DNA of 64,000 nucleotides, taken from positions 62,001 through 126,000 of IMG/VR virus record IMGVR_UViG_3300027793_000052; one strand, written 5' to 3'. How positions within the stretch are numbered: position 1 is the stretch's first letter; each line of letters begins with the position of its first letter. Of the stretch, positions 1 to 64,000 are shown one piece after another. The notes beneath the pieces were generated by a model. That model was not told where the DNA came from. It was given only the letters and a program-made list of their open reading frames with translations, and did not search any database. Both the position numbers and the translations under genes were made by a program.

Positions 1-99
1 TTAATTCAAAAAATATTAGGTCATTATTCAGTTAAAACTACAGAAATATATACACATGTCTCAAATCAATTATTGTCAAAGGTAAATCTTCCTATTTAA

Positions 100-131
100 T
101 TTTGCCACCAAATAGATAATCACTATATTTG
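100..131 (+). promoter_or_regulatory. Bacteroidota-type (early) promoter
   Basis: TTTGCCA followed by TATATTTG (124-131), just upstream of the ATG at 136; matches the TAnnTTTG -7 consensus. Confidence 0.6.
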
Positions 132-135
132 TTAT

Positions 136-384
136 ATGAAAAATACATTATTAGTTTTATTAGGTTTATTTCTGATGTCAACCACGGTTGTGACTGTAAA
201 TAAAATGTCAGACAGAAGTAAGGAACAAAAGGTTATTCTAGGAAGAAATCTTAACCAATTAAAGGTTGAAATACAAGATAACTTTAAATTAGGTTATCGT
301 GTTGTGGCTATGGTTAATCAAAACCAAGACACTTATAGCAATTCATCACCAAACGATGAGATAATGGTTGTAATGGAAAAATAA
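136..384 (+). CDS. hypothetical protein with N-terminal signal/TM segment
   Basis: ORF, hydrophobic N-terminus, promoter upstream. Confidence 0.7.
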   Translation: MKNTLLVLLGLFLMSTTVVTVNKMSDRSKEQKVILGRNLNQLKVEIQDNFKLGYRVVAMVNQNQDTYSNSSPNDEIMVVMEK

Positions 385-389
385 TTATC

Positions 390-701
390 ATGTCAACAAA
401 ATTCAAATTCAATAACGGTAATATGGCATTAGTATGTTCTTCTTGTGGGAGGATACTAAAAACAGGCGGTGAGTTTACAGAACAAGAATGGAGGTGTTTA
501 AACGGTGAGGTAGATTTAGGTGATAAGTATTGTTCTGATTGTGAAGATAATGTTAAACCTGAAGATAAAACTGGTGATAACATGATGTCAAATTTAGAAC
601 ATATAAAAAATATTTTACCACATATTAGGAATGATGAAAATTTTCAGTTAAATTTGTTAAATAGTTTAATGAAAAAAATCAAAAATGATAAACAATCGTA
701 A
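390..701 (+). CDS. hypothetical Zn-finger protein
   Basis: CSSC and CSDC pairs. Confidence 0.65.
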   Translation: MSTKFKFNNGNMALVCSSCGRILKTGGEFTEQEWRCLNGEVDLGDKYCSDCEDNVKPEDKTGDNMMSNLEHIKNILPHIRNDENFQLNLLNSLMKKIKNDKQS

Positions 702-1098
702 ATTTAAAACAAACTTATTAATAACAATTTTTAATTTCTTATTTGGAATAAGTTTGTTTGGTCAAAATAGTTATGTTGTACTAAAATATAGTAATATTAA
801 AATAGTAACTCCTACCGATACAACAATACACAAGATACAAAATTATTTTTATTTTAACGAATGTTCTTTTGTTATATCTTCACAATCAACAAGGGTTTAT
901 GATATTCTAATACCTTCTGTAAATGAATTTGATGTTACAGGTGTTAGGGTATTACAAGATACTGGTGTGAAGTTGGAGGATGGTGGTGTGATTTATGAGG
1001 CACCAATGCATAAGAGACAAGTTGCAGTTTATTTTAGTGAAGGTTTAACCGAATTAAAAATAATGAGAAAAGATAAAACAGGTGTTATATTTTATTAA
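685..1098 (+). CDS. hypothetical secreted protein
   Basis: signal-peptide-like N-terminus; tight gene packing. Confidence 0.6.
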   Translation: MINNRKFKTNLLITIFNFLFGISLFGQNSYVVLKYSNIKIVTPTDTTIHKIQNYFYFNECSFVISSQSTRVYDILIPSVNEFDVTGVRVLQDTGVKLEDGGVIYEAPMHKRQVAVYFSEGLTELKIMRKDKTGVIFY

Positions 1099-1100
1099 TT

Positions 1101-1370
1101 ATGACGTTAGAGGCACAATACAAAGAATTTAAAACAAAAAACCCAGATTCTGCTTTGACATTTGAAGAATGGTATGAAAGTAAGTTTTACAGGATTAATG
1201 AATTAATTGTTGAAAAATTAAAAGAGAAAAAACATGGTTTTAACATAGAACATATGTATCATTTTTTTTGTGGTGATTGTAAAGAATTATGGTCATTAAG
1301 TGAGTATAAACCAAGTAAAGATAAAATGTTAACTTGTCCACATTGTGGGTTTAAATCAAATATTATTTAA
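1101..1370 (+). CDS. hypothetical protein, C-terminal Zn ribbon
   Basis: CGDC and CPHC pairs. Confidence 0.65.
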   Translation: MTLEAQYKEFKTKNPDSALTFEEWYESKFYRINELIVEKLKEKKHGFNIEHMYHFFCGDCKELWSLSEYKPSKDKMLTCPHCGFKSNII

Positions 1371-1374
1371 ATTT

Positions 1375-1530
1375 ATGAAAGAAGTTATTGGAAAATCAAA
1401 GGTTAGTACTGCCTTAATATTAATGGGACCTATAGCTAAGGGATATAATCTTAGACTTAATCGTGTCAAAGAATTTAAAAAGGTACGTGAAATTGTGGAA
1501 AGTAAGTATAAAATCATAAAATGGAATTAA
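1375..1530 (+). CDS. small hypothetical protein
   Basis: start re-assigned to ATG 1375 (MKEVIG) after the upstream stop. Confidence 0.5.
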   Translation: MKEVIGKSKVSTALILMGPIAKGYNLRLNRVKEFKKVREIVESKYKIIKWN

Positions 1531-1808
1531 AAAAGAATATATTACCTATAATTTTTAAGACCAAAGTTGGTGAGTTATACAAACCAATAGATAATTCTTG
1601 GGCTTATTGTTTAGATGATGGTTATAATCACTTTTTGGCCGGTACAGGATTTCCTAATGATGAACCACCACAAACTGTTATTATAGTTAAAGGTCCTTAT
1701 TATTTAAAAAAGAAATGGATAGGCGATGTAATTTATGATTTAAAATTTGTTACAGTTAAATGTCAAAAAGGATTATTACACGAAGTATTATATCATGGAG
1801 AAGATTAG
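1521..1808 (+). CDS. hypothetical protein
   Basis: ORF overlapping both neighbours, operon-like. Confidence 0.6.
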   Translation: MELKKNILPIIFKTKVGELYKPIDNSWAYCLDDGYNHFLAGTGFPNDEPPQTVIIVKGPYYLKKKWIGDVIYDLKFVTVKCQKGLLHEVLYHGED

Positions 1809-2073
1809 AAAAGGTGATTATGTTTTTATCACAGACGGACAAACTTGGATATCAAAAAACTTATTCGATAGAAAATTTTTATGTATGAAACCCAATAAGT
1901 TTTATAGGGTTCTAGGTTTGAATGATAAATCTGTTTTTTTAACTTGTGAACCAAATGCGGGTAAATTCACTAGAATTAAACTAGAAAGTCCAATACTTGA
2001 AAAATTAACGTTTATTGGAGAAGAAGATTTTAAAGAAATTGAGAATTTAGATTTTTTTGAGTATGCGTTATAA
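1795..2073 (+). CDS. hypothetical KOW/SH3-like protein
   Basis: start re-assigned to ATG 1795 (MEKIRKGDYVFI). Confidence 0.55.
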   Translation: MEKIRKGDYVFITDGQTWISKNLFDRKFLCMKPNKFYRVLGLNDKSVFLTCEPNAGKFTRIKLESPILEKLTFIGEEDFKEIENLDFFEYAL

Positions 2074-2081
2074 GTCACAAA

Positions 2082-2636
2082 ATGAAATTTATATTAACCC
2101 TTATATTATCAGTAATAACCTTTATTGGTGTTTGTCAAACAAGGGTAACAGCCGTTATAATTAATGGTGATACCTTACCCTATGTTAAATTAAAACCTTT
2201 TATAATAAAGGAAAAGGGTAATTGGGGTGTATTTGTTTCTTGGGAACGTAGTCGTTTAGAAAAAAAAGTTAGAAAAGTTTTACCTTTGGTCAAGGTGCTA
2301 TCCCGAGAACTTAATAACAGAAAAGAAAACCTAAATTCTACAAATCCAATTATACGTAAAAAAGAACTTCATGAGATGGAAGTTTATTTAAAAAGTAATT
2401 ATGGTAAGACAATAAAAGATTTAACCATAAGTGAAGGTAAGGTATTATTAAAACTTATTCATAGAGAAAATGGTATGTCACCTTATGAAATTTTAAAAAT
2501 GTTAAAGGGTGAAAGAAAAGCAGAATTTTGGGATGGATTTGCAGGACTATTTGGCACAGATTTGGAATCCAAATGGGATCCTGAAGGTGAAGATAAAATG
2601 TTAAATCAAATTGTTATCAAAATAGAAAATGATTAA
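2082..2636 (+). CDS. DUF4294-family protein (Bacteroidota)
   Basis: signal peptide; GDTLPYVKL, LTISEGKVLLKLIHRE and FAGLFG..L...WDPEGED motifs. Confidence 0.75.
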   Translation: MKFILTLILSVITFIGVCQTRVTAVIINGDTLPYVKLKPFIIKEKGNWGVFVSWERSRLEKKVRKVLPLVKVLSRELNNRKENLNSTNPIIRKKELHEMEVYLKSNYGKTIKDLTISEGKVLLKLIHRENGMSPYEILKMLKGERKAEFWDGFAGLFGTDLESKWDPEGEDKMLNQIVIKIEND

Positions 2637-2859
2637 TTGGATAAAGCCCCAAGACAGATGGATAGAAGGTTATTATAACTCTATTAGACTTTATATACAT
2701 TTAACCAAAGAACAAAAAGTTGATGGTTTATATTTCATTGAAGGTAACCATAAAGAAAAGGTGGTACCTGAAGATGAACATGAGGCAGATATAGATTTTA
2801 TGAAATTGATGGCTGAATATATTATAAAAGAAAAATACATTAACAAATATGGAAATTAA
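2629..2859 (+). CDS. hypothetical protein
   Basis: ORF in operon. Confidence 0.6.
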   Translation: MINWIKPQDRWIEGYYNSIRLYIHLTKEQKVDGLYFIEGNHKEKVVPEDEHEADIDFMKLMAEYIIKEKYINKYGN

Positions 2860-3028
2860 TTTAAGAGGTAATTTTAACAACAAGGTAGTTGAAATTATGG
2901 ACATGGAATTTGGTAGGTTGGAGACAATTAAGTTACCCGTTATAACCAAGTTTAAAATTAAGGATGGTGCTGATGAAAAATGGGTTGACGCAAGTCTGGT
3001 TGTGATGTTGGAAAGGACTTTCAAATAA
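2849..3028 (+). CDS. small hypothetical protein (59 aa, not in track)
   Basis: ATG 2849 to TAA 3028, MEINLRGNF...ERTFK; fills the gap on the operon strand. Confidence 0.55.
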   Translation: MEINLRGNFNNKVVEIMDMEFGRLETIKLPVITKFKIKDGADEKWVDASLVVMLERTFK

Positions 3029-3062
3029 TTAAATCTTCACAATTCTGTGATATTTATATTAT

Positions 3063-3728
3063 GTGAGAAATCTTATTAAATCTATTTTAAAAGAAGAATA
3101 CGAAAGGGAACCACAAGTTGGTGATAATTTGTTATGCCACACTGTTACACCTGCTTTTGAACCTTATTTAACAGTAAATAAAACATATAGAGTAATTGAT
3201 GTAACATATTTTGATAATAGATTAGAGGTTTTAGTTATAAAAGACGATACTGGTATAAATCGAATGTTTACAATAAAACCAGTAATGGGGCATTCTTATA
3301 AAACATGGTTCCATTTATTAGATGATATTGATGATGAATATTTTTTTGAAAATATGTCGGAATCTGAAGAGGGTGATTTTGATTGGGTGGGTGATATCAT
3401 TGAAAAATCCAACATGTGGGAAACATTACCAAGAAATGGAAATTATATATTGTTTTATTTTTATCCAAAAATATCTTCAGAACAATTTAAAAAATATGTA
3501 ATCCCAATTTTATTAGAACAAGACATTAGAATTGAAAGTTCTGCGTCACGTAGTGGTATGGATCATCTAGAAATACATCCTAGTACACGTATACAATATA
3601 ATAATAAACTTGTTGCCTTGTTTGGTGATGTTGAATATTTCGATAAAGATGAAGAGGGATTTATTAAACAGTTATCAGAAGACGGTTCAACACCTATAAA
3701 CGGTAGAGAATTTTTTAACATACCTTAA
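3063..3728 (+). CDS. leader-bearing two-module protein (putative head-internal protein)
   Basis: GATATTTATA upstream; MRNLIKSILKEE leader; internal FFENMSE-SEEGDFDWVGDII linker. Confidence 0.7.
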   Translation: MRNLIKSILKEEYEREPQVGDNLLCHTVTPAFEPYLTVNKTYRVIDVTYFDNRLEVLVIKDDTGINRMFTIKPVMGHSYKTWFHLLDDIDDEYFFENMSESEEGDFDWVGDIIEKSNMWETLPRNGNYILFYFYPKISSEQFKKYVIPILLEQDIRIESSASRSGMDHLEIHPSTRIQYNNKLVALFGDVEYFDKDEEGFIKQLSEDGSTPINGREFFNIP

Positions 3729-3746
3729 ACAAATCTTTTAAAAACT

Positions 3747-3790
3747 AAAAACCCCCAATCTAATATTACATAGATGTGGGGGTTTTGTTT
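3747..3790. terminator. intrinsic terminator, probably bidirectional
   Basis: AAAAACCCCCAATCTA...TAGATGTGGGGGTTTT hairpin. Confidence 0.7.
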
Positions 3791-4010
3791 GCCGATAGAT
3801 TTATTCACATGAAAGGGAACCTTTGTTGACACCGTAAGGTAGGTGTGACAAGAGGGTTTTATCGATGTTATAATCGAGATCGGTCTTGTTTGTGTTTATA
3901 ACACGTGTTAAGGGAATCGGTGGCTTTTGGGTTAAGGTGCCGTGATCGTTGATTCCCGTGTGGATGATCAGTCCACTGATTAAACCTTGTGAGAGTGTGA
4001 AAGTTCTCCA
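3791..4010. ncRNA. candidate structured ncRNA A
   Basis: no ORF; ~43% GC; hairpins ACACC/GGTGT, GGGAATC/GATTCCC, GTGGA/TCCAC, TCGAT/ATCGA. Confidence 0.4.
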
Positions 4011-4049
4011 ATTTTTTTATTTTAACTATTGTGAAGTTTAATAAAAATA

Positions 4050-4305
4050 CTATGACCCGTTAAAAAAAGAACAACATCTTTGAACACCACGATTGCTTTT
4101 ACTTTCCCTGTTTTTAGAGAGGTTTCAGCCTGTGTCAGTCAATTATCGGTTTCACGATGGTTCAGGACTTAGCTTCCTCTGTGGTAAACATTTACAGTTT
4201 TTATGGTGTTACAGTTTTTATTTATGAGTGGTGTCATGTCGGATGGTCGTGTTACTCTTTACTCGGGAGATTTAGGACCTTTACTTTCCACTCATTCACT
4301 TCTTC
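4050..4305 (-). ncRNA. candidate structured ncRNA B
   Basis: no ORF; minus-strand TAACTTTG promoter at 4305-4312; inverted repeats 4224-4231/4288-4295, 4083-4089/4204-4210, 4118-4122/4176-4180. Confidence 0.45.
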
Positions 4306-4438
4306 AAAGTTAAACATTCTTTTTTAAACTATCAAGAGGTTTTTAAAAATTATTTTTTTTATTTTCCCCTTACCGTTATCAGGTTGTTTAACTTAACACA
4401 ACAAAGATATGTAATTTATTTCATACCGTCAACAAAAT
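4305..4438 (-). promoter_or_regulatory. two tandem minus-strand Bacteroidota-type promoters
   Basis: CAAAGTTA (4305-4312) and CAAAGATA (4402-4409) read TAnnTTTG on the minus strand; no ORF downstream. Confidence 0.5.
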
Positions 4439-4529
4439 CTTTGTTTTTTTTTTATTGTTGTGTTTTTATGTCAAATAACTTGTACAAATATATAAACAAT
4501 TTTTAACATAGACAAGATATTTATTGTAA

Positions 4530-5948
4530 ATGGAAAAAGAAATTTTAGATTTTATCTTTCAAAGTGGTGGTATTGGTTTACAGTTCTACAATCCTGAAGA
4601 ATATAATAATGAAGGTATTGTTTATACTATTATAGATTCTGATGAAAAGTATATTGATTTACAGTGGGAAGACGATGAAGAAATTTACTATAATAGTGAA
4701 CCTTGGCACGTTTTTTTATCACATTTAGAGAGTGGTTTTTATGTTATTAAAAATATGGATTTCTTATGCCAAACTATGGGTGTTGATTTAGATATTGATG
4801 ACGTTTTTGGTTCCTTAAATGAAAATGAATCGTCACATATAGTCGGTAATATAGAAAGATTATTACAAGAATGGAATTGGGTTGTGATGCCTGTGTCAGA
4901 CATCACAGAAGAACAGTTCCAAGAATTACAATTATATCTATACTCAAAAGGTATATATTGGCAAAGTGGTGGTGATGATGTTAGAAGTATGCCACCTGAT
5001 TTGGGTTGGATATATATCGGAAGATACCCGTATTATAATGGTAGGCCACCACATGCACAAAGAGCAACCATAGGTTGGACATTTTACCAAGATGGTATAT
5101 GGAGACCAGAAGAGGATCCAAGTTACGCTGAAGACTATAGATTATGGAATCCTAAATATAAAATAGTTAGTTATTACGATATTATTTTAGACGATGATGA
5201 TTTAGATATGGATGATGTTTTTGGTTCCTTGAATGAAGGAACTTATCAACCTATTTTAAATTTGAGGTTTGACCCACCATTGAGAAATGAATGGGAGTTA
5301 CTTGAAGTAATGAAAGTAATTCAAAGAAATTACGACGATGTCACTTGGCGGTCAGGAGGTATACCAACTAATTTACCTTATTTGGATCAGATATGGGAAG
5401 ATCCTTCAGAGGGTATTTGGTATATAACAATTGGTTTTTTTAAATCAAATCCGAAGAATATAACTTACACATCCGGTGATATAGATGACCCGTCTATATC
5501 AGATGAGGAACATCATATGTATAAACATTTAAATGGAAGAGAATGGGTTAGAAGTCACGACTTTGATGCGGATGAAACTAGTGATATGTTTGGTCCTTTA
5601 ATTGAGACGAATGAATTTGATTGGGTTGGTGATATAATTGATGATGATGCTAATAGATTTTCAAAAATACCAAGTTATAATCATGAAAGATATATATTAC
5701 GTTTTTCACAACCTATGCTTGCTAGTGATGTTATGGATTTATTAAAGTTTTTAAAAGAAATTGGTTGGGATGTTGGTGACAATATTGTGCGTGATTATAA
5801 TTTTGATGATTTAGTTGAATACTCTTCAAATGGAACTGGTTATATACATTTGAGGCCTAATGGTAAAGTTACTTATGCCGATGATGTTAAATTATTTTCA
5901 GATTATACCGACATTAAACTTGATACTGTCAGACAAATATGGGTATAG
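4530..5948 (+). CDS. four-module acidic protein (putative polyprotein)
   Basis: ATATTTAT upstream; linkers LDIDDVFGSLNE, LDMDDVFGSLNE, FDADETSDMFGPLIE. Confidence 0.75.
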   Translation: MEKEILDFIFQSGGIGLQFYNPEEYNNEGIVYTIIDSDEKYIDLQWEDDEEIYYNSEPWHVFLSHLESGFYVIKNMDFLCQTMGVDLDIDDVFGSLNENESSHIVGNIERLLQEWNWVVMPVSDITEEQFQELQLYLYSKGIYWQSGGDDVRSMPPDLGWIYIGRYPYYNGRPPHAQRATIGWTFYQDGIWRPEEDPSYAEDYRLWNPKYKIVSYYDIILDDDDLDMDDVFGSLNEGTYQPILNLRFDPPLRNEWELLEVMKVIQRNYDDVTWRSGGIPTNLPYLDQIWEDPSEGIWYITIGFFKSNPKNITYTSGDIDDPSISDEEHHMYKHLNGREWVRSHDFDADETSDMFGPLIETNEFDWVGDIIDDDANRFSKIPSYNHERYILRFSQPMLASDVMDLLKFLKEIGWDVGDNIVRDYNFDDLVEYSSNGTGYIHLRPNGKVTYADDVKLFSDYTDIKLDTVRQIWV

Positions 5949-5969
5949 ATAATTAAAATTTTTTTTATC

Positions 5970-5997
5970 AAAATCCCTCCAGTGTGAGGGATTTTTT
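5970..5997 (+). terminator. intrinsic terminator
   Basis: AAAATCCCTC-CAGTGT-GAGGGATTTTTT. Confidence 0.75.
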
Positions 5998-6010
5998 GTA
6001 TATTTGTTTT

Positions 6011-6292
6011 ATGGAAACTAAATCATATAAAGTTGGTGGTTATCTTTATTGTATCAAACCTGTTATAATGAAAAACGGTAAACTACAAGGTAAAGCTGTG
6101 ACCAAAGTTGGTAAACACTATAAGATATTAGATGTAACGAAAAAAAGGTTTTACATAAGGGATGATAATAAACAATGTCATTCATTTGATTTTGATGGTT
6201 ATAGGGAATGGTTTATACATACCGAAAAAATGATTAGAGGTGTTAATAAAATTGTTGATGAAATTATCGACAACGATGTTTTTTGGGAATAA
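6011..6292 (+). CDS. hypothetical SH3-like protein
   Basis: start re-assigned to ATG 6011 after TATATTTG; similar to modules in 3063 and 25499. Confidence 0.6.
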   Translation: METKSYKVGGYLYCIKPVIMKNGKLQGKAVTKVGKHYKILDVTKKRFYIRDDNKQCHSFDFDGYREWFIHTEKMIRGVNKIVDEIIDNDVFWE

Positions 6293-6315
6293 ATTTATTA
6301 TATTATATATAAAAA

Positions 6316-6510
6316 ATGGAAAATAACGAAAAAAATATAGGTTGGTCTAAAGATAAAGCTGAAAAATCTAAACAAGAATTACTAACTGAATTAAAAAAAG
6401 AATACGGTATCTCAGATGATAATTTAACTTGGGTGGATAAAATGTTGACTGAAATAATTCAAGAACAGGATGATAAGTTAAAACAAAATAAAAATGAGAA
6501 AAAGAGGTAG
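6316..6510 (+). CDS. hypothetical protein
   Basis: ORF. Confidence 0.55.
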   Translation: MENNEKNIGWSKDKAEKSKQELLTELKKEYGISDDNLTWVDKMLTEIIQEQDDKLKQNKNEKKR

Positions 6511-6766
6511 GACAATGTATGTATCACAAGATGTTGATGTGGAAATCTATTTTGATGATATCAGGAATTACGTAAATGACTACGCATCTGAGGATGAGTT
6601 AAAAATATTGGCCAAAGATTTGGAAAAAAATTATTTGGGACAACGTAATGTTGAGGTAAAAACCTTAGAAGATGAATTTAAATTAGAATTACTAATGTTA
6701 GCTTTTAACAAGTACTCATTATCAGAAATAGAAAATAAATTGGGTACAAAATTTGATTTAAGTTAA
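6494..6766 (+). CDS. hypothetical protein
   Basis: ORF in operon. Confidence 0.6.
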   Translation: MRKRGRTMYVSQDVDVEIYFDDIRNYVNDYASEDELKILAKDLEKNYLGQRNVEVKTLEDEFKLELLMLAFNKYSLSEIENKLGTKFDLS

Positions 6767-6770
6767 AATT

Positions 6771-7025
6771 ATGAAATTCGAAATAGGTGACAGAGTTAAG
6801 AAAAAGAACGGTGGCTTATTTTACTGCACACAAGAAGAATGTGGTACCATTGTAGGGTTTAGTGACCATGGTTCGGATCCTTGGGTCCACATAAAAGGTG
6901 AATATTATATGATAGATGGAATTAAGCAGATAAACCACCACAATCCTAGATTTTTGGTGAAAGTTGAAAAAATAAATTTTTGTGAAAAAAATATTAAAAA
7001 AATAAAAATTACCTCATGTGATTAG
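6771..7025 (+). CDS. small KOW-like protein with basic C-tail
   Basis: MKFEIGDRVKK...NIKKIKITSCD. Confidence 0.6.
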   Translation: MKFEIGDRVKKKNGGLFYCTQEECGTIVGFSDHGSDPWVHIKGEYYMIDGIKQINHHNPRFLVKVEKINFCEKNIKKIKITSCD

Positions 7026-7052
7026 AGGATTATCGGAAATGGATATAAATAT

Positions 7053-7325
7053 ATGAAAAAACATTTAAAAGAATGGTTTGATTTATTTTGGATATGGGGA
7101 CCAATGTTATTAATAATATTGGTTCTATATGGTAACATGTATTATACATCACATTATTGTAAAGAATACACATATAAGTCAATTTGTAGAGAGTGTGCTG
7201 AATGGAAGACTACAGATAATGGTCACACAGGTAGGTATAGGAGAGAGTGGACGGAATGTGTTCGTTGGGTTGATTACGAATGTGAGTTAACAGATGATTC
7301 TTGTGGGTGTGTTAAATTAAAGTAA
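7053..7325 (+). CDS. membrane-anchored Cys-rich protein
   Basis: one TM helix followed by 7 Cys. Confidence 0.6.
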   Translation: MKKHLKEWFDLFWIWGPMLLIILVLYGNMYYTSHYCKEYTYKSICRECAEWKTTDNGHTGRYRREWTECVRWVDYECELTDDSCGCVKLK

Positions 7326-7487
7326 TTATTTATTATTATTTTTGTGGTAATTTATAATATCTTGTTTTACCATAGGTAATATACTTTTTAGTTTATCTGA
7401 CCAACTTTTTTCTCGTTCCTCTTTTGACGGTATGTTCAAATATCTACATTTTCTTTATCTTTGGTGTTATCTTTATTTTTTAACATG

Positions 7488-8111
7488 TCATTTAAGTTTT
7501 GGTAATATTGATAATAATCTTTCTTCCCATTTTTTATTAATTTCCTCGATAGGTGGGATGTCTAAGTACTCAGTTTCCGTTGTTTCATTTTCTTGGATAT
7601 TATCAACCAATTCCATTACCCAAAAATCAGTACCATCGGTATTTTTACCTTTTTTTGTTAGTTTATACATAAATTCATTTATAAATATTTTTGTAATTTC
7701 ATCATATCTAACTAAAGAGTTATTATCTAAAACTTCATGGGTCGTTCTAATAACTTTGTTAGGCTTAATATTTGTTAATAGTCTTCTAGTTAACCCCAAA
7801 ATTATAGATATAACCATTCTTTTATTTTTAATACTATTAGGTATATATCTACTAACCTCATCTCTTTTTAACATAAAACCTGTTATAGGTTTATTGTTAG
7901 TATCAACAACCATAAAACAATATGAATATTTACTGATATCGTTATTTATTTTTTCAAAACCAACGAATAAGTATAATTTATCCCCATTATTATCATCTTT
8001 AGATATTAATGTAGTAAACACACCTTCTTCCGGTGAATAGACATTAGATTCCCACTCATCTATTTTAGAAACCATTTCCTCAATTAATATCTTCTTAATT
8101 AAGTCTCTCAT
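7488..8111 (-). CDS. leader-bearing hypothetical protein
   Basis: MRDLIKKILIEE leader; ATATTTAT upstream on the minus strand. Confidence 0.7.
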   Translation of the reverse strand: MRDLIKKILIEEMVSKIDEWESNVYSPEEGVFTTLISKDDNNGDKLYLFVGFEKINNDISKYSYCFMVVDTNNKPITGFMLKRDEVSRYIPNSIKNKRMVISIILGLTRRLLTNIKPNKVIRTTHEVLDNNSLVRYDEITKIFINEFMYKLTKKGKNTDGTDFWVMELVDNIQENETTETEYLDIPPIEEINKKWEERLLSILPKLK

Positions 8112-8148
8112 GTTATTAAATATAAATTGATTTTATATTTTATAAATA

Positions 8149-8180
8149 TTATATTTGTATAATGAAAGGTACATTAAACT
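8149..8180 (+). repeat. 32-bp exact repeat (promoter plus gene start), copy 1; copy 2 at 11319-11350
   Basis: TTATATTTGTATAATGAAAGGTACATTAAACT present at both sites. Confidence 0.85.
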
Positions 8181-8191
8181 ATAATTAAAAT

Positions 8192-8674
8192 ATGAAAAAA
8201 ATAAAAATTTGGGCTTCGGCCTTAGCATCAATGTTGTTAATAACATCTTGTTCAGAAAATTATTCTAACGGTGAAAGAATTGGTTTGGTTACACAATTCT
8301 CCAAAAGTGGTATAATATGGAAATCATGGGAAGGTCATTTGAACATGACCCAAACTGGGATGAACTCTTCAACACCATTTGATTTTTCTATTGATAATGA
8401 CAATCAAGATGAAAATTTGGTAAAATCATTGGATAGTGCTGCTAATTACGGTTGGAAGGTTAAAATTGTTTATCATGAAACAGCTGGGTATAATTGGTTC
8501 AGAAATCGTGGTGAGACAAGTCATTTTGTGACCAAAATGGAAGTTTTAGATAGAAATCCTATCGCTACGGCATTTGGTAATAGCACGTCCCCTGAAAGTA
8601 AATCAGGTTGTAACTGTAAAACAACTGGTAAAGTAATTGACACAATTTATGTTGTGATTGATAAAACAAAATAA
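8192..8674 (+). CDS. conserved Bacteroidota-type lipoprotein
   Basis: lipobox ITSC; YSNGERIG...FSKSG..WKSWEG motif. Confidence 0.65.
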   Translation: MKKIKIWASALASMLLITSCSENYSNGERIGLVTQFSKSGIIWKSWEGHLNMTQTGMNSSTPFDFSIDNDNQDENLVKSLDSAANYGWKVKIVYHETAGYNWFRNRGETSHFVTKMEVLDRNPIATAFGNSTSPESKSGCNCKTTGKVIDTIYVVIDKTK

Positions 8675-8677
8675 AAC

Positions 8678-8791
8678 ATGAAAAAAATAACAATTTTGTC
8701 TTTATTAATTTGTCTATTGGCAAGTTCTTGTAAAAATTATTACTATCAACCATGTCCTGCATATGGAAAGGTTGAAACCAAAAAACCTTAA
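8678..8791 (+). CDS. small lipoprotein (37 aa, not in track)
   Basis: MKKITILSLLICLLASSC...QPCPAYGK. Confidence 0.55.
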   Translation: MKKITILSLLICLLASSCKNYYYQPCPAYGKVETKKP

Positions 8792-8833
8792 TTTTTACTT
8801 TTTATATTTAATTATTTTTCATATCATTAAAAT

Positions 8834-9376
8834 ATGAATATATTTGTTTTGGATAAGGACGTTAAAAAATGTGCTGAATATCACTGTGACAAACATTTGG
8901 TAAAAATGATTACAGAACACAATCAAATATTAGGTACAATATCTTATATCCGACGAGGTATAAAAAATAAAAAAGAAATTACAGAAGATTTTATATATAA
9001 AAATTTTCAAGGGTTTCCAAGGCAAAAAGATGATAAACCTTTTCCATATGGAATTGGTTTTGTTAACCATCCATGTACAAAATGGGTTAATACATCATCA
9101 AGTAATTATAAATGGTTGACGGAATTAACTCATGAGATGTGTAAAGAATACACCAAAAGATACGGTAGGAAACATGCTGGTGAGGATATTAATTTTTGGT
9201 ACCGTGACAACATGCCAGAAATACCTGATATTGGTTTGACACAGTTTTCACAGGCAATGCCTGACGATTGTAAAATGTCAGACCCAATAGAAGGTTATAG
9301 AAATTATTATAAAAAATATAAAGTAAGATTTGCCAAATGGCAACATGGTCAAACACCAAAATGGTACCTAGTATGA
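8834..9376 (+). CDS. pyrimidine dimer DNA glycosylase / endonuclease V-like protein
   Basis: MNIFVLD...HCDKHLVKM..E..Q, NHPC..W, F.QAMP, YRNYY. Confidence 0.8.
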   Translation: MNIFVLDKDVKKCAEYHCDKHLVKMITEHNQILGTISYIRRGIKNKKEITEDFIYKNFQGFPRQKDDKPFPYGIGFVNHPCTKWVNTSSSNYKWLTELTHEMCKEYTKRYGRKHAGEDINFWYRDNMPEIPDIGLTQFSQAMPDDCKMSDPIEGYRNYYKKYKVRFAKWQHGQTPKWYLV

Positions 9377-9711
9377 AAAAAATAAAATCAGAAGAATATA
9401 TTACATGTGCTGCCATATGGTATAAAGATTTACCTACACAAAGACTATTACCTAAAAACATTGATAAAGGAATTGTTGTTTGCGGTCACAGACATGGTAA
9501 TTGTATTGATATCGTGTCAACACTTTCTCAACTGAGGACAGTACAATTTGGTCCCGATAGTGTGGGTGAAACCGAACAGGGTTTTATGACATCCAAAAAT
9601 AGGTTTGTCGATAGAATAGAAGCTATGAGTATTGCAGTAGAAAATGAACAAGTGAATGAAAATGAATTACATAATCCAATGATAGGTTTATTTAGTGAAG
9701 ATTTATATTAA
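9373..9711 (+). CDS. conserved phage hypothetical protein
   Basis: ATGA-coupled start at 9373; CGHRH, QGFMTSKNRFVDR.EA, LFSEDLY. Confidence 0.7.
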   Translation: MKKIKSEEYITCAAIWYKDLPTQRLLPKNIDKGIVVCGHRHGNCIDIVSTLSQLRTVQFGPDSVGETEQGFMTSKNRFVDRIEAMSIAVENEQVNENELHNPMIGLFSEDLY

Positions 9712-9720
9712 ATTTAAATT

Positions 9721-10098
9721 ATGACAAAAGAAACATTAAAACAATTAATTGAAATTGAATTCGATAGGGTTGAAACAATATCACAATTTAAATCAGAAGT
9801 CTTTAGACTTATTGATTTGTATGAACAAGATAAGCCATCTACAGTAGTACCTATCATAAGTAATGAACCTGATGAGGTTATGTATGCTGAAATTTGTGGA
9901 TGTAACCCTAAAAATGGTGGCAGTGGTATGTGCGGTTGTATAATGGGAAATAAAATGGTACCCAATCCTAAAAAATATGGACAACCTAAATCAAATTTTG
10001 GGACCACAACGGGGATAGATATAGATTTACAAAATCCTTATTCACCCACAGCTAAGTGGATAACATCAAATAATATAAGATCAAATAATATAAGATAA
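9721..10098 (+). CDS. hypothetical protein
   Basis: CGCNPKNGGSGMCGC motif. Confidence 0.6.
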   Translation: MTKETLKQLIEIEFDRVETISQFKSEVFRLIDLYEQDKPSTVVPIISNEPDEVMYAEICGCNPKNGGSGMCGCIMGNKMVPNPKKYGQPKSNFGTTTGIDIDLQNPYSPTAKWITSNNIRSNNIR

Positions 10099-10101
10099 AA
10101 C

Positions 10102-10293
10102 ATGAAAACATTTATACAATTATCATTAATAGGAGTTTTACTGATGTACTTGGCCTTTTCATTTATTTCATGGAAATTAAACCCCTCATGTTGGGAACAA
10201 GGTACTAGAGCCATGTTGGTATTCATATCTTTTGGTTGGATACTTATATCGGGTATTATTGCCGCAGGAATAGAAGATATGAAAAACAAATAA
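10102..10293 (+). CDS. small membrane protein
   Basis: two hydrophobic segments. Confidence 0.6.
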   Translation: MKTFIQLSLIGVLLMYLAFSFISWKLNPSCWEQGTRAMLVFISFGWILISGIIAAGIEDMKNK

Positions 10294-10294
10294 T

Positions 10295-10531
10295 ATGGAA
10301 AATAAAATAAAATATCCCATACTTGCTTACGCTCCAGGTTTCTATTTGAGTAAGTGTGTAAACTGTGAAGAAGAATTCATGGGTGATAAGTATGCAAGAC
10401 AATGTGAAACTTGTGCAATAAACCAATTAAATGATTTATACAAAGAAACATCACAAAAGTTGATGGAGGCAAATAAGACGATATTGAAATTAAAAGAAAT
10501 TAAAGAATTCCTAAATAAAACTGAACTATAA
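10295..10531 (+). CDS. small Zn-finger protein
   Basis: CVNC...CETC. Confidence 0.6.
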   Translation: MENKIKYPILAYAPGFYLSKCVNCEEEFMGDKYARQCETCAINQLNDLYKETSQKLMEANKTILKLKEIKEFLNKTEL

Positions 10532-10536
10532 ATAAC

Positions 10537-10734
10537 ATGGAAGAGATAACGATTTATAAATTTCAACTTGAAAGGATAGTTGAAGCACTTAGAATTACTT
10601 CAAACATACATAATTGTAACAAGTTAGAAACATCACATGATAGACAAGTTAGGTCTGCCTTACAATACGCTAAAAACGCTTTAGAAGGTAACAAAGAGGT
10701 GGAAGTAAATTATATGACAGGAAAAAATAAATAA
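10537..10734 (+). CDS. hypothetical protein
   Basis: ORF in operon. Confidence 0.55.
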   Translation: MEEITIYKFQLERIVEALRITSNIHNCNKLETSHDRQVRSALQYAKNALEGNKEVEVNYMTGKNK

Positions 10735-10735
10735 T

Positions 10736-11311
10736 ATGGGACTAATAGAACACGCAAAATTAGAATTAGAGATGGCTGGTTTATTTTCTGGTGAAGGTGA
10801 CTTTTATGATGGTATGACAGGTAAAGCAGTCATGGAATTAATAGAAGTATTTTCCAAACAAGGACATTCAGGGATGTCAGCACCCATTGTCACCGACTTA
10901 TTTCGTAAATTGGCTAATTATGAACCATTACAACCTATCACTGGTAAAGATGAAGAGTGGGGTGATGTGAGAGATTTAGGTGATGGGCGATCTTGGTATC
11001 AAAATAAGAGATGTTCGGCTTTATTCAAAGACGGTAAAGACGGAAGACCTTATTATATTGATGCTATTGTTAAAAGAGACCAAAGAGGTATAACATGGAG
11101 TGGAATGGCTTGGTTAAATGAAGAAGATTGGTTAAATGGAGATAGAACCAAAATGATAGATAAACGGGGTTATGTTAAATCATTTCCATTTACACCTAAA
11201 ACCTTTTATATTGATGTAAGGGATGTTGAAGTTGCAAAAGATGATTGGGAAAGTTTTATTGTTGACCCATCACAACTAGATGAAGTTAGAGAATATTATG
11301 ATTTAAAATAA
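10736..11311 (+). CDS. conserved phage hypothetical protein
   Basis: HAKLELEMAG, FSKQGHSGMSA, QNKRCSALFK. Confidence 0.7.
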   Translation: MGLIEHAKLELEMAGLFSGEGDFYDGMTGKAVMELIEVFSKQGHSGMSAPIVTDLFRKLANYEPLQPITGKDEEWGDVRDLGDGRSWYQNKRCSALFKDGKDGRPYYIDAIVKRDQRGITWSGMAWLNEEDWLNGDRTKMIDKRGYVKSFPFTPKTFYIDVRDVEVAKDDWESFIVDPSQLDEVREYYDLK

Positions 11312-11331
11312 TTTTTCCTTATATTTGTATA

Positions 11332-11706
11332 ATGAAAGGTACATTAAACTTAAAAGACACTGGGTGGTTTGTATTATATTGGGATAGAGATCCGCATTAT
11401 TTCGGACCACAAGGAATGTTGAAACAGAGGGTTAAAGAAATATCTGTTCATCGAGAAAGTCTATCCAATCCATTCCTATCAACATATTGGGTTGATGGTA
11501 GAGAAGTTGAATTTGAAATCATTTATGAAAGTGATACTGATGGTTGGTTTGATGGGAAATCGGCTAAGATAATTCACGATGATTATATTGGTGAAGATGG
11601 TTGGGATAGAATTGTAAGGGAATTATCTGAACAAGATATAAATGGTGTTTACGAAACTATGAAATGGTTAAAGGAAAATTATAACCCACCAAAAAGGAAA
11701 GAATAA
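11332..11706 (+). CDS. hypothetical protein
   Basis: own TATATTTG promoter. Confidence 0.65.
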   Translation: MKGTLNLKDTGWFVLYWDRDPHYFGPQGMLKQRVKEISVHRESLSNPFLSTYWVDGREVEFEIIYESDTDGWFDGKSAKIIHDDYIGEDGWDRIVRELSEQDINGVYETMKWLKENYNPPKRKE

Positions 11707-11710
11707 TATC

Positions 11711-12001
11711 ATGGTACATTATTTAAGAAATGAAAAAAACAATACAATAATTGAGTGTGAAACAATCAAAAAGTTGGGTGAGGATAACGACTTACATTCT
11801 AATATTGATGTGGCAGAATATTCAGACTTGTTATACTTTAACCAAAATAAGTTTTATGAAATCAAATGGGATTTTGATATTTTACATAATATAAGAAGAG
11901 AATGGTTTGAAGGGTTTCCAGAAAGTTCAATGGATGACTTTGTAAAATACCATTATAGTAGAATTGCTAATAAATATAATCTAAACTATATGACAGATTA
12001 A
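11711..12001 (+). CDS. hypothetical protein
   Basis: ORF in operon. Confidence 0.6.
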   Translation: MVHYLRNEKNNTIIECETIKKLGEDNDLHSNIDVAEYSDLLYFNQNKFYEIKWDFDILHNIRREWFEGFPESSMDDFVKYHYSRIANKYNLNYMTD

Positions 12002-12002
12002 A

Positions 12003-12281
12003 ATGAAATCACAAGAAGAAATAAGGAAAATAGCTACTAAGTTTTATAGAAATAATGGTAGTGGTGGAGGACAATATACTGAAGGTTACATAGATGGTAC
12101 GTTAAACGGCTTTGTTGATGGTTACACTAAATGTCAAGAAGATAAAAAATACACTGAAAGTGAGGTTATTGAGTTAATGAAAAAATCTATTGAATGGGGT
12201 GTTGAATTAGGGAATGGAACAGTTCAACCAAGCGATTATGGTAATACAGATAATTGGATTAAAAATAACTTAAAAAAATAA
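12003..12281 (+). CDS. hypothetical, GFxxGYxxCQE family paralog 1
   Basis: GFVDGYTKCQED. Confidence 0.65.
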   Translation: MKSQEEIRKIATKFYRNNGSGGGQYTEGYIDGTLNGFVDGYTKCQEDKKYTESEVIELMKKSIEWGVELGNGTVQPSDYGNTDNWIKNNLKK

Positions 12282-12282
12282 C

Positions 12283-12549
12283 ATGAAATCGAAAGAACAA
12301 ATAAATCAACTAGCTAAATCAGAAATAGAGAGACATAGAGCTTCTACTAGTTCTGTCGACCCTTCAAAAGATATGGAAAGGTTCAAAGGTTATGTGTTAG
12401 GTTATACTCAATGTCAAGAAAATATGAAAAAAGAAATGTATGAATTTGGTAAAAAAGTCTTAGATACGTTTCATTCTGAGGGTAAAACACATAGTGGTGA
12501 GGATAGATTGGCAAGGATAAAATATCATGAATGGTTTAATGGATTGTAA
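12283..12549 (+). CDS. hypothetical, GFxxGYxxCQE family paralog 2
   Basis: GYVLGYTQCQEN. Confidence 0.65.
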   Translation: MKSKEQINQLAKSEIERHRASTSSVDPSKDMERFKGYVLGYTQCQENMKKEMYEFGKKVLDTFHSEGKTHSGEDRLARIKYHEWFNGL

Positions 12550-12640
12550 TGAAAAAACTAAGTGAAGACACTATTGTTGGTTTAATTTTTGGTATTATAG
12601 GTATAATTTATATTGTTTTATTAGTTGAATTTATATTAAA

Positions 12641-12997
12641 ATGAAAAAGTCAGATGATGAAATACAAACTCTATCAGAAAAAGAGTTAAAACTAATAGAC
12701 AATGTTGTTCATTTAACCTCAACAACTGAAGAAGAAAACATATTCCACCAAGGGTTTTATTCTGGTTATAGAACTTGTGAAAAAGAAGATTATAAAAAAG
12801 GTTCAGAAAACTTTATAATGGGTGCTGAATGGGTTGAGGAAAAAATTAACTCTATCACAGATAGGGATATAAAAATACAGGCAGAAATAGAAAGTGTTGG
12901 TGAATACTTAAGTGGAAGTCCGTATCAAAAAACATATGAAGATGGTTTTATTAAGGGTATTGAATGGTTTAAATCATTAATTAAAAATAAGTTATGA
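12641..12997 (+). CDS. hypothetical, GFxxGYxxCQE family paralog 3 (repeated motif)
   Basis: GFYSGYRTCEKE, FIMGAEW, GFIKGIEW. Confidence 0.65.
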   Translation: MKKSDDEIQTLSEKELKLIDNVVHLTSTTEEENIFHQGFYSGYRTCEKEDYKKGSENFIMGAEWVEEKINSITDRDIKIQAEIESVGEYLSGSPYQKTYEDGFIKGIEWFKSLIKNKL

Positions 12998-13383
12998 AAG
13001 CATCAGAATTAAGAATAGGAAATTTAGTAAATTTAATGCTAAACCATGAAGATTTTGAAACAATACGTGTTGATGTAACTGATTTGATAAACATACCTAA
13101 TGGAGGTGTATATGAACCTATACCTGTAACTGAAAAATGGTTTGAAAAGTTCGGGTTCTATAGAGATGGAGAATATTGGAGTAGGGGTATTAATGATTAT
13201 AAATATTGTTTTAAATATAGGGATTGGGCTGATAACTGGGCATTTTATCAAGAGTTTACTGACAGTCCTGATGATAGAGATGATGGCGTAAAATACCCAA
13301 TTTCATTTGATATTAAGTATGTACATCAATTACAAAACTTATGGTTTGCTTTATTATTTGAAGAATTAACAATAAAGGGATAA
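12994..13383 (+). CDS. conserved flavophage-type hypothetical protein
   Basis: MKASELRIGN...YEPIP.TE.W..KFGF...IKYVHQLQNL.FAL. Confidence 0.7.
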   Translation: MKASELRIGNLVNLMLNHEDFETIRVDVTDLINIPNGGVYEPIPVTEKWFEKFGFYRDGEYWSRGINDYKYCFKYRDWADNWAFYQEFTDSPDDRDDGVKYPISFDIKYVHQLQNLWFALLFEELTIKG

Positions 13384-13384
13384 A

Positions 13385-13810
13385 ATGAAACCAAAATTTA
13401 ATGTTGGGGATAAATTGGAAGCCAACCAATTTGAAAGAGAACAATATGGAATTGAATATGTTACCATCACATCCATCAATGAGGTTGGACAGGTTTATTA
13501 TTGCGAGGCAGATTGGAACAATAATAAAATATATTTGGGCCATTTTTTTGATGAGGCAAAGATTTATGAAGATGGTTATGATGTATACTGCCCCATTTGC
13601 ACGGGCTGTGGTGAAGAAGGTTGTTGTAGCCCATTAATGTGCAAACAATCACAAGACGGTCATTATTGTGAAAGTTATTTAAGGGATTTAAAATTTGGCT
13701 ATAAAATGTATAATGACATTTATGATTTAATCCCAAAAGATGAAGAAACAAAGAAAAAATTGGATGAGATATTCGATAAAAATTATGAACGATATTATAC
13801 CCCAAAATAA
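13385..13810 (+). CDS. KOW-like plus Cys-cluster protein
   Basis: MKPKFNVGDK N-terminus; CPICTGCGEEGCC...C...C. Confidence 0.65.
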   Translation: MKPKFNVGDKLEANQFEREQYGIEYVTITSINEVGQVYYCEADWNNNKIYLGHFFDEAKIYEDGYDVYCPICTGCGEEGCCSPLMCKQSQDGHYCESYLRDLKFGYKMYNDIYDLIPKDEETKKKLDEIFDKNYERYYTPK

Positions 13811-13849
13811 AAACCAAAGCTTTTTATCTTATAAGAATATTTATAAGAT

Positions 13850-14332
13850 ATGAGAAATCTCATCAAAAAAATCATAAAAGAAGAACTTAAAAAAGATAAA
13901 ACCATAACCTGCAACAATTGCGGATGGTCTTGGAAATTATCTGAAGCAGGAAATGATCCTTTTAATTGCCACAAATGCTTATCCAACAACAATCAAGTTA
14001 CAATAAAAGAAGAAACAAAAGAAAAATACCCAATTTCAATTGGTGATGTTTTTAGGGTTAATAAGGAAAACATATTGATTATGATAGAATCAATCAAATG
14101 CAACCCCAAAAAAGCTAGGGTAATGACAAAACATACAATATTTGGGAACCATGAAATTTTCCATGATGGTTGCGATGTTTATTATCTCAGAAGCATAGAC
14201 GGTGGTGAAACATGGTATGATGATGATGAATCTAAAACAGAACTTAATTGGATTCCGGTCATAATTTCAAACGGCCATTGGAAATTGTTACATGGTGGGT
14301 CAGAAGATATTGGAGATTTTTTCCCAGAATAG
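13850..14332 (+). CDS. leader-bearing Zn-ribbon plus KOW-like two-module protein
   Basis: ATATTTAT upstream; MRNLIKKIIKEE; CNNC/CHKC; internal TIKE-E junction. Confidence 0.7.
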   Translation: MRNLIKKIIKEELKKDKTITCNNCGWSWKLSEAGNDPFNCHKCLSNNNQVTIKEETKEKYPISIGDVFRVNKENILIMIESIKCNPKKARVMTKHTIFGNHEIFHDGCDVYYLRSIDGGETWYDDDESKTELNWIPVIISNGHWKLLHGGSEDIGDFFPE

Positions 14333-14336
14333 TTAA

Positions 14337-14366
14337 TTGCCAAATAAAATAAAATTCTTATATTTG
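14337..14366 (+). promoter_or_regulatory. Bacteroidota-type (early) promoter
   Basis: TTGCCA-N16-TATATTTG. Confidence 0.65.
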
Positions 14367-14370
14367 TGGT

Positions 14371-14712
14371 ATGATAATAACAATAATCATATCATCCGTT
14401 ATATTAAACATTGTTTTAAGCACAATGGTTTATTCTTTAACCAAAGAAAAACCCAAAATAATTTATAAGGAAAAACCTGTGGAGAAAATAGTATATAAGG
14501 ATAAAATTATATACAAGGATAAGATTGTGGAAAAAATTGTCTACAAAGACAAACCCATACACCAATTTATTCCAAAGGTGGAACCAAAAGTTAGCAAAGA
14601 AAAACAAGAACTTTTGGATGCCCTTAATGAATTAAAGAAGAAAAAGAAAAAATCCAAGAAGGACCAAGAAAACATATACACAATAGAAAAAGTTTTACCA
14701 AACCTTAAATAA
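14371..14712 (+). CDS. membrane-anchored protein with IVYKDK repeats
   Basis: N-terminal TM; repeated EKIVYKDK. Confidence 0.65.
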   Translation: MIITIIISSVILNIVLSTMVYSLTKEKPKIIYKEKPVEKIVYKDKIIYKDKIVEKIVYKDKPIHQFIPKVEPKVSKEKQELLDALNELKKKKKKSKKDQENIYTIEKVLPNLK

Positions 14713-14844
14713 TTTAAACCATGACAGTAATATTATTATTATTTATTTTCATAACCTTGGCATCAATCAATAACAAAATTAAAAGATAAAATGTAGAAAG
14801 TTTAAAATAATTTTATATCTTTGTAACATTAAGAAATAGAAATA

Positions 14845-15249
14845 ATGACAAACGAATTTATCCCATACGAAGAAGCATTAGCCCTAAAAGAATTAGGGTT
14901 TAATGATGAATGTTTTGGATTTTATGATGACCAATATAATAAAGATAATGGTTTATATTTAAACGATAGTATAAACTTAAAAGGGAGATTTATTTATACA
15001 AAAGCACCAACATTCTCACAAACATTTAGATGGTTTAGAGATGAAAAAAGTATATCTGGAGAAGTTTACTCTGGAGATTTTGGAGGATGTATAGAATATA
15101 GCTTCCATATAAGAGATTTATATACTGAAAAAGAAATATTTGATAACTTTTTTGGGGCTGGAGGTTCTTATAGTGGTACATTCAATACTTATGAAGAAGC
15201 AGAACTTGCTTGTCTTAAAAAATTAATTGAAATAGTTAAACCTAAATAA
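14845..15249 (+). CDS. conserved flavophage-type hypothetical protein
   Basis: FIPYEEALALKELGF.D.CFGFY, APTFSQ.FRWFR, YEEAE.ACL.KLIE. Confidence 0.7.
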   Translation: MTNEFIPYEEALALKELGFNDECFGFYDDQYNKDNGLYLNDSINLKGRFIYTKAPTFSQTFRWFRDEKSISGEVYSGDFGGCIEYSFHIRDLYTEKEIFDNFFGAGGSYSGTFNTYEEAELACLKKLIEIVKPK

Positions 15250-15307
15250 TATGAATAAAGAATTAAAGTTTGATGAACCTTGTTTTGGGTTTTATAATGA
15301 ATTATGT

Positions 15308-15337
15308 AAAACCCTGAGATAATCCTCGGGTTTTTTT
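15308..15337 (+). terminator. intrinsic terminator, near-identical to 17088-17114
   Basis: ACCCTGAG-ATAATC-CTCGGGTTTTTTT. Confidence 0.75.
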
Positions 15338-15403
15338 ATTTCTAGGGACGTAGTCCGGGTATATATTTACACTATCCACATAAATCATTAGATTTACAAT
15401 AAT

Positions 15404-15637
15404 ATGGAATTAAAAGTCGGCAAAACATATATAACAAATAACCATCCTGAAATAGATAGTGATTTGCATAATAAGAGATTTATGGTTATAAGTTCTGAGA
15501 AAATACAAGATACACAAATTTACCTATTAAAGTTTGACCATTGTGAAAAACAACGTATGATAAATGAAGTTAATGTTAGTAAATATATCACAGAATCTAT
15601 AGAACCATTAAGACATTTAAAACTACATAAGATATGA
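15404..15637 (+). CDS. small KOW-like protein with basic C-tail
   Basis: MELKVGKTY...IEPLRHLKLHKI. Confidence 0.6.
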   Translation: MELKVGKTYITNNHPEIDSDLHNKRFMVISSEKIQDTQIYLLKFDHCEKQRMINEVNVSKYITESIEPLRHLKLHKI

Positions 15638-15807
15638 AAAAAGAAAATCATAAAAAAGATTTATCCCAACAAAAAGAAGAATTATATAAGAAGTGGGAAA
15701 ATACAGGAATATTCGATAATCTAAGAGGTGGTTTAAAAGAAAATATTTCAAAGTTATATGAATGTTGTGCTTCATCAATTATTTTATCTGGGGATACAAA
15801 GAAATAA
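15634..15807 (+). CDS. 57-aa protein resembling the N-terminal arm of T4-type major capsid proteins (not in track)
   Basis: ATGA-coupled; KKWENTGIFDNLRGGLKENISKLYECCAS. Confidence 0.5.
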   Translation: MKKENHKKDLSQQKEELYKKWENTGIFDNLRGGLKENISKLYECCASSIILSGDTKK

Positions 15808-15867
15808 TATATGGATGAATTTAAATATGACACATTTGAAGAATGGTTTGATAAAGATAAGTAAATT

Positions 15868-16146
15868 ATGAAGGTAATAAATGTAGAATATCCAACAAAC
15901 CCCAAACAATTATACGAAGGGGAGTTTGTCAAATACTCAACCCAAACAAGTAGATATCCACAATCACTTGGTGGTATATGGTATTTTATGGATGAGGTAA
16001 AAAAGAGTTGTGAAAAATTGGGTTACCCTGGCATATTCTTATACAATGTAGAAGAAATGGCAGATGTACCTATAAACGATAGACTAGAGAAATCGGTATA
16101 TATTAGATGGGATTTTATTAGAACACATAACAGAAGAAATGGTTGA
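15868..16146 (+). CDS. hypothetical protein
   Basis: ORF. Confidence 0.55.
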   Translation: MKVINVEYPTNPKQLYEGEFVKYSTQTSRYPQSLGGIWYFMDEVKKSCEKLGYPGIFLYNVEEMADVPINDRLEKSVYIRWDFIRTHNRRNG

Positions 16147-16254
16147 TGCCTATGTTAAAGAAAAATCACAAGAGTTTGAATGGTCATTTAAAACCTTTCT
16201 TATGGTTAAATTGGGATATATTGGCATGGATGATAATGGTAAATGGATTAAGGA

Positions 16255-16452
16255 ATGAAATACTTTAAGAACAGTGAAGTAAAAAAGGCACTAAGAGAAA
16301 GAAACATACATATCATAAATAATTGGTTACACTTAAATTTTAAATGTGGCCCACAGGCAACAGTTACATATGATAATGATTTCCCAATCACCTTACAAGG
16401 AAAATATGTTGGCGTTGAATGTAACTGTGGTAAAACATTTTATGAAGAATGA
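16255..16452 (+). CDS. small Cys-containing protein
   Basis: C...CNCG. Confidence 0.55.
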   Translation: MKYFKNSEVKKALRERNIHIINNWLHLNFKCGPQATVTYDNDFPITLQGKYVGVECNCGKTFYEE

Positions 16453-16691
16453 AAATCCGTAAACATCTAAAAACCTTATGGGATGATGAAATAAAAATCA
16501 TAACCAATCATGAAGAATTTATGCAGTATGGTAATGAAGTTTGTAGAAGGGGAAAGAATTTCTGGAATGACCCAAATCGAACAACAATAAGTTTCGATGA
16601 ATTTGATAATATTCCTTATGACTGGGATAAAGAATATCTAAAAATAGTAAAAAGAAGGAATCACGAAACCGTATATAGAATAAAGTATTAA
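16449..16691 (+). CDS. hypothetical protein
   Basis: ATGA-coupled ORF. Confidence 0.55.
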   Translation: MKIRKHLKTLWDDEIKIITNHEEFMQYGNEVCRRGKNFWNDPNRTTISFDEFDNIPYDWDKEYLKIVKRRNHETVYRIKY

Positions 16692-16711
16692 TAATAGATA
16701 TTTATTCTTAT

Positions 16712-17098
16712 ATGAGAAACCTAATCAGGAAAATATTAAAGGAAGAAGTTATTAAAAGTTTTCTAATGGAACTTGATTCTTTAAATATACCCAAAGAAGA
16801 TTATATCATATTTGGTTCAGGCCCCATGGCAATTAAAGGATTACTTGAACCTTCAGACCTTGATGTTGTGGTAAGAGAAAATGTATATAAGGAAATGTTC
16901 GGTAATAAGGAACCAATAAGAATCGGTAATATAGAATTATGTTATACATGGCCTGATATGGATATAGAAGAATTATTTAATAATGTAGAATGGTATGATG
17001 GTTATCCATTTGCCTCCATTAGTATGGTAAGACAATATAAGAAACAAATGAATCGACAAAAAGACATAGAAGATTTAAAGTTATTAGACCCTGAGTAA
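16712..17098 (+). CDS. leader-bearing minimal nucleotidyltransferase (pol-beta superfamily-like)
   Basis: MRNLIRKILKEE; IIFGSGPMA...SDLDVVV (hG[GS]...DxD); RQKDIEDL. Confidence 0.65.
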   Translation: MRNLIRKILKEEVIKSFLMELDSLNIPKEDYIIFGSGPMAIKGLLEPSDLDVVVRENVYKEMFGNKEPIRIGNIELCYTWPDMDIEELFNNVEWYDGYPFASISMVRQYKKQMNRQKDIEDLKLLDPE

Positions 17099-17114
17099 TC
17101 CTCGGGGTTTTTTT
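17088..17114 (+). terminator. intrinsic terminator
   Basis: ACCCTGAG-TAATC-CTCGGGGTTTTTTT. Confidence 0.75.
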
Positions 17115-17511
17115 ATGTTATAGATGTATCGTTAGACCTGAAGTCTACTCGGACTGATGTACTGAAAACTAACACTTATTAGTACCATAATTATATTCAT
17201 GTGTGGATACCCTCGATCCGGTCAATAGGCAACGCTATTTGCCAAATGGAGTAAAAATCTCGATCTTGGTGGGGGTATGTGGTAAAAAGTGGTAAATAAG
17301 GGTAATTTATGACACGAAATGTTTTTTATGCCACGGTAAGTACTATAAGAAATCCATTGAAAAAGTTTGCCAAACCAAAAGGGAACTGACCCCTCCGCGA
17401 ATTTCCTGACAAATTTTCAGGCTAGTCCTCCCCATTTTGTCATGTGACAATATGACATGTTGAGAAAAGCCAGTGTACCGTAATTGGGTTTTACAGTACA
17501 CCGACATTTTG

Positions 17512-17640
17512 TCATCCTACTTGTACTTGTATTACACCCTTCTCTGATCGGGATGTAGCGTATATTAGACTTGGCGTCCAATATTCAACACCTTTAACAA
17601 CATATTTGTAAAGGTAATAAGGTTCATTTATTGTTTCCAT
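17512..17640 (-). CDS. 42-aa hypothetical protein (not in track)
   Basis: METINEPYYLYKYVVKGVEYWTPSLIYATSRSEKGVIQVQVG; promoter-like TATCTTTA upstream. Confidence 0.5.
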   Translation of the reverse strand: METINEPYYLYKYVVKGVEYWTPSLIYATSRSEKGVIQVQVG

Positions 17641-18024
17641 ATATTAAAGATAATAAGAATTTTTCTAACTATCAAGATATTTATATTATATACGTTAGGT
17701 TTTTCTACATGTTTTATTACCTATCCCGAAAAAAATGTAGGACAAGAGGTTAATAGGATTTATCCCGTCCCAAAACTATTAAGACATATATAAACAATAA
17801 ATCACTTATGATTAAGGTTTATTTAAATTATTTCTCCTGGTAGAGATTAGATAACAGTTCTGAGGGACTTCTTTATGATGGTTTAAAAAAAATCGATAAA
17901 TTATAAGGTTTTAAAGTTTTTTTTGATACACCTAGAGATGGGTGTTTTGTTGTGCTCATCTGTACAGATTGTATGTATTCTTAATATTAAATTTTATTTT
18001 ATTATCTGAATATTTATTATTGAT

Positions 18025-18831
18025 ATGAAAAATCTAATTAAAAAGATATTGAAGGAAAATGATTTTAATCCAGATGATTTTAGTTGGGTTAATTTGGAAT
18101 TGGAACCAATTAGAGATCGTAAACATAGATCGGAAATTATTGAAGATACAATAGCCAAAGTTAAAGAATATAAGGGTTGGAGAATATATAAGGATAAATT
18201 TAATGGTGTGGTTTATTGGGATGGTACTGAAGGTTACACTGGTATGGCGACACCTGAATGGGATGAGGCTTTTAAAATACCTGTTGATATAAGCTATCAT
18301 AATGATTATGATAATGTAACTGTTATACATACCCCTGAATTTAAATACGTTGTGGAGTTACAGGAATGGTATAGTAAAAATTATTTTGAGATTGTGTATA
18401 AAGTACTAACCGATTATATAAACCAAGATGAGGTACCTGGTATAATTGAAACAAAAAGTTTAATTAAAAAGATATTGAAGGAAAATGAATGGGAATGGGC
18501 AGAAGATTTGATTGGTGGTGATAGTTTATATGCCAAAGCCATGTCATTAATTCCTGAAAACCTTAATGAATATAATAGATGTCTTATTTTATTTGAGAGG
18601 GAATTAGATTGGGATGAAGCCCAAATTTTATTAAAAGTCCTTAGGGAGAAAGGTTGGAAGATAACTGAAGTTTCGGATGATAGTAGAATTAAATGTATTC
18701 TTAAATATAGTAAAACTCACGAAGGATATGTTAATTTAAAAAATCCTTTTATTTCATTTGGGGATTCTAGGTATACGTACAACAATGTTAATTCTGTTAA
18801 GTGGGAAGATGTTTTAAAAATTAAAATTTAA
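18025..18831 (+). CDS. leader-bearing protein made of two fused leader genes
   Basis: MKNLIKKILKEN at the start and KSLIKKILKENEWEW internally (18451-18500). Confidence 0.75.
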   Translation: MKNLIKKILKENDFNPDDFSWVNLELEPIRDRKHRSEIIEDTIAKVKEYKGWRIYKDKFNGVVYWDGTEGYTGMATPEWDEAFKIPVDISYHNDYDNVTVIHTPEFKYVVELQEWYSKNYFEIVYKVLTDYINQDEVPGIIETKSLIKKILKENEWEWAEDLIGGDSLYAKAMSLIPENLNEYNRCLILFERELDWDEAQILLKVLREKGWKITEVSDDSRIKCILKYSKTHEGYVNLKNPFISFGDSRYTYNNVNSVKWEDVLKIKI

Positions 18832-18969
18832 ATTTTTTATTGCCAATTAAATTATTTTCCTTATCTTTGTGGTATATTGATATGATGTTATAATCATATC
18901 TTGCCACTAACAAATCTTCTTTAGGGGCCGTGTATACTCCAACACAATCAATTTAAAAAATTTCATTAT

Positions 18970-19156
18970 AAGGCAGGGTCTTAGCTGTTGGCCTCTCACC
19001 ATCTCTCATAGTATAAAGGTACGACTTTTATTTCAATTGGCCAAAAAAACAACATGACAATGTGTCACTTTTTTTTAAAAAAGGCAGGTGGCGTTCTGGT
19101 TGCCTCTCACATCCTCTGTCACAATGTAAAGGTACTAATAATTTTTTAATTGGCAA
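18970..19156 (-). repeat. two tandem promoter plus short GC-rich RNA units
   Basis: units 18970-19044 and 19081-19156 share AAGGCAGG, GCCTCTCAC, TAAAGGTAC and AATTGGC. Confidence 0.65.
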
Positions 19157-19174
19157 TGAATATTTATAAGATAT

Positions 19175-19861
19175 ATGAAAAATTTAATTAAAAAGATATT
19201 AAGGGAAAATGAATGGGAATGGGCGGAGGAAACATTGGACCGAGCAGTTGATCCTTATAGAATGGATGTAAATGAATTAGTTTATTTTCTTAATCAATTT
19301 TTTCAACAAAATAAATCCCCAAGATTTAATAGAACATATGTGGCAGAATATGATAGAGGTACCTTTACCATTGGTGATGAAACAGGATTATATGTTTCAA
19401 TGTTAGATACGGATGAAACTTTTTATTATGCCATAAAATCTTTAAAAAGAAGCATAATAAGTCTAACCAATAACAGAGAACTATTGGATGAATATCAGGA
19501 TTTATATGATACATTAATACCTTTGATAAAAGAAGATATAATGGAACAGGCAAACGATATGGACTGGTTTAATATCGATGATATGCCAGAACCAAAAGGA
19601 ATTGCCCTAGCAAATATAATTGAAGAATATTTCAAAGATAATAATTTACCTTATCATATTATGATAAGACAAGATAATGCCGTTATATACATCAAAGATA
19701 CCAATTTTATATATTTTAGCGGATGGACCGAATTATTCACCATGGATAATATTATTAATGATATAATGATTGATTTAGATTCCTTACAATCATCAAAAAG
19801 CATTAATAGATGGAATATCTTATACAACAATCTTAAATCTTTATTTGATAAATTAAAATAA
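19175..19861 (+). CDS. leader-bearing protein with two tandem homologous modules
   Basis: MKNLIKKILRENEWEW; internal PLIKE-DIMEQANDMDWF junction. Confidence 0.75.
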   Translation: MKNLIKKILRENEWEWAEETLDRAVDPYRMDVNELVYFLNQFFQQNKSPRFNRTYVAEYDRGTFTIGDETGLYVSMLDTDETFYYAIKSLKRSIISLTNNRELLDEYQDLYDTLIPLIKEDIMEQANDMDWFNIDDMPEPKGIALANIIEEYFKDNNLPYHIMIRQDNAVIYIKDTNFIYFSGWTELFTMDNIINDIMIDLDSLQSSKSINRWNILYNNLKSLFDKLK

Positions 19862-19887
19862 TTTTCTTACATTTATTCCATATAAGA

Positions 19888-20187
19888 ATGGAAATAAAAG
19901 AAGGAGATAGATTTCTTAATTTAAACACAGGCACCATTATTAAAATAGATTATATTGTTAATAGACCTGAATTTTATTTTATTGGCAATGATGAAGCAGG
20001 AGAAGAATTTTCAACAATAATGAGGGATGAATGGATATGCAAGGTTAGCAATTTAACCGACCCAACCAAATCCAAAGAAATTCCTTTGGATAGTCTAAAG
20101 GGAATAATAGAAAATTCCAATCTTATACAAGCTTACAAGGAAGAACCCATTAAACCAATAAAACATATAAAACAATATAAACTATGA
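19888..20187 (+). CDS. small KOW-like protein with basic C-tail
   Basis: MEIKEGDRF...PIKPIKHIKQYKL. Confidence 0.65.
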   Translation: MEIKEGDRFLNLNTGTIIKIDYIVNRPEFYFIGNDEAGEEFSTIMRDEWICKVSNLTDPTKSKEIPLDSLKGIIENSNLIQAYKEEPIKPIKHIKQYKL

Positions 20188-20444
20188 TAATCTTAAAAAC
20201 ATTGGCCCCAATTCTAGGATTGATTGCCTTTATTATGGCAATTAGAGAATTCTTGGGCAAAGAAAGACCCAAGAAAAATTGGTATAGAGTTTATTTAAGC
20301 CTTGTAACTTTAATTATACTTACCACATTGGCAATACATGATTGGTTCTCGGTAACCATTTGGTTAATTGTATTTGTAATTTGTTTTTTTAGGCTAGAAA
20401 AGGATGGTATTCACATATTCAAGAATGACAAGATGACAGAATAA
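20184..20444 (+). CDS. small membrane protein
   Basis: three hydrophobic segments. Confidence 0.6.
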   Translation: MIILKTLAPILGLIAFIMAIREFLGKERPKKNWYRVYLSLVTLIILTTLAIHDWFSVTIWLIVFVICFFRLEKDGIHIFKNDKMTE

Positions 20445-20467
20445 AAATTTGGAACAAGATTTGTACT

Positions 20468-20725
20468 GGATGGCCGGCCTATGGGGACCCCCTGTATAGC
20501 CCCCCGGCGGGGGTGCCCGTATCCCCCCTCCCCCTCTGGGAGGGTCTGCGGGGTAGAAAGCGGGGTTCGGTTCCCCATTCATATCCGGGACCTGGTGGCA
20601 AAATTTTCCGGGAAAAATTTAAGCCAAAAAAGCGTTCCTAAAATTCCGGGAAAAATTGTCTAGAAAAAGGACCCCACCCCCTACATAGTTAAAAACCTAT
20701 TCCGGAATTTCCGGGAAAAAATTCA
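20468..20725. other. GC-rich non-coding island with TTCCGGGAAAAA repeats
   Basis: 83/120 GC over 20471-20590; repeats at 20606, 20644, 20709; hairpin CCCTCCC/GGGAGGG. Confidence 0.7.
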
Positions 20726-20767
20726 CCCATATTTGTTTCTCTATATGGGAATTATTATATTTGTGTT

Positions 20768-21019
20768 ATGGAATTTAAATCAGGAGATAAAGTTATAATA
20801 ACAAAACGGTATAAGGGTAATTATGCCGATGTGGGCATGGAGGGTGAGTTTATTAAATCGGAAGAAGATTGGGATGGTGACGAAAGTTCACCAACCTATG
20901 GTACAATGATTACATTCTATCAATTAAAAATTGGTACCCAAAAAACTTGGTGTGTTGGTATTAAACCAAAAGGTGTACATGATTGGAATGGTGAGGGAAT
21001 TAAATTTAGATTTGTATGA
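20768..21019 (+). CDS. small KOW-like protein with basic C-tail
   Basis: MEFKSGDKVII...GIKFRFV; TATATTTG upstream. Confidence 0.65.
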   Translation: MEFKSGDKVIITKRYKGNYADVGMEGEFIKSEEDWDGDESSPTYGTMITFYQLKIGTQKTWCVGIKPKGVHDWNGEGIKFRFV

Positions 21020-21020
21020 T

Positions 21021-21263
21021 ATGGAATATAAGGTGGGAGATATTCTTATCCTTAGGGAAGTTATAGATGATATAAAGTTATATAAGACAGAACTAGGTAA
21101 GGAACAAGTTATTGTGGAGATAAGAAAGAATGGTTTTCTTCATACAAGATTCCGTAATAGTTTGTTATCCCATTATCTTCATCCTGATGGTACATATGTT
21201 AAATGTTGTGAGCATAGGAGAGATTTAATTAGTAAGTGGGTACCACAATTAAAAATTATATAA
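21021..21263 (+). CDS. small KOW-like protein
   Basis: start re-assigned to ATG 21021, MEYKVGDILI...VPQLKII. Confidence 0.6.
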   Translation: MEYKVGDILILREVIDDIKLYKTELGKEQVIVEIRKNGFLHTRFRNSLLSHYLHPDGTYVKCCEHRRDLISKWVPQLKII

Positions 21264-21266
21264 AAA

Positions 21267-21524
21267 ATGAATTTTACCAAATTAAGAAAAGGTGATATTG
21301 TAAGATGGGATCTAGACTCAATCCTATATAAAATATTGGATATTGATACCACCCAAGATAATCAAATACTTTGGGGTTGGATTGGTAGTGATTGGGATGG
21401 TGGTAGTATATATAAAACAAGGTGGCATAATTCTTATGATAATATAAATGATTTAATATCCAAAGGTCAAATTAGTATTATTGAAAGAGGTGGCTTTTAT
21501 TTAAAACCATTAAAGTTTATATAA
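21267..21524 (+). CDS. small KOW-like protein with basic C-tail
   Basis: LRKGDIVRW...YLKPLKFI; paralog of 21526. Confidence 0.65.
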   Translation: MNFTKLRKGDIVRWDLDSILYKILDIDTTQDNQILWGWIGSDWDGGSIYKTRWHNSYDNINDLISKGQISIIERGGFYLKPLKFI

Positions 21525-21525
21525 T

Positions 21526-21792
21526 ATGAAATTAAACATTGGGGATAAATTTGTTTGGTCGGATGAAGGGATTATTTATACCGTCATGGATATTAATACC
21601 TCAAGGGACATAGGTCAGGTTTTGGTTGAATGGTGGTCACATGATATTTATGGCATATATGGAAAAAAGATTACGTGGGATTCCACCCTTCAAACCTTGG
21701 AAGGTTTTTTATCTGATGGCACAATATGCCTTATTTATCAGGGCAATCTTTTGGGACCAAAAGGATCCGTTAAAAAATTAAAATTAATTTAA
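21526..21792 (+). CDS. small KOW-like protein with basic C-tail
   Basis: MKLNIGDKFVW...PKGSVKKLKLI. Confidence 0.65.
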   Translation: MKLNIGDKFVWSDEGIIYTVMDINTSRDIGQVLVEWWSHDIYGIYGKKITWDSTLQTLEGFLSDGTICLIYQGNLLGPKGSVKKLKLI

Positions 21793-21795
21793 TAT

Positions 21796-22032
21796 ATGAA
21801 TAAGGTTAAAATTGTTGGATATCATAAAAAAACTTATTGGTATTCTAATTATGTTGGCCAGATTTTTGATTTTATTCGTATTGAGGAAGATGGTTCTTAT
21901 ATTGTTCTTGGCACATCTGTTAATCCTTATCATACTCATGTTATTTATCATATATGGTCTGAGGATGGCAGGCTTGTATTTGATAATTCATTTGTTTTAT
22001 CGCCATCTAAAATTAAATTTAAATTTATTTGA
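21796..22032 (+). CDS. small protein with basic C-tail
   Basis: KTYWYSNYVGQIF...PSKIKFKFI; paralog of 22995. Confidence 0.65.
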   Translation: MNKVKIVGYHKKTYWYSNYVGQIFDFIRIEEDGSYIVLGTSVNPYHTHVIYHIWSEDGRLVFDNSFVLSPSKIKFKFI

Positions 22033-22156
22033 ATAATTTAAAAATGTGTGGATGGGGAAAAATATCCGGATTACGTCCATTTATCCCCCCGCCCCCTTTT
22101 TTTTATTTGTTTTTTAAATTCTTTTTCTTATCTTTGTTTTATCAAATTTATGATAT

Positions 22157-22393
22157 ATGAAAACATTTGTTAAATTATTAATGGTTATTTCTTTTATTCT
22201 ATCATTCATTTTTGTTGGTGATATGGTTGTGGATGCAATTATGGGTTTATTTCCCATTTCAGCAAATGAATGGTTTCCCATTCTTAGATTTTTGGTTTGG
22301 ATATTTACCTTCACCTTTAATTTGGCTTTAACAATTGTTTTATATTTTATTGTGGTTTATATTATTTCTTTGATAATAGGTTTATTGGATTAA
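22157..22393 (+). CDS. small membrane protein
   Basis: hydrophobic; TATCTTTG upstream. Confidence 0.6.
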   Translation: MKTFVKLLMVISFILSFIFVGDMVVDAIMGLFPISANEWFPILRFLVWIFTFTFNLALTIVLYFIVVYIISLIIGLLD

Positions 22394-22517
22394 AATTATT
22401 ATTTTTGAAGTTTTTTATGGCGGATAACCAGATGAAAGGTATATAGTGCATATCACATTTAGTGTATCAAAGAAATGGAACCGTCACCCTCCCATGTAAA
22501 AGTGGGAGGTTTTTAAT

Positions 22518-22613
22518 AGTCAGGTGGCGGAATATGGTGTTAAAATAAGGAGGAGAGGTTACCGAGCCGCAAACCATGCGGGAGCTTCACAGGTTCGATT
22601 CCTGTCCTGACTA
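22518..22613 (+). tRNA. atypical tRNA-like element (anticodon undetermined)
   Basis: 7-bp acceptor AGTCAGG/CCTGACT, T8, T-arm ACAGG-TTCGATT-CCTGT; D and anticodon region expanded and non-canonical. Confidence 0.55.
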
Positions 22614-22782
22614 CAACGGCAGGTGAGGTGTATTATCCTCTGAAATAGTTTAGACTGCACAAGTCCTTAAATGGGCAGACATATCGTGATTAGTCCACGA
22701 TGACTTTCTTACTTGGAAAGAAAAGTGACGTTTATGTTATAACTTGTACGAGAACAAGTTTTTACAAAAAAAATTAAAAATC

Positions 22783-22995
22783 ATGGAAGAAAGATCGATT
22801 GAATTTAAAGATATTTTTGAGCAATTGTGTCAAACATTTAATGAAATCAAATATAACAATGGTGATATATCTGATGTTGGCAATGAAATTGGTTTTTCTT
22901 TGGGTAAGATATTGCCAAATTTATCAGAGGGTGAGATTAGAGATTTTATTTATGGTATTCAACATGGAATTAGTTTAAGTAATAATCAACATTAA
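22783..22995 (+). CDS. hypothetical protein
   Basis: start re-assigned to ATG 22783; DISDVGNEIG motif. Confidence 0.6.
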   Translation: MEERSIEFKDIFEQLCQTFNEIKYNNGDISDVGNEIGFSLGKILPNLSEGEIRDFIYGIQHGISLSNNQH

Positions 22996-23222
22996 TGGAA
23001 AAAATTAAAGTTATTATTACAAAAAGTTCCAAGGACACTTATTGGTATGCTAATAAGTTGGGTCAAACTTTTGAATGTTATTTAAATCTTTATGGGAAAA
23101 GTTTTCAAGTTGTTAGTGATACAACACATGGTTATATCGAAACCAAATATATTAATATTGAAGATTGTATTTCTTTTGATACCATATCTCATCGGTATAT
23201 AAAAAAATTTAAATTTTGTTGA
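22995..23222 (+). CDS. small protein with basic C-tail
   Basis: DTYWYANKLGQTF...RYIKKFKFC. Confidence 0.65.
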   Translation: MEKIKVIITKSSKDTYWYANKLGQTFECYLNLYGKSFQVVSDTTHGYIETKYINIEDCISFDTISHRYIKKFKFC

Positions 23223-23261
23223 TAACAATTATTGTGAATTTTATTTTGAAACGTTTATAAT

Positions 23262-23558
23262 ATGACAATAGAAGATAAATTGGCTTATGCCAAAAAAATA
23301 TATAAACAACATTCTAAGATTAGAGCTGTACTATATAGTGATGGTAGTTGGTGTAACCTTATACGTAGATCGTTAGGTGAACCACGAATTTATCAAGATA
23401 TTCAAGGTTATGAATGGATTATAAGTAATCATAATTTATACAATCCTATTACAGATACTTGGTCTTTGGTTTATGACAAGGATTTAGATATTTGGATAAA
23501 CCCAAAAGAACAGGTATTTATACCAAAAATATTAAAACGATTTATTTTTGCCAATTAA
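23262..23558 (+). CDS. hypothetical protein with basic C-tail
   Basis: ends FIPKILKRFIFAN. Confidence 0.6.
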   Translation: MTIEDKLAYAKKIYKQHSKIRAVLYSDGSWCNLIRRSLGEPRIYQDIQGYEWIISNHNLYNPITDTWSLVYDKDLDIWINPKEQVFIPKILKRFIFAN

Positions 23559-23577
23559 AATAATTTCCATATCTTTG
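23547..23577 (+). promoter_or_regulatory. Bacteroidota-type (early) promoter
   Basis: TTTGCCA-N16-TATCTTTG. Confidence 0.65.
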
Positions 23578-23581
23578 TTGT

Positions 23582-23980
23582 ATGGAAATTAAAGCTGGAA
23601 CCAAAATTAAGGATTTATCTAAAAAAGATTTTAAAAAAGTTTTTAAGCACGCCATTTTTTTCTGTGAACAAAATTTGGGTCTTAATAGACGTAAGTCCGA
23701 ACCTTTACAAGTTTTATGGTTAAACAAAGAAACCAAACAAACTTATGGTTGGTATGACCCTGTGGATAATTCCATTCAAATTAACGCTGATTGCAAAACC
23801 GTTTCTGATTTAACAAAAACTTTAATTCATGAATGGACCCATCATTTGCAACCAATCTTAAGTCAATATGGTAAATTATATAAAAAATATGGTTACGCCA
23901 ATCACCCAATGGAAATTGAGGCTTATGATGCGGAAAAAAAATGGAACCGTAAAATGTTGGCCTACCTAAGGTCCGTATAA
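23582..23980 (+). CDS. zincin-like metallopeptidase
   Basis: LIHEWTHHLQ (HExxH) and Y.NHPMEIEA. Confidence 0.7.
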   Translation: MEIKAGTKIKDLSKKDFKKVFKHAIFFCEQNLGLNRRKSEPLQVLWLNKETKQTYGWYDPVDNSIQINADCKTVSDLTKTLIHEWTHHLQPILSQYGKLYKKYGYANHPMEIEAYDAEKKWNRKMLAYLRSV

Positions 23981-24038
23981 TTGTATGCCCAAATCCGTTA
24001 TTTTCTTTTTTTAATTTTGGTTGATATTTATTTTGTAT

Positions 24039-25046
24039 ATGTATCAACCAAAGCTATATTTAAGATTCGATAAGCCAATTCAAAATGATAAAATCGGTAT
24101 TGAACAATTGAACAAAATTTTGCGTTTGATTGAAATTGTTTACCCTGAAGTTAGTTGGTGGGATGGTACATCACCATCTGGATGGAATCCATTTACTGGT
24201 GAAAATGATGATATACCAGATATAGTTAAATCTTTAACCATTGGCTATTGGCCTGATGGACCAAATAAATTAACTTACGGTATTTGGGATACAAATGACT
24301 ATAACTATTCAAATGCTATTGATGGTTGGGCATGGTTTAACAATTTTAATTTTGATGCGGATGAAACCAGTACAATGTTTGAACCCATTGATGAATCCAT
24401 TAAACGTGATTGGACGATTGATGATTTAAAATTTTTACACGATGATAAGGTTTTATTTTATGAAATTGGTTCCGATGGGAATGCAATAAAACACCCTGAT
24501 ATTATGGGTGATGACATGGGTGATATTTTATATATCGGAATTCAAGATGGTAGATATACTGTTTGTTATAAATTAGAAGGTGGTGAAGATATAAAAGGTA
24601 TTGAAGAATGTTTAATGTCGTCTGAAAATTCTATTCTTAAATGGTTAAATGACGGAACATTACAACCAACACATAAATTTATAAATTTTGATATAGACGA
24701 TATGCTTCAACCAATTAACGAGTCCAATCGTAAAAAAGACGATATTTTTAGAATTGGTGATTATGTCATTGTTAACGGTTATTATAACGGCGACATAGGT
24801 TCAAGTAATAATAAAATCGTTTATTTTGATGATGATTTTGCTCAAATAATTGATACCTATATGGGAAGTGATGGTTTATGGTATTTGTTAGAATTTGAAA
24901 CTAAAAGAATTAATTTCCCAAAATCAACACCAAGTAATCAAATTTATCTTATGAACGATAATTTTGATGGAAGTAGTTTTAAAATGGAAATTACCATCGA
25001 ATACCCCGAAGAGTTAGATTTGGACACAATTTTTGGGTATAATTAA
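24039..25046 (+). CDS. three-module acidic protein (putative polyprotein)
   Basis: start re-assigned to ATG 24039 after ATATTTAT; linkers FDADETSTMFEPIDE and FDIDDMLQPINE. Confidence 0.7.
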   Translation: MYQPKLYLRFDKPIQNDKIGIEQLNKILRLIEIVYPEVSWWDGTSPSGWNPFTGENDDIPDIVKSLTIGYWPDGPNKLTYGIWDTNDYNYSNAIDGWAWFNNFNFDADETSTMFEPIDESIKRDWTIDDLKFLHDDKVLFYEIGSDGNAIKHPDIMGDDMGDILYIGIQDGRYTVCYKLEGGEDIKGIEECLMSSENSILKWLNDGTLQPTHKFINFDIDDMLQPINESNRKKDDIFRIGDYVIVNGYYNGDIGSSNNKIVYFDDDFAQIIDTYMGSDGLWYLLEFETKRINFPKSTPSNQIYLMNDNFDGSSFKMEITIEYPEELDLDTIFGYN

Positions 25047-25091
25047 ATAATCAATATTCACAGTTTTATTAATTTTTATTATTTTTAAAAT

Positions 25092-25313
25092 ATGATAAGA
25101 ACTGTTTACGTTACATACAAGAATTTAGATTTAATTGTTACTGGGTATTATTCCGAATATAAGAGTGGTGATAGAGAACAACCACCAGAACCGGAATCTT
25201 TTGAAATTAGTCAAATTTATCGTGGTGATGTTGATGTTACAAACATTTTTATTGAATTACTTCATGATTGGCAGGACTTGGAAATGGTTTGTCTTGAAGA
25301 ATTAAGAGATTAG
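25092..25313 (+). CDS. hypothetical protein
   Basis: GDREQPPEPESFEI motif. Confidence 0.6.
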   Translation: MIRTVYVTYKNLDLIVTGYYSEYKSGDREQPPEPESFEISQIYRGDVDVTNIFIELLHDWQDLEMVCLEELRD

Positions 25314-25318
25314 TACAA

Positions 25319-25483
25319 ATGGAAGATATTAGAGATTTAATCAAACACATCGAAGAAAAAATTGAAACTGAAAATCGTTTTGCTTTAATGGGTGATTTTT
25401 CTAGTAAAGTTTTGGTTGAAGAATTAACCAAAATACTTGTACGACTTAATAAAGTCATTGAAAGTAATTACGCCAAATCATGA
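25319..25483 (+). CDS. small hypothetical protein (54 aa, not in track)
   Basis: MEDIRDLIKHIEE...NYAKS. Confidence 0.45.
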   Translation: MEDIRDLIKHIEEKIETENRFALMGDFSSKVLVEELTKILVRLNKVIESNYAKS

Positions 25484-25498
25484 TATTTATAGTATGTC

Positions 25499-26173
25499 AT
25501 GGGTTTAAGAAATAAAAATATAAACGAAAATCAAAACTTCTTAGATAAGAAATATATAATATTTGACGACGAGGCTACCAAACGAGATATTATAAAAATT
25601 TATAAGTTACTAATATCTATGGATGTTACACCTTTATCTGTTATTAGGAGTACTAGAAATACAACAGAAAGTTGGATTTATGCTTACGTGGATGAGATTG
25701 AAGATTTTATCGATACATATGGTGGCGCTTATTTTAGAATATGGGTTACAAGTTATGATAAACAATTAGCCTTAGATTACGGTGCTATACATAAAAATGA
25801 TTTAAATATTGATAGTGTTGAAGATAGTAGATTAATTTATTTTAAAGATTTGTTAGACACTTCTGATATAAATTTTTTTCCAGAAAATCTTAATGAAAAT
25901 TATAAAGATAATGACACACCTGAAGTTGGTGATAATTTAGTTTGCCACAAGTCTGTAGTTATGCAATACAGTGGTGAAGTTGAAGCAACTGAAGGTAAAT
26001 TGTATGAAATAGTACTTGTAACACATGATAGATTAGCTATAATAAATAATTCTAATCATGAACATTTTTTTTCTATAAAAAAAGGTGACGATAGTTTTTA
26101 TAAAAAATGGTTTAGCCCATCTATGTCTATTGAAATAGACACTTTTTTGAACCTTTGGATTAGTCATTTTTAA
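25499..26173 (+). CDS. two-module protein
   Basis: ATATTTAT upstream; NINE at N-terminus; internal INFFPENLNE linker; second module similar to 3063 module 1. Confidence 0.7.
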   Translation: MGLRNKNINENQNFLDKKYIIFDDEATKRDIIKIYKLLISMDVTPLSVIRSTRNTTESWIYAYVDEIEDFIDTYGGAYFRIWVTSYDKQLALDYGAIHKNDLNIDSVEDSRLIYFKDLLDTSDINFFPENLNENYKDNDTPEVGDNLVCHKSVVMQYSGEVEATEGKLYEIVLVTHDRLAIINNSNHEHFFSIKKGDDSFYKKWFSPSMSIEIDTFLNLWISHF

Positions 26174-26228
26174 TATAAACATAACCATAATAACTACCTT
26201 TTTAAGATATTTATAATAACAAACCCGC

Positions 26229-26567
26229 ATGGTTATGGAAGAATATAGTACAAAAGCTCTTTATGATGTTATAAAACTTAACTTATTGTTAAAAGATAAG
26301 GATTTGTTACGTTTTATTAGAACTAGTAATGATGAAATATTGGCCGAATATAAAAAAATAAAAAATAAACCTAGTTTAACATTAAATGATATAACCAATA
26401 AATATGAAAGTTATACAATCGTTTACATGACAATTAGAGGTATTATGGCAAATGTTAATATTGTAAAACATCAGGAAGTAGCTAGAGAAATAACAAATTT
26501 ATTTTTAAATGATGTACTAGAAGAAAAATTTAATGATAAACCAGCATCAACATACGATAACGATTAG
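26229..26567 (+). CDS. hypothetical protein
   Basis: ATATTTAT upstream. Confidence 0.6.
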   Translation: MVMEEYSTKALYDVIKLNLLLKDKDLLRFIRTSNDEILAEYKKIKNKPSLTLNDITNKYESYTIVYMTIRGIMANVNIVKHQEVAREITNLFLNDVLEEKFNDKPASTYDND

Positions 26568-26592
26568 TAACATATTTATATAAAAAATATAA

Positions 26593-27474
26593 ATGAAAAA
26601 ATTATTAGTAACAGAATCTCAGTTAAAAAGTATTAAAAATTATCTGATAGAGGCTAAATTAAGGTCTTACGTTTTTGATTGGGACGACAATATATTAAGA
26701 ATGCCAACAAAAATATTCCTTAAAAGTGATAAGGGTGATGTTGTTGGTATGTCTACAGAAGATTTCGCCACCTATAGAAGTAAAGTGGGTAAAGAACCTT
26801 TTAAATATGAAGGATATGTGATTACAAATTTTGATGATGATCCTTTTAGAGATTTTAAAGATTATAAATCATTTATAAGAGACACAGAAAAGGCCATACA
26901 CAACCAAAGTTTTGCACCAAGTTACAAAAAATTTATTGAAGCTTTGATTTATGCCAACCCTTTCGCTATTAATACAGCTCGGGGACATAATCCTAAAGCA
27001 CTTAAAGAAGGTGTTAAAGTATTTATTAACATGGTGTTAGAACCAAAAGAAAAAGAAATAATGGTTAGTAACATCAAAAAAGAATTACCAGTTAACCTAA
27101 CAAAAGGTTTAAATAATGAACAATTAATTGATTTATATTTAGATGAAAGGGGTGAGTATTATCCCGTATCATCCGAAGAATTCGGTCAAAGATTTGGTTT
27201 GGAAACTTCTGGTGGGGCAGCCAATCCTGAACATGCAAAACAAGTAGCTATAGAACATTTTGTTAAAAAACTTTTAGATGGTGTTAAAACATATGTGGTT
27301 AAAGGTAAGTACAAAAAAATATCTTTAGGGTTTTCTGATGATGACATTAGAAATGTTAAAGGTGTTGAGGAATTTATCGAAACGGAACTAAAAAAATTAT
27401 ACCCTGAAGTAAATTTTGTTATCTATGATACTTCTGAGGGTGGTAAGAAAAAAATGGTGGTACAAAAAGATTAA
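26593..27474 (+). CDS. HAD-superfamily phosphatase-like protein with leader
   Basis: YVFDWDDNI (DxD), INTARGH, GFSDDD; MKKLLVTESQ...LIE leader. Confidence 0.65.
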   Translation: MKKLLVTESQLKSIKNYLIEAKLRSYVFDWDDNILRMPTKIFLKSDKGDVVGMSTEDFATYRSKVGKEPFKYEGYVITNFDDDPFRDFKDYKSFIRDTEKAIHNQSFAPSYKKFIEALIYANPFAINTARGHNPKALKEGVKVFINMVLEPKEKEIMVSNIKKELPVNLTKGLNNEQLIDLYLDERGEYYPVSSEEFGQRFGLETSGGAANPEHAKQVAIEHFVKKLLDGVKTYVVKGKYKKISLGFSDDDIRNVKGVEEFIETELKKLYPEVNFVIYDTSEGGKKKMVVQKD

Positions 27475-28433
27475 TGAACTTAAAAAGTTTAATAAAGGAA
27501 CAATTAATATTTGAAGGTAGAATAGAAGATGCCAAATCTTTTGTCGTTAAAGATTTCCAAGATTTATTAATACCACAATCTTACAAAGAAGGTGAAAGAA
27601 TGCCAGAATGGTTTCAAAAGTTAGTGGATAGTGATCCGTCTGGTAATCAAAAATATTTAATGTGGGCCTTAAAACAAATTAAAAAACACTCAGGTAAGTT
27701 CCATCCTTTTATATTAACCGATGTGGTCTTAGAAAAAATTATAGAAGGTTTTGTTAATTTTCATAAGTTACAAGACAAACTAAATAAAGAAAATATAGAT
27801 AAAGTGGTGTCTTGGAAAGCTGTATCGAACCCAACGGAATTTAACATAAACTACGGTATGGATTCACCTTACTTTAAGTTTAGATACCCAATAGAAGAAC
27901 TAAATAAAGTATTGAGTAATCCGAAAGACATAAATTCTTACTATGACTTTTATATGTTATGGGAGATGGTGAATGCTGTAAAACAATTACCTACTAGAGC
28001 TGACTTGAAAAAGGAGGCCGTAAAACTTACTGATGATAATTATTGGTTGGTGATAGTACCTATGTCACATAGGGCTTCATGTAGTTACGGTTCCAATACT
28101 AGATGGTGTACAACATCAAAAGAAGATACACAATACAATAAATATCAATCCAATACAAGTAGTTTGTTTTATTTCATACCTAAAACAAACCCTTTAAAAT
28201 CACACCAAGATTATTTTGTAGAATATATGGATGTTGAATATGATTTAAGTAAAATTGCATTACATATGAATTTTGAGGGTGATTTAATTTTTTATGACGC
28301 TTCTGACGGTGAAATAGAAAGCTATGACGTAACAAATCTTGTTGCTCAAGTATATGGATTAGAATCCGCACAATCTTTCGGTACAAGTGTGTTAAAAGCT
28401 GAAGACTATCATAAATCCAAAATAGAAAAATAA
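27474..28433 (+). CDS. YGxxTxWC-family protein, paralog 1
   Basis: LIFEGRIED, DPSGNQKYL.W, ASCSYGSNTRWCTT. Confidence 0.7.
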   Translation: MNLKSLIKEQLIFEGRIEDAKSFVVKDFQDLLIPQSYKEGERMPEWFQKLVDSDPSGNQKYLMWALKQIKKHSGKFHPFILTDVVLEKIIEGFVNFHKLQDKLNKENIDKVVSWKAVSNPTEFNINYGMDSPYFKFRYPIEELNKVLSNPKDINSYYDFYMLWEMVNAVKQLPTRADLKKEAVKLTDDNYWLVIVPMSHRASCSYGSNTRWCTTSKEDTQYNKYQSNTSSLFYFIPKTNPLKSHQDYFVEYMDVEYDLSKIALHMNFEGDLIFYDASDGEIESYDVTNLVAQVYGLESAQSFGTSVLKAEDYHKSKIEK

Positions 28434-28618
28434 CCAAAATTTTTTAACGTCTTAACCATTTCGTCACTTACTTCAGAAAAAGTTTCTGCATTTAAAGTTA
28501 CTTTTTGATTTACATTGTAAACGGTTGTGTTACTATATATTACTCTACCTACTATTTTGCCGAATATTTTTACACCTTTAACCAAATAATTACCGTTAAA
28601 ATAATACTTAGACTTCAT
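28409..28618 (-). CDS. hypothetical protein
   Basis: ORF in minus-strand operon. Confidence 0.5.
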   Translation of the reverse strand: MKSKYYFNGNYLVKGVKIFGKIVGRVIYSNTTVYNVNQKVTLNAETFSEVSDEMVKTLKNFGYFSILDL

Positions 28619-29063
28619 TATTTCTAATATCTTTTAAAATTTTTTCTAGGGATTCTTTATCTCTGTTAACCAATTCAACTTCTACATTACTACGTCTTTT
28701 ATCAATACTTTTGGTAAACCTAGTTTTAATTCTATTGTAGTAATATTCATTGAACCAAACATCGTAATGGTAATTTGTTTTAGCAGATTTATCAACACCA
28801 GACACATTAATTATACAACCATTTGATGCTTTGTTTATGGAAAGAAAAACATTTCCTTTTTGTATTAATTGTTTTTCAGACAATGGGGCATATAATAAAT
28901 CAGCCTCTTCATCTCTAACCAATGTATTAAAAATGTTTAATGTGGTTTTTTGTATTTCATTTAAAGTTGTGTTTGATGAGTTAGCACTTTGTGATATACC
29001 AATAATGGTTCTGGCATATCTCATTTTAAAAAATAATTTAATTTTTCTAAAGATTTTTTTCAT
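28608..29063 (-). CDS. hypothetical protein
   Basis: ORF in operon. Confidence 0.65.
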   Translation of the reverse strand: MKKIFRKIKLFFKMRYARTIIGISQSANSSNTTLNEIQKTTLNIFNTLVRDEEADLLYAPLSEKQLIQKGNVFLSINKASNGCIINVSGVDKSAKTNYHYDVWFNEYYYNRIKTRFTKSIDKRRSNVEVELVNRDKESLEKILKDIRNNEV

Positions 29064-29064
29064 A

Positions 29065-29289
29065 TTAATAATTTAACATACTTTTATAAGGTAATTCACT
29101 AAAATCACAACCACTTAATTCTTTGTATTTAACTTTTAAACGACTTTTAAAGGTTTTATTATAAACCTGATAATCCATGTGTTTATCCAACCAAAACCCC
29201 AACATTCTTGCCGCACCTTTTAGTTGTTCGATAGTCTCACAACTATCTATAACATTCAATACTTTGTAGTAATCTTTCCAAATTTCCAT
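29065..29289 (-). CDS. hypothetical protein
   Basis: ORF in operon. Confidence 0.6.
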   Translation of the reverse strand: MEIWKDYYKVLNVIDSCETIEQLKGAARMLGFWLDKHMDYQVYNKTFKSRLKVKYKELSGCDFSELPYKSMLNY

Positions 29290-29759
29290 TATGATAAGAA
29301 TTTAATAATTTTTTCTTTAATACCTGTTTGTTTAATACCTTCCATGTCTTTTGGACAATGAACAAAATTATCTAAAGAGAACATCTTTAAATCATCCACC
29401 GCCACCCAATGGGTAACACCTAACTTTTCTTTGTTTTGTTTCAACCACAGGTTGATTTCAACAACTCTTCCACCCTCCAAATCAGAACCATTTGGTGTTG
29501 GTAATTCGGGTGTCATATCAAACGGTGCTTTAATAACACCATTAAACTCCATGAATATTTCTTTGATTTGGCCCAAACTGTAGTGGTATTTCCAATCGGA
29601 AGATAAAACCATTTCAGCCCCAGTTTCTTCTAGGATTTTATTTAAAACTTTTACAGCCTTTTTATCAAATGGGTATGCATTCCATTTGTTATCCTGTGAC
29701 ATATCCCAACAAGGGGCTGTCGCTAATACACCATCGATATCGATAAAAATTAATTTCAT
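29289..29759 (-). CDS. HAD domain protein, Swiss-Army-Knife RNA-repair type
   Basis: FIDIDGVL, VLSSDW, R..EI..WL, WVAVDD. Confidence 0.75.
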   Translation of the reverse strand: MKLIFIDIDGVLATAPCWDMSQDNKWNAYPFDKKAVKVLNKILEETGAEMVLSSDWKYHYSLGQIKEIFMEFNGVIKAPFDMTPELPTPNGSDLEGGRVVEINLWLKQNKEKLGVTHWVAVDDLKMFSLDNFVHCPKDMEGIKQTGIKEKIIKFLS

Positions 29760-29782
29760 GATTACAAATATAAGAATTTTTC

Positions 29783-30484
29783 TTACATATCTCTACCACT
29801 TTCAAAAATATGTTTTAAAACTGGGAACCTTAGACTTACACCACCTTCTTGATTTTGTGTTTCTTCAAAAAATTGTATAGTAGCCAATTTACCAACAATC
29901 TTTGACGGGTCCCTGAAAAATTCTTTACGTTGTTCAAGCGTAAAACCACTACCAACACCAACTTCATAACCTTTATGTTCGATAACAATTTGTGATGTCA
30001 TGGTTTCAGTAACTTCTTTACCATCCACCACGATACGAATTGGACCGTAATTAATTCCTTTAACAACGTATTCAGCATCATGAAAGTTTTTAGCTTTTAA
30101 TAAATCCTTACTACGTTTACCTTTATACCCAACATCTTTACGAACCATAACACCCTCCCAACCGTTGTTCTCAGCCTCATCTAACCATTTTTGAAAGTGT
30201 TGGATGTTTTCTACCTTTTCTTGGGGTAAAATTTCACAAGTACCCAAGAGGTGTGGGGCTTTATTTAATAAAACTTGTTCAAAAGCCACAAAATTACTGG
30301 ATAAAACTTCTAATCTTTTAGATAAATTACGTACACTAGTTTTGTTACTAAATTCTTCTAATGATAACATATCAAAAATTTTGTACTTTACATTATCAAT
30401 ACGGTGGTTTTTACGACGAATTTCTTTCATTATGTTAGTGAAATTCTCTGAATAATAACGTGTAATTTTTTTAATTTTTTTCAT
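29783..30484 (-). CDS. lig: ATP-dependent DNA ligase, C-terminal half (motifs IIIa, IV, V and OB domain)
   Basis: start re-assigned to ATG 30484 (MKKIKKITRYYSENF); KIFDML, WEGVMVR, KRSKDLLKAK, GVGSGF, SLRFP. Confidence 0.85.
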   Translation of the reverse strand: MKKIKKITRYYSENFTNIMKEIRRKNHRIDNVKYKIFDMLSLEEFSNKTSVRNLSKRLEVLSSNFVAFEQVLLNKAPHLLGTCEILPQEKVENIQHFQKWLDEAENNGWEGVMVRKDVGYKGKRSKDLLKAKNFHDAEYVVKGINYGPIRIVVDGKEVTETMTSQIVIEHKGYEVGVGSGFTLEQRKEFFRDPSKIVGKLATIQFFEETQNQEGGVSLRFPVLKHIFESGRDM

Positions 30485-31241
30485 ATTTCCAAATGTAATT
30501 TTTAAACTTATCTCGTCTACCCTTACAACAATCAATAACACCGTCCCTGGATATACCCAAGTCTTTTGTGATATCCCCACCACAGTCCCAAATTTTTACT
30601 AATTCACCGTTTAATGTGTATTGGCCTATCTTTTTCTTTTTTTTGGCTTGTGATAATAGTAATATTTTTTTATGTTCATCTGTTAGTTTAGACCCATATC
30701 TGGGGTTACCTTCACCTTTACGATTTTGAGAGTGTACGTTTTTGGATGACTCACTCCAAGAAGAACCCAAATTAAAACCCCTACCTTGGTTATTTTTAAT
30801 AGATTCCATTAAACTTTCTCTCATTTTATTAACCCTGTCCGGGTTATGTTTAACACCTAATAAAGATTTCCTTATTTTATCACCAAAACCAATTGGTTTT
30901 GGTTTTCGTAATTTATCTTTAGTTTCTTCAGTATGTTTTATATTATTTTTTAATTTTTCATATATTCTACTACTTATGTTATAATCTCTTTTTTGATTTT
31001 TATTGTTTAATTGGTTACTCATAGCCCAAAAGGCGAAAAACAATTTTTTTTCTTTTGGGTATATCTCACATAGTAATTGGTGGCACAAGTAATGTTCTCT
31101 TGCTGTTAAATAAACTAAATTTTCCTTTTCATCAGTACCACCCATACATTTAGGTATTATGTGGTGAAGTTCTTTATAAGATGTTAATTCTCTATTTTTA
31201 GCTCTATCTATTATTTGATAGTAAATTTTTTGATAATTCAT
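30471..31241 (-). mobile_element. free-standing HNH homing endonuclease with NUMOD-type C-terminus
   Basis: ELHHIIPKCMGG...NLVYLTAREHYLCH; IGQYTLNGELVKIW...IWKY; sits between the ligase halves. Confidence 0.85.
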
Positions 31242-31273
31242 AATTATAATGTATTATTATAAATATCATAAAA

Positions 31274-32065
31274 CTAATAACTTTCATTATAGTTTGAAAT
31301 TATATCGTCATCGTCAGTTAAATCACTAACTAATTTTATACCATTAGTTGTTTCTACCAAATCAGTGTTTTTATACCTCTCAACGGAACCGTCCTCAAAT
31401 TCTATTTCAACATATTCGTCAACCATACAGATTTCACCATCAAAAACTATGTTACTAAAGTTTAATTGTGATATCGCATCTTCCACTTTACCTAACGTGT
31501 CAAAAATCTTACCTTGTCTAGAAAAAGAAGTTACTTTACCGTTTTCATCTATCACAACAATACAACGTACACCATCCAATTTACGTGAAACAAACCAATC
31601 TTCTTTTTCAAAATCAACCATCTCAGGTTCAAACTTTTCTGCCAAAGCCACATCAAATGTTGGAATGGTTCCAGGAACCGCCTTATTAATTATGGATTCA
31701 CCAATACGACATTTAAGGTCTTTGTCTATTATATCATAAATAACTTCTTTATGTTCAATATTGGCAGCAATAAAAGAGTTAACAAGACCTATTGCGTTAT
31801 GTCCTGTAACTTCACGAGTACGCAATTCATCCAATAATTCAAATATGGTATAGTTTTTTTCTGTTAATGCCAAAATGGTTTCATTCTTTTTACAGTTATC
31901 TGATGTTATATGAAACTGATAGAATGGGTTATAAACATACATGAATAGTTTTTTTAATTCACTATCATGAAAATATTCTTTAATTAAACTGATTTTGTTG
32001 TTAGAAGATGAGTTAGATTGTAACCTATCAATCAACTCTTTTGTACGACCTAAAATATTTTTCAT
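31274..32065 (-). CDS. lig: ATP-dependent DNA ligase, N-terminal half (motifs I, III) plus 46-aa Hint-like tail
   Basis: SRKLDGVRC, SRQGK, FDGEI; TATATTTG upstream. Confidence 0.85.
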   Translation of the reverse strand: MKNILGRTKELIDRLQSNSSSNNKISLIKEYFHDSELKKLFMYVYNPFYQFHITSDNCKKNETILALTEKNYTIFELLDELRTREVTGHNAIGLVNSFIAANIEHKEVIYDIIDKDLKCRIGESIINKAVPGTIPTFDVALAEKFEPEMVDFEKEDWFVSRKLDGVRCIVVIDENGKVTSFSRQGKIFDTLGKVEDAISQLNFSNIVFDGEICMVDEYVEIEFEDGSVERYKNTDLVETTNGIKLVSDLTDDDDIISNYNESY

Positions 32066-32119
32066 ATCACAAATATAGTTATTATTTATTTAATACACAA
32101 AATATAGTAAAATTATTAT

Positions 32120-32533
32120 ATGAATGAAGAGTTAGAAAGTAAAATTAGGGGTATTGTTGGTTTATATAACTTTTACAAATACCATATGAACACACCACAA
32201 CGAGTTGGTTTACTAACTCTATGGATTGAAGTTAGTGTCAGCAAAGAGGAGTATGAGGTGGCAGATGTCCTACAAAAAGAATTAAATAAAATATTAAATG
32301 GTGAGGAAGAATATTTTTTAACCCCACCATCTAATATAACTTTTATACCCACAGATACCGATAATTTAAAAGATAAAATTTGGGATATAATGGGAAAACC
32401 CAAAAACAAACCTATTTTTAAACCTGAAAAAAAATTAAAATGGGTAAACTTATGGGGTACTGGTAAGTTTAAGTTGATAGATATATCTCTTAATACTTTT
32501 ATTATTTTTAATTTCGGTGTTGAATTTAGTTAA
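32120..32533 (+). CDS. hypothetical protein with UVR-like motif
   Basis: KEEYEVADVLQKELNKI. Confidence 0.55.
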   Translation: MNEELESKIRGIVGLYNFYKYHMNTPQRVGLLTLWIEVSVSKEEYEVADVLQKELNKILNGEEEYFLTPPSNITFIPTDTDNLKDKIWDIMGKPKNKPIFKPEKKLKWVNLWGTGKFKLIDISLNTFIIFNFGVEFS

Positions 32534-32954
32534 AGGTAAATTCAATTAAAGACCAACTACCTTTATAATCGTTAATACCTGTTTGTTTAAACCACTCAAC
32601 AGACATGTAGTTAGTATCACTTATTTTAACTTCTCTCTTACTAACTAAAACATCATCAATTAAAATACGCATTTCAAACCAATAATTTTGTTTTGCGGCA
32701 ATATTAAACATAACCTTATCACCCCTTTTTAAACCCCAATAATTAATAGTTTGTATTTTAGTATTATCAATCACTCTTAAATCAAAATCCTCATGAGATG
32801 GTTCAGTTCTTACATTAAAATCGTTGGCGGGCATTATAATAGTGGGGAAAAATTCTAACTCATAAGTTATTTTATGGAACTCAACATTTTCTTTTTTACA
32901 AGAAGAAAATAAAAAAACACTTAGTAGAACAATCGGTAAAATAAATCTTTTCAT
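32526..32954 (-). CDS. lipoprotein
   Basis: lipobox FSSC-KKE. Confidence 0.65.
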   Translation of the reverse strand: MKRFILPIVLLSVFLFSSCKKENVEFHKITYELEFFPTIIMPANDFNVRTEPSHEDFDLRVIDNTKIQTINYWGLKRGDKVMFNIAAKQNYWFEMRILIDDVLVSKREVKISDTNYMSVEWFKQTGINDYKGSWSLIEFTFN

Positions 32955-33000
32955 AATTAATTATTTTTACAAATATAAAAAATAAAAATATATAGGCATA

Positions 33001-33030
33001 AAAAATGGGGATAAAAATTACCCCCATTTT
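33001..33030 (-). terminator. intrinsic terminator
   Basis: AAAATGGGG...CCCCATTTT. Confidence 0.65.
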
Positions 33031-33033
33031 AAA

Positions 33034-33210
33034 TTACTTAACAACAGTGGTGTCTACAACAGTAACATCAACTTGGACACTATCTTTTACAACAGTAGAA
33101 CTATCTACTTTTGGTAATGAATCCGTTTTAACTGCTTCACCTTCAGTGGCGGTAGAACCACAAGAAGCTACTAAAGTAACAATACTTAAAATAAAGAATA
33201 ATTTTTTCAT
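33034..33210 (-). CDS. 58-aa lipoprotein rich in D-S/T motifs (not in track)
   Basis: MKKLFFILSIVTLVASCG...TDSLPKVDSSTVVKDSVQVDVTVVDTTVVK. Confidence 0.65.
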   Translation of the reverse strand: MKKLFFILSIVTLVASCGSTATEGEAVKTDSLPKVDSSTVVKDSVQVDVTVVDTTVVK

Positions 33211-33278
33211 TTTTTTAATTTAATTTTTTTTTATTAATTGTTTTTTAATTATAGGAAATATATCCCATACAGTAAATA

Positions 33279-34178
33279 TCAAGAAACAATCAAAGTGTTA
33301 AAATTTTTACGATATTCTAATACTGATAATTCTTTGGCTTTGGACTCAAACATTAAATCTAAATTATGACCATATGTATTAACTTCATTACGTACATAAT
33401 CATGATGTGCTCTAACATTTTTATTATCACGTGGTTCCGATACATGAACAACAGGTGTAATACCTTCAGGCCATGTAGATATGGCCAATTCTAAAGCTTC
33501 TTTAGTAGACATACCATCATTATGACAATTGTGGTGATGATAATCAAATACAATAGGAACACCTGTATGTTCGTGTACATACATAAGGTCAGCTACTGTA
33601 AACATATTGGGTTTATCATCGTTTTCGATTGTAAGACGGGATTTGGCGGTGTCACCGAGTAAATGAAAATTATCCACCCAACGTTTAAGTGCATCGGACT
33701 TATTACCATAAGCACCACCAACATGAATATTAATTTTAGAAAAAGGTGTTTTAGGTAAACCAATCATATCCATTATTTCAGAATGACGATTAAGTTCTGC
33801 AACAGTTTTAGTAATAACGTCTTGATTTGGTGAGGCTAGAACATTAAAAGGTCCGGGGTGAAAACCAACTCGATGGTTATATTGTTCGATAAGATTACCT
33901 AAACCTGTCATTATATTTTTAATTTTAACAATATCGGGTAAATTATCAAAACTATATTCACTTGACCATGGAAACATATCCGAACTCATACGATAAAGTG
34001 TGATATTGTGTTTTTCATTCCATTTAATAACCTCAACAAGGTCACGAACATTTTGTAAAGAAAGTTCAGAGGCATAAGGTAAACCTTTATTCTGAAAAGT
34101 TTTTTTAATCATACCACGATTAGTAGTAATACCTTGTTCCCCCAAGGTCATATTAATACAAGCATATCCAATTCTCAT
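33279..34178 (-). CDS. uvsE: UV DNA damage endonuclease
   Basis: MRIGYACIN, LYRMSSDMFPW, FHPGPFNVL, INIHVGG, RLTIENDD, PIVFDYHHH, AHHDY. Confidence 0.9.
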   Translation of the reverse strand: MRIGYACINMTLGEQGITTNRGMIKKTFQNKGLPYASELSLQNVRDLVEVIKWNEKHNITLYRMSSDMFPWSSEYSFDNLPDIVKIKNIMTGLGNLIEQYNHRVGFHPGPFNVLASPNQDVITKTVAELNRHSEIMDMIGLPKTPFSKINIHVGGAYGNKSDALKRWVDNFHLLGDTAKSRLTIENDDKPNMFTVADLMYVHEHTGVPIVFDYHHHNCHNDGMSTKEALELAISTWPEGITPVVHVSEPRDNKNVRAHHDYVRNEVNTYGHNLDLMFESKAKELSVLEYRKNFNTLIVS

Positions 34179-34222
34179 AAAACAAAGATAACTTTAATTT
34201 TTTAATTAACAAAATATATTTA

Positions 34223-34477
34223 TTGTATATGAGTAACAACGAACATACCAGCAAAGTTTTTGTTTTATTAGAGGCAATCAAACAATCAAAAGCACGTTAT
34301 ATTGAAATAAAATCAAAAGAAGGTTTATCAATATATAAAATGAAATTATTGTTAGAAGATAAAGATTTAGTCGAACTTTTAGACGGGTTTTTCGATGAAG
34401 GTTTTATCGTAAAAGAAATTAGTAAAAAAGAATTTGATGATTTTGAAGGTGTGGAAACTTTAAATTTTAATCTCTAA
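34223..34477 (+). CDS. hypothetical protein
   Basis: ATATTTAT upstream. Confidence 0.55.
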   Translation: MYMSNNEHTSKVFVLLEAIKQSKARYIEIKSKEGLSIYKMKLLLEDKDLVELLDGFFDEGFIVKEISKKEFDDFEGVETLNFNL

Positions 34478-34667
34478 TATACTCTTCTTTAATTTTTTCA
34501 ATTAAAAAATGTTTTTGTGAACCAAGAGAGGGTGGTAATTCATTTTCTGTAAAATCTACTATTTCGTTTATTAAATTATTAATAAATTTTTTAATAACCA
34601 CTTCTTTATTATCAACATCACTATTTGATAATACTAACATTAAATCTTTTTCCCACTTTTTCATCAT
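34467..34667 (-). CDS. hypothetical protein
   Basis: ORF. Confidence 0.45.
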   Translation of the reverse strand: MMKKWEKDLMLVLSNSDVDNKEVVIKKFINNLINEIVDFTENELPPSLGSQKHFLIEKIKEEYIRD

Positions 34668-34721
34668 AAAACTGTTTATAGTTATAAATTTAGTTATATT
34701 TATTTAATAAATAAAGGTATT

Positions 34722-35114
34722 ATGAAAAAAAGATTAGTGATGGATAATCACAAAATAAGAAAAATTGTTAGTGAAAAACTAAAACAAGACGGTACCTTCA
34801 TTAAAGAAGATAAGATAGATAAAGCTATCAAAGATTATTTAAACGAAAGAAAAGATAATCAATCAGATTTTGAAGGTGAAGAAAATTCATTTAGTCCAAA
34901 AGCCAAAAAAGCTTTTGGTGATATGATACGTGGTTTAAATGATATAATAGAAGATTTACGTATTATACAAGTGAAAGAACCAGATATTTTGGTTGATGAA
35001 ATGCCAGGAGCCGGTGAATTTTACTCGGAAAATGCGATAGAAGAAATTATAAACACGATTGAATCCGTTTTAGACAATTTAGAGTATTTAAAAAATTTAA
35101 ATTCTGATGTTTAG
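34722..35114 (+). CDS. acidic hypothetical protein
   Basis: ATATTTAT upstream. Confidence 0.65.
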   Translation: MKKRLVMDNHKIRKIVSEKLKQDGTFIKEDKIDKAIKDYLNERKDNQSDFEGEENSFSPKAKKAFGDMIRGLNDIIEDLRIIQVKEPDILVDEMPGAGEFYSENAIEEIINTIESVLDNLEYLKNLNSDV

Positions 35115-35156
35115 TATTGTTTTAAAAATATTTAAATTTTAACAAATATTTTAAAT

Positions 35157-35396
35157 ATGATAGATGAGTTATACGACAATGTTGTAAGTTTATGTAATGA
35201 AATTGGTTATTTGGATTTAGTTAATGGTTTTAAAACAGAAGATTACTTAAGATGGTCTTCAAACAAAATATTTCAATTTGACAATATACACATTAAAAGG
35301 GAATATCCTTTATGTGCTTTATCTTATGATAATTTTTTTCGTTCACCATTTTCTATCGTTTTTAGTGAAGATGGTACAATTACGAATATTTATTAA
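35157..35396 (+). CDS. hypothetical protein
   Basis: ORF. Confidence 0.5.
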   Translation: MIDELYDNVVSLCNEIGYLDLVNGFKTEDYLRWSSNKIFQFDNIHIKREYPLCALSYDNFFRSPFSIVFSEDGTITNIY

Positions 35397-35398
35397 GT

Positions 35399-36535
35399 AT
35401 GGGAATTATAGGACACAAAGAAAGAGCTTTAATACGTAGAGGTTTATATGTAGAAAACGCTTTAAAAAGAAGAGATTTAATTGTTGAGGACGATCAATTA
35501 GATATTTTTGGTAATAATGAAACAAATAAGTCTAAAAACATTAAAATATTTAAAATAGTAGACGATTCTGGCAAATTCAATTCTAAAAATTTTAGAAATT
35601 TCATATTATTTGATAGTGGTATTTACCCTAAATGTTCACCGGAGGTTTTAAATACAACTGAAAATATCGTATCACCTTGTGTTGGTAAAATTGATACTGA
35701 AAACTGTAAAACAGGTGATGGTATTATAGGTGGTAGATATACTAGTGAGTCTCGTGGGGGTGTTGGTTTGTGGTCTGTAATAAATTTTTTTGACACAAAT
35801 AGTGATGTTGAAAAAGTGATAAAAGAAGTACATCAAAAAAGTAGTACAGATTTAAATTTAAATGAGTGGATAAATATTAATATTAAAGATTTAGTTGGTG
35901 ATAACGGTAAATATACTAGTATTTTAGCTGATAAGGTTTTAACAAAAACATCTGGTACCAGATTTAAAGGTAATAAAAATGAAGAGGTCGTAATTAAAGT
36001 CTTAGAAAAAAATTACCCTGGTATTGTAATTAATAGATTTTGTGATGGTGATGTTAGAGATAGAATAGAAGGTCAAGATTTAATGATTACATTTGACGGT
36101 ATCACTAAATACGTTCAAGTAAAACCTTTATATGGTAATGTGGTTTTACATACTAAAATGGATGGTGATGTTTATTTTGAAGTACCGTCTTATACTGACA
36201 TTTTAGGTAAATACTCACCAAATAAAGTACAAAAATTGGCATTTGTAAGTGGTGAAGATTATATTATTTTTGATTATAAACATGATTTGGTACAACAAAA
36301 ACTAAATCCTGTTACTTACTCTAAAGCACCTAAATACTTATTAAATTTCAAAAACGAACCATCATTAAAATCTGCCTCTCTAAAAATAAAAGAGGTTGAT
36401 GAGTTAAAAAATACACCTAAAGACGAAAAAGTTAAAATTTTAAAAAATAAATTAAATGATTATAAATCTTTAATTTATGATTATAATCAAAAAATTAAAT
36501 TTATACAACAGGCTATTAAAAATTTAGGTGATTAA
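35399..36535 (+). CDS. putative PD-(D/E)xK nuclease-like protein
   Basis: GNKNEE...D...G.D...QVKP; paralogous to 36532. Confidence 0.5.
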   Translation: MGIIGHKERALIRRGLYVENALKRRDLIVEDDQLDIFGNNETNKSKNIKIFKIVDDSGKFNSKNFRNFILFDSGIYPKCSPEVLNTTENIVSPCVGKIDTENCKTGDGIIGGRYTSESRGGVGLWSVINFFDTNSDVEKVIKEVHQKSSTDLNLNEWININIKDLVGDNGKYTSILADKVLTKTSGTRFKGNKNEEVVIKVLEKNYPGIVINRFCDGDVRDRIEGQDLMITFDGITKYVQVKPLYGNVVLHTKMDGDVYFEVPSYTDILGKYSPNKVQKLAFVSGEDYIIFDYKHDLVQQKLNPVTYSKAPKYLLNFKNEPSLKSASLKIKEVDELKNTPKDEKVKILKNKLNDYKSLIYDYNQKIKFIQQAIKNLGD

Positions 36536-37338
36536 ACTTTGTAAACACTTTTACCAGTTGTTGTATTAAAGTTTATTAAAACTAACATTAATTTTTTTGG
36601 TATTATCACAGTGTTTTCTGTAAAACTGAAAAAATCTGGTTGATTTCTAAACACAGCCACATGATATTCTGTACCCGTATCTTTACCAAATACGATTAAA
36701 TCTGTATCATATTCTCTTCTTAAAGAGTTTGTTTTTACAATATAATAATCACCTTCTTTTTCAAGACCAGTAAAAGGTTTAACTTGGGTTGTAAGTCCAG
36801 AACTTTTTGGTGGTAAAATTTTACCGTTTGAAAATATTTTCATGTCTATTCCCATAAAATCTAAAGTACCTCCAGCTTCAGCCAACATATCAACTTTAAT
36901 TACCCCTGGTAAAGTTTCTATTGTACTTTTAACATAATTTTCTCTTTTAGTCCCACTACTTCTTGTTTTATTTATAGCATCAACAATAGAATTTTTTAAT
37001 GCTGAATTAGGACCAAATATTTCAAACATATCTTCTATTATTTTTTGTAAAAATAATTTATTTTCTTCACTATTTTTTTGTGAAAAATTTTTATTATAAG
37101 TAATATGATTGCCGTATTTATTTTTTAAGTAAGGTAGTACAACTTTATCTCTAACAGTCCAATGTGTGTTTATAAAATTGTAATTAGACCAATTTGGGTC
37201 GTCGTTAGGTGTTATTGGTCTTATAATACCATAATTACCTGAAGGTCCACGACCCCAATATTCGGTATTACCATAAATTTCTTTTAATATATTATTTATA
37301 ACAACTTTATATTCGTTTTCAAAAGGAGAATAAGCCAT
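36532..37338 (-). CDS. putative PD-(D/E)xK nuclease-like protein
   Basis: GTKREN...LDFMGID...QVKPF. Confidence 0.5.
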   Translation of the reverse strand: MAYSPFENEYKVVINNILKEIYGNTEYWGRGPSGNYGIIRPITPNDDPNWSNYNFINTHWTVRDKVVLPYLKNKYGNHITYNKNFSQKNSEENKLFLQKIIEDMFEIFGPNSALKNSIVDAINKTRSSGTKRENYVKSTIETLPGVIKVDMLAEAGGTLDFMGIDMKIFSNGKILPPKSSGLTTQVKPFTGLEKEGDYYIVKTNSLRREYDTDLIVFGKDTGTEYHVAVFRNQPDFFSFTENTVIIPKKLMLVLINFNTTTGKSVYKV

Positions 37339-37356
37339 AATTATTGATTATTTTAG

Positions 37357-37370
37357 ATATTTATAAATAT
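37357..37370. promoter_or_regulatory. palindromic bidirectional ATATTTAT (putative late) promoter
   Basis: ATATTTATAAATAT between divergent genes 37338 and 37389. Confidence 0.6.
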
Positions 37371-37388
37371 AGTAAAAATTTTTAAACA

Positions 37389-39071
37389 ATGAAAATTATT
37401 TTAGATAAAATAAGAGAAGTATTAACGGAAAGTAGGGTTGAAGATGTAAAAAAGAGATTCCCCAACGTTGATTCACAAATTATAGATTATTTCGTAAATA
37501 ATGACCCATCCGGCAATCAAAAATATTTGGATTGGATGGTTAAAGCTATAACACACAAGCCAACATTACAAACTATTGGTAATATAATGGGTAATAATGA
37601 ATACCTTGATGGTGGTTATTGGGGTGGGACAGCCGCTTTTATTTCTGTTTTAATTAATAGATTCCATAACCTATTACCGTATTTAGTACATGAAGAAAAC
37701 GGTAAAAAGGTGGGTACTACTGATTTATATCAATATAAGTTTAGTGATAGTGAAATGATAAATTATTTGATTTTTGATTTAGATAGAGCTGAAGAACGTA
37801 AAAAAAAGAAAGAATTATCTAAAAAATTAAAATCTGAAGCTGATAAAATTTATGAAGATAAAAATTGGTTGGTTGTAAGAGCTAGGACTTGGGAGGCTTC
37901 CTGTCATTATGGTGCTGGTACAAAATGGTGTACAACTTCAAAAGAAAGTGATACCCATTTTAAACGTGAAACAGACCGTCAATTTTTGATTTATGTAATT
38001 AATAAAAATGAAACTTCTGAAAATCCATTATATAAGGTGGCTTGGCAAATACCTTATGATAAAAAAATTAATAAATACATGAAATTTGGTTTAGAAGGTG
38101 ATTGGGAGATTGATTGGTCAAAGATTAAATTGTGGAATGCCGAAGATACAAATATTGCAAATCGTTTAGGTAGTGAATACTTACTTTCTGTACCTAAAAA
38201 AATTAAGGCAGAGATTTTAAAATACATGCAAAATAAAATGGATGAGATGTATGAAAATATGGGTTATGTTGATGATCCAAATATTCAGGCATTGGTTACA
38301 TATTTGGGTTTAACACAAGAAGAGGCTGACGAGGTAATAGAAGAAAGGTATACACATTATGGTTTAAAAATTTATACAAATGATGATCATGGTTCATACG
38401 CTGTGGGAATATTTGAAGAGGCACAAAACGCTTTAAGAGAATGGGCTGAAGGTTATTATGATGACATTGGTCCTTTTGAAATAATGGGTGATAGAATTAA
38501 ATATTATGTCACAATACCTGATGCTGATAATATAGCCTCGGAAGATGCTACTTTTTATGTTGATGATATTAGTGATGATGATTTAATTGATTACGCCAAA
38601 GGTTATAGTGATGATATTGATAATCTTATTGAGGAGTATAATATTAATAGTGGTATATTGGAAGGTTTTGACGATGAAATATCTGAATTGATGACCAAAT
38701 TAGAACAACAAGAAATATCGGAAGAAGAATATAAAAAAGAAATGGAAGAATATGAGGCCGAAAAAGAAGAAATGGAAGAATATCAACCAAAATTATTAGA
38801 AAGAATACGTGAAAAATATAGGGATGAAATTTATAAAGATAAATTACGTCAGATGGAAGATGACCCATGGGATTGGTTGCGGGAAATGGGTTGGGCAGAT
38901 AGAAATGGTTTAAGTAAAAACGCAATAAATAGTGGTCTTGTTGAAATTAATCGAGAATCTTTAATTGATGACCTTGTAGATGGTTGGGATTTTGAGGTAC
39001 TTAGTGATGATGGTCGGTGGGATGAGGTCAATGTTGATAGTAGAACTTATTATATATTTAATGTTTCATAA
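37389..39071 (+). CDS. YGxxTxWC-family protein, paralog 2, with acidic C-terminus
   Basis: LTESRVED, NDPSGNQKYLDW, ASCHYGAGTKWCTT. Confidence 0.7.
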   Translation: MKIILDKIREVLTESRVEDVKKRFPNVDSQIIDYFVNNDPSGNQKYLDWMVKAITHKPTLQTIGNIMGNNEYLDGGYWGGTAAFISVLINRFHNLLPYLVHEENGKKVGTTDLYQYKFSDSEMINYLIFDLDRAEERKKKKELSKKLKSEADKIYEDKNWLVVRARTWEASCHYGAGTKWCTTSKESDTHFKRETDRQFLIYVINKNETSENPLYKVAWQIPYDKKINKYMKFGLEGDWEIDWSKIKLWNAEDTNIANRLGSEYLLSVPKKIKAEILKYMQNKMDEMYENMGYVDDPNIQALVTYLGLTQEEADEVIEERYTHYGLKIYTNDDHGSYAVGIFEEAQNALREWAEGYYDDIGPFEIMGDRIKYYVTIPDADNIASEDATFYVDDISDDDLIDYAKGYSDDIDNLIEEYNINSGILEGFDDEISELMTKLEQQEISEEEYKKEMEEYEAEKEEMEEYQPKLLERIREKYRDEIYKDKLRQMEDDPWDWLREMGWADRNGLSKNAINSGLVEINRESLIDDLVDGWDFEVLSDDGRWDEVNVDSRTYYIFNVS

Positions 39072-39108
39072 TCTTGAATAACAAGATATTTATAAAATAA
39101 AATAATAA

Positions 39109-40398
39109 ATGACATTTTTTACTAATTTAACACTTAGAGGTATTAAAAAATCAGCATTAACACATGCTGAATTAGATAATAATTTTGTTGCTCTCGACAG
39201 TGGGTTATCTAATTTACAAAACCAAGTAAGTTTTATAAGTGGCGGTAGTCAAACTCTTGCTCAAACATTGTCTAATGGCAATACATCAGGAGCGTATGAT
39301 ATTTTAATAAACACTGGTCAAAAAATAGGATTTAAGGATGGTAATAATACTTACACAACATATATTTCCAACAACCAAACTCAGGCCGGAAATAGAACGG
39401 TTTATTTACCTTTATTTGATGGACAAATTGCATATCACGCCACCGGATCACCGTTAACAACAAATTATATCTTAAAAGGCACTACAAATGGGGCTATTAC
39501 TTCGAGTAGTTTAATATACGACAATGGGACTAATGTAGGTATAGGAACGGCAAGTCCTTCTTATAAATTACAAATAAATACAGCATTAGCCGATTTTGAT
39601 GGTTTACAAATAAAAAACACAAGTACAAATGCAGCGGCAGGTGCTTATTTGTTATTTACTAATGGAAGTGGTGCTAATGCTGAAATTGTTTTAAAACAAG
39701 GTTCGTCTTTTGCTGGATATGGAGCTGCAAATGACATGACTTTTAGAGCTGGTGTAGGAGCAGCTTATATGAATTTTGTTTCTGAAAGTACTAACGGTTT
39801 TAGATTTTATCCAAGTGCAGCTGGTGGAGCATCTTTAGCAACATTAACTCCTACATTAGCTATCGCAGGAACCGAGAGAGTTGGTTTTGGTATATCGTCG
39901 CCAAACGCTAAAGCGCATATTGTGGGTGCAACCTCCGCCGCCGGCGCATACGCATTAAGGGTAGATGATAGTTCAAATAGTCCATTATTTTGTGTTCAAA
40001 ATGATGGAACGGTAGGAATTGGAACAATTAGTCCGGTTGTAAAATTACATGTAGAGGGGTTATCTTATTTAAACGGTGGTGCAAGGATTACAAGTGTCGG
40101 TATTGGTGGATATTGGGGTGGATTAGCAAATGAAATTTTAACTTTACAAGCAACAACAGGAAATCCATTAATCTTACAATATACAGAAGTTGGGCAAGTA
40201 GCTATTGGAACAAATGCACCAAACACATCATCGATATTAGATATTGTTAGTACAAATAAGGGTGTTTTATTGCCCCGAATGACTACCGCACAAAGAACTT
40301 CTATTCCTTCCCCAGCTATAGGGTTAATAGTTTATCAAACAGATGCAACAGAAGGTCTTTACATATATAAATCTAGTGGTTGGACATTCATAGCATAA
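39109..40398 (+). CDS. tail fibre-like protein 1
   Basis: Gly/Thr/Asn-rich; repeated VGIGT.SP; ST.KG.L.PRMT C-terminal module. Confidence 0.75.
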   Translation: MTFFTNLTLRGIKKSALTHAELDNNFVALDSGLSNLQNQVSFISGGSQTLAQTLSNGNTSGAYDILINTGQKIGFKDGNNTYTTYISNNQTQAGNRTVYLPLFDGQIAYHATGSPLTTNYILKGTTNGAITSSSLIYDNGTNVGIGTASPSYKLQINTALADFDGLQIKNTSTNAAAGAYLLFTNGSGANAEIVLKQGSSFAGYGAANDMTFRAGVGAAYMNFVSESTNGFRFYPSAAGGASLATLTPTLAIAGTERVGFGISSPNAKAHIVGATSAAGAYALRVDDSSNSPLFCVQNDGTVGIGTISPVVKLHVEGLSYLNGGARITSVGIGGYWGGLANEILTLQATTGNPLILQYTEVGQVAIGTNAPNTSSILDIVSTNKGVLLPRMTTAQRTSIPSPAIGLIVYQTDATEGLYIYKSSGWTFIA

Positions 40399-40440
40399 AA
40401 ATTATTAATATATAATAAAAAAATAAAAAAATAAAACAAC

Positions 40441-40710
40441 ATGAAGTACAAACATTTAAAAACAACAATTTTAGCAGGAAGTGCTAACGTAGATGTTCCA
40501 GCTAATACATCTACTTTTCAGGCGAATATCAAATTTGAAATCTTACCTGAAATAGAAGGTCATGAAATACCTGAACAATACAAAACACCTGAGTTAACTT
40601 TCTTTGGATTAGTATTTAATACATTAAATATGGAAGAAGTACTAAATCAGGCGGACAGTAAGGGTGTTGAAAGATTGAAAGAGGTTTATGGGGTGACTAA
40701 TATAGAGTAA
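40441..40710 (+). CDS. small protein after fibre gene (possible assembly factor)
   Basis: position between the fibre genes. Confidence 0.5.
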   Translation: MKYKHLKTTILAGSANVDVPANTSTFQANIKFEILPEIEGHEIPEQYKTPELTFFGLVFNTLNMEEVLNQADSKGVERLKEVYGVTNIE

Positions 40711-40722
40711 ATAACTTAAAAA

Positions 40723-42453
40723 ATGGGAAATTTAATATTAAAAGAACAATCGGTATCAGGTTTTACTGCTGCTCCATTAAACAAAATAAAAATTGCTTAT
40801 GGAAATGATGATAACCTATACAGAATTGATGATGCTAATAACGCGGTTGTAATTGGTGGCGGTGGTGGTAGTCAAACTCTTGCTCAAACTTTAGCTCTGG
40901 GCAATACATCAGGAGCGTATGACATCTTAATGAATACAACCCAACGTATAGGGTTCAAAGATGGGGATAACACTTACACAACTTATTTAAGTAACAACAT
41001 TACAACTGCGGCCAATAGAACGGTTTATTTACCATTGTTTGATGGACAGTTAGCTTATCATGCTACTGGAACACCACCAACAACAAATTATGTTTTAAAA
41101 GGAACAACTAATGGGGCTATTACTTCGGGGATAATCTACGACAATGGAACAAATGTTGGTATTGGGACATCATCACCAACAACTAAATTATCTGTTTATG
41201 CAGGAACAGTAACTAATACAGATTTATTTTCAGTAAAGATAGCTTCAAATCAAGCAGCATTAAATGTTAATGATGCGAATTGGGTTTCCATTAATTCAAA
41301 CACAAGAGTTGGTACTGAAAGTTTATATATTAATGGTACGCAAGTAACAAGTGAAATATCTATATTAGGAACTAATATGCTTAGATTTGCTGATAGTGGT
41401 TTTTCGACTATAACAAGTCCGAATTTGGATTTTGTTGGAACAATGAATGGTGGTTATCAATTTAATGGTTATGGAACATTACCGCACGGTAATTCTAACT
41501 TTTTATCGTTAATACCAAATACTAATAACGGTTCATTAGCTACTTTCTTTAATAATTTAGTTAGAATAAAGGCAAACGGTAACACTGATACACAAAAATA
41601 TTTTGCAGTAACCAGTTTCACAGCGGATACTATACCAACAGATACTTTAACTTATTTTAAAGGTTCCACCTCCGCAGCAGGTGCATATGCTTTAAAGGTA
41701 GATAACTCAAGTAGTAATCCTTTATTACATATAGCCAACACTATTAACGGACAAGCAAATGGGTTAAATCAAGGAAATGGCAATTTGGCGATGTATTACG
41801 ACACATCGGGGGCCGGATATGCTGTTTTACGTTCATTAAATTATAATTCCGTTTCTTTTGGCACACATTCATCACCTTATAGAATTATATTAGGTAGGGA
41901 TGGAAATGTTTATACAAATGACAGGTTGTTTGTGATGTTAAATGATCCCATTGCCGCAGTTACCGAAACGGTAAGTGTTGGTAGAACTACTCATGGAGTT
42001 AATGGCTCTACATCATCAATGGTCGTATTAAATATAACGATGGGTTCAACTAATTCAGGTTTAGGGTTATTTGCTATTGGTGCCACTGGTCAAGGTGGAA
42101 CAACCGGAAACGCAACGATGAATTTTAAATATGATCCAATAAGTTACAGTGGGACAGTAAATTCAGCTAATAACAATTATTATCGTGTTGCAATTGGTAA
42201 ATCCCCATCAACGGATTATAGATTAGAAATTTCAGGTGGAACAAGAATTGAATCGGATAGTTATACCACGTCGGCTGCTGTTTTAGAGTTATCGTCTACT
42301 ACACAAGGTCTATTATTACCTAGAATGACATCTACACAAGCTAGTGCTATAACGGCCGTAAATGGTTTAATTTTATATGTAACCGATACTAACTTAACAT
42401 TCACTTCTGTAGGTTTTTGGGGTTATGAGAATGGGTCATGGGTAAAACTTTAA
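40723..42453 (+). CDS. tail fibre-like protein 2
   Basis: shares ~105-aa module and C-terminal module with fibre 1. Confidence 0.75.
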   Translation: MGNLILKEQSVSGFTAAPLNKIKIAYGNDDNLYRIDDANNAVVIGGGGGSQTLAQTLALGNTSGAYDILMNTTQRIGFKDGDNTYTTYLSNNITTAANRTVYLPLFDGQLAYHATGTPPTTNYVLKGTTNGAITSGIIYDNGTNVGIGTSSPTTKLSVYAGTVTNTDLFSVKIASNQAALNVNDANWVSINSNTRVGTESLYINGTQVTSEISILGTNMLRFADSGFSTITSPNLDFVGTMNGGYQFNGYGTLPHGNSNFLSLIPNTNNGSLATFFNNLVRIKANGNTDTQKYFAVTSFTADTIPTDTLTYFKGSTSAAGAYALKVDNSSSNPLLHIANTINGQANGLNQGNGNLAMYYDTSGAGYAVLRSLNYNSVSFGTHSSPYRIILGRDGNVYTNDRLFVMLNDPIAAVTETVSVGRTTHGVNGSTSSMVVLNITMGSTNSGLGLFAIGATGQGGTTGNATMNFKYDPISYSGTVNSANNNYYRVAIGKSPSTDYRLEISGGTRIESDSYTTSAAVLELSSTTQGLLLPRMTSTQASAITAVNGLILYVTDTNLTFTSVGFWGYENGSWVKL

Positions 42454-42549
42454 TGGTAAAAATATTACAAAATAATTTTATAAAATTATATTTTACTTTT
42501 TATAAAATTATTTTATTTTTTAAATATAAAATAAAAATTTAAAATAAAA

Positions 42550-42732
42550 ATGAAAATGAAAGATAAAGAAATAACATTAAAATTTAACTTAGATGAAGTT
42601 AATGTAATTTTGACCGGTTTAAGTGAGTTACCTAGTAAAATAAGTTATGGTTTAATAACTAAAATCAAAAATGACGCTCAAAATCAAATAGAAGATGAGG
42701 ATGCAAATAAGTTAGATTTAAAAAATGATTAA
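42550..42732 (+). CDS. small fibre-associated (chaperone-like) protein
   Basis: L..DEVNVIL.GL.ELP.K.S..LI.KI motif; follows the fibre gene. Confidence 0.55.
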   Translation: MKMKDKEITLKFNLDEVNVILTGLSELPSKISYGLITKIKNDAQNQIEDEDANKLDLKND

Positions 42733-42767
42733 ACAAAAAACCCCACAATTTGTGGGGTTTTGTTTTT
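42731..42767. terminator. bidirectional terminator
   Basis: AAAAAACCCCAC-AATTT-GTGGGGTTTT between convergent genes. Confidence 0.8.
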
Positions 42768-43872
42768 AAAGTACAAACTCTGTATCAAACTCTTTTTTAA
42801 ACATATAAAGACCAGCATGTTTTCTTAAATCATTTTTAGAGTGTTCACCAATACCCATACCATAATCGTGTGAACCAACATCAGTTAAAGAATTTAATAA
42901 ATCCCAAGTCGTCATATCGGTTTTGGCGTTTTTCCAATGACGGTTTGTCAGTGTTTCCAAATTAATACCTCTTTCTTTATAAGAAGATTGAATTTCACCT
43001 ATTGGAAAAAATTTATCCAAAACCGCTTCAACACGAGCATCATTTTTATCTGTAACCTTACTACTAACCAAATCACGGAATTTTAAAACTTCATTATATG
43101 AAGCTGAAATTGTACTCATTTTTTGAACTTGATTGGTAAATATACCTTGAAATTTCTTATTGGTTTCACTTAAAGACTTAACTTCTCTCATAAATTTGTT
43201 GATGTTATCAACCGAGTTACTTTCCAAACGTGGACCCATTTCAAGACGACGAGGACCAATTAAACCATTTTCACAAACTAAACGAATTACATACGGGTCA
43301 ATAGCAATATCTTCAGTGGGACCGGCTGTTACAATAACACCTGTGTGAAAACTTTCATCTTTTAAATCAGGTACGTCAAAAGCCCATCCACTTTTAACTG
43401 TTGATATTTGAATGTTACCCTCACCAGAAATAGACATACTACCAATGTCTAAATTATTATCATTAATCACATTTTCAACCATATCAAAATAAAAATCAGG
43501 TGAAATGTAAGGTTTAGACGCGTCAGTGATAGCCACAACCATTTTAGTTGATGGTGAAATGTAAATTGACACCAACATATCTTTTGATGTGGCAATTTTA
43601 TTCTTAATAACTTTAACTAATTGATTACGAGAATTCATACCAAAAATATCGGTAAATTTACCCATAAAAGCGTCAGTTATTTTGAGAGTTTTAAGTAAAG
43701 ATTTGAAAGCGTTTGAAGATAGTTTTAAACTAACGCCTTCAATATTAATACCACCGTTACGATTTTCAGGATTTTCAAAGTCAATATTTAACTCGGAGAT
43801 TGTTAAGTTTTTACGAATTGGGTAATTGGATTTTACCTCTTTTTTAAATGTTTCAAATTTTGTGTTTTCCAT
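42766..43872 (-). CDS. DUF932-like protein
   Basis: RLVCENG motif, T.WDLLNSLT; early promoter upstream. Confidence 0.55.
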   Translation of the reverse strand: MENTKFETFKKEVKSNYPIRKNLTISELNIDFENPENRNGGINIEGVSLKLSSNAFKSLLKTLKITDAFMGKFTDIFGMNSRNQLVKVIKNKIATSKDMLVSIYISPSTKMVVAITDASKPYISPDFYFDMVENVINDNNLDIGSMSISGEGNIQISTVKSGWAFDVPDLKDESFHTGVIVTAGPTEDIAIDPYVIRLVCENGLIGPRRLEMGPRLESNSVDNINKFMREVKSLSETNKKFQGIFTNQVQKMSTISASYNEVLKFRDLVSSKVTDKNDARVEAVLDKFFPIGEIQSSYKERGINLETLTNRHWKNAKTDMTTWDLLNSLTDVGSHDYGMGIGEHSKNDLRKHAGLYMFKKEFDTEFVL

Positions 43873-43937
43873 GTAATAATATTTTAGACTACAAATATAA
43901 GTTATACTTTCAATAAATACAAATTTTTTGTTTAAAA

Positions 43938-44870
43938 TTAATCTTCCACGTCGATTAGTTCGTCATTATCAACAGGATTAGTTTCAACCAAGGTTTCTTT
44001 AATTTTGGTTTCCTCATTTTCTTGATTTTCTTGAGCTTGTTTCAATAAATTTTCCAAAAGTTTATCATTTTCGGTTTGAAAACTATCCATTTCTTTTTGG
44101 ATTTGAATGGCTCTTTCAAGTTCGTTAAATTTTTTGGAATCGTAATTAAGTTCACCAGTTTCTTTGTCTAAAACCATGTATAATTTTTTACGAATATCAC
44201 CTCTACGATTTTTAACATAAACTAAATAACGTTGACCTGTAATTTCGTCAATACGAACATACATCATTGCGGTTGTGTTATGTTTTAACTTGGTAGAACC
44301 CGCATATTCACCACCTTTTGTAATATGCTGGATAACGTCAAATGCTGTATATTTTTTTGATTGATTTTCACCCTTAGTGTGTTTAACCAATAAATTAATT
44401 AACCAAGTTTCAACAGAAGACGCTGTTAATTTGTTTTGACTATCTTTAATTTTGTCTTTTACATCCATAAAGGAGTCAATTAAAACATAATCCCAACCCA
44501 TATCTAAAGCTTCTTCAACAGCTTTTTTTGGATTTTCATAGTCAGCCAAATAAAGTGTATTTAAATTCATTAATTGAGGTAAATCTTCAGCCAATTCACG
44601 GTTATCAATTGGGTTCATTTCAGAAGAAATATATAAACAAGTCCTACCTGGATTATATTTTTCAATTCCTGACATTTTATCAACTAATAATGTGGTTTTA
44701 CCCGAACCAGGTTCACCTACAACTACTGTAATAGTGGCAGGCATTGTACCACCCTTCTTAGATATAATATTATCCACAAATTTACCACATTTTAAAGGTA
44801 TAAACACTTCAGGCGGAAAATTAAAATCCGTTAATTTTACAATTTGTACTTTTTGTTCAGACTTTGCCAT
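43938..44870 (-). CDS. RadA/Sms-like RecA-family ATPase
   Basis: GEPGSGKTT, LYISSEM, VLIDSF, HITKGG..AGS..LKH, KNR.G. Confidence 0.75.
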   Translation of the reverse strand: MAKSEQKVQIVKLTDFNFPPEVFIPLKCGKFVDNIISKKGGTMPATITVVVGEPGSGKTTLLVDKMSGIEKYNPGRTCLYISSEMNPIDNRELAEDLPQLMNLNTLYLADYENPKKAVEEALDMGWDYVLIDSFMDVKDKIKDSQNKLTASSVETWLINLLVKHTKGENQSKKYTAFDVIQHITKGGEYAGSTKLKHNTTAMMYVRIDEITGQRYLVYVKNRRGDIRKKLYMVLDKETGELNYDSKKFNELERAIQIQKEMDSFQTENDKLLENLLKQAQENQENEETKIKETLVETNPVDNDELIDVED

Positions 44871-44939
44871 ACAATTTTGTTTAGTTTTTAATTATGATTA
44901 CAAATATATAACATTTAGATTAATTACACAAATTTATTT

Positions 44940-45179
44940 ATGGAAAATAAAGAAATGGTAAATCACCCGCAACATTATGGTGGTAAAGATAATAAATATG
45001 AGGCAATTAAAGTAATAGACGCGTGGGGTTTGGGGTTTTCTTTAGGAAATACCGTAAAATACATATCTAGAGCAGGTAAAAAGAACCAAGAAAAGGAGTT
45101 AGAAGACCTTAAAAAGGCATTATGGTACTTAAATCACCATATCCAAACATTAGAGAGTAAACTGAAAGAAAATTCGTGA
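44940..45179 (+). CDS. DUF3310-family protein
   Basis: VNHPQHYG, GN.VKYISRAGKK, EDLKKALWYL. Confidence 0.8.
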   Translation: MENKEMVNHPQHYGGKDNKYEAIKVIDAWGLGFSLGNTVKYISRAGKKNQEKELEDLKKALWYLNHHIQTLESKLKENS

Positions 45180-45182
45180 TAT

Positions 45183-46889
45183 TTAATCACCCCACACCCA
45201 TTTTTTATTACCACAATCCCAAATAATGTTGTAACCACGTTCATACATTATTTGTTTTTCAGTCTTATTCGGATCATAACCATCTTTAATTAATTTATCT
45301 TTCCTAAAATTATATCTGTGCATTCTAACCAAGTCTTTGAAATACCAATAATTTAATTCGGTATTTTTTAAAAATTTAAAGCCCAATTTTTCATATAAAC
45401 CACCATCAAAATACCTGTTATCGGAATAAGATACGACATTTTTTGGTTTATAATTTTGTATGAAATGTCCGAACAATTTTGAAGCCCCACCAACTATTTT
45501 TGTGTTTAATTTATTACAAAATCTTAACATCTCATATTCATAATTGTTGTTACCCACACCTGAACGATTACCGAATGTCATAACAGAAACCAATTCGTCT
45601 TTATAATATAAACCCAAATTTATAGACGCGTTAACAGACCCTTGAATGTGGTTATTACCCAAAAATTTCGATGATTCTTTATTGGTTATTGTTTTTATAA
45701 CACACTTTCTTGCGAATATATTGGTATCGAATATGTTTAAATTAGCTTTTATAATAGATAATACAATATCTTTTTTAAATAACCACTCATCTTCAAAAAT
45801 ATGTAATAGTTTAATATTTTTATCTTTACATAATAACGTCTTATTTATGTGATATGTTTTACTTTTATTTATTTCACTATGCCAATACAATCCATCATAT
45901 TCTATGGCTAAATTTTTCTGCGGTATGAAAATATCCAATTCACAACCACCGAGTATCTTTTTATTATTAATCTCAACTAACATCCCAGTCAAATTCTCTA
46001 TATAACTAACAATATCTCTATGTGGTTTGGTGTAGTTTGATCCGTTAAGTGGGAAACAATTGATGCATATTTCATACCCCAACCTATTTCTTTGATTAAA
46101 TAAATAATTGTCTATTTTAAAAATTTTGTCACATTTATCACATTTTAATGTTAATACTTTATTTTCGTAATCAATAAAAGTATACCCACTGAAATTATTT
46201 AATTTATCTATTATTTTGTTTTTAAAAATCACATTTTTAAACTCTTCACTTTGTGAGTAGTTCTCTACATTAAATTTTGTTAAATTAGTTTTTTTAGATT
46301 TTTCTTTAACTTCTTCTAACTGAAAAGGGTTTGATACGCCGTATTTTTTAATAAGATTCTCTTTTCTTAAATTCTTTATATCGTCAGAATACCAATGGTG
46401 GGTAAAACCGTATCTTTCTAAATTAGTTTTTTTTACTTTATTTTTTATTTCATCATTATGTAAACTACATGTTACACCATACTTTTCTAAATTAGTTTTT
46501 TTTACTTTATTTTTTATTTCATCATTTCTTAAAGGACTTGTTACACCATATTTTTTTACATTAGTTTCCTTTATTTTATTTTTAGTATTTTGGTTATTTA
46601 CACCACATTTTATAGAACAGTTTTTATTATAACCCTTTTTTAGTGAGATAAATTTCACATCATTTACCCCACAAACCTCACATTTAGGTGGTTTGTTAGT
46701 ATTATTTATATATAAATAAATTTTCTCTTTAAAAGTTAAGCTGTCTTCTTTATTGAAGTTTATTATTTTTGAGTATAAATCGTAGTTATTGTCCCGTAAC
46801 CAACTTTCTCTAACCCTAAGACCGTTATTATTTTCAGTAAAATAATCCAGTAAATTTATATTATCCATATTGTATGACTTATTTATCAA
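45183..46889 (-). mobile_element. Hef-like / Vsr-type homing endonuclease
   Basis: KTNLEKYG repeats; ELDIFIP..NLAIEYDGLYWHS; FARKC; GGASKLF; IWDCG. Confidence 0.75.
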
Positions 46890-46943
46890 TAAATATATTC
46901 ATTTTTAGCCAAAGTCAAATATTTATTTAAAAAAGTGTAAATA

Positions 46944-47060
46944 ATGATAATATCAGAAAAAATATTTGAAAAGATCCTGATAGAAAGTGGAATACGTAAT
47001 ATACGTAATTTGTCTTATAGATACGATAAGGCAAAAATCTACTTTCATCAGGATCTTTGA
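46944..47060 (+). pseudogene. N-terminal 38-aa segment of the DHH phosphoesterase (not in track)
   Basis: ATATTTAT upstream; MIISEKIFEKILIESGIR...KIYFHQDL-stop; continues as DGV after an 11-nt offset. Confidence 0.7.
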
Positions 47061-48379
47061 GGGAACTTGATGGTGTTACAACGGCTATAGCTATGAAAAA
47101 ATACCTAGAAGATAACGGTATTAAGGTTGTAGAGTGTGAAGTGATACAATACGGTGACCAAGAATTTTCCATTAAAAAACCAATGGCAAGAGGTGATATC
47201 ATGCCAGTTTTAGTTGACTTCGCTCACGGTAAACCGATGTTTGTTATACATACAGATCATCACGATAAGCAAGTAGGTGCTGAAGCTGGAGCTTCCAAAT
47301 CATTTAGACACTCTAGGTCCAACGTCGAGACAATTTCTCAAATAATATCAACTAAAGAATTATTCCCTAGTTTTGATATTAATATGATTTCCACTATAGA
47401 TAGTGCTAATTACGCTAAAATGGGTATATCTCCTGAACAGGTGATGAATTATGTATTTGGGTTAGATAAAGAGAAAAGTTTAGAGGATAACAAAAAGGCT
47501 ATGGCTCTTGTTTGTAATAAACTTTTGTTGGCTTATAAAAACAAACCAAGATTTTTAGAAAGATTGGTTATGGAATCTAGTCCATCATTGTTAAACATAT
47601 ACCAAAACATAGTTAGAATGGCTAAAGAAGAGGGTTATTCCTCACCAGAGGTTATGTCACAATATTCTAAAGAATATGGTGAAACTATGAAGAATAGTGA
47701 AAATGTGAAATATGATGAAAAAACAGGTATTATTTCACAATATGGTGGTGGTTCTATGATTAAACCCGGATCTTATGACAGATACGTACCTTTTAAAAAC
47801 TTTCCTGACGCTAACTTCTTAATTATAGCTTGGCCTTTAGGTTTACTACAGGCATCATGTAACCCATTTAAACCTGAAAGGTCTATAAAGGGTATAAATT
47901 TGGGTGAAATAGCACAGGAAGTATTAAAAAAACACGAACAGGAGTTAAAAAACACAATAATAAGTGTAGACACTTTAAAATACTTCGCCGAAAAACACAA
48001 ATCTTTTTCAGAGGAGAGTGTTGGTTTTACATTTAAAGATTTAATGTCACTATATGGTGATATTGGTGAAGGTGTTAGGGGTTTAAACACAATTCCAGAA
48101 GGTGCCGCACCTGATTATACGGTTGAAAGATGGCAAAACGCTATAAAAAATGTGATGGACAAACATTACTCAACTTTGGGTGAAAGAGAAATTAAGGCAT
48201 TAAAAATGTTGTCTATAACTGGTTGGGATATTATCCAAGCAAACAGTGGGGGACACAAATGTATAACTAACATATCGGGGTTAATGTATTTCGGCAAGGA
48301 TGGTGTTCTTTGGCTTAAAAAATTACAATCCGAATTTATTGAAGAATTAAAAAACTTAATATTACAAAATGAAAACTAA
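47057..48379 (+). CDS. DHH-family phosphoesterase, main body
   Basis: LDGV, VDFAHG, IHTDHHD, SRSNVET, SGGH. Confidence 0.75.
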   Translation: MRELDGVTTAIAMKKYLEDNGIKVVECEVIQYGDQEFSIKKPMARGDIMPVLVDFAHGKPMFVIHTDHHDKQVGAEAGASKSFRHSRSNVETISQIISTKELFPSFDINMISTIDSANYAKMGISPEQVMNYVFGLDKEKSLEDNKKAMALVCNKLLLAYKNKPRFLERLVMESSPSLLNIYQNIVRMAKEEGYSSPEVMSQYSKEYGETMKNSENVKYDEKTGIISQYGGGSMIKPGSYDRYVPFKNFPDANFLIIAWPLGLLQASCNPFKPERSIKGINLGEIAQEVLKKHEQELKNTIISVDTLKYFAEKHKSFSEESVGFTFKDLMSLYGDIGEGVRGLNTIPEGAAPDYTVERWQNAIKNVMDKHYSTLGEREIKALKMLSITGWDIIQANSGGHKCITNISGLMYFGKDGVLWLKKLQSEFIEELKNLILQNEN

Positions 48380-48617
48380 ATTAAAACAAATTTTACTACA
48401 AATATTCACAACCAAAGTTGGTTGGTTAGGATTTTCTATGTTTTGTGCCATATTATTTGGTACAATAGCGGAAGATTATGAATGGGCACAAATACCTTTT
48501 ATTTTATCTTGGATTTGGCCGGTTCTTTATACTTTAATTGGTATCACATATGCTTGGATTATAAACCCAATTAGACAATACAAAGAAACTAAAAAATTAA
48601 AACAAAATAAAAAATGA
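48369..48617 (+). CDS. small membrane protein
   Basis: two TM segments. Confidence 0.6.
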   Translation: MKTKLKQILLQIFTTKVGWLGFSMFCAILFGTIAEDYEWAQIPFILSWIWPVLYTLIGITYAWIINPIRQYKETKKLKQNKK

Positions 48618-49027
48618 TTTATTTTTCATTGGTTTTTATAATATTAGCATCTATTTGTAATGCGGTTATGGATAAATCTACCCACCATTACCATACTTCA
48701 ATTTTTAAAAAATTTAATAATGAGATGTGGTGGAATGGTGAAATATCTTGGAAAAATAAATATGTTGATGGTGACTATTCTAAAGGTAGGGTTAAATGGT
48801 TTTTTGGTTTAAACAAACCTGTACAATTAACAGACGCTTTTCATTTTTTCAAAATGTGGATGGTTATATTTATCTGTTTAAGTATTATAACATTCGATAA
48901 ATGTTTGGTTTTTGTGGACTGTAGTTATCGTTGGTACAGTTTTTTAATAGTATTGGGTGTGTACGGTACTTTATGGAATACAACATTTTCTTTATTTTAC
49001 AATAAAATATTGGATCAATCCAAATAA
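48614..49027 (+). CDS. membrane protein
   Basis: SWKNKY, LTDAFHFFK; hydrophobic segments. Confidence 0.65.
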   Translation: MIYFSLVFIILASICNAVMDKSTHHYHTSIFKKFNNEMWWNGEISWKNKYVDGDYSKGRVKWFFGLNKPVQLTDAFHFFKMWMVIFICLSIITFDKCLVFVDCSYRWYSFLIVLGVYGTLWNTTFSLFYNKILDQSK

Positions 49028-49608
49028 TTATCGATATTATCTCTAATTTTCTTTAAATCCTTTAAGTAATCAACATTAGCTGGGTGATCCACATCATAGT
49101 AGTTCATCTCCTTCAAGAAGTTTAGATACTCTTGTTCAGTTTTTAACTTACTCAGACCAACAAAGGATTGGTACATAGCGTAATCTATCACAGCATCCTT
49201 CCATGTATTATAATAAGCATGATTAAACTGTGAACCGTTTTGTTTGTTAGGTCTTTTGGACGCCTCTTTCATACCAAAAGGGTTATGGTTAAGTTTAAAA
49301 ATATGTGATTTTAAACCACTTTCTTTTATCGCTTGAGCGAATACCAATTCAGGAAATCTAATATTAACTTCTTTTAAGTAATCATAAAATTTTCTTTTTG
49401 TAAAAGAAGAATTTTCGGTTTCATTATAAATCATAATAATATCTTTTTCCATTATTTCTGATTTAATGCCTTTATTAAAACCGTAATTATACACTAAAAT
49501 GGTAAAAGTTGTAATTAAAATTGTTAGAAAAAATATAATTTTAATACTTAAATTCCTACTCAAAACTGAATAAGAAAGAGATTTTTTATCCCAAAAATAA
49601 ACTTTCAT
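49015..49608 (-). CDS. membrane-anchored glucosaminidase-like (GH73) peptidoglycan hydrolase
   Basis: AQAIKESG, NHNPFGMK, YNTWKDAVIDY; N-terminal TM. Confidence 0.7.
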   Translation of the reverse strand: MKVYFWDKKSLSYSVLSRNLSIKIIFFLTILITTFTILVYNYGFNKGIKSEIMEKDIIMIYNETENSSFTKRKFYDYLKEVNIRFPELVFAQAIKESGLKSHIFKLNHNPFGMKEASKRPNKQNGSQFNHAYYNTWKDAVIDYAMYQSFVGLSKLKTEQEYLNFLKEMNYYDVDHPANVDYLKDLKKIRDNIDNYLD

Positions 49609-49650
49609 ATTATTAATAATTTATATAAAAATAAACATTTTATTTTAAAT

Positions 49651-49677
49651 AAAAAACCCCTCGATAAGAGGGGTTTT
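49651..49677 (-). terminator. intrinsic terminator
   Basis: AAAAAACCCCTC-GATAA-GAGGGGTTTT. Confidence 0.8.
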
Positions 49678-49680
49678 AAA

Positions 49681-52203
49681 TTACTCACTTTTATCTTCTT
49701 TCTTTTTAGAAGATTTAGGTTTTTTAATTGTAACCTTAATGTCTTCGATTTTGGTATCGTAAGATATTGTTACAATATCACCTAATGAGATGTCACCGTC
49801 TAAGACTTTTTCCGCGACAGGATCTTCAACGTATTTTTGAATGGCTCTGTTAAGTGGACGTGCTCCATATTTTTCGTCATAACCTTTTTCAATCAAATAC
49901 TCTTTTAAAGTATCATCTAATTTAAGAGTATAACCCATTTCTTTCACACGTTCAATTACATCATTAAGTGGGATATCGACAATTTTACCAATTTCTTCCT
50001 TACCTAAAGATTTGAAAACAATAACGTCATCAAGACGATTTAAAAATTCAGGTGAAAATGCCTTTTTAAGGGAGTCCTGAATAACATTTTCAGAATCATC
50101 ATCAATTCTATCAAGTTTAGCTTTGGTACCATACCCTACACCAGTACCAAATTCTTGTAGTTTACGAGCTCCTACGTTTGATGTCATAATGATTAAACAG
50201 TTTTTAAAATCAACCTTACGACCTAAACCATCACTTAAATGACCATCATCAAAAACTTGTAAAAGAATGTTGAAAACGTCTGGGTGTGCTTTTTCTACCT
50301 CATCCAATAAGATAACAGAAAAAGGTTTTCTTCTGATTTTTTCGGTTAATTGACCACCTTCTTCGTACCCAACATATCCTGGAGGAGCTCCAATCAGTTT
50401 AGATACTGAATGTTTTTCCATGTATTCCGACATATCAACACGAATTAAAGCGTCAGTTGAACCAAAAATACTTTGAGCCAACATTTTAGCCAAATAAGTT
50501 TTACCAACACCAGTAGGACCTAAAAACATAAAAGAACCAATTGGTTTGTTTTTGTTTTTAATACCTATTCTATTACGTTTAATAGCTTTGGTAATCTTAT
50601 CGATAGCGGAATCCTGACCAATAACTTTTTCTTTAATCTCTTTATCCATGGTACGGAGTTTTTCGGTTTCTGTTTGACCTACTTTGGTTACAGGTATACC
50701 AGTTACCATAGATACGACTTTTGCTACGTCATCTTCTGACACAACAGGTCTTGATTTATCCAAAGATTTTGACCACTCGTTAGTTGCGTTTTCTAACTCA
50801 TCTTGTAATTTCTTTTCTTCATCACGAAGTTTTGCTGCGTCTTCATAACGTTGAGCCTTCACTACATCGATTTTTTGTTGACCTATTTCGGAAATTTTTT
50901 CTTCCAAATCCATAATATTTTTTGGTGGTTTGATGTGAACTTGTAGTCTTGCACCAACCTCATCCATAATATCAATAGCTTTGTCAGGTTGTTCACGGTC
51001 ATTAATATAACGGTCAGCTAAATTAACGCAGGCTTCAATAGCTTCGGTTGTATAATTAACCTTGTGATGGTCTTCGTATTTATTCTTAATATTGTTAAGA
51101 ATAATCAAAGTTTCATCTTTTGACGGCGGTTCAACAAGTACCATTTGAAAACGTCTAGCTAAAGCTCCGTCTTTTTCTATGTTTTCACGATACTCATCAA
51201 GAGTTGTAGCCCCAATACATTGTATTTCACCCCTCGCTAAAGCTGGTTTAAGAATGTTAGAAGCGTCCAATGAACCTGAAGCGTTACCGGCTCCAACCAT
51301 AGTATGAATTTCATCTATGAATAAGATAACATCGTCAGCTTTTTCTAATTCCTGCATGATACCTTTCATTCTTTCTTCAAATTGTCCACGGTATTTAGTT
51401 CCAGCAACTAAAGACGCTAAGTCCAAACTAACCACACGTTTATCAAAAAGAATACGAGGACATTTTCTTTCAACAATCTTAAGAGCAAGTCCTTCGACTA
51501 TTGCTGTTTTACCTACACCTGGTTCCCCAATCAAAATCGGATTGTTCTTTTTACGTCTTGAAAGAATTTGTGAAACCCTTTCAATTTCATCTGCTCTACC
51601 AATAATTGGGTCTATTTGACCGTCAGAGGCTAGTTTAGTAATATCCCTACCAAAGTTATCTAAGATAGGTGTTGTTGACTTACCCTGTGAAGCTTTTTTA
51701 GCTTTCTTACCGTAGTCTTCAATTTCTTCAAAATCTCCTGTCATATTAATTATTTTTTGTTCTTTTAAATTTAATAAAGTTTCTTTAAAAGTTCTATAGG
51801 TTATACCCTGATTTCCTAAAACTTTTGTTCCATCTAATGTACGATTTTTAAGTATTGATAAAACAATGTGTTCAACATTTATTGTATCATCCTTTAATTT
51901 ATCTGATTCCAATTCAGCCGAACTTAAGGCGTGTTTGGAGGATTCACTTAAGGGAACTATTTTTACTTCTACAATATTAGGGTTTTTTATTTTAAGTCTC
52001 AAGTAGCCTTCCAATTTTTCCATTAAATCTGTTACATCTGAACCCATTTCTTTAAAAACATCAACCGCACCATTTTCTTTATCATTAAAAACTGCTAATA
52101 ATATGTGTTCAGGTTTAATTTTGTTGTCATTAAGTCTAATTGATTCCTTAAAAGCACTTTTAAGAATACCTTTTAATTTAGGTGTCATTTTTTTCATCAT
52201 CAA
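49681..52203 (-). CDS. clpC: ATP-dependent Clp protease ATPase subunit (ClpC-type)
   Basis: Clp-N repeats; GEPGVGKT; UVR motif [13 protein letters not shown]; GPTGVGKT; GARPL.RAIQ. Confidence 0.9.
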
Positions 52204-52323
52204 CCAATTTTATTTCTTGATTAATATATTTAAAAATAAATAAAAGGAAAGTTTTAGATATAAGGTCTATAAATACTGTTCTTTTTGAAAAAAATTAATT
52301 AAGTTTTATAAAAAATTAATATT

Positions 52324-52530
52324 ATGGTCTACAAAAAGGTTACTATTTGGTTTAAAACAGACCCTACGGCTAGGGAGTTTGATACATCTGTTATTGCAAA
52401 CGATTATGACAAAGTTTCTGTCACAATTTCTGGTGATTATTTAATTTTATCATTACACGGTGAAGAAAGTGTTACGACAGAGGTGCATCATTTAAGTACC
52501 ATAAAAAATTGGATTACATACATGAATTAA
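52324..52530 (+). CDS. hypothetical protein
   Basis: ORF. Confidence 0.55.
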   Translation: MVYKKVTIWFKTDPTAREFDTSVIANDYDKVSVTISGDYLILSLHGEESVTTEVHHLSTIKNWITYMN

Positions 52531-52531
52531 T

Positions 52532-52834
52532 ATGTTTATAGATAGAAAAGAAAACGAAAACGGTGTAGTTTCATGCCTATTTAAATCATCAAACATTTTG
52601 GCATCTGATTATGATAAAGATAAAAAACAGTTAGTTATTACATTTAATGCAGGACGTAGATATACGTACTCAAATGTAGACCCAAAAGATTATCATAGGT
52701 TTGAAATGGCTGAAAGTCAGGGTGAAATGTTTAGTAAACATATTAAAAAATACCCCACAGTTAAAAACCCAGATGTGGACCCATCAGAATTGTTGAACAG
52801 AGTAAATCAAATTTTAAATGAAATTAAAAAATAA
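52532..52834 (+). CDS. KTSC domain protein
   Basis: SSNI...YD....L.I.F..G..Y.Y.NV...AESQG..F...IK. Confidence 0.8.
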   Translation: MFIDRKENENGVVSCLFKSSNILASDYDKDKKQLVITFNAGRRYTYSNVDPKDYHRFEMAESQGEMFSKHIKKYPTVKNPDVDPSELLNRVNQILNEIKK

Positions 52835-53006
52835 ATATAAAGAAATTAAAACGGGTTTTATCTTTAAAGTTACGAATTTCACCACCACTTTGGATGGTAT
52901 TGTGGATACTGTACATTTGAAAAGAATAGATACTGATGATACTTTAGAGGTGGGCGAAGATAGATTTCAGAAAAACTTTATAAATGTTTATGATGAACAA
53001 AAATGA
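52818..53006 (+). CDS. small hypothetical protein
   Basis: ORF overlapping both neighbours. Confidence 0.5.
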   Translation: MKLKNKYKEIKTGFIFKVTNFTTTLDGIVDTVHLKRIDTDDTLEVGEDRFQKNFINVYDEQK

Positions 53007-54163
53007 ACGTAATGGATAAACAATACACAGACCTTTTAAAGGATATATTGGAGAATGGTGTCGAGAAAGATACTAGAAACGGTAAGGTTTTAAGTGTGTT
53101 CGGGAGAACAATACGATACAAATTTAAGGATGGAAAATTCCCACTTCTTACGACCAAAAAAATGTATTTCAAAGGAATTGTAACAGAATTGTTATGGTTC
53201 TTACGTGGTGATACAAACATCAAATACCTTGTTGATAATGATTGTCATATTTGGGATGGTGATGCGTATAAGAACTATGAGAAAGAAATTTTAAGACAAC
53301 GTGAATTACAAAAGAAAGAAGTAGAAAGATTGCGTAATTCTGGTAAGAGAGTTAAAGTATCTCTAATTGAACTACTATCAAAAGAAGAATTCATAAACAA
53401 AATAAAAACAGATGATGAGTTTGCTAAGAAGTGGGGTGAATTAGGTCCAATTTATGGTAAACAATGGAGAAGTTGGAATGGGAATGGAAGTCCATTAACA
53501 AAAGATTACGAAGGTAATATAAGTTCATATTTAGTTAAACCAATAGACCAAATCGCAAACCTAATCCGAGACCTTAAAACAAATCCAGACTCAAGACGAT
53601 TAATGGTTAATGCTTGGAATGTTGGTGAATTGGATACGATGGTTCTCCCACCATGTCATTATGGATTTCAAGTTTATACAAGAGAGTTGAGTTTAGAAGA
53701 GAGAGAATCTCTAATGGATAAAATCTACGGGTTAAATAAAGAAACAAGACAAGTACCTTGGCATATAGTTGATATTGATAAAGCTAACATTCCAACCAGA
53801 GCAATCTCTTTACTTTGGAATCAACGCAGCATCGATACTCCATTGGGTTTGCCGTTTAACATAGCATCATATGGTTTATTATTAGAAATAATTGCTAAAG
53901 AGGTTAATATGGTTCCTGATGAGTTAATTGGTAATTTAGGTGATACTCATATCTACTTAAATCAAATTGATGGTGTTAAAGAACAAATTACACGAGAAGG
54001 TTTTGAATTACCTAGATTAAAAATAAAAGGTATAAATGATAATCATATGATATATCCTAAACTAATACCAACAACTGGTGAGGAGGAATTTTATGAAATA
54101 TCTGATTTTATATTAGAAGGATATCAATCTCACCCAACAATTAAATTCCCATTATCAAATTAA
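53003..54163 (+). CDS. thyA: thymidylate synthase
   Basis: FPLLTTKK, ELLWFL.G, GPIYG.QWR, SRRL, LPPCH, QRS.D..LG.PFN, GDTHIY.N. Confidence 0.95.
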   Translation: MNVMDKQYTDLLKDILENGVEKDTRNGKVLSVFGRTIRYKFKDGKFPLLTTKKMYFKGIVTELLWFLRGDTNIKYLVDNDCHIWDGDAYKNYEKEILRQRELQKKEVERLRNSGKRVKVSLIELLSKEEFINKIKTDDEFAKKWGELGPIYGKQWRSWNGNGSPLTKDYEGNISSYLVKPIDQIANLIRDLKTNPDSRRLMVNAWNVGELDTMVLPPCHYGFQVYTRELSLEERESLMDKIYGLNKETRQVPWHIVDIDKANIPTRAISLLWNQRSIDTPLGLPFNIASYGLLLEIIAKEVNMVPDELIGNLGDTHIYLNQIDGVKEQITREGFELPRLKIKGINDNHMIYPKLIPTTGEEEFYEISDFILEGYQSHPTIKFPLSN

Positions 54164-54167
54164 AATT

Positions 54168-54470
54168 ATGTTTTCATCAGGTCATCTTTGGGTAATGATA
54201 TTAGGAATATTTACTTCCTTAACTTTCATAGTGGGCAGTGCGTATTTTGTATATCAAATGTTCGCCAAAAACACAAAAGAAATATTAGTACGTTTTATAC
54301 TTGTCGTGTTTACATCTCTTGTTGCACTTTTTATTGTGGATAAAACAATTGCGTGGAAAGTTTCACTACTGACAGTAGAACAGAGTAATCAATTATTTGA
54401 TTTAATAAGGACTTTGGTTTTAATGATATTTTCTTATTATTTTGGGACTAAGGAAGCAAAACAAGAATAG
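54168..54470 (+). CDS. membrane protein
   Basis: three TM segments, ends YYFGTK. Confidence 0.6.
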   Translation: MFSSGHLWVMILGIFTSLTFIVGSAYFVYQMFAKNTKEILVRFILVVFTSLVALFIVDKTIAWKVSLLTVEQSNQLFDLIRTLVLMIFSYYFGTKEAKQE

Positions 54471-54631
54471 TGTATGAGTAATAAAAAGAAAGTTATGGTA
54501 AGATTTCCAAATGAAATAACCCATATACAAATAGAAATAGATATGGATAAATTTATACCCGTTAATGAATTTACAGATGAAATTTTTGGTTGGTATGGTG
54601 ATGTTTATATTTCAATAAAAAAATAAAAGTT

Positions 54632-54934
54632 ATGAAAGAAGACGTAGTAGGTAGTAATTTTGTGTTAGTTAATGATACAACATTTCTTACATATTCTGCA
54701 CAAAGTGATATGTATAAAGTAAATGGTTTTCAAGCGAAATTATTAAATAAAAAATATGGTGTGGACATATATTGGCACTCACTAAAAAGAGATGGTGCTG
54801 AGTTTAATTCGTACCTAGCGTATTTTGGGTATCCACATGATAAAAACTTTTGGATGGAAGTAAAACTCAAAAAGTTTGAACTGGAATTTTTTAAAGAACT
54901 AGACTCTAATTACGGGACTGGTACGGATTATTAA
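54632..54934 (+). CDS. hypothetical protein
   Basis: ORF. Confidence 0.55.
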   Translation: MKEDVVGSNFVLVNDTTFLTYSAQSDMYKVNGFQAKLLNKKYGVDIYWHSLKRDGAEFNSYLAYFGYPHDKNFWMEVKLKKFELEFFKELDSNYGTGTDY

Positions 54935-54951
54935 AGTTAAAAATAAAAGTT

Positions 54952-55254
54952 ATGAAAAAATTATTAATTATTACAAGTGTGTTATTAACTGGATGTGTAA
55001 CACTTAAAAAGTATAATACTTCTGGATTCTCCAGTAATGGTCATTATATACTATATAATTCAGATACAGTGGCGAAGTTAAGTAATATTGAATATTCTTT
55101 GGATGGTGGTAAATTTGTTAAGGAAATGACATTTAAATTACTTGATATGAGGCATGGTCAGAATGTCGAAAACATGATTTATTACATACACCAAAAGAAA
55201 TCTGATTGGGAAATTGAAATTGATTATCCTGTTGAAAATTATAAATTTGATTAA
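54952..55254 (+). CDS. lipoprotein
   Basis: lipobox LTGC. Confidence 0.6.
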   Translation: MKKLLIITSVLLTGCVTLKKYNTSGFSSNGHYILYNSDTVAKLSNIEYSLDGGKFVKEMTFKLLDMRHGQNVENMIYYIHQKKSDWEIEIDYPVENYKFD

Positions 55255-55701
55255 ATGGAATTAATATCAACGCATATTTGTAAAGGTAAAGAAGAAGGTG
55301 TTCATGGTAACATTTTTGGTGGCGTTCTATTATCAATGATAGATGAAGGATCTGGTGCTTACGCTTCCCAAATCTGTGACACACCGAGAATGGTCACAGT
55401 AAAAATAGATGAGTTAATTTTTAAAAGAGCGGTAAAGGTTGGTAATATTATTAAATTGTACGCTAAAGTAACTGAATTTGGTAATACTTCAGTTACTTTA
55501 TATGTTGAACTTAGAAAACATAATGTATATACAGGTGAACAGGAAATTGTTTTACACACCAATATAAAGTTTGTTAGAATAGACGATGAAGGTAATCCAA
55601 TACCTATATCTGAACGTGTTAAAAAAAGATATTACGAAAGATTAAAAAAATTCGGTAAGGGATTGTTAACTACAGAAGAAAAATTGGTTGAAAATAACTA
55701 A
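55255..55701 (+). CDS. acyl-CoA thioesterase (hotdog fold)
   Basis: GVHGNIFGG.LLS.IDE, MVT..IDELIF, FGNTS. Confidence 0.8.
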   Translation: MELISTHICKGKEEGVHGNIFGGVLLSMIDEGSGAYASQICDTPRMVTVKIDELIFKRAVKVGNIIKLYAKVTEFGNTSVTLYVELRKHNVYTGEQEIVLHTNIKFVRIDDEGNPIPISERVKKRYYERLKKFGKGLLTTEEKLVENN

Positions 55702-56030
55702 ACTTCTCTATATACGTGAACATCGTAAACAGATAAACAAGGTTTGTCTTCAGCTGTCACTTCAGATTTTGTTTTATAAACAAAAATAGGTCCTTCTGTA
55801 TATGTAATATAACGAAGATTTTTAGTTTCTTCATCATGACCTAAAAACATAACCCTAACATCATCATAACCATATTCACCTAATATTTTTTTAACCAAAT
55901 ATTTTAAATCTTCACCAGTACAAGTTATCGAATCTAATCTAGATGCAATATCCTCAACGTTAAAGTCGTTAATACGAGCTTCTATTAACTTTTTTATCTG
56001 ACTTTCTTTTAAAATTATCTTTTTTGCCAT
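55698..56030 (-). CDS. leader-bearing hypothetical protein
   Basis: start re-assigned to ATG 56030, MAKKIILKESQIKKLIE. Confidence 0.65.
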   Translation of the reverse strand: MAKKIILKESQIKKLIEARINDFNVEDIASRLDSITCTGEDLKYLVKKILGEYGYDDVRVMFLGHDEETKNLRYITYTEGPIFVYKTKSEVTAEDKPCLSVYDVHVYREV

Positions 56031-56038
56031 ATATTTTA

Positions 56039-56059
56039 ATAAATATCCGGAATATTTAT
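56039..56059. promoter_or_regulatory. divergent pair of ATATTTAT (putative late) promoters
   Basis: ATAAATAT-CCGGA-ATATTTAT between divergent genes. Confidence 0.6.
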
Positions 56060-56067
56060 AATGTAGT

Positions 56068-56868
56068 ATGAAATCAAAGGTAAAAATAAAAGAAGTAAAG
56101 AAAATAACTAAAAGTGATAGAACCATCGACCTAACTGGTTTTAAGATGCAAGACCATCTTAATCCTAAAATATGGGATGATAATCAAAAATTACGTCCTG
56201 AAATTAGAAAAACTTTACTTAAAATAGCTGATGATTATTTTGAAGGTTTGGAACTTGAGGGTGTTGATATAGAAGATGTGACATTTACTGGTAGTTTAGC
56301 TAATTATAATTGGTCACAATATTCAGATGTAGATTTACATATATTAATAGATTATAAAGAAGTACCTGTAGACGAAAATTTGGTACAAGATTTTTTAAAA
56401 ACTAAAAGTACTGCTTGGAATAATAATCATGATATAAAAATATATGGTTATGACGTTGAATTATATGTTCAAGATATCACCGAAGAACATGTCTCAACAG
56501 GTGTTTATTCTATATTATACGATAAATGGTTAACACAACCAAGTAGAAAAAAAATTACTGTTGATGATATAAATGTAAAGTTAAAGGCCAATCGTATAAT
56601 GGATTCTATTGATGATTTATATGATGAAATGAAAGATGAAAAAAATTACGATACTATAGTAAAAAAAGCAGATAAAATTAAAGATAAAATAAAAAAAATG
56701 CGTCAAGCAGGATTAGATGAGGTTGGCGAGTTTTCGGTTGAGAATATGGTTTTTAAAGTTTTAAGACGTAACGGTATGTTAGAGAGATTATCTGATATTA
56801 AAACTGTTTCCTATGATAAATCTGTAACATTAGAAAATAACAGATATTTATATAAAAATAAAATTTAA
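56068..56868 (+). CDS. phage nucleotidyltransferase (pol-beta superfamily)
   Basis: TGSLANYNWS.YSDVDLH, YDVELYVQD, EFS.EN.VFK.LRR. Confidence 0.75.
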   Translation: MKSKVKIKEVKKITKSDRTIDLTGFKMQDHLNPKIWDDNQKLRPEIRKTLLKIADDYFEGLELEGVDIEDVTFTGSLANYNWSQYSDVDLHILIDYKEVPVDENLVQDFLKTKSTAWNNNHDIKIYGYDVELYVQDITEEHVSTGVYSILYDKWLTQPSRKKITVDDINVKLKANRIMDSIDDLYDEMKDEKNYDTIVKKADKIKDKIKKMRQAGLDEVGEFSVENMVFKVLRRNGMLERLSDIKTVSYDKSVTLENNRYLYKNKI

Positions 56869-56870
56869 TA

Positions 56871-57140
56871 ATGACAGGAGATATTATACACTCATTGGCT
56901 AATAGTGATTTTGATGATTACTATTATTTTGCCGTATTAATACCTAATGGTGTTGCTTGCACTATTTACGGACAATCTTTACCATCTATGGCTGCACCAA
57001 TAACAGTTAACGTTGGTATTTCACAAAAATCTAATGTAACTGGTAGTGTGTTTTTAATTGGTAGGAAAAAACCAGAAGCTATGGCAGATTTCTTGTCTAA
57101 CGATCCAGGTAATGCTGACGGAACTTATTCGATAAAATAA
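56871..57140 (+). CDS. hypothetical protein
   Basis: ORF in operon. Confidence 0.55.
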   Translation: MTGDIIHSLANSDFDDYYYFAVLIPNGVACTIYGQSLPSMAAPITVNVGISQKSNVTGSVFLIGRKKPEAMADFLSNDPGNADGTYSIK

Positions 57141-57143
57141 ACT

Positions 57144-59360
57144 ATGGGAAATATAACAAATAAACAATTAGAAAGAATGAAAGCTTTAATGGGCGGTGTT
57201 AAACCTGTTAATGAAGGTGTTAATCTTTCTTCTATCACTTTAACAAAAAAAGCACCTAACGATAAGTATTATGGTATTGTTAAAGAAATTAATAAATATT
57301 TCATTAAGGAATCAATAGACGGTGTTAACTATGACTATATCGGTGGTTTAGGTAATAAAAATAAAAACCAATTCAATTCATATGAAGAGGCCACTAGACG
57401 TTTAAATTTAATGTTTGAGGATTTTAATAGAACTTATGGTGTTGAAAAAGGTACTAATATTTTAACACCTGATTTAATCCAAGAAAAAAAGTTTGTAATT
57501 AAAACAAAAAAGAAAAAAAAATCTAAAGGTTCGGAAGAAGCGACAGGTTTTGACTTTGGCGGTGAAGAAGAAACAACTGATACAGAAACAGAAGGCGGTG
57601 AAGAATTTGACTTTGGTGGCGGAGAAGAAACAACTGATACCGATACTGAAACAGAAGGTGGTGAAGAATTTGATTTTGGTGGTGATACTGAAGGTGAAGA
57701 AGAAACAACTGACACAGAAACAGAAGGTGGTGAAGAATTTGATTTCGGGGGTGAAGAAGAAACTACTGACACTGAAACAGAAATTACTGATGATGAAACT
57801 GATGAAGATTTAGATTTAGAAAGTGATAGTGAAGATAACATTAAAGATATACAAAAATTAACTGGTAAGTTAGGTCAAAAACTTAGAGACACTGAAGATG
57901 TTTCTTCAGATTTAAGTAAATGGGTGGCTAAAAGTGTTATATCCGCATTAGATTTAGACCTTATGGATAGTGAGGATAAAAAAGATATTATTCGTGCAAT
58001 TAAGAAAAAAGGTAAAGAAGATTCCGACGCTGAATTTGATTTTATGAGTAATGATCCTGAAGATGATGAAGATGATTACGATATTTGGTATCCGGATCAA
58101 GATTTTAAAACAAGATTTTTATCGGCACATGATGAAGGTGATTATATAGAAGATGATGATGTTGAATTTGATTGGAGTAAATTAAGTGATGCAGAAAAAT
58201 CTAGATTAATGACTACTGAGGATGAAGAAATTGATTACGGTCCGGGTGGTGAAGAGGTTGAAGGTTCTGAAATTATTTTAGATGATTATATGGAAGATAG
58301 TGATGACGACTTAGTTGATTGGAATAGTTTATCCGATGAAGAAAAAACAATGGTTTTAAATCCAAAAGAAGATTATATGAGTGGTTGTACCGATTATATG
58401 AGTGGTTGTAAAGATTACATGGATGACCCTTATATGATGCCAAAAACAGCACCAACAAAACCAACAACAAAACCTGACGTTAAACCTGGTACGGACAGAC
58501 CAAGTCCTAGTAAAAAACCTTTTACTCGTCCACCACATATTCCACCAGATGAAGAATCAGCCCCTAAAGCTTTAGAAGATGAAGATTTTTACGGTATAAA
58601 CTATGACAATGATGAAACCATAGATTATATGGGAGATAATCCAAATATTATTAAACGTTCTGAAATAGATTACATGAATGATTATGTAATGAAAGAAGAT
58701 CATTTAAATACTAAAATGGCTACTATAGAACAAGAAATGGCTTATGAAGATGTTGAATCTATGGCTAGACAAAATGGTTTAGAAATATCGTGGGATAAAA
58801 AAGATAAGTCCTCAGATCCTGAAGAAGAAACTATTTATTTAAACCTTAAACGTGGTAATAAAATTGTGGGTAGTGTTAGAATTAACGCTGTTGGTGATGT
58901 TGAAGTTGGTGGGCCTATGAAAAAATCTTTTAAAGGACAACCTCTTGACAATCTTAATGATTTTTACGAATATTTGGGTGAAAAAAATATAGAAATGAGT
59001 CCAAAAACAGCACCAACAAAACCAACAACAAAACCCGATGTTAAACCTGGTACTGACAAGCCAACACCGTCAAAACGTCCTTTTACTCGTCCACCACATA
59101 TTCCACCAGATGAAGAATCAGCCCCTAAAGCAAAAACAGAAGGTTATATAGCGACTAATAAAAAAAAGATTAGTGAGGCAGTAAAAGTGACTAAAACACA
59201 ACTTTTTAAATCATTAGACAAAAAAAATCTTAGTAATGAGAAACTAAATGATTTAGATTATTTAAAAAAATTAATAGACAACGTATTAGATACAGAATTT
59301 GACTTTGTGGCTGACAATACTGAAACTTTAGCTAAGGAATACATTTCTAAAAATCAATAA
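57144..59360 (+). CDS. large acidic low-complexity protein (scaffold/core candidate)
   Basis: EFDFGG-E/T repeats, DYM micro-repeats, duplicated Pro/Thr/Lys block. Confidence 0.7.
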   Translation: MGNITNKQLERMKALMGGVKPVNEGVNLSSITLTKKAPNDKYYGIVKEINKYFIKESIDGVNYDYIGGLGNKNKNQFNSYEEATRRLNLMFEDFNRTYGVEKGTNILTPDLIQEKKFVIKTKKKKKSKGSEEATGFDFGGEEETTDTETEGGEEFDFGGGEETTDTDTETEGGEEFDFGGDTEGEEETTDTETEGGEEFDFGGEEETTDTETEITDDETDEDLDLESDSEDNIKDIQKLTGKLGQKLRDTEDVSSDLSKWVAKSVISALDLDLMDSEDKKDIIRAIKKKGKEDSDAEFDFMSNDPEDDEDDYDIWYPDQDFKTRFLSAHDEGDYIEDDDVEFDWSKLSDAEKSRLMTTEDEEIDYGPGGEEVEGSEIILDDYMEDSDDDLVDWNSLSDEEKTMVLNPKEDYMSGCTDYMSGCKDYMDDPYMMPKTAPTKPTTKPDVKPGTDRPSPSKKPFTRPPHIPPDEESAPKALEDEDFYGINYDNDETIDYMGDNPNIIKRSEIDYMNDYVMKEDHLNTKMATIEQEMAYEDVESMARQNGLEISWDKKDKSSDPEEETIYLNLKRGNKIVGSVRINAVGDVEVGGPMKKSFKGQPLDNLNDFYEYLGEKNIEMSPKTAPTKPTTKPDVKPGTDKPTPSKRPFTRPPHIPPDEESAPKAKTEGYIATNKKKISEAVKVTKTQLFKSLDKKNLSNEKLNDLDYLKKLIDNVLDTEFDFVADNTETLAKEYISKNQ

Positions 59361-59773
59361 TGAAAGAATTGTATTTAATATATATAAATAAAGTAGGTAC
59401 TAATCATAAAGGGGAACACATTTTTGAGTTCCTCTTTTCAAATTCCGTAAATTATGATTGGGATGAAAGTTGGTACGAATCCTCGGTTGTTACAGATAAG
59501 AACGATTTAACACCAGACCCAAGTTTTATTAAATTTGTTGGAAATATTAAAACATCCGACTTTGATTTAGAATTAATACAAAATTCAGGTGTATTTCAAA
59601 TATACAATGCTGTAGAAGGTATCGTGGCTTTAGGTTGGGAAAAATTAGAAGATAATGGTGATTATCCTGAAGAACGTTTAGTATTTAAATTTGGTGATAC
59701 TTTAAAATCAGTTGAAGAAAAACTATATTCATTAGATTTGGTATTCGACAAAGATAAAAAAATTAAAACATAA
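59360..59773 (+). CDS. hypothetical protein
   Basis: coupled ORF. Confidence 0.65.
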   Translation: MKELYLIYINKVGTNHKGEHIFEFLFSNSVNYDWDESWYESSVVTDKNDLTPDPSFIKFVGNIKTSDFDLELIQNSGVFQIYNAVEGIVALGWEKLEDNGDYPEERLVFKFGDTLKSVEEKLYSLDLVFDKDKKIKT

Positions 59774-61584
59774 TGTCTAAAAAATTAAGAGAAATAGAAG
59801 AAACTAGTTTCGAAGATAAAGTTAAATCTTTAGATGATAAGATTTTAAATCTTAAAAACAAATCAAAAGAAGTAAATAATCAAATTATTAATAGTAAAGC
59901 ACAATCTACAGCCGCATCCACACAAGCTAGTAGAGCTGTCGGTGTAACACCAGAAGTTGAGGCTCAAGACAGACAAATGAAAACAGCACTAGCAAAAAAA
60001 TCTAGAGAAGAGGCCAAATACTTTCAAGGTGAATTAGACAAGGTTAAAGATGAAATTAAATCAGTTGAAGTGGAAAAGGCTAATTTATTAAAAAATAAAA
60101 ATATACAACAAGAAAATACTATGGCTAACTTAACTAAACAAGATATTTTACGTATATTGGAGTCTTCACAGTCAGCTATAATGACTAAAAGTGAACTAGT
60201 AGAAACAATATCAAAAAAAATATTAACAGAAGACATGAATGACGATGTAAGAAGAAAATTTGAAAGTGGTGAAAATGACTTTTCAGAAATTTTAGGTAGG
60301 GATTTAACCAATCAATTAGCTAGGGAATCCTTCGAAGAAATAGCTAGAAATATCAGAGAAAAAACTGGTAAACAAAATGTAACATTTAATGATGTTCAAA
60401 GAATTATGAGTAATTCCTTGGTTAGTGCGGCAAAACAAGAATATCGTATGGGTATTCAAAATTTAGAGGCTAAAGCAGTTGAAATGGTTAAAAAAAGTTT
60501 TAAAATCCCTGAAGGTTCTATCGAGTTTGAGGCCACAATATCAGGTTTACCACCAGCTATGTTAGGTTTACCTGAAGATATTTCTGAAGAAGAAATGAGA
60601 CAGGCTTCTGAACAAAATGGTTTTAAAATTGGTAAAATTAATCGTGGTAATCTTAGAATAAATACCCCAGAACCTCAAAAACCAAGAGGTAAAAATGAAG
60701 ACCAATTAAAATCGGCGGTTAAAAGACGTAGATACACTAACGCTATGACACATGGTGCGGCAAGGAAATCACAAAATTTACATATGCTAGATGATGAATT
60801 CCGTAGACAAAATCAACGTTTGGCTAAAGATTATAGTGATTTAATGGCGGCCAACGACGCTAGTTATTTTTTATTGGATGATGAAACTATAAAAGACCAA
60901 GGAAGTAGTGGTGTTCATGCGGGAAATGTTAAGATAACCACAACAAGTGAAGGTAAATATAAAATTATAGCACAAGGTATGACATTCCCAATACTTTTAC
61001 ATGAATTAGGTAAAGGTGTTATAGATCTAATGTCGGATTGGGGTAAGTCTAAGGATCCTGAAATTAGAAAATATGTGGCCGAAAAAGTGGACACATTAGA
61101 AAATGAAACCAATGATATTCGTTTAGGTACTAAAATTTGGGAAAAATTCGTTCAACAAATACCAGTAGACAATCAAGAAGCTATATCATTAACTTGGCAT
61201 AAATTACAAGAATTAGAAGACGATGAGTATAATAAAATAGTTGAGGGTTTAATAGCCAACAAAACCGAAGCTCAAACAAAAGTTAGAAGGTTGGCTGATG
61301 AGGCTATAAGAGAACTAAGAGAAGAAGAAATGCAATCTTCTTTTGGTGGAGATGACGATGAACCAATCGATGATAAAGGTGAAACACCTACAGCTGATGA
61401 CGAGGAAGAAGAGGAGGATGATATATTAAAACGTATAATGGGTAAACAAGAACCAGAAGATGTTGTGGATAGTCCTGAAACTTGGTCTAAAAAAGAATTA
61501 GAATCGGCTATTGATCAGGCTTTAGATGACGAAGACTATGGGTTGGTTAAAAAATTAACCGATATACTGAATAGAAAATATTAA
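59773..61584 (+). CDS. large hypothetical protein with C-terminal UVR-like motif
   Basis: RRRYTNAM.HG, FPILLHELGKG, IDQALDDEDY..VKKL. Confidence 0.7.
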   Translation: MSKKLREIEETSFEDKVKSLDDKILNLKNKSKEVNNQIINSKAQSTAASTQASRAVGVTPEVEAQDRQMKTALAKKSREEAKYFQGELDKVKDEIKSVEVEKANLLKNKNIQQENTMANLTKQDILRILESSQSAIMTKSELVETISKKILTEDMNDDVRRKFESGENDFSEILGRDLTNQLARESFEEIARNIREKTGKQNVTFNDVQRIMSNSLVSAAKQEYRMGIQNLEAKAVEMVKKSFKIPEGSIEFEATISGLPPAMLGLPEDISEEEMRQASEQNGFKIGKINRGNLRINTPEPQKPRGKNEDQLKSAVKRRRYTNAMTHGAARKSQNLHMLDDEFRRQNQRLAKDYSDLMAANDASYFLLDDETIKDQGSSGVHAGNVKITTTSEGKYKIIAQGMTFPILLHELGKGVIDLMSDWGKSKDPEIRKYVAEKVDTLENETNDIRLGTKIWEKFVQQIPVDNQEAISLTWHKLQELEDDEYNKIVEGLIANKTEAQTKVRRLADEAIRELREEEMQSSFGGDDDEPIDDKGETPTADDEEEEEDDILKRIMGKQEPEDVVDSPETWSKKELESAIDQALDDEDYGLVKKLTDILNRKY

Positions 61585-61587
61585 AAA

Positions 61588-61668
61588 TCTTAACGTTTAG
61601 GACCGTTAAGTTATGTGGGGTGAAAGCCCCCGACTAACCCGTGTGTTCGCTCCATACGGGTTTTTTAA
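61588..61668 (+). terminator. triple-hairpin element ending in an intrinsic terminator
   Basis: TTAACG/CGTTAA, GGGG/CCCC, ACCCGT/ACGGGT plus T-run. Confidence 0.65.
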
Positions 61669-61706
61669 TGTTTATTTTATATTATAAATGATGATATTTA
61701 TTACAT

Positions 61707-64000
61707 ATGAGGACTAAATTTTTGTTAGAAGAATTAATATTTGAAGGTAGGTTGGAGGATGTTAAAAAAAAATATCCTGAAGTACCTGAAGAGTTTGTAG
61801 AAGAATTATCAAGGAAAGACCCTTCAGGTAATAACAAGTATTTGGATTGGATGGTTAAACGGAAATCGTCTGATGTAACAATACCTATGATTGTTAAATA
61901 CACAAATTTATTCCATAAAAATTTAAATAAACTAACTAAAGAAAATTTAGATGAGTTTGTTAAAAGTAGTAGTAGATTTGATTGGTTGTTAACAGACGAC
62001 AGTCCAATCGCTAAGGAATTTCAAAAAATATATAAATCACCAAAAGATATAAATCAATATACGGATTGGGTTTTATTTGTTGAGGTAGTAAAATTCATTG
62101 ATGAATTACTAACTAAATCTGACGTTAAAAAATTAGAAACTAAAACATTATATAATGATGATAATTTATTAATATTAATACCTTTATCACATAAAGCGTC
62201 TTGTTTTTATGGTTCTGGCACTAAATGGTGTACAACAAATAAGGAATCTGACAATTATTTTAAAAGTTACAGTTCAAAAGGCACCCTATTCTATATAATA
62301 AACAAAAAAGAACCTCAATCAAACCCTTGGTATAAAGCGGCCATTTTTTTCAACAATGACGGCAATGCTGAAGCTTATGATGCTCCAGATAAACCAACAT
62401 CTATTAAAGTAGCTAAAGATAGTATACCTAATTGGGATACTGTTCGTGATGTTATTGTGGATTACTTATCATCTAACAACAAAAAAGGTATTGATAAGTT
62501 ATATTTCGGTGATGAACTAATAACTTGGGTTGATTCATTAGGTTTGGATCCATTAAAAACTTTATCTTATGATAGATTTATTAAAGAATTAGGGGTTGAT
62601 AAGGCATATGAATATATGGTTAAAAAACAAGTTGATCCTATAGATTACATTGAAGGTGCTGATAATATATTTTATTTTTACTCACAATTAATTAAGGATG
62701 AACTTAAAACTGTTAAAACCTTATGGGAATTAGCCAAAAAAAGAAATTACAACCCTTTTGATTTTTTAGATTTTTCTTCTTCTAGTGTTAAATCATTATT
62801 AAATGCAATAATAGAAAATATTATAAGTTTAGATGATTTTTTAAACGAAATCATGAAACATAAATACAGTATAAATAACCTTTTCGGTCATCTTAGTAAT
62901 GCTACCACCGCTGAATATATTATTAAACTTTTTAAAACAAATAATACTGATAGTAATAAAGAGGCTGTTAATTTATTTTTTAATTTTTGTTTTGAGGCTG
63001 ATATAAACCCTTTTAATAATTTAAACCAAAGAGTTATAAAAATTATTTTAGATGTTTATAGTATTGAGGAAAAAATAGATTTTATTTTAAAAAATATTAA
63101 TTTAGTACCAAATGACGTTGAATTATACAAATACGGTATAGATGATGGACAAATATTTGCTTATTGTGATGAAGAAGAAATTAAACTAATATTATCAAAG
63201 AATTTACTTAGTGATATTAATTTAGATTTGTACATAAAAGTTTTTGGTAATTCACCAGAAACTTATTGGAGGTATATTTCACATATAACAGGGTTACATA
63301 TTGATATTATAAAATATAGATTAATTAATACTAGAGATTTTGTTGAAACTTATTTATTTGTAACAGGGGTTAGAAAAATATTCCCAACACTTGATGATTT
63401 ACAAAAATCTATAAACGACTTAGTTGGTTTGGACGAAGATGGTGATAATATAGTTGATGTGTTGTACAACGTCTCAACTCAAGTTGTTGTGGATGATTTT
63501 TTTAACAAAAATTATTATGAAGCTTATTTAAATTATAAAAAATTAGATATCTTGGATGATTTTGATGATTTATTTAAAATTTGTGCTTACAATTCCGCAC
63601 CACCAGAAGATAAAGAAATTAAAGAAGAAGTTCTATCTATTATTGAACATAGTTTTGGGGGTTACCGTAACGGTCAAATTAGGGAAGAGGGTGGAAGTTT
63701 TTATTTAACAATCGATGATTTATGTTATTTAGAAGATTTGTATACTGAAGTTTCTGGTAAAATTGTCTGTGGTGAAGATATTATAGATTGGTATGGTTAT
63801 GATGCTGATGAAGCTGTCCCAAGTGTTTTAGAAGTAAAGGGTGTTTCCGAATTAATTAGAGACTATTTGATGGAAGAAATGCGTAATAAAAAAATAACTT
63901 TAAAAGACTATTATATTGACGATTTTGAAAGTTGGGTGGAGGATTACGATGAAGATAACGGTAAATTTTCAATTACGTTATATGATGAAAGAATTGTGGG
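61707..64000 (+). CDS. YGxxTxWC-family protein, paralog 3 (runs off window end; not in track)
   Basis: ATATTTAT upstream; MRTKFLLEELIFEGRLED, KDPSGNNKYLDW, ASCFYGSGTKWCTT. Confidence 0.75.
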   Translation, partial: MRTKFLLEELIFEGRLEDVKKKYPEVPEEFVEELSRKDPSGNNKYLDWMVKRKSSDVTIPMIVKYTNLFHKNLNKLTKENLDEFVKSSSRFDWLLTDDSPIAKEFQKIYKSPKDINQYTDWVLFVEVVKFIDELLTKSDVKKLETKTLYNDDNLLILIPLSHKASCFYGSGTKWCTTNKESDNYFKSYSSKGTLFYIINKKEPQSNPWYKAAIFFNNDGNAEAYDAPDKPTSIKVAKDSIPNWDTVRDVIVDYLSSNNKKGIDKLYFGDELITWVDSLGLDPLKTLSYDRFIKELGVDKAYEYMVKKQVDPIDYIEGADNIFYFYSQLIKDELKTVKTLWELAKKRNYNPFDFLDFSSSSVKSLLNAIIENIISLDDFLNEIMKHKYSINNLFGHLSNATTAEYIIKLFKTNNTDSNKEAVNLFFNFCFEADINPFNNLNQRVIKIILDVYSIEEKIDFILKNINLVPNDVELYKYGIDDGQIFAYCDEEEIKLILSKNLLSDINLDLYIKVFGNSPETYWRYISHITGLHIDIIKYRLINTRDFVETYLFVTGVRKIFPTLDDLQKSINDLVGLDEDGDNIVDVLYNVSTQVVVDDFFNKNYYEAYLNYKKLDILDDFDDLFKICAYNSAPPEDKEIKEEVLSIIEHSFGGYRNGQIREEGGSFYLTIDDLCYLEDLYTEVSGKIVCGEDIIDWYGYDADEAVPSVLEVKGVSELIRDYLMEEMRNKKITLKDYYIDDFESWVEDYDEDNGKFSITLYDERIV

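What the first reader, a model, noticed from the sequence alone, without database searches (positions are those of the whole stretch)
29783..32065. DNA ligase fractured by an HNH gene, halves carrying a catalytically dead mini split-intein-like clamp
Seen: the ligase is cut between motif III (FDGEICMVDE) and motif IIIa, so the adenylation site must be assembled from two polypeptides. The N-half gains a 46-aa tail (31274-31414: YVEIEFEDGSVERYKNTDLVETTNGIKLVSDLTDDDDII...). The C-half starts at its own ATG (30484, overlapping the HNH stop) with MKKIKKITRYYS before the ligase sequence resumes at ENFTNIMKEIRRK. The gap is entirely coding or promoter sequence, leaving no room for a group I/II intron core. 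Recalled from memory: the tail aligns with the end of split-intein N-halves (Npu DnaE-N EYCLEDGSLIRATKDHKFMTVDG) and the leader with the first strand of C-halves (DnaE-C MIKIATRKY). However, the TxxH is replaced by KNTD, blocks F and G (HN-C/S/T) are missing, and the only candidate N-terminal Cys (EICM) appears to belong to the ligase. Inference: a remnant Hint subdomain serves as a non-splicing heterodimerisation module that lets an essential enzyme tolerate homing-endonuclease insertion. This differs from spliced fractured genes and from the adaptor-free Aeh1 nrdA/mobE split.
Basis: partly seen in the sequence, partly recalled or inferred. Interest (0 to 1): 0.87.

Follow-up and report, generated by a model that had tools for sequence, protein, structure and literature searches.

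The report
Split ligase held by dead half-intein
A jumbo-phage DNA ligase gene is cut in two by a MobE-like homing-endonuclease gene, and the cut ends carry truncated, catalytically dead split-intein pieces that most likely hold the two halves together without splicing.

Summary
On the minus strand lie a ligase N-half (32065-31274), a MobE-like HNH gene (31241-30471) and a ligase C-half (30484-29783). A near-identical phage contig carries the unbroken 441-aa ligase. The insert is 966 nt and replaces three codons in the loop after motif III. Flanking mismatches cluster beside it, as expected after homing.

The 46-aa tail is homologous to the last ~43 positions of genuine split-intein N-halves, which occur at motif I in relatives of this ligase. 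Support: an HMM of 17 genuine N-inteins (31 bits, E 1.6e-7), hhalign (94%, E 1e-7), and an AlphaFold model of the tail whose top 24 PDB matches are all inteins.

The 12-aa leader resembles the first strand of C-inteins (empirical p about 0.006) and has the opposite charge (+5 against -10). Cys1, block A, the block B Thr and His, and blocks F and G are absent, so splicing is not expected. No intron was found.

Similar mini-tails end fragments of family-B polymerase, Pol III alpha and a helicase. One Pol III alpha carries a contiguous copy.

The clamp function is inferred, not shown. Its tails are essential, and an intein origin was speculated in 2011 without sequence evidence.

The parts
31415..32065 (-). 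Ligase N-half, ligase portion (residues 1-217). Contains the N-terminal helical domain, motif I (KLDG, Lys162) and motif III (FDGEI).
   Evidence: Pfam DNA_ligase_A_M profile positions 11-90. 100% identical (BLASTP) to the intact ligase P0001. Invariant K162, D164, G165, D209 and E211 in alignment A4.
31277..31414 (-). 46-aa acidic tail (net charge -10), a truncated N-intein. It corresponds to the last ~43 positions of genuine split-intein N-halves (about Npu DnaE-N residues 55-102). The block B Thr and His are replaced by Lys and Asp.
   Evidence: HMM of 17 genuine IntN: hmm positions 52-94 of 95, 31.3 bits, domain E 1.6e-7. hhalign against ligase IntN: probability 94.3%, E 1e-7. A tail-only profile finds the C-termini of genuine IntN in 1.84 billion proteins. 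AlphaFold model pLDDT 84.5, and its top 24 Foldseek PDB hits are all inteins. Charge.
31274..31276 (-). TAG stop codon of the N-half.
31242..31273 (-). 32-nt AT-rich spacer before the HNH gene. The HNH ATG is in a different frame from the N-half, so stop-codon read-through cannot fuse the two. The spacer is partly conserved in L005 and may hold the endonuclease gene's own promoter.
   Evidence: Sequence and the L005 spacer. Spacer lengths are 32 nt here and 46 nt in L005, so the frame is not conserved. The promoter role is inference only: the sigma-70 scan is not above shuffles.
30471..31241 (-). Free-standing HNH homing-endonuclease gene of the MobE type (256 aa). HNH motif at the N-terminus, NUMOD3/NUMOD1/I-TevI-like DNA-binding region at the C-terminus.
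   Evidence: Pfam HNH, NUMOD1, I-TevI_DNA-bd and NUMOD3, all weak. DNA similarity of 73-75% to T-even mobE. 53% aa identity to Aeh1 MobE over 87 residues, E 2e-27. 51% identical to the L001 homologue.
30471..30484 (-). 14-nt overlap between the HNH stop and the ATG of the C-half (ATGnnnnnnnnTAA layout). It suggests translational coupling.
   Evidence: The same 14-nt overlap occurs in L001, L096 and Aeh1 mobE/nrdA-B.
30449..30484 (-). 12-aa basic leader MKKIKKITRYYS (net charge +5). It resembles the first beta-strand of C-inteins (for example the KIKKIT and KIKSI starts of genuine IntC).
   Evidence: A PSSM of 11 genuine IntC first strands was scored against 1,121 N-termini of ATG-start ORFs. 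Genuine IntCs took ranks 1-4, the L001 leader rank 5 and the window leader rank 7. The IntC HMM gives only 10.4 bits, E 0.5, for L001. Charge.
29783..30448 (-). Ligase C-half, ligase portion. Contains motifs IIIa, IV (EGVMVRK) and V (LLKAK) and the OB domain.
   Evidence: Pfam DNA_ligase_A_M positions 93-204 and DNA_ligase_OB_2. 99.5% DNA identity to the intact allele from 30433 downstream.
31415..31475 (-). Left co-conversion or immunity tract. 8 of the 12 mismatches in 1,579 aligned nt fall here, plus three synonymous changes in the last three codons.
30361..30448 (-). Right co-conversion or immunity tract. All 7 mismatches in 1,432 aligned nt lie within 73 nt of the junction. The first five ligase codons of the C-half are diverged (ENFTN here, DDFQG in the intact allele).

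Best explanation
A MobE-type HNH homing-endonuclease cassette has inserted into the Asn-Gly turn after motif III of an ATP-dependent DNA ligase in a jumbo phage of about 318 kb. The nucleotidyltransferase domain is now made as two polypeptides.

The cassette carries, fused in frame to the two cut ends, exactly the parts of a split intein that flank the endonuclease gene in 'fractured genes'. These are the last ~43 residues of an N-intein (the block B region with its long acidic strand) and the first ~10 residues of a C-intein (the long basic strand). The catalytic parts are gone: Cys1 and block A, the block B Thr and His, and blocks F and G with the terminal His-Asn.

Proposed mechanism:
1. 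The two genes are translated separately. The C-half is probably translationally coupled to the HNH gene through the 14-nt overlap.
2. The acidic tail and the basic leader find each other by electrostatic steering, as split inteins do in the 'capture' step.
3. They zip into an antiparallel beta-sheet that rebuilds part of a Hint domain.
4. This places the end of the N-half next to the start of the C-half, replacing the lost turn and restoring the adenylation site without any peptide-bond formation.

A plausible origin: an endonuclease gene that sat between split-intein halves moved to an ectopic site and took its immediate flanks with it.

Shown: the architecture, the empty site, the homing signature, the homology and predicted fold of the tail, and the absence of splicing residues.
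Inferred: tail-leader pairing, the need for the pair, the activity of the split ligase, and the origin.
For: Architecture and clean split.

Intact allele in a near-identical genome, with mismatches clustered within about 55-75 nt of the insert.

The same cassette sits at the same site (within two residues) in four ligase lineages that are 46-70% identical. All ORFs present on the contigs are intact. Synonymous sites are saturated (pS 0.58-0.86), yet the tail keeps 40% aa identity across the three lineages compared.

Genuine split inteins exist in the same ligase family at motif I: L086, L087, L089 and L091.

Homology of the tail to genuine IntN:
- 35.8 bits against L091.
- The reverse HMM of 17 genuine IntN gives 31.3 bits over hmm 52-94.
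- hhalign gives 94.3% probability.
- The ligase IntN profile hits solved inteins: Npu DnaE, DnaB and NrdJ-1.
- The tail-only profile retrieves IntN C-termini of RNR, dUTPase, Pol III alpha, PhoH-like and ligase split inteins from 1.84 billion proteins.

Fold: pLDDT 84.5, and the top 24 PDB hits are all inteins. The best is 6rix: probability 0.99, TM-score (query-normalised) 0.68, rmsd 1.4 A over 38 columns.

Leader similarity and charge complementarity: -10/+5 in the window, -4/+3 in L001, as in genuine relatives.

A contiguous tail-plus-leader insertion inside an unsplit stretch of Pol III alpha (P0212) shows that the two pieces can exist as one unit.

Literature:
- The opposite-charged long interface strands of split inteins (PMC2677866).
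- The capture-and-collapse mechanism (PMC11766414).
- Essential insertion-derived tails in Aeh1 NrdA (PMC3045599).
Against: There is no experimental or multimer-model evidence that the tail and leader bind each other, or that the split ligase is active.

The leader is too short for a significant HMM hit (10.4 bits, E 0.5 for L001; none for the window).

With the N-half modelled alone, only two tail strands form at pLDDT 50-63, and the rest is below 30.

The tail evolves faster than the ligase and the HNH gene (pN 0.42-0.45 against 0.22-0.41). dN/dS is unreliable because of saturation, and one pair gave 1.5.

Foldseek E-values are above 0.1 because the query is only 46 residues.

In Aeh1 the tails were not needed for heterodimer formation, only for higher-order assembly and activity. 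The role here could therefore be subtler than a clamp.

Only four ligase lineages carry the cassette. Most relatives are intact: 76 of 80 viral loci showed no tail.
Confidence: 0.62

Rival explanations
1. Passive remnant. The tail and leader are leftovers of a degenerate split intein, or of DNA co-transferred with the endonuclease gene, and have no assembly role. The ligase halves either associate through their own large interface, or the split ligase is dead and another ligase substitutes.
For: Many proteins tolerate loop fission without adaptors. The tail evolves faster than the neighbouring genes. Split alleles are rare among relatives. In Aeh1 the tails were dispensable for heterodimer formation. 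Only 64 kb of a genome of about 318 kb was examined, so a second ligase cannot be excluded.
Against: Tail sequence, length, charge and Hint-like structural residues persist across lineages whose synonymous sites are saturated. The leader's KIKKIT motif and the 14-nt overlap are conserved. Both ligase halves keep all catalytic motifs and intact ORFs in all four lineages. Similar mini-tails recur on other fractured replication genes.
Confidence: 0.25
2. The tail has a different function, unrelated to joining the halves. For example it might bind DNA, bind a replisome partner, or regulate the endonuclease.
For: The first hairpin motif (EIEFEDGS-like) also occurs in Tudor domains and in a repeat protein. 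The tail alone is predicted to fold.
Against: Over its full length the tail matches only N-intein C-termini. It always sits at the exact break point and is paired with an oppositely charged leader. It occurs with unrelated intervening genes (HNH, DUF7487-like, a possibly GIY-YIG-like ORF), so it is not tied to one nuclease.
Confidence: 0.07
3. A novel minimal split intein that still performs protein trans-splicing and yields a covalent ligase.
For: The module derives from a splicing family. A Cys lies four residues before the tail, and a Ser or Thr precedes the resumed ligase sequence in three alleles.
Against: That Cys is part of the ligase itself and is present in intact alleles. The first tail residue is Y, D, F or T, so it is not conserved. 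There is no block A. The block B Thr and His are replaced. There is no block F or G and no terminal His-Asn. About 55 N-terminal and 25 C-terminal intein residues are missing.
Confidence: 0.03
4. An RNA-level solution: a group I or II intron carrying the HNH ORF is spliced out, and the tail is merely read-through into the intron.
For: HNH genes are common in phage group I introns. About 170 nt lie between the end of ligase homology and the HNH ATG.
Against: A permissive Rfam scan found no intron. The tail is conserved as protein and is homologous to inteins. The C-half has its own conserved ATG overlapping the HNH stop in three lineages. Only about 36 nt follow the HNH stop region before ligase sequence resumes.
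Confidence: 0.02

Closest known systems
Aeromonas phage Aeh1 NrdA-a / MobE / NrdA-b (Friedrich 2007; Crona et al. 2011, PMC3045599)
   Same: An essential replication-related enzyme is split within its catalytic domain by a free-standing MobE-type HNH gene. The N-terminal 87 aa of that HNH protein are 53% identical to the window HNH. The 14-nt overlap of the HEG stop with the C-half ATG is identical. Both have insertion-derived tails of opposite charge on the two halves. In Aeh1 the tails are experimentally essential, and the authors speculated an intein origin.
   Different: The host enzyme differs (RNR against DNA ligase). The charge polarity is reversed: the Aeh1 N-half tail is basic and its leader acidic. 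The Aeh1 tails show no detectable similarity to the tail, IntN or IntC HMMs used here, and the authors also found no database matches. Here the intein origin is demonstrable.
Fractured genes with genuine split inteins and free-standing endonuclease genes (Dassa et al. 2009, PMC2677866). Ligase examples found here: L086, L087, L091.
   Same: The gene order is host N-part, then endonuclease gene, then host C-part, in phage replication genes including DNA ligase. The endonuclease gene's end overlaps the start of the C-part. The long interface strands are acidic on the IntN side and basic on the IntC side. The tail and leader are homologous to the corresponding parts.
   Different: Genuine cases have complete IntN (91-112 aa with Cys1) and IntC (36-40 aa ending His-Asn, followed by Cys) and sit at motif I (KLDG|C). 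They carry a DUF7487/Vsr-like nuclease. The window module keeps only about 43 + 10 residues, has no catalytic residues, sits in the loop after motif III, and flanks an HNH gene.
Naturally split inteins such as Npu/Ssp DnaE, gp41-1 and NrdJ-1
   Same: The tail aligns to Npu DnaE-N at about residues 55-102. The tail model superposes on intein structures. Charge-driven association of the two parts is the established first step of assembly.
   Different: There is no splicing chemistry here, and half of the Hint domain is missing.
T4 topoisomerase gp39/gp60 split by mobA, and other adaptor-less split phage genes
   Same: A gene fragmented by a mobile endonuclease gene, with short extensions of opposite charge noted by Crona et al..
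   Different: No homology or function has been shown for those extensions. They were not examined here.

Membership tests
Protein-splicing intein (Hint domain, class 1) | Nucleophile (Cys/Ser/Thr) at intein position 1, with block A | tested here: not met
   The tail starts with Y, D, F or T in the four alleles and lacks the first ~51 HMM positions of IntN. The nearby Cys belongs to the ligase and is present in intact alleles.
Protein-splicing intein (Hint domain, class 1) | Block B Thr-x-x-His | tested here: not met
   The aligned positions are K..D in the window and H..D or K..D in other alleles. Some genuine relatives (L089, L091) already have Asp in place of His.
Protein-splicing intein (Hint domain, class 1) | Blocks F and G ending in (His)-Asn, followed by a +1 Cys/Ser/Thr | tested here: not met
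   The leader is 12 aa and ligase sequence follows directly. The IntC HMM matches at most positions 1-15, and only in L001.
Protein-splicing intein (Hint domain, class 1) | Homology to, and fold of, the Hint domain | tested here: met
   Met for the retained part only. IntN HMM 31.3 bits, E 1.6e-7. hhalign 94.3%. Foldseek top 24 hits are all inteins.
Fractured gene with split intein (Dassa 2009) | Host gene halves flanking a free-standing endonuclease gene | tested here: met
Fractured gene with split intein (Dassa 2009) | Each half carries a complete, splicing-competent intein part | tested here: not met
   See the intein rows above. Complete parts are present in relatives L086, L087, L089 and L091.
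MobE-fragmented gene with assembly tails (Aeh1 NrdA type) | MobE-family HNH gene between the halves, its stop overlapping the C-half start | tested here: met
   53% identity to Aeh1 MobE and the same 14-nt overlap.
MobE-fragmented gene with assembly tails (Aeh1 NrdA type) | Insertion-derived tails of opposite charge on the two halves | tested here: met
   Both are absent from the intact allele. Net charges are -10 and +5. The polarity is opposite to Aeh1.
MobE-fragmented gene with assembly tails (Aeh1 NrdA type) | Tails required for enzyme activity or assembly | not testable with these tools
   This needs co-expression and nick-sealing assays. The tools take only sequences encoded unchanged in the window or in fetched loci, one chain at a time, so the two halves could not be modelled together.
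MobE-fragmented gene with assembly tails (Aeh1 NrdA type) | Sequence relatedness of the tails to the Aeh1 tails | tested here: not met
ATP-dependent DNA ligase (nucleotidyltransferase + OB) | Motifs I, III, IIIa, IV and V and the OB domain all present | tested here: met
   They are distributed over two ORFs. The intact allele is a single 441-aa protein.
Group I / group II intron | Conserved catalytic RNA core | tested here: not met
   Rfam scan at E-value up to 10 over 29500-32300, both strands: no intron family. The model may tolerate a large ORF insertion poorly, but the protein-level evidence also argues against an intron.

The most novel reading that the evidence does not exclude
Tail plus leader define a natural family of non-catalytic 'half-Hint' zipper modules of about 40 + 10 residues. 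They derive from the endonuclease-proximal ends of split inteins and travel with homing-endonuclease genes. They make fission of essential replication genes phenotypically neutral by non-covalent reassembly. Candidate hosts are DNA ligase, family-B polymerase, Pol III alpha and a helicase. Contiguous copies survive as loop insertions. This would supply the missing sequence link for the 2011 speculation about the Aeh1 tails. It would also provide small, naturally evolved heterodimerisation tags.
Probability: 0.5. Interest if true: 0.85.

Novelty: new variant of a known kind. Interest (0 to 1): 0.78.

Why it matters
Homing endonucleases usually need an intron or intein to avoid killing the gene they invade. 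The Aeh1 RNR showed a third solution: tails that reassemble the fragments. Their origin stayed speculative because no homologues could be found.

Here the appendages can be traced by sequence and predicted fold to the association half of a split intein, stripped of its chemistry. Genuine split inteins in the same ligase family serve as a reference.

If the pair does bind, three things follow:
- It documents how a selfish element can carry its own 'antidote'.
- It shows that part of a Hint domain can be kept for association alone.
- It offers compact natural protein-association modules, with related variants on other enzymes that might prove orthogonal.

It also warns annotators that short ligase or polymerase ORFs next to endonuclease genes may be functional subunits rather than pseudogenes.

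Tried and rejected
- A word-index search restricted to the tail found nothing.
- The tail profile against PDB sequences gave only weak Tudor and PDZ hits (best E 0.13) and no intein. Pfam gave nothing for the tails. Direct sequence-to-library tests therefore fail. Homology only appears through genuine IntN of the same phage gene pool.
- The tail HMM against 80 loci with related HNH genes (viral contigs) found the tail only at ligase loci, so it is not a general companion of this HNH family.
- Scans of viral contigs with the ligase alignment, and of metagenome contigs with the HNH alignment, added no new split alleles.
- tblastn of the tail against 50,697 phage records gave one marginal hit. 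It turned out to be a genuine terminase split intein in Streptococcus phage GXN1.
- The Aeh1 tails show no similarity to my HMMs. One wasted search and two region fetches were needed to locate Aeh1 nrdA.
- dN/dS is uninformative because synonymous sites are saturated.
- AlphaFold of the N-half alone left most of the tail at low confidence.
- The capture-and-collapse paper itself (PMC3865799) is not held, so the review was cited instead.
- Intron, read-through fusion and minimal trans-splicing were considered and rejected, as detailed under the rival explanations.
Full report
**1. What is in the sequence**

On the minus strand of the window there are three consecutive ORFs.
- 32065-31274 encodes 263 aa.
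- 31241-30471 encodes 256 aa.
- 30484-29783, starting from the ATG at 30484, encodes 233 aa.

Pfam puts DNA_ligase_A_M profile positions 11-90 on residues 146-222 of the first ORF. It puts positions 93-204, followed by DNA_ligase_OB_2, on the third ORF. The middle ORF gives weak HNH, NUMOD1, NUMOD3 and I-TevI DNA-binding matches.

The first ORF ends with 46 residues that are not ligase (window 31414-31277). The third ORF begins with 12 residues that are not ligase (30484-30449). The ATG of the third ORF lies 11 nt upstream of the HNH stop codon, giving a 14-nt overlap.

**2. The empty site and the homing signature**

The protein search with the N-half returned P0001, a single 441-aa ligase that is 100% identical (BLASTP) to the ligase part of the N-half. 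Its contig (L004) has the same neighbouring genes. It aligns to the window at 99.2% on the left and 99.5% on the right of the insertion.

Codon by codon, the window carries 966 nt (31414-30449) where the intact allele has the three codons for Asn-Gly-Val. These 966 nt comprise the tail, the stop, a 32-nt spacer, the HNH gene and the leader.

The mismatches are strongly clustered.
- On the left, 8 of 12 lie in the last 55 aligned nt, and the last three codons carry further synonymous changes.
- On the right, all 7 lie in the first 73 nt, and the first five ligase residues of the C-half differ (ENFTN here, DDFQG in the intact allele).

This is the pattern expected from homing with short co-conversion tracts from a diverged donor, or from target-site immunity.

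The HNH gene is of the MobE type.
- Its 5' part is 73-75% identical at the DNA level to T-even mobE.
- Its first 87 residues are 53% identical to Aeh1 MobE.

**3. The arrangement is conserved, so it is not a recent wreck**

Three more ligase lineages carry a homologous tail and HNH gene at the same site, within two residues.
- L005: 70% aa identity to the N-half. The contig ends inside the HNH gene.
- L001-L003: 46% identity. The full cassette is present, with the same 14-nt overlap.
- L096: the HNH gene and the overlap are present, but a scaffold gap interrupts the leader.

The HNH proteins are 51-66% identical.

Between the three lineages compared (window, L001, L096), synonymous sites are saturated (pS 0.58-0.86). 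Even so, all ORFs are intact and the ligase motifs are conserved. The tail keeps 40% identity, with invariant Glu, Gly, Thr, Gly, Thr and Asp positions. Formal dN/dS is unreliable at this divergence. The argument for constraint on the tail therefore rests on retained identity and structure-related positions, not on a ratio.

Split alleles are a minority. Of the 80 best ligase loci in viral contigs, only the window's own contigs and the L001 contig have the tail.

**4. Not an intron, not a read-through fusion**

A permissive Rfam scan of 29500-32300 found no group I or II intron. The HNH ATG is out of frame with the N-half, and the spacer length is not conserved (32 nt here, 46 nt in L005). Stop-codon read-through therefore cannot fuse them. 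The tail is conserved as a protein, and the C-half has its own conserved start.

**5. What the tail is**

Direct library searches with the tail fail.
- Pfam gives nothing.
- A tail profile against PDB sequences gives only weak Tudor and PDZ hits through the generic EFEDGS hairpin.

The decisive lead came from the C-half search. Many relatives of this ligase are fractured by genuine split inteins at a different site, motif I. Their loci (L086, L087/88, L091) have three parts:
- an N-half ending in a complete N-intein of 101-106 aa that starts with Cys directly after KLDG;
- a DUF7487 gene, probably the Vsr-like family of Dassa et al.;
- a C-half starting with a 36-40-aa C-intein that ends in His-Asn, followed by Cys.

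L089 has the two intein-bearing halves without an endonuclease gene between them.

Several independent tests then link the tail to these N-inteins.
- The three-sequence tail HMM matches the extreme C-terminus of the L091 N-intein at 35.8 bits (domain E 4.6e-9 among 15,089 six-frame ORFs).
- In reverse, an HMM built only from 17 genuine N-inteins (95 positions) matches the window tail over positions 52-94 at 31.3 bits (E 1.6e-7). It matches the L001 tail at 35.3 bits.
- Profile-profile comparison gives 94.3% probability and E 1e-7, with tail positions 2-40 aligned to IntN columns 63-103.
- The ligase IntN profile in turn hits solved inteins: Npu DnaE 4qfq (E 6e-5), DnaB and NrdJ-1.
- In that alignment the tail corresponds to Npu DnaE-N residues about 55-102. 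The block B Thr69 and His72 positions are occupied by Lys and Asp.
- The tail-only profile was run against 1.84 billion representative proteins. It returned 27 hits at E up to 1e-3, almost all at the extreme C-terminus of the hit protein.
- An AlphaFold model of the tail alone, built from an alignment of eight mini-tails, has mean pLDDT 84.5 and five strands.
- Foldseek against the PDB puts inteins in all of the first 24 places. The best is MchDnaB-1 6rix: probability 0.99, query-normalised TM-score 0.68, rmsd 1.4 A over 38 columns. Npu DnaE and gp41-1 are also among them. The E-values (0.28 and above) are weak because the query has only 46 residues. The evidence is the exclusivity of the hit list.

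**6. What the leader is**

Twelve residues are too few for a significant HMM hit. The IntC HMM gives 10.4 bits (E 0.5) for L001 and nothing for the window.

A composition-matched test is more telling. A PSSM of the first strand of 11 genuine C-inteins was scored against the first 20 residues of 1,121 ATG-start ORFs from the same AT-rich loci. The four genuine C-inteins ranked 1-4, the L001 leader 5th and the window leader 7th.

The motif VKIKKIT in the L001 leader is identical to the start of an RNR C-intein (P0228). KIKKIT is shared by the window leader.

The charges are complementary.
- The window tail is -10 and its leader +5.
- L001 is -4 and +3.
- Genuine relatives show the same polarity.

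This matches the opposite-charged long antiparallel interface strands described for split inteins (PMC2677866). It also matches the electrostatic capture step of their assembly (PMC11766414).

**7. What is missing**

Compared with the genuine relatives, the module lacks several parts.
- About the first 51 HMM positions of the N-intein, including Cys1 and block A.
- The block B Thr and His.
- The last ~25 residues of the C-intein, that is blocks F and G with the terminal His-Asn.

The Cys four residues before the tail is a ligase residue, present in intact alleles. Canonical splicing is therefore not possible.

The retained pieces are exactly the two that flank the endonuclease gene in a fractured gene. 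This suggests an origin, which is inference only: an endonuclease gene moved to an ectopic site and carried its immediate flanks with it.

**8. A wider family**

The hits of the tail profile fall into two groups.
- Complete N-inteins of split RNR, dUTPase, Pol III alpha, PhoH-like and motif-I ligase genes.
- Mini-tails of about 40 aa with no preceding N-intein part. These end fragments of family-B DNA polymerase (P0210/L092, P0223/L095), Pol III alpha (P0213, P0216/L094, P0219), a DEAD-type helicase (P0217/L093) and a fourth ligase allele (P0214/L096).

The genuine-IntN HMM hits these mini-tails only over its last ~40-50 positions, at 24-36 bits.

The genes that follow them differ: DUF7487-like zinc-finger ORFs, a possibly GIY-YIG-like ORF (judged by eye only) and a methyltransferase-like ORF. 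The mini-tail is therefore not tied to the HNH family.

One Pol III alpha fragment (P0212) contains an internal in-frame insertion of about 46 residues between the two halves of the Pfam DNA_pol3_alpha match. It reads like a tail followed directly by a leader-like strand. The same protein also ends in a second mini-tail. This contiguous copy indicates that tail and leader can form one unit that fits into a loop. That requires its two ends to be close together, as in the proposed antiparallel pairing.

**9. Mechanism proposed**

The two ligase polypeptides are made separately. The acidic tail and the basic leader associate and form a beta-sheet equivalent to the retained part of the Hint fold. 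This replaces the Asn-Gly turn after the motif III strand and holds motifs I and III (N-half) against IIIa, IV and V (C-half).
- Shown: the anatomy, the homology, the predicted fold, the lack of catalytic residues, the conservation and the charges.
- Inferred: binding, necessity and ligase activity.

With the N-half modelled alone, AlphaFold leaves most of the tail at low confidence. This is compatible with a partner-dependent fold but proves nothing.

**10. Comparison with what is known**

The closest precedent is phage Aeh1 NrdA, split by mobE. [quoted passage not shown] The tails were not needed for heterodimer formation. The authors found no database matches and speculated about a degenerate split intein (PMC3045599).

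I located the locus. It has the same 14-nt overlap and a related MobE. However, its tails have the opposite charge polarity and give no hit to my tail, IntN or IntC models.

The present case is a new variant of that known kind, and the first I could find in which the intein origin of such tails is demonstrable. Literature searches found no description of truncated intein remnants used in this way.

**11. Verdict**

The functional part is plausible but untested. The novelty claim has to be narrowed. I rate interest at 0.78: it turns a 15-year-old speculation into a directly testable case and hints at a family of natural half-Hint association modules.

Noticed in passing
P0212 (protein), residues about 409-455 and 656-692: This Pol III alpha N-part has an internal, in-frame, contiguous tail-plus-leader-like insertion of about 46 aa between ERFMSPSR and SLPDIDVDF. 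It also ends in a second mini-tail. It would be the ideal single-chain test of tail-leader pairing.
   Followed up: partly
L092:426-2294 and 2876-2941; L095:935-1543 and 2558-3325: Family-B DNA polymerases are split just before motif C, and the N-part carries a mini-tail. The start of the L092 C-part reads GADTNNTF where YGDTDS would be expected. The L095 C-part shows no DTDS at all. The polymerases may be inactive, or motif C may be encoded elsewhere.
   Followed up: no
window 45183-46889 (-): A 568-aa ORF with a DUF7487 domain (E 3.6e-22) and a Mom-like domain. DUF7487 is the family of the endonuclease genes that sit between genuine split-intein ligase halves.
   Followed up: no
window 49681-52203 (-): An 840-aa ClpB/ClpA-like double AAA+ chaperone (AAA_2 E 1.7e-70) encoded by the phage.
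   Followed up: no
window 33279-34178 (-) and 29289-29759 (-): Neighbours of the ligase: a UvdE-like UV-damage endonuclease and a HAD_SAK_2 phosphatase. The Pfam hits are on the near-identical genes in the same positions on contig L004. This suggests a small DNA-repair cluster.
   Followed up: no
L089:3971-4798 and 5001-5894: A genuine split-intein ligase whose two halves are separated by only about 200 nt, with no endonuclease gene. This may be a post-HEG-loss state.
   Followed up: no
L098 (Streptococcus phage vB_SagM-GXN1, PQ819873.1, 120478-127600), ORFs 2100-4706 and 4687-5061: An unannotated large ORF that starts with a C-intein. It contains an N-intein that continues into a long C-terminal extension, which by eye may be Vsr-like. 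It is followed by a separate ORF that starts with a C-intein (KIRKIT...). The record annotates nothing here. The host gene was not identified.
   Followed up: partly
L099 (Aeh1 NC_005260), record 166804-167830: Aeh1 RNA ligase 2 is annotated as two adjacent genes, rnlB-A and rnlB-B. This is another split ligase-family gene in the phage whose NrdA is split.
   Followed up: no
P0208 (protein): A 483-aa protein with eight tandem repeats that each carry an IE[VI]TFEDGS hairpin motif. It was the top hit of the tail profile but is not an intein. This shows that the first hairpin alone is a generic motif.
   Followed up: partly
L028-type genuine IntN in L089 and L091: Two otherwise complete ligase split inteins have Asp in place of the block B His (ITGND). 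The mini-tails share this state, which hints at the sub-lineage they derive from.
   Followed up: no

Follow-up and report, generated by a model that had tools for sequence, protein, structure and literature searches.

Essentially two systems of utilised translational bypassing are known, namely the T4 gene 60 cassette family and the byps of yeast mitochondria, the latter being 27-55 nt long. The gene 60 cassette was still called unique in a 2022 survey (10.1101/2022.08.31.505936), and a 2016 review knew of no natural utilised in-frame stop-hop (PMC5009743). Low-level stop-hopping without stimulatory signals, in which 9 nt give one residue, is experimentally established (10.1101/2024.12.09.627546; PMC5009743).

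The window, as we call the whole 64,000-nt stretch of viral DNA analysed here, carries a gene whose metal-binding motif is interrupted by 11 bases, in the order Leu codon, stop, five bases, Leu codon (Table 1). This anatomy is shown. The upstream part, ORF1 (46944-47060 with the TGA, 38 aa), closes with ...IYFHQDL-TGA. Coding then resumes in the frame of a 440-aa ORF starting with TTG at 47057 (ORF2). Since the ORF2 frame is +2/-1 relative to ORF1, read-through or a +1 shift cannot join the two. A -1 shift joins both frames, but IYFHQDL is replaced. Skipping 11 nt (47058-47068) yields a gapless HQDLDG, collinear with about 150 uninterrupted relatives. Among the 80 nearest IMG/VR relatives, 78 agree with the joined motif, as do two huge-phage records; in all of these, H(Q/M/K)D(L/T)DG is uninterrupted. 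ORF1 and the N-termini of uninterrupted relatives align residue by residue.

Table 1. Features of the interrupted gene and its surroundings, in window positions
Feature	Position	Strand	Remarks
ORF1: first 38 codons of the DHH-family gene, take-off codon included	46944..47057	+	MIIS...KIYFHQDL
Take-off codon CTT (Leu; x of the DxD motif)	47055..47057	+	
Coding gap: TGA stop (47058-47060) and GGGAA (47061-47065)	47058..47065	+	
Landing codon CTT	47066..47068	+	
Resumed coding GAT GGT GTT (DGVTTAIAM...), remainder of the likely DHH/DHHA1 phosphoesterase; motifs D, DHH, GGH	47069..48379	+	Stop 48377-48379
Promoter-like ATATTTAT motif, leader short or absent	46919..46943	+	Left end of the stretch common to other 11-nt carriers
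RNA hairpin	47045..47073	+	
Free-standing homing-endonuclease-like gene (DUF7487 repeats, PD-(D/E)xK-like region)	45183..46889	-	ORF intact
ATATTTA 7-nt repeat flanking the endonuclease-gene insertion	left copy 45179..45185; right copy 46919-46925		

The insert is real in both DNA and RNA. Two other IMG/VR contigs and one JGI contig have it in identical form, and it occurs without any indel in contigs of six further runs, four of DNA (from different years and studies) and two of metatranscriptomes. The metatranscriptome contigs of both runs leave the intergenic promoter uncovered, the RNA contig of run X15 starting at 46944, and the transcript retains the insert. These independent DNA assemblies and metatranscriptome contigs therefore exclude an assembly error and an efficient removal at the RNA level. 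The support comes from contigs, not from raw reads (the raw-read run X22 contained no phage reads), and a rare spliced form is not excluded. Scans of IMG/VR and JGI metagenomes for the exact insert retrieved the same phage only. An earlier note, made from the sequence alone, had described the 38-aa ORF, the CTT-TGA-GGGAA-CTT stretch and the 11-nt skip restoring HQDLDG, all of which held for coordinates, frames and relatives. Its statement that neither a prfB-type +1 shift nor read-through restores the frame held as well, and the assembly error it had listed as an alternative is refuted by the contigs of the six further runs.

Carriers among other phages surfaced only after N-terminally short homologues (P0039, P0055) had been noticed. 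Related freshwater jumbo phages yielded 21 different junction haplotypes, every one at the same site, and these fall into three classes. The 6-nt class reads CTT-stop-CTT, in frame, with TGA, TAG or TAA as the stop. The 8-nt class reads CTT-TGA-CG-CTA/CTG. The 11-nt class, to which the window allele belongs, reads CTT-TGA-N5-CTT/CTA, with GGGAA, CGGGT or CAGGT as N5. This recurrence in three lengths is shown, and so are its invariant features. Coding restarts directly 3' of the CTN codon in all classes, whatever the frame. The take-off codon is CTT in all carrier haplotypes (21/21), as opposed to 2/76 uninterrupted haplotypes (3%), 69/76 of which have TTA or TTG at this position. The landing codon is CTT, CTA or CTG in all carriers. 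When the middle codon was left unconstrained (NNN scan), it was TGA in 17, TAG in six and TAA in one of 24 contigs and a sense codon in none; therefore, the stop inside the gene is under selection.

About 3-5% of the sampled relatives carry the insert, and both ORFs are intact in 20 of the 21 carrier haplotypes. The ORF1 residues RY.KA(K/E)(I/V)YFHQDL are kept in carriers while synonymous sites vary. Carriers also share the upstream codons ATC TAC ... CAG, which need not be functional and may simply be inherited from a common ancestor. In the L175 group, a single carrier lineage, an invariant Ser is replaced by an additional in-frame TAA and 14 of 130 conserved columns are changed; L176 and L181 deviate at 10 and 18 such columns. 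Decay is a possible explanation for all three. A scan for TTR-stop-TTR, looking for covariation of take-off and landing codons, gave a single unrelated match. In the 318-kb genome, scanned for further codon-stop-codon hops, CTT-TGA-CTT was found only here, although AT-richness makes this search noisy. No carrier was found among GTDB genomes, so there is no clue to the host. As a separate observation of relevance for annotation, gene callers split or truncate the interrupted DHH genes.

With moderate confidence, we favour the view that a single enzyme is made through a "stop-hop", a form of programmed short-range translational bypassing. There is no evidence from proteins, peptides or ribosome profiling, and both the hop and its efficiency are inferred. 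The ribosome would translate ORF1 as far as Leu-CUU (47055-47057), after which UGA would occupy the A site. The peptidyl-tRNA-Leu would then release the mRNA, the message would slip by 11 nt, and the same tRNA would re-pair with the CUU at 47066-47068. Decoding of GAU after landing would give ...IYFHQD-L-DGVTT..., with 14 nt specifying one Leu, and the predicted tryptic junction peptide of the hop product is IYFHQDLDGVTTAIAMK. All three classes are explained solely by hopping from CUU onto the CUN that follows. A restart at TTG would be in the wrong frame in the 6-nt class, and read-through and frameshifting each leave one class or more unexplained. Carriers do not conserve the next in-frame ATG. 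One point against the hop is that hops without stimulators have been reported only at a low level in E. coli (10.1101/2024.12.09.627546).

A hairpin around the take-off, stop and landing codons would probably help in the 11-nt alleles, while the 6-nt version would need none. The hairpin is marginal in the window (-9.9 kcal/mol, z -1.9, with 11/200 shuffles folding as well) and more pronounced in the remaining 11-nt alleles (z -2.1 to -4.2). All three codons lie within it in the 11-nt alleles. Because it relies on G-U pairs, it exists in the sense RNA only, and a G-to-A change within the class preserves one pair. In the CGGGT alleles, the hairpin top (3 bp and loop) measures 11 nt. No such hairpin is present in the 6-nt class, the 8-nt class or the uninterrupted relatives. 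The phage encodes a tRNA-Leu with the anticodon UAG; a single tRNA-Leu(UAG) should read the whole CUN box by wobble. The peptide preceding take-off, RYDKAKIYFHQDL, is the conserved sequence of the family and bears no resemblance to the KKYK signal of gene 60. Regarding expression signals, the hexamers ATATTT, TATTTA and ATTTAT are the commonest upstream of ORFs in this genome. A Shine-Dalgarno-like reading of GAGGG/CGGGT was considered and rejected, as the upstream motif occurs in 5/272 ORFs, below background.

The product is likely a DHH/DHHA1 phosphoesterase, as judged by fold and motifs and not by Pfam thresholds; its enzymatic function is inferred. Alignment A2 shows HQDLDG (after joining), VDFAHG, TDHHD and SGGH as invariant motifs. 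ORF2 alone had no match in Pfam or PHROGs, and a sequence-profile search against the PDB returned noise, so the assignment needed a fold search. Using the fold of the L005 homologue, Foldseek gave DhhP, PggH, NrnA, GdpP and RecJ as best matches (probability up to 1.0, E 3.6e-4). The full-length L005 protein missed the gathering score of PF01368 (22.8 bits, cut-off 28.1), and a few relatives have a precomputed PF01368 match.

The gene is likely alive in the window phage, although its activity is inferred. The ORF2 frame is intact over 436 codons and 90% identical to L005, without any derived change at conserved columns, and the gene is transcribed with the insert. All 8 of 8 population SNPs are synonymous, and seven lie on insert-spanning contigs. 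Three clustered SNPs in this population may represent a single recombination patch.

The insert does not travel alone. A 5' segment of about 150 nt, comprising ORF1 and the insert, is far more similar among carriers than the gene body: ORF1 of the window shares 86-91% nucleotide identity with other 11-nt carriers, compared with 70-72% for the gene bodies, and the similarity to carriers L167-L172 starts exactly at 46919. Together with the scattering of the carriers over the gene tree (they are polyphyletic), this shows that the 5' cassette has spread horizontally. The dS between carriers is 0.05-0.7 for ORF1 and 1-2.4 for ORF2. The cassette is thus much younger than its host gene bodies; therefore, the intact downstream ORFs may partly reflect a recent invasion, and the dN/dS of ORF2 between carriers cannot date selection after the insertion. 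The insert forms the 3' end of this cassette (promoter, ORF1 and CTT-stop-gap), which would recombine between related jumbo phages.

In the window, a homing endonuclease gene lies next to the cassette (phrog_3339 "homing endonuclease", E 1.9e-135; Pfam DUF7487). Its insertion is precise, with 1,733 nt (45186-46918) relative to L005 and L170, whose empty sites have one ATATTTA copy, and it ends 25 nt upstream of ORF1. At this distance, co-conversion could carry the cassette along. The endonuclease gene has four paralogues in the genome; its nearest relative is just 44% identical, therefore the donor cannot be identified. It is absent beside the site in the other carriers (L167-L194), i.e. insert and endonuclease do not co-occur, and in L005, L019 and L060 a related endonuclease gene is located downstream of a DHH gene without the insert. 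A self-protecting target-site insertion would involve adjacency, which is seen here, co-occurrence across relatives, which is not, and an endonuclease that cuts the uninterrupted allele only.

The reason why the cassette is kept is likewise inferred. It possibly protects a conserved target sequence from an endonuclease, or serves dosage control. A bolder reading, which we regard as unlikely, is that CTT-stop-CTN forms a self-spreading "hop cassette", a gene head of about 150 nt that is swapped in to break a nuclease target at almost no cost. The target, as part of the same joint claim, would be a conserved DNA site of homing endonucleases or of another nuclease. Efficient hopping over 6-11 nt by ribosomes during these infections would keep the cost low, and the unusual tRNA-Leu(UAG) of the phage, with its short variable arm, might possibly aid the hop. 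If this were true, bypass would also couple the dosage of the DHH enzyme to the tRNA and release-factor state.

Among the alternatives to the stop-hop, a selfish or neutral scar survives best, yet we consider it unlikely. The cassette would inactivate a dispensable DHH gene and persist by moving into fresh intact copies, through recombination or endonuclease co-conversion, possibly destroying an endonuclease target on the way; intact ORFs would then indicate recent arrival. In favour of a scar are the young age of the cassette, the polyphyletic carriers, the adjoining homing endonuclease gene in the window, the low share of relatives with the insert (about 3-5%), and the nonsense codon and many conserved-column changes of the L175 group, with L176 and L181 deviating too. 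A dead gene, however, has no reason to keep a stop (24/24 contigs, three different stops), a CTT take-off and a CTN landing codon, nor to keep the ORF1 residues despite synonymous variation. Moreover, 20 of the 21 haplotypes are intact even though cassette dS reaches 0.7, all eight SNPs are synonymous, and no conserved column of the window has a derived change.

A two-chain enzyme is very unlikely. Here, ORF1 would stop at the TGA and a coupled restart at TTG (47057) would produce M-R-E-L-D-G..., giving a 38-aa peptide and a 440-aa chain that assemble, each contributing part of the DxD motif. This is supported by the TTGA overlap in all 8- and 11-nt alleles, where TTG is in frame, and by the insert differences between L168, L169 and L170, which are synonymous in the ORF2 frame (ACG/ACA, CTA/CTT). 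Split phage enzymes beside homing endonuclease genes offer a precedent, i.e. T4 gp39/gp60 and the split NrdA (10.1101/2022.08.31.505936). In the 6-nt class, however, TTG is out of frame and no restart codon is conserved, the +9 codon being ATG, GTG or ATT. The model also leaves unexplained the duplicated Leu codon, and CTT specifically. The residues encoded by the insert are not conserved (R-E vs T-G), the TTG sits in a hairpin loop without an A-rich leader, and tails like those added to split T4-type enzymes (10.1101/2022.08.31.505936) are missing.

A programmed -1 frameshift is all but excluded. It would take place on the A-run GCA AAA ATC (47031-47039), with the hairpin as stimulator, and yield ...DKAK-NLLSSGSLRELDG.... 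The ORF2 frame is open from 47030 and the hairpin starts about 6-7 nt past the A-run, but the sequence does not conform to the canonical X XXY YYZ heptamer, the invariant IYFHQD strand would be lost although ORF1 keeps those residues in the zero frame, and the in-frame 6-nt class, lacking a hairpin, would not be rescued. An assembly or sequencing artefact, or an 11-nt excision from the RNA before translation, would fit with any 11-nt deletion in the repeat restoring the frame and with the 11-nt hairpin top of the CGGGT alleles, but can be practically ruled out by the insert without indel in four DNA and two metatranscriptome runs and its identity in IMG/VR and JGI contigs.

Several further claims of the earlier note can now be judged. 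The ribosomal hop between matched CTT codons over the stop is supported by the 21-haplotype comparison; as no product has been seen, this means best supported, not proven. The TTG-coupled two-chain enzyme fails for the in-frame 6-nt class and remains possible for the window allele alone. The remnant of a mobile insertion held in part, since a spreading 5' cassette ends with the insert and, in the window, an endonuclease gene adjoins it. The DHH enzyme, which the note had assumed, is supported by fold and motifs only, Pfam thresholds not being reached. Of the checks it proposed, the homologue alignment revealed 78/80 nearest relatives to be uninterrupted and three junction classes among carriers. 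Inactivating mutations in the 3' part, named as a possible refutation, were not seen at conserved columns of the window; the L175 group has its extra TAA.

The resemblance to T4 gene 60, with its 50-nt bypass and MobA cassette, which had also been pointed out from the sequence alone, held for the architecture and failed as homology. In both cases, the stop directly follows the take-off codon, about 40 codons of the ORF precede the interruption, which falls within a metal-binding motif, and the interruption belongs to a horizontally spreading element. A stem-loop including the take-off codon, as in T4, is clear in the other 11-nt alleles, only marginal in the window and absent from the 6- and 8-nt classes. 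As in the carriers, the T4 bypass is often present without an endonuclease (10.1101/2022.08.31.505936); the window has one next door. The gap, however, is 50 nt in T4 and 6, 8 or 11 nt here, the codons are GGA and CUU/CUN, respectively, and the host genes encode a topoisomerase and a DHH phosphoesterase without sequence homology. The DHH cassette has neither an added N-terminal extension nor an identifiable nascent-peptide signal. Unlike the HNH enzyme MobA, the endonuclease here belongs to another family (phrog_3339/DUF7487), is divergently oriented and occurs in only one carrier lineage. Finally, no experiment stands behind the DHH hop. If true, it would provide a second, independent link between bypassing and mobile DNA.

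[quoted passage not shown] They differ in occupying many genes of one organelle, as opposed to one site of one gene family in many phages, and in requiring relaxed mitochondrial decoding and an unused codon in the A site. Another short coding gap in a phage gene also has a Leu codon as its key site (PMC5009743); there, the key codon is UUA and is tied to a rare tRNA of the host, only a single lineage is concerned, and the gap is also unproven. The +1 site of prfB (RF2), CUU UGA C, combines the same shifty P-site codon with UGA, and the C is found in most alleles here. In contrast to prfB, +1 slippage in the window meets a stop after three codons, and there is no upstream Shine-Dalgarno stimulator, in a phage that does not use Shine-Dalgarno sequences.

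Closest in form are the synthetic stop-hops studied in E. coli by Weiss, Atkins and Gesteland from 1987 onwards, in which 9 nt specify one amino acid, exactly as in the CTT-stop-CTT class (PMC5009743; 10.1101/2024.12.09.627546). Those were engineered and of low efficiency, whereas the DHH motif is natural and conserved in many phages. If the hop is confirmed, the DHH alleles would constitute the first naturally occurring family of short stop-hops, and minimal, stimulator-poor hopping would be in use in nature. The alleles of 6, 8 and 11 nt, with and without hairpin, would then offer a natural series for dissecting how peptidyl-tRNA lands.

The virus record containing the window (G000:C1:62001-126000) measures 318 kb, has a GC content of 30% and carries 22 tRNA genes. 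In its interrupted DHH-family gene, the break falls where strand beta-1 ends and separates the Asp pair of motif I; it leaves a 5' part (ORF1) and a remainder in another frame (ORF2). The earlier note had claimed an 11-nt interruption inside the DHH motif, which is confirmed by the anatomy and by DNA and RNA contigs alike. Its claim that skipping 11 nt restores HQDLDG also held (deletion of 47058-47068), as did its claim that neither read-through nor a +1 shift can join the two parts, because the frames are offset by +2/-1.

Features of the interrupted gene, its junction classes and related endonuclease genes
Feature	Position	Strand	Details
ORF1	46944-47060	+	38 residues, ending KIYFHQDL
Take-off codon CTT	47055-47057	+	last sense codon of ORF1; TGA directly after
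Second CTT (landing)	47066-47068	+	preceded by GGGAA
Downstream coding, DGVTTAIAM...	to 48379	+	frame of a 440-aa ORF formally starting at TTG 47057
Homing-endonuclease-like gene	25 nt upstream of ORF1		568 aa; phrog_3339, E 1.9e-135
11-nt class			CTT-TGA-GGGAA/CGGGT/CAGGT-CTT/CTA
8-nt class			CTT-TGA-CG-CTA/CTG
6-nt class			in frame; CTT-TGA/TAG/TAA-CTT
Same-family endonuclease genes, uninterrupted relatives	L005:2237-3427, L019:4321-5499, L060:4871-6055		just downstream of the DHH gene
Same-family endonuclease genes, this genome (G000:C1)	144924-145775, 223245-224606, 232321-233877		

ORF2 alone matched no Pfam and no PHROG family. More than 4,000 homologues occur in metagenomes, a few with a precomputed DHH match and some fused to sigma-70 domains. 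L005, the nearest relative without the interruption (90% identical), reaches only 22.8 bits with Pfam DHH, for which the cut-off is 28.1, and the best PDB matches of its AlphaFold model (pLDDT 75) are DhhP, PggH, NrnA, GdpP and RecJ. The residues that never vary make up the motifs of DHH proteins: DxD, D, DHH and GGH. The sigma-70 fusions carry ECF-type domains (~645 aa; among metagenome homologues P0044-P0118); other members are fused to a SET domain (L176:7425-9566) or to peptidoglycan-binding and chitinase-like domains (L188:4703-7003). Gene callers give the interrupted genes (47057-48379 in the window) N-terminally short proteins, either 440 or 439 aa from the TTG or 427-433 aa from an internal ATG (P0001, P0031, P0035, P0039, P0055), and the carriers' database entries therefore lack motif I.

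The insert is real at the contig level. An identical sequence was found in two more IMG/VR contigs and one 318-kb JGI contig. When contigs of eight public runs were placed on 46700-48450, the site was crossed without indel in two metatranscriptomes (X15, X16) and in four DNA runs (X9, X11, X12, X14) that come from separate studies and years. This excludes the assembly error that the earlier note had left as an alternative; for a raw-read check, the single run tried did not contain the phage. The RNA contigs represent RNA and not contaminating DNA, because 46877-46935 is uncovered, and one of them starts exactly at the ORF1 ATG. As a side observation, metatranscriptome contigs stop one base short of an endonuclease-gene ATG, at 46869, and restart at 46944; a ATATTTAT-type motif lies ~25 nt upstream of many ORFs genome-wide, and Shine-Dalgarno motifs are depleted (5/272 ORFs). 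Together these suggest leaderless or near-leaderless mRNAs and a Bacteroidota-like host not using Shine-Dalgarno sequences. The phage (46944-48379) was also present at 97-99% of sampled words in five 2019 runs (X3-X7) labelled 'fungus metagenome', an odd label for a freshwater phage.

Among the 80 nearest IMG/VR loci, 78 have an uninterrupted H(Q/M)D(L/T)DG, the remaining two being copies of the window, and the motif is likewise uninterrupted in two huge-phage records. Homologues P0039 and P0055 start with (L/M)TGLDG, and on their contigs the architecture recurs with another gap (CTT TGA CGGGT CTA and CTT TGA CAGGT CTT). Pattern scanning and another search for homologues extended this to 21 distinct junction haplotypes in three classes, all at one and the same site. 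With the middle codon left free in the scan, it was a stop in 24 of 24 contigs (TGA 17, TAG 6, TAA 1) and a sense codon in none. Take-off CTT occurs in 21/21 carrier haplotypes vs 2/76 uninterrupted ones, of which 69 have TTA or TTG. ATC, TAC and CAG at codons -7, -6 and -3 are found in 90-100% of carriers vs 5-13% of non-carriers, and the remaining synonymous sites of the cassette, the ~150-nt gene head, vary among carriers.

We favour, with moderate confidence, programmed bypassing over a short gap (a stop-hop), carried by a 5' cassette that is mobile; the hop is inferred, without protein evidence. The peptidyl-tRNA-Leu would hop from CUU to the next CUN and yield HQDLDG in every class, and by sequence comparison no other mechanism considered would do so. 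Low-level stop-hopping without stimulatory signals has been demonstrated on synthetic sequences (10.1101/2024.12.09.627546), and a 2016 review knew of no natural utilised stop-hop (PMC5009743). The phage encodes tRNA-Leu(UAG), for which wobble could allow pairing with CUU, CUA and CUG; it would read both take-off and landing codons. Both phage tRNA-Leu, UAG and UAA (77 and 75 nt, G000:C1:14142-14341, outside the window), have a variable arm of 5 nt, unlike ordinary bacterial tRNA-Leu, and their charging identity is uncertain.

Mobility of the gene head rests on sequence comparison. In 11-nt carriers, ORF1 shares 86-99% nucleotide identity vs 70-80% for the gene bodies, and across all classes dS is 0.05-0.7 in ORF1 vs 1-2.4 in ORF2. 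At least four gains or losses are required to explain where the five 11-nt carriers fall on the ORF2 tree, and 6-nt carriers are similarly scattered. Similarity between the window and L005 rises from ~63% to ~85% immediately past the insert. Therefore, the ~150-nt head moves horizontally. The upstream endonuclease gene forms a precise insertion of 1,733 nt with ATATTTA on either side. Its link to the cassette is suggestive at best, because L170 has the cassette and an empty endonuclease site, and the other carriers examined lack a neighbouring endonuclease gene. By analogy with T4 MobA and gene 60 (10.1101/2022.08.31.505936), co-conversion or target protection may be involved. Genes of the same endonuclease family (39-51% identical) accompany the DHH gene in several uninterrupted relatives and stand at three further sites of this genome; the DHH locus looks like a hot spot for them.

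Of the rivals, a selfish inactivating scar survives best, yet is unlikely. In its favour, the gene bodies are older than the cassette they carry, so intact reading frames alone do not prove function. ORF2 of the window is intact, without derived changes at conserved columns relative to L005; all eight population SNPs are synonymous (seven on contigs also spanning the insert), the gene is transcribed, and 20/21 carrier haplotypes are intact. In the exception, the L175 group, a further TAA replaces the invariant Ser of SRSNV and 14/130 conserved columns are changed; this second in-frame stop may reflect gene decay or a further recoding site. The group (L175:1-6484; also L180, L186, L192, L193) is a single carrier phage of the 6-nt class, recovered in identical form from five samples. 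Stronger arguments for a living gene are inferred from sequence comparison: a stop kept by selection, a take-off CTT that never varies and residues conserved in ORF1.

A split enzyme restarting at the TTG overlapping the stop, also raised in the earlier note, is very unlikely. The TTG, 6, 9 and 4 nt from the landing codon in the 8-, 11- and 6-nt classes, is in frame in the first two and out of frame in the last, and some carriers have GTG or ATT in place of the in-frame ATG that follows. Removal of the insert from RNA is all but excluded, since the contigs without indel rule out efficient removal, if not rare forms. No better placed is a -1 frameshift at the A-run, which would lose the invariant IYFHQD and not help the in-frame class. 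Read-through would leave the 6-nt class with two more residues within DxD and the other two classes out of frame, and stop-codon reassignment is excluded by the presence of all three stops at the site and of none elsewhere in these ORFs.

[quoted passage not shown] It can form only in the sense RNA, because several pairs are G-U, and the change between CGGGT and CAGGT keeps one pair (U-G to U-A). The window hairpin (-9.9 kcal/mol, z -1.9) is, taken alone, weak evidence for bypass; other 11-nt alleles reach -11 to -15.3 kcal/mol (z -2.1 to -4.2). No such hairpin was found in the 6- and 8-nt classes or in uninterrupted genes. The 11-nt hairpin resembles the take-off stem-loop of T4 gene 60 (PMC5009743). 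The comparison with gene 60 made in the earlier note holds for the proposed mechanism, yet not for membership of the gene 60 element family, and against the literature searched the stop-hop cassette is an undescribed variant.
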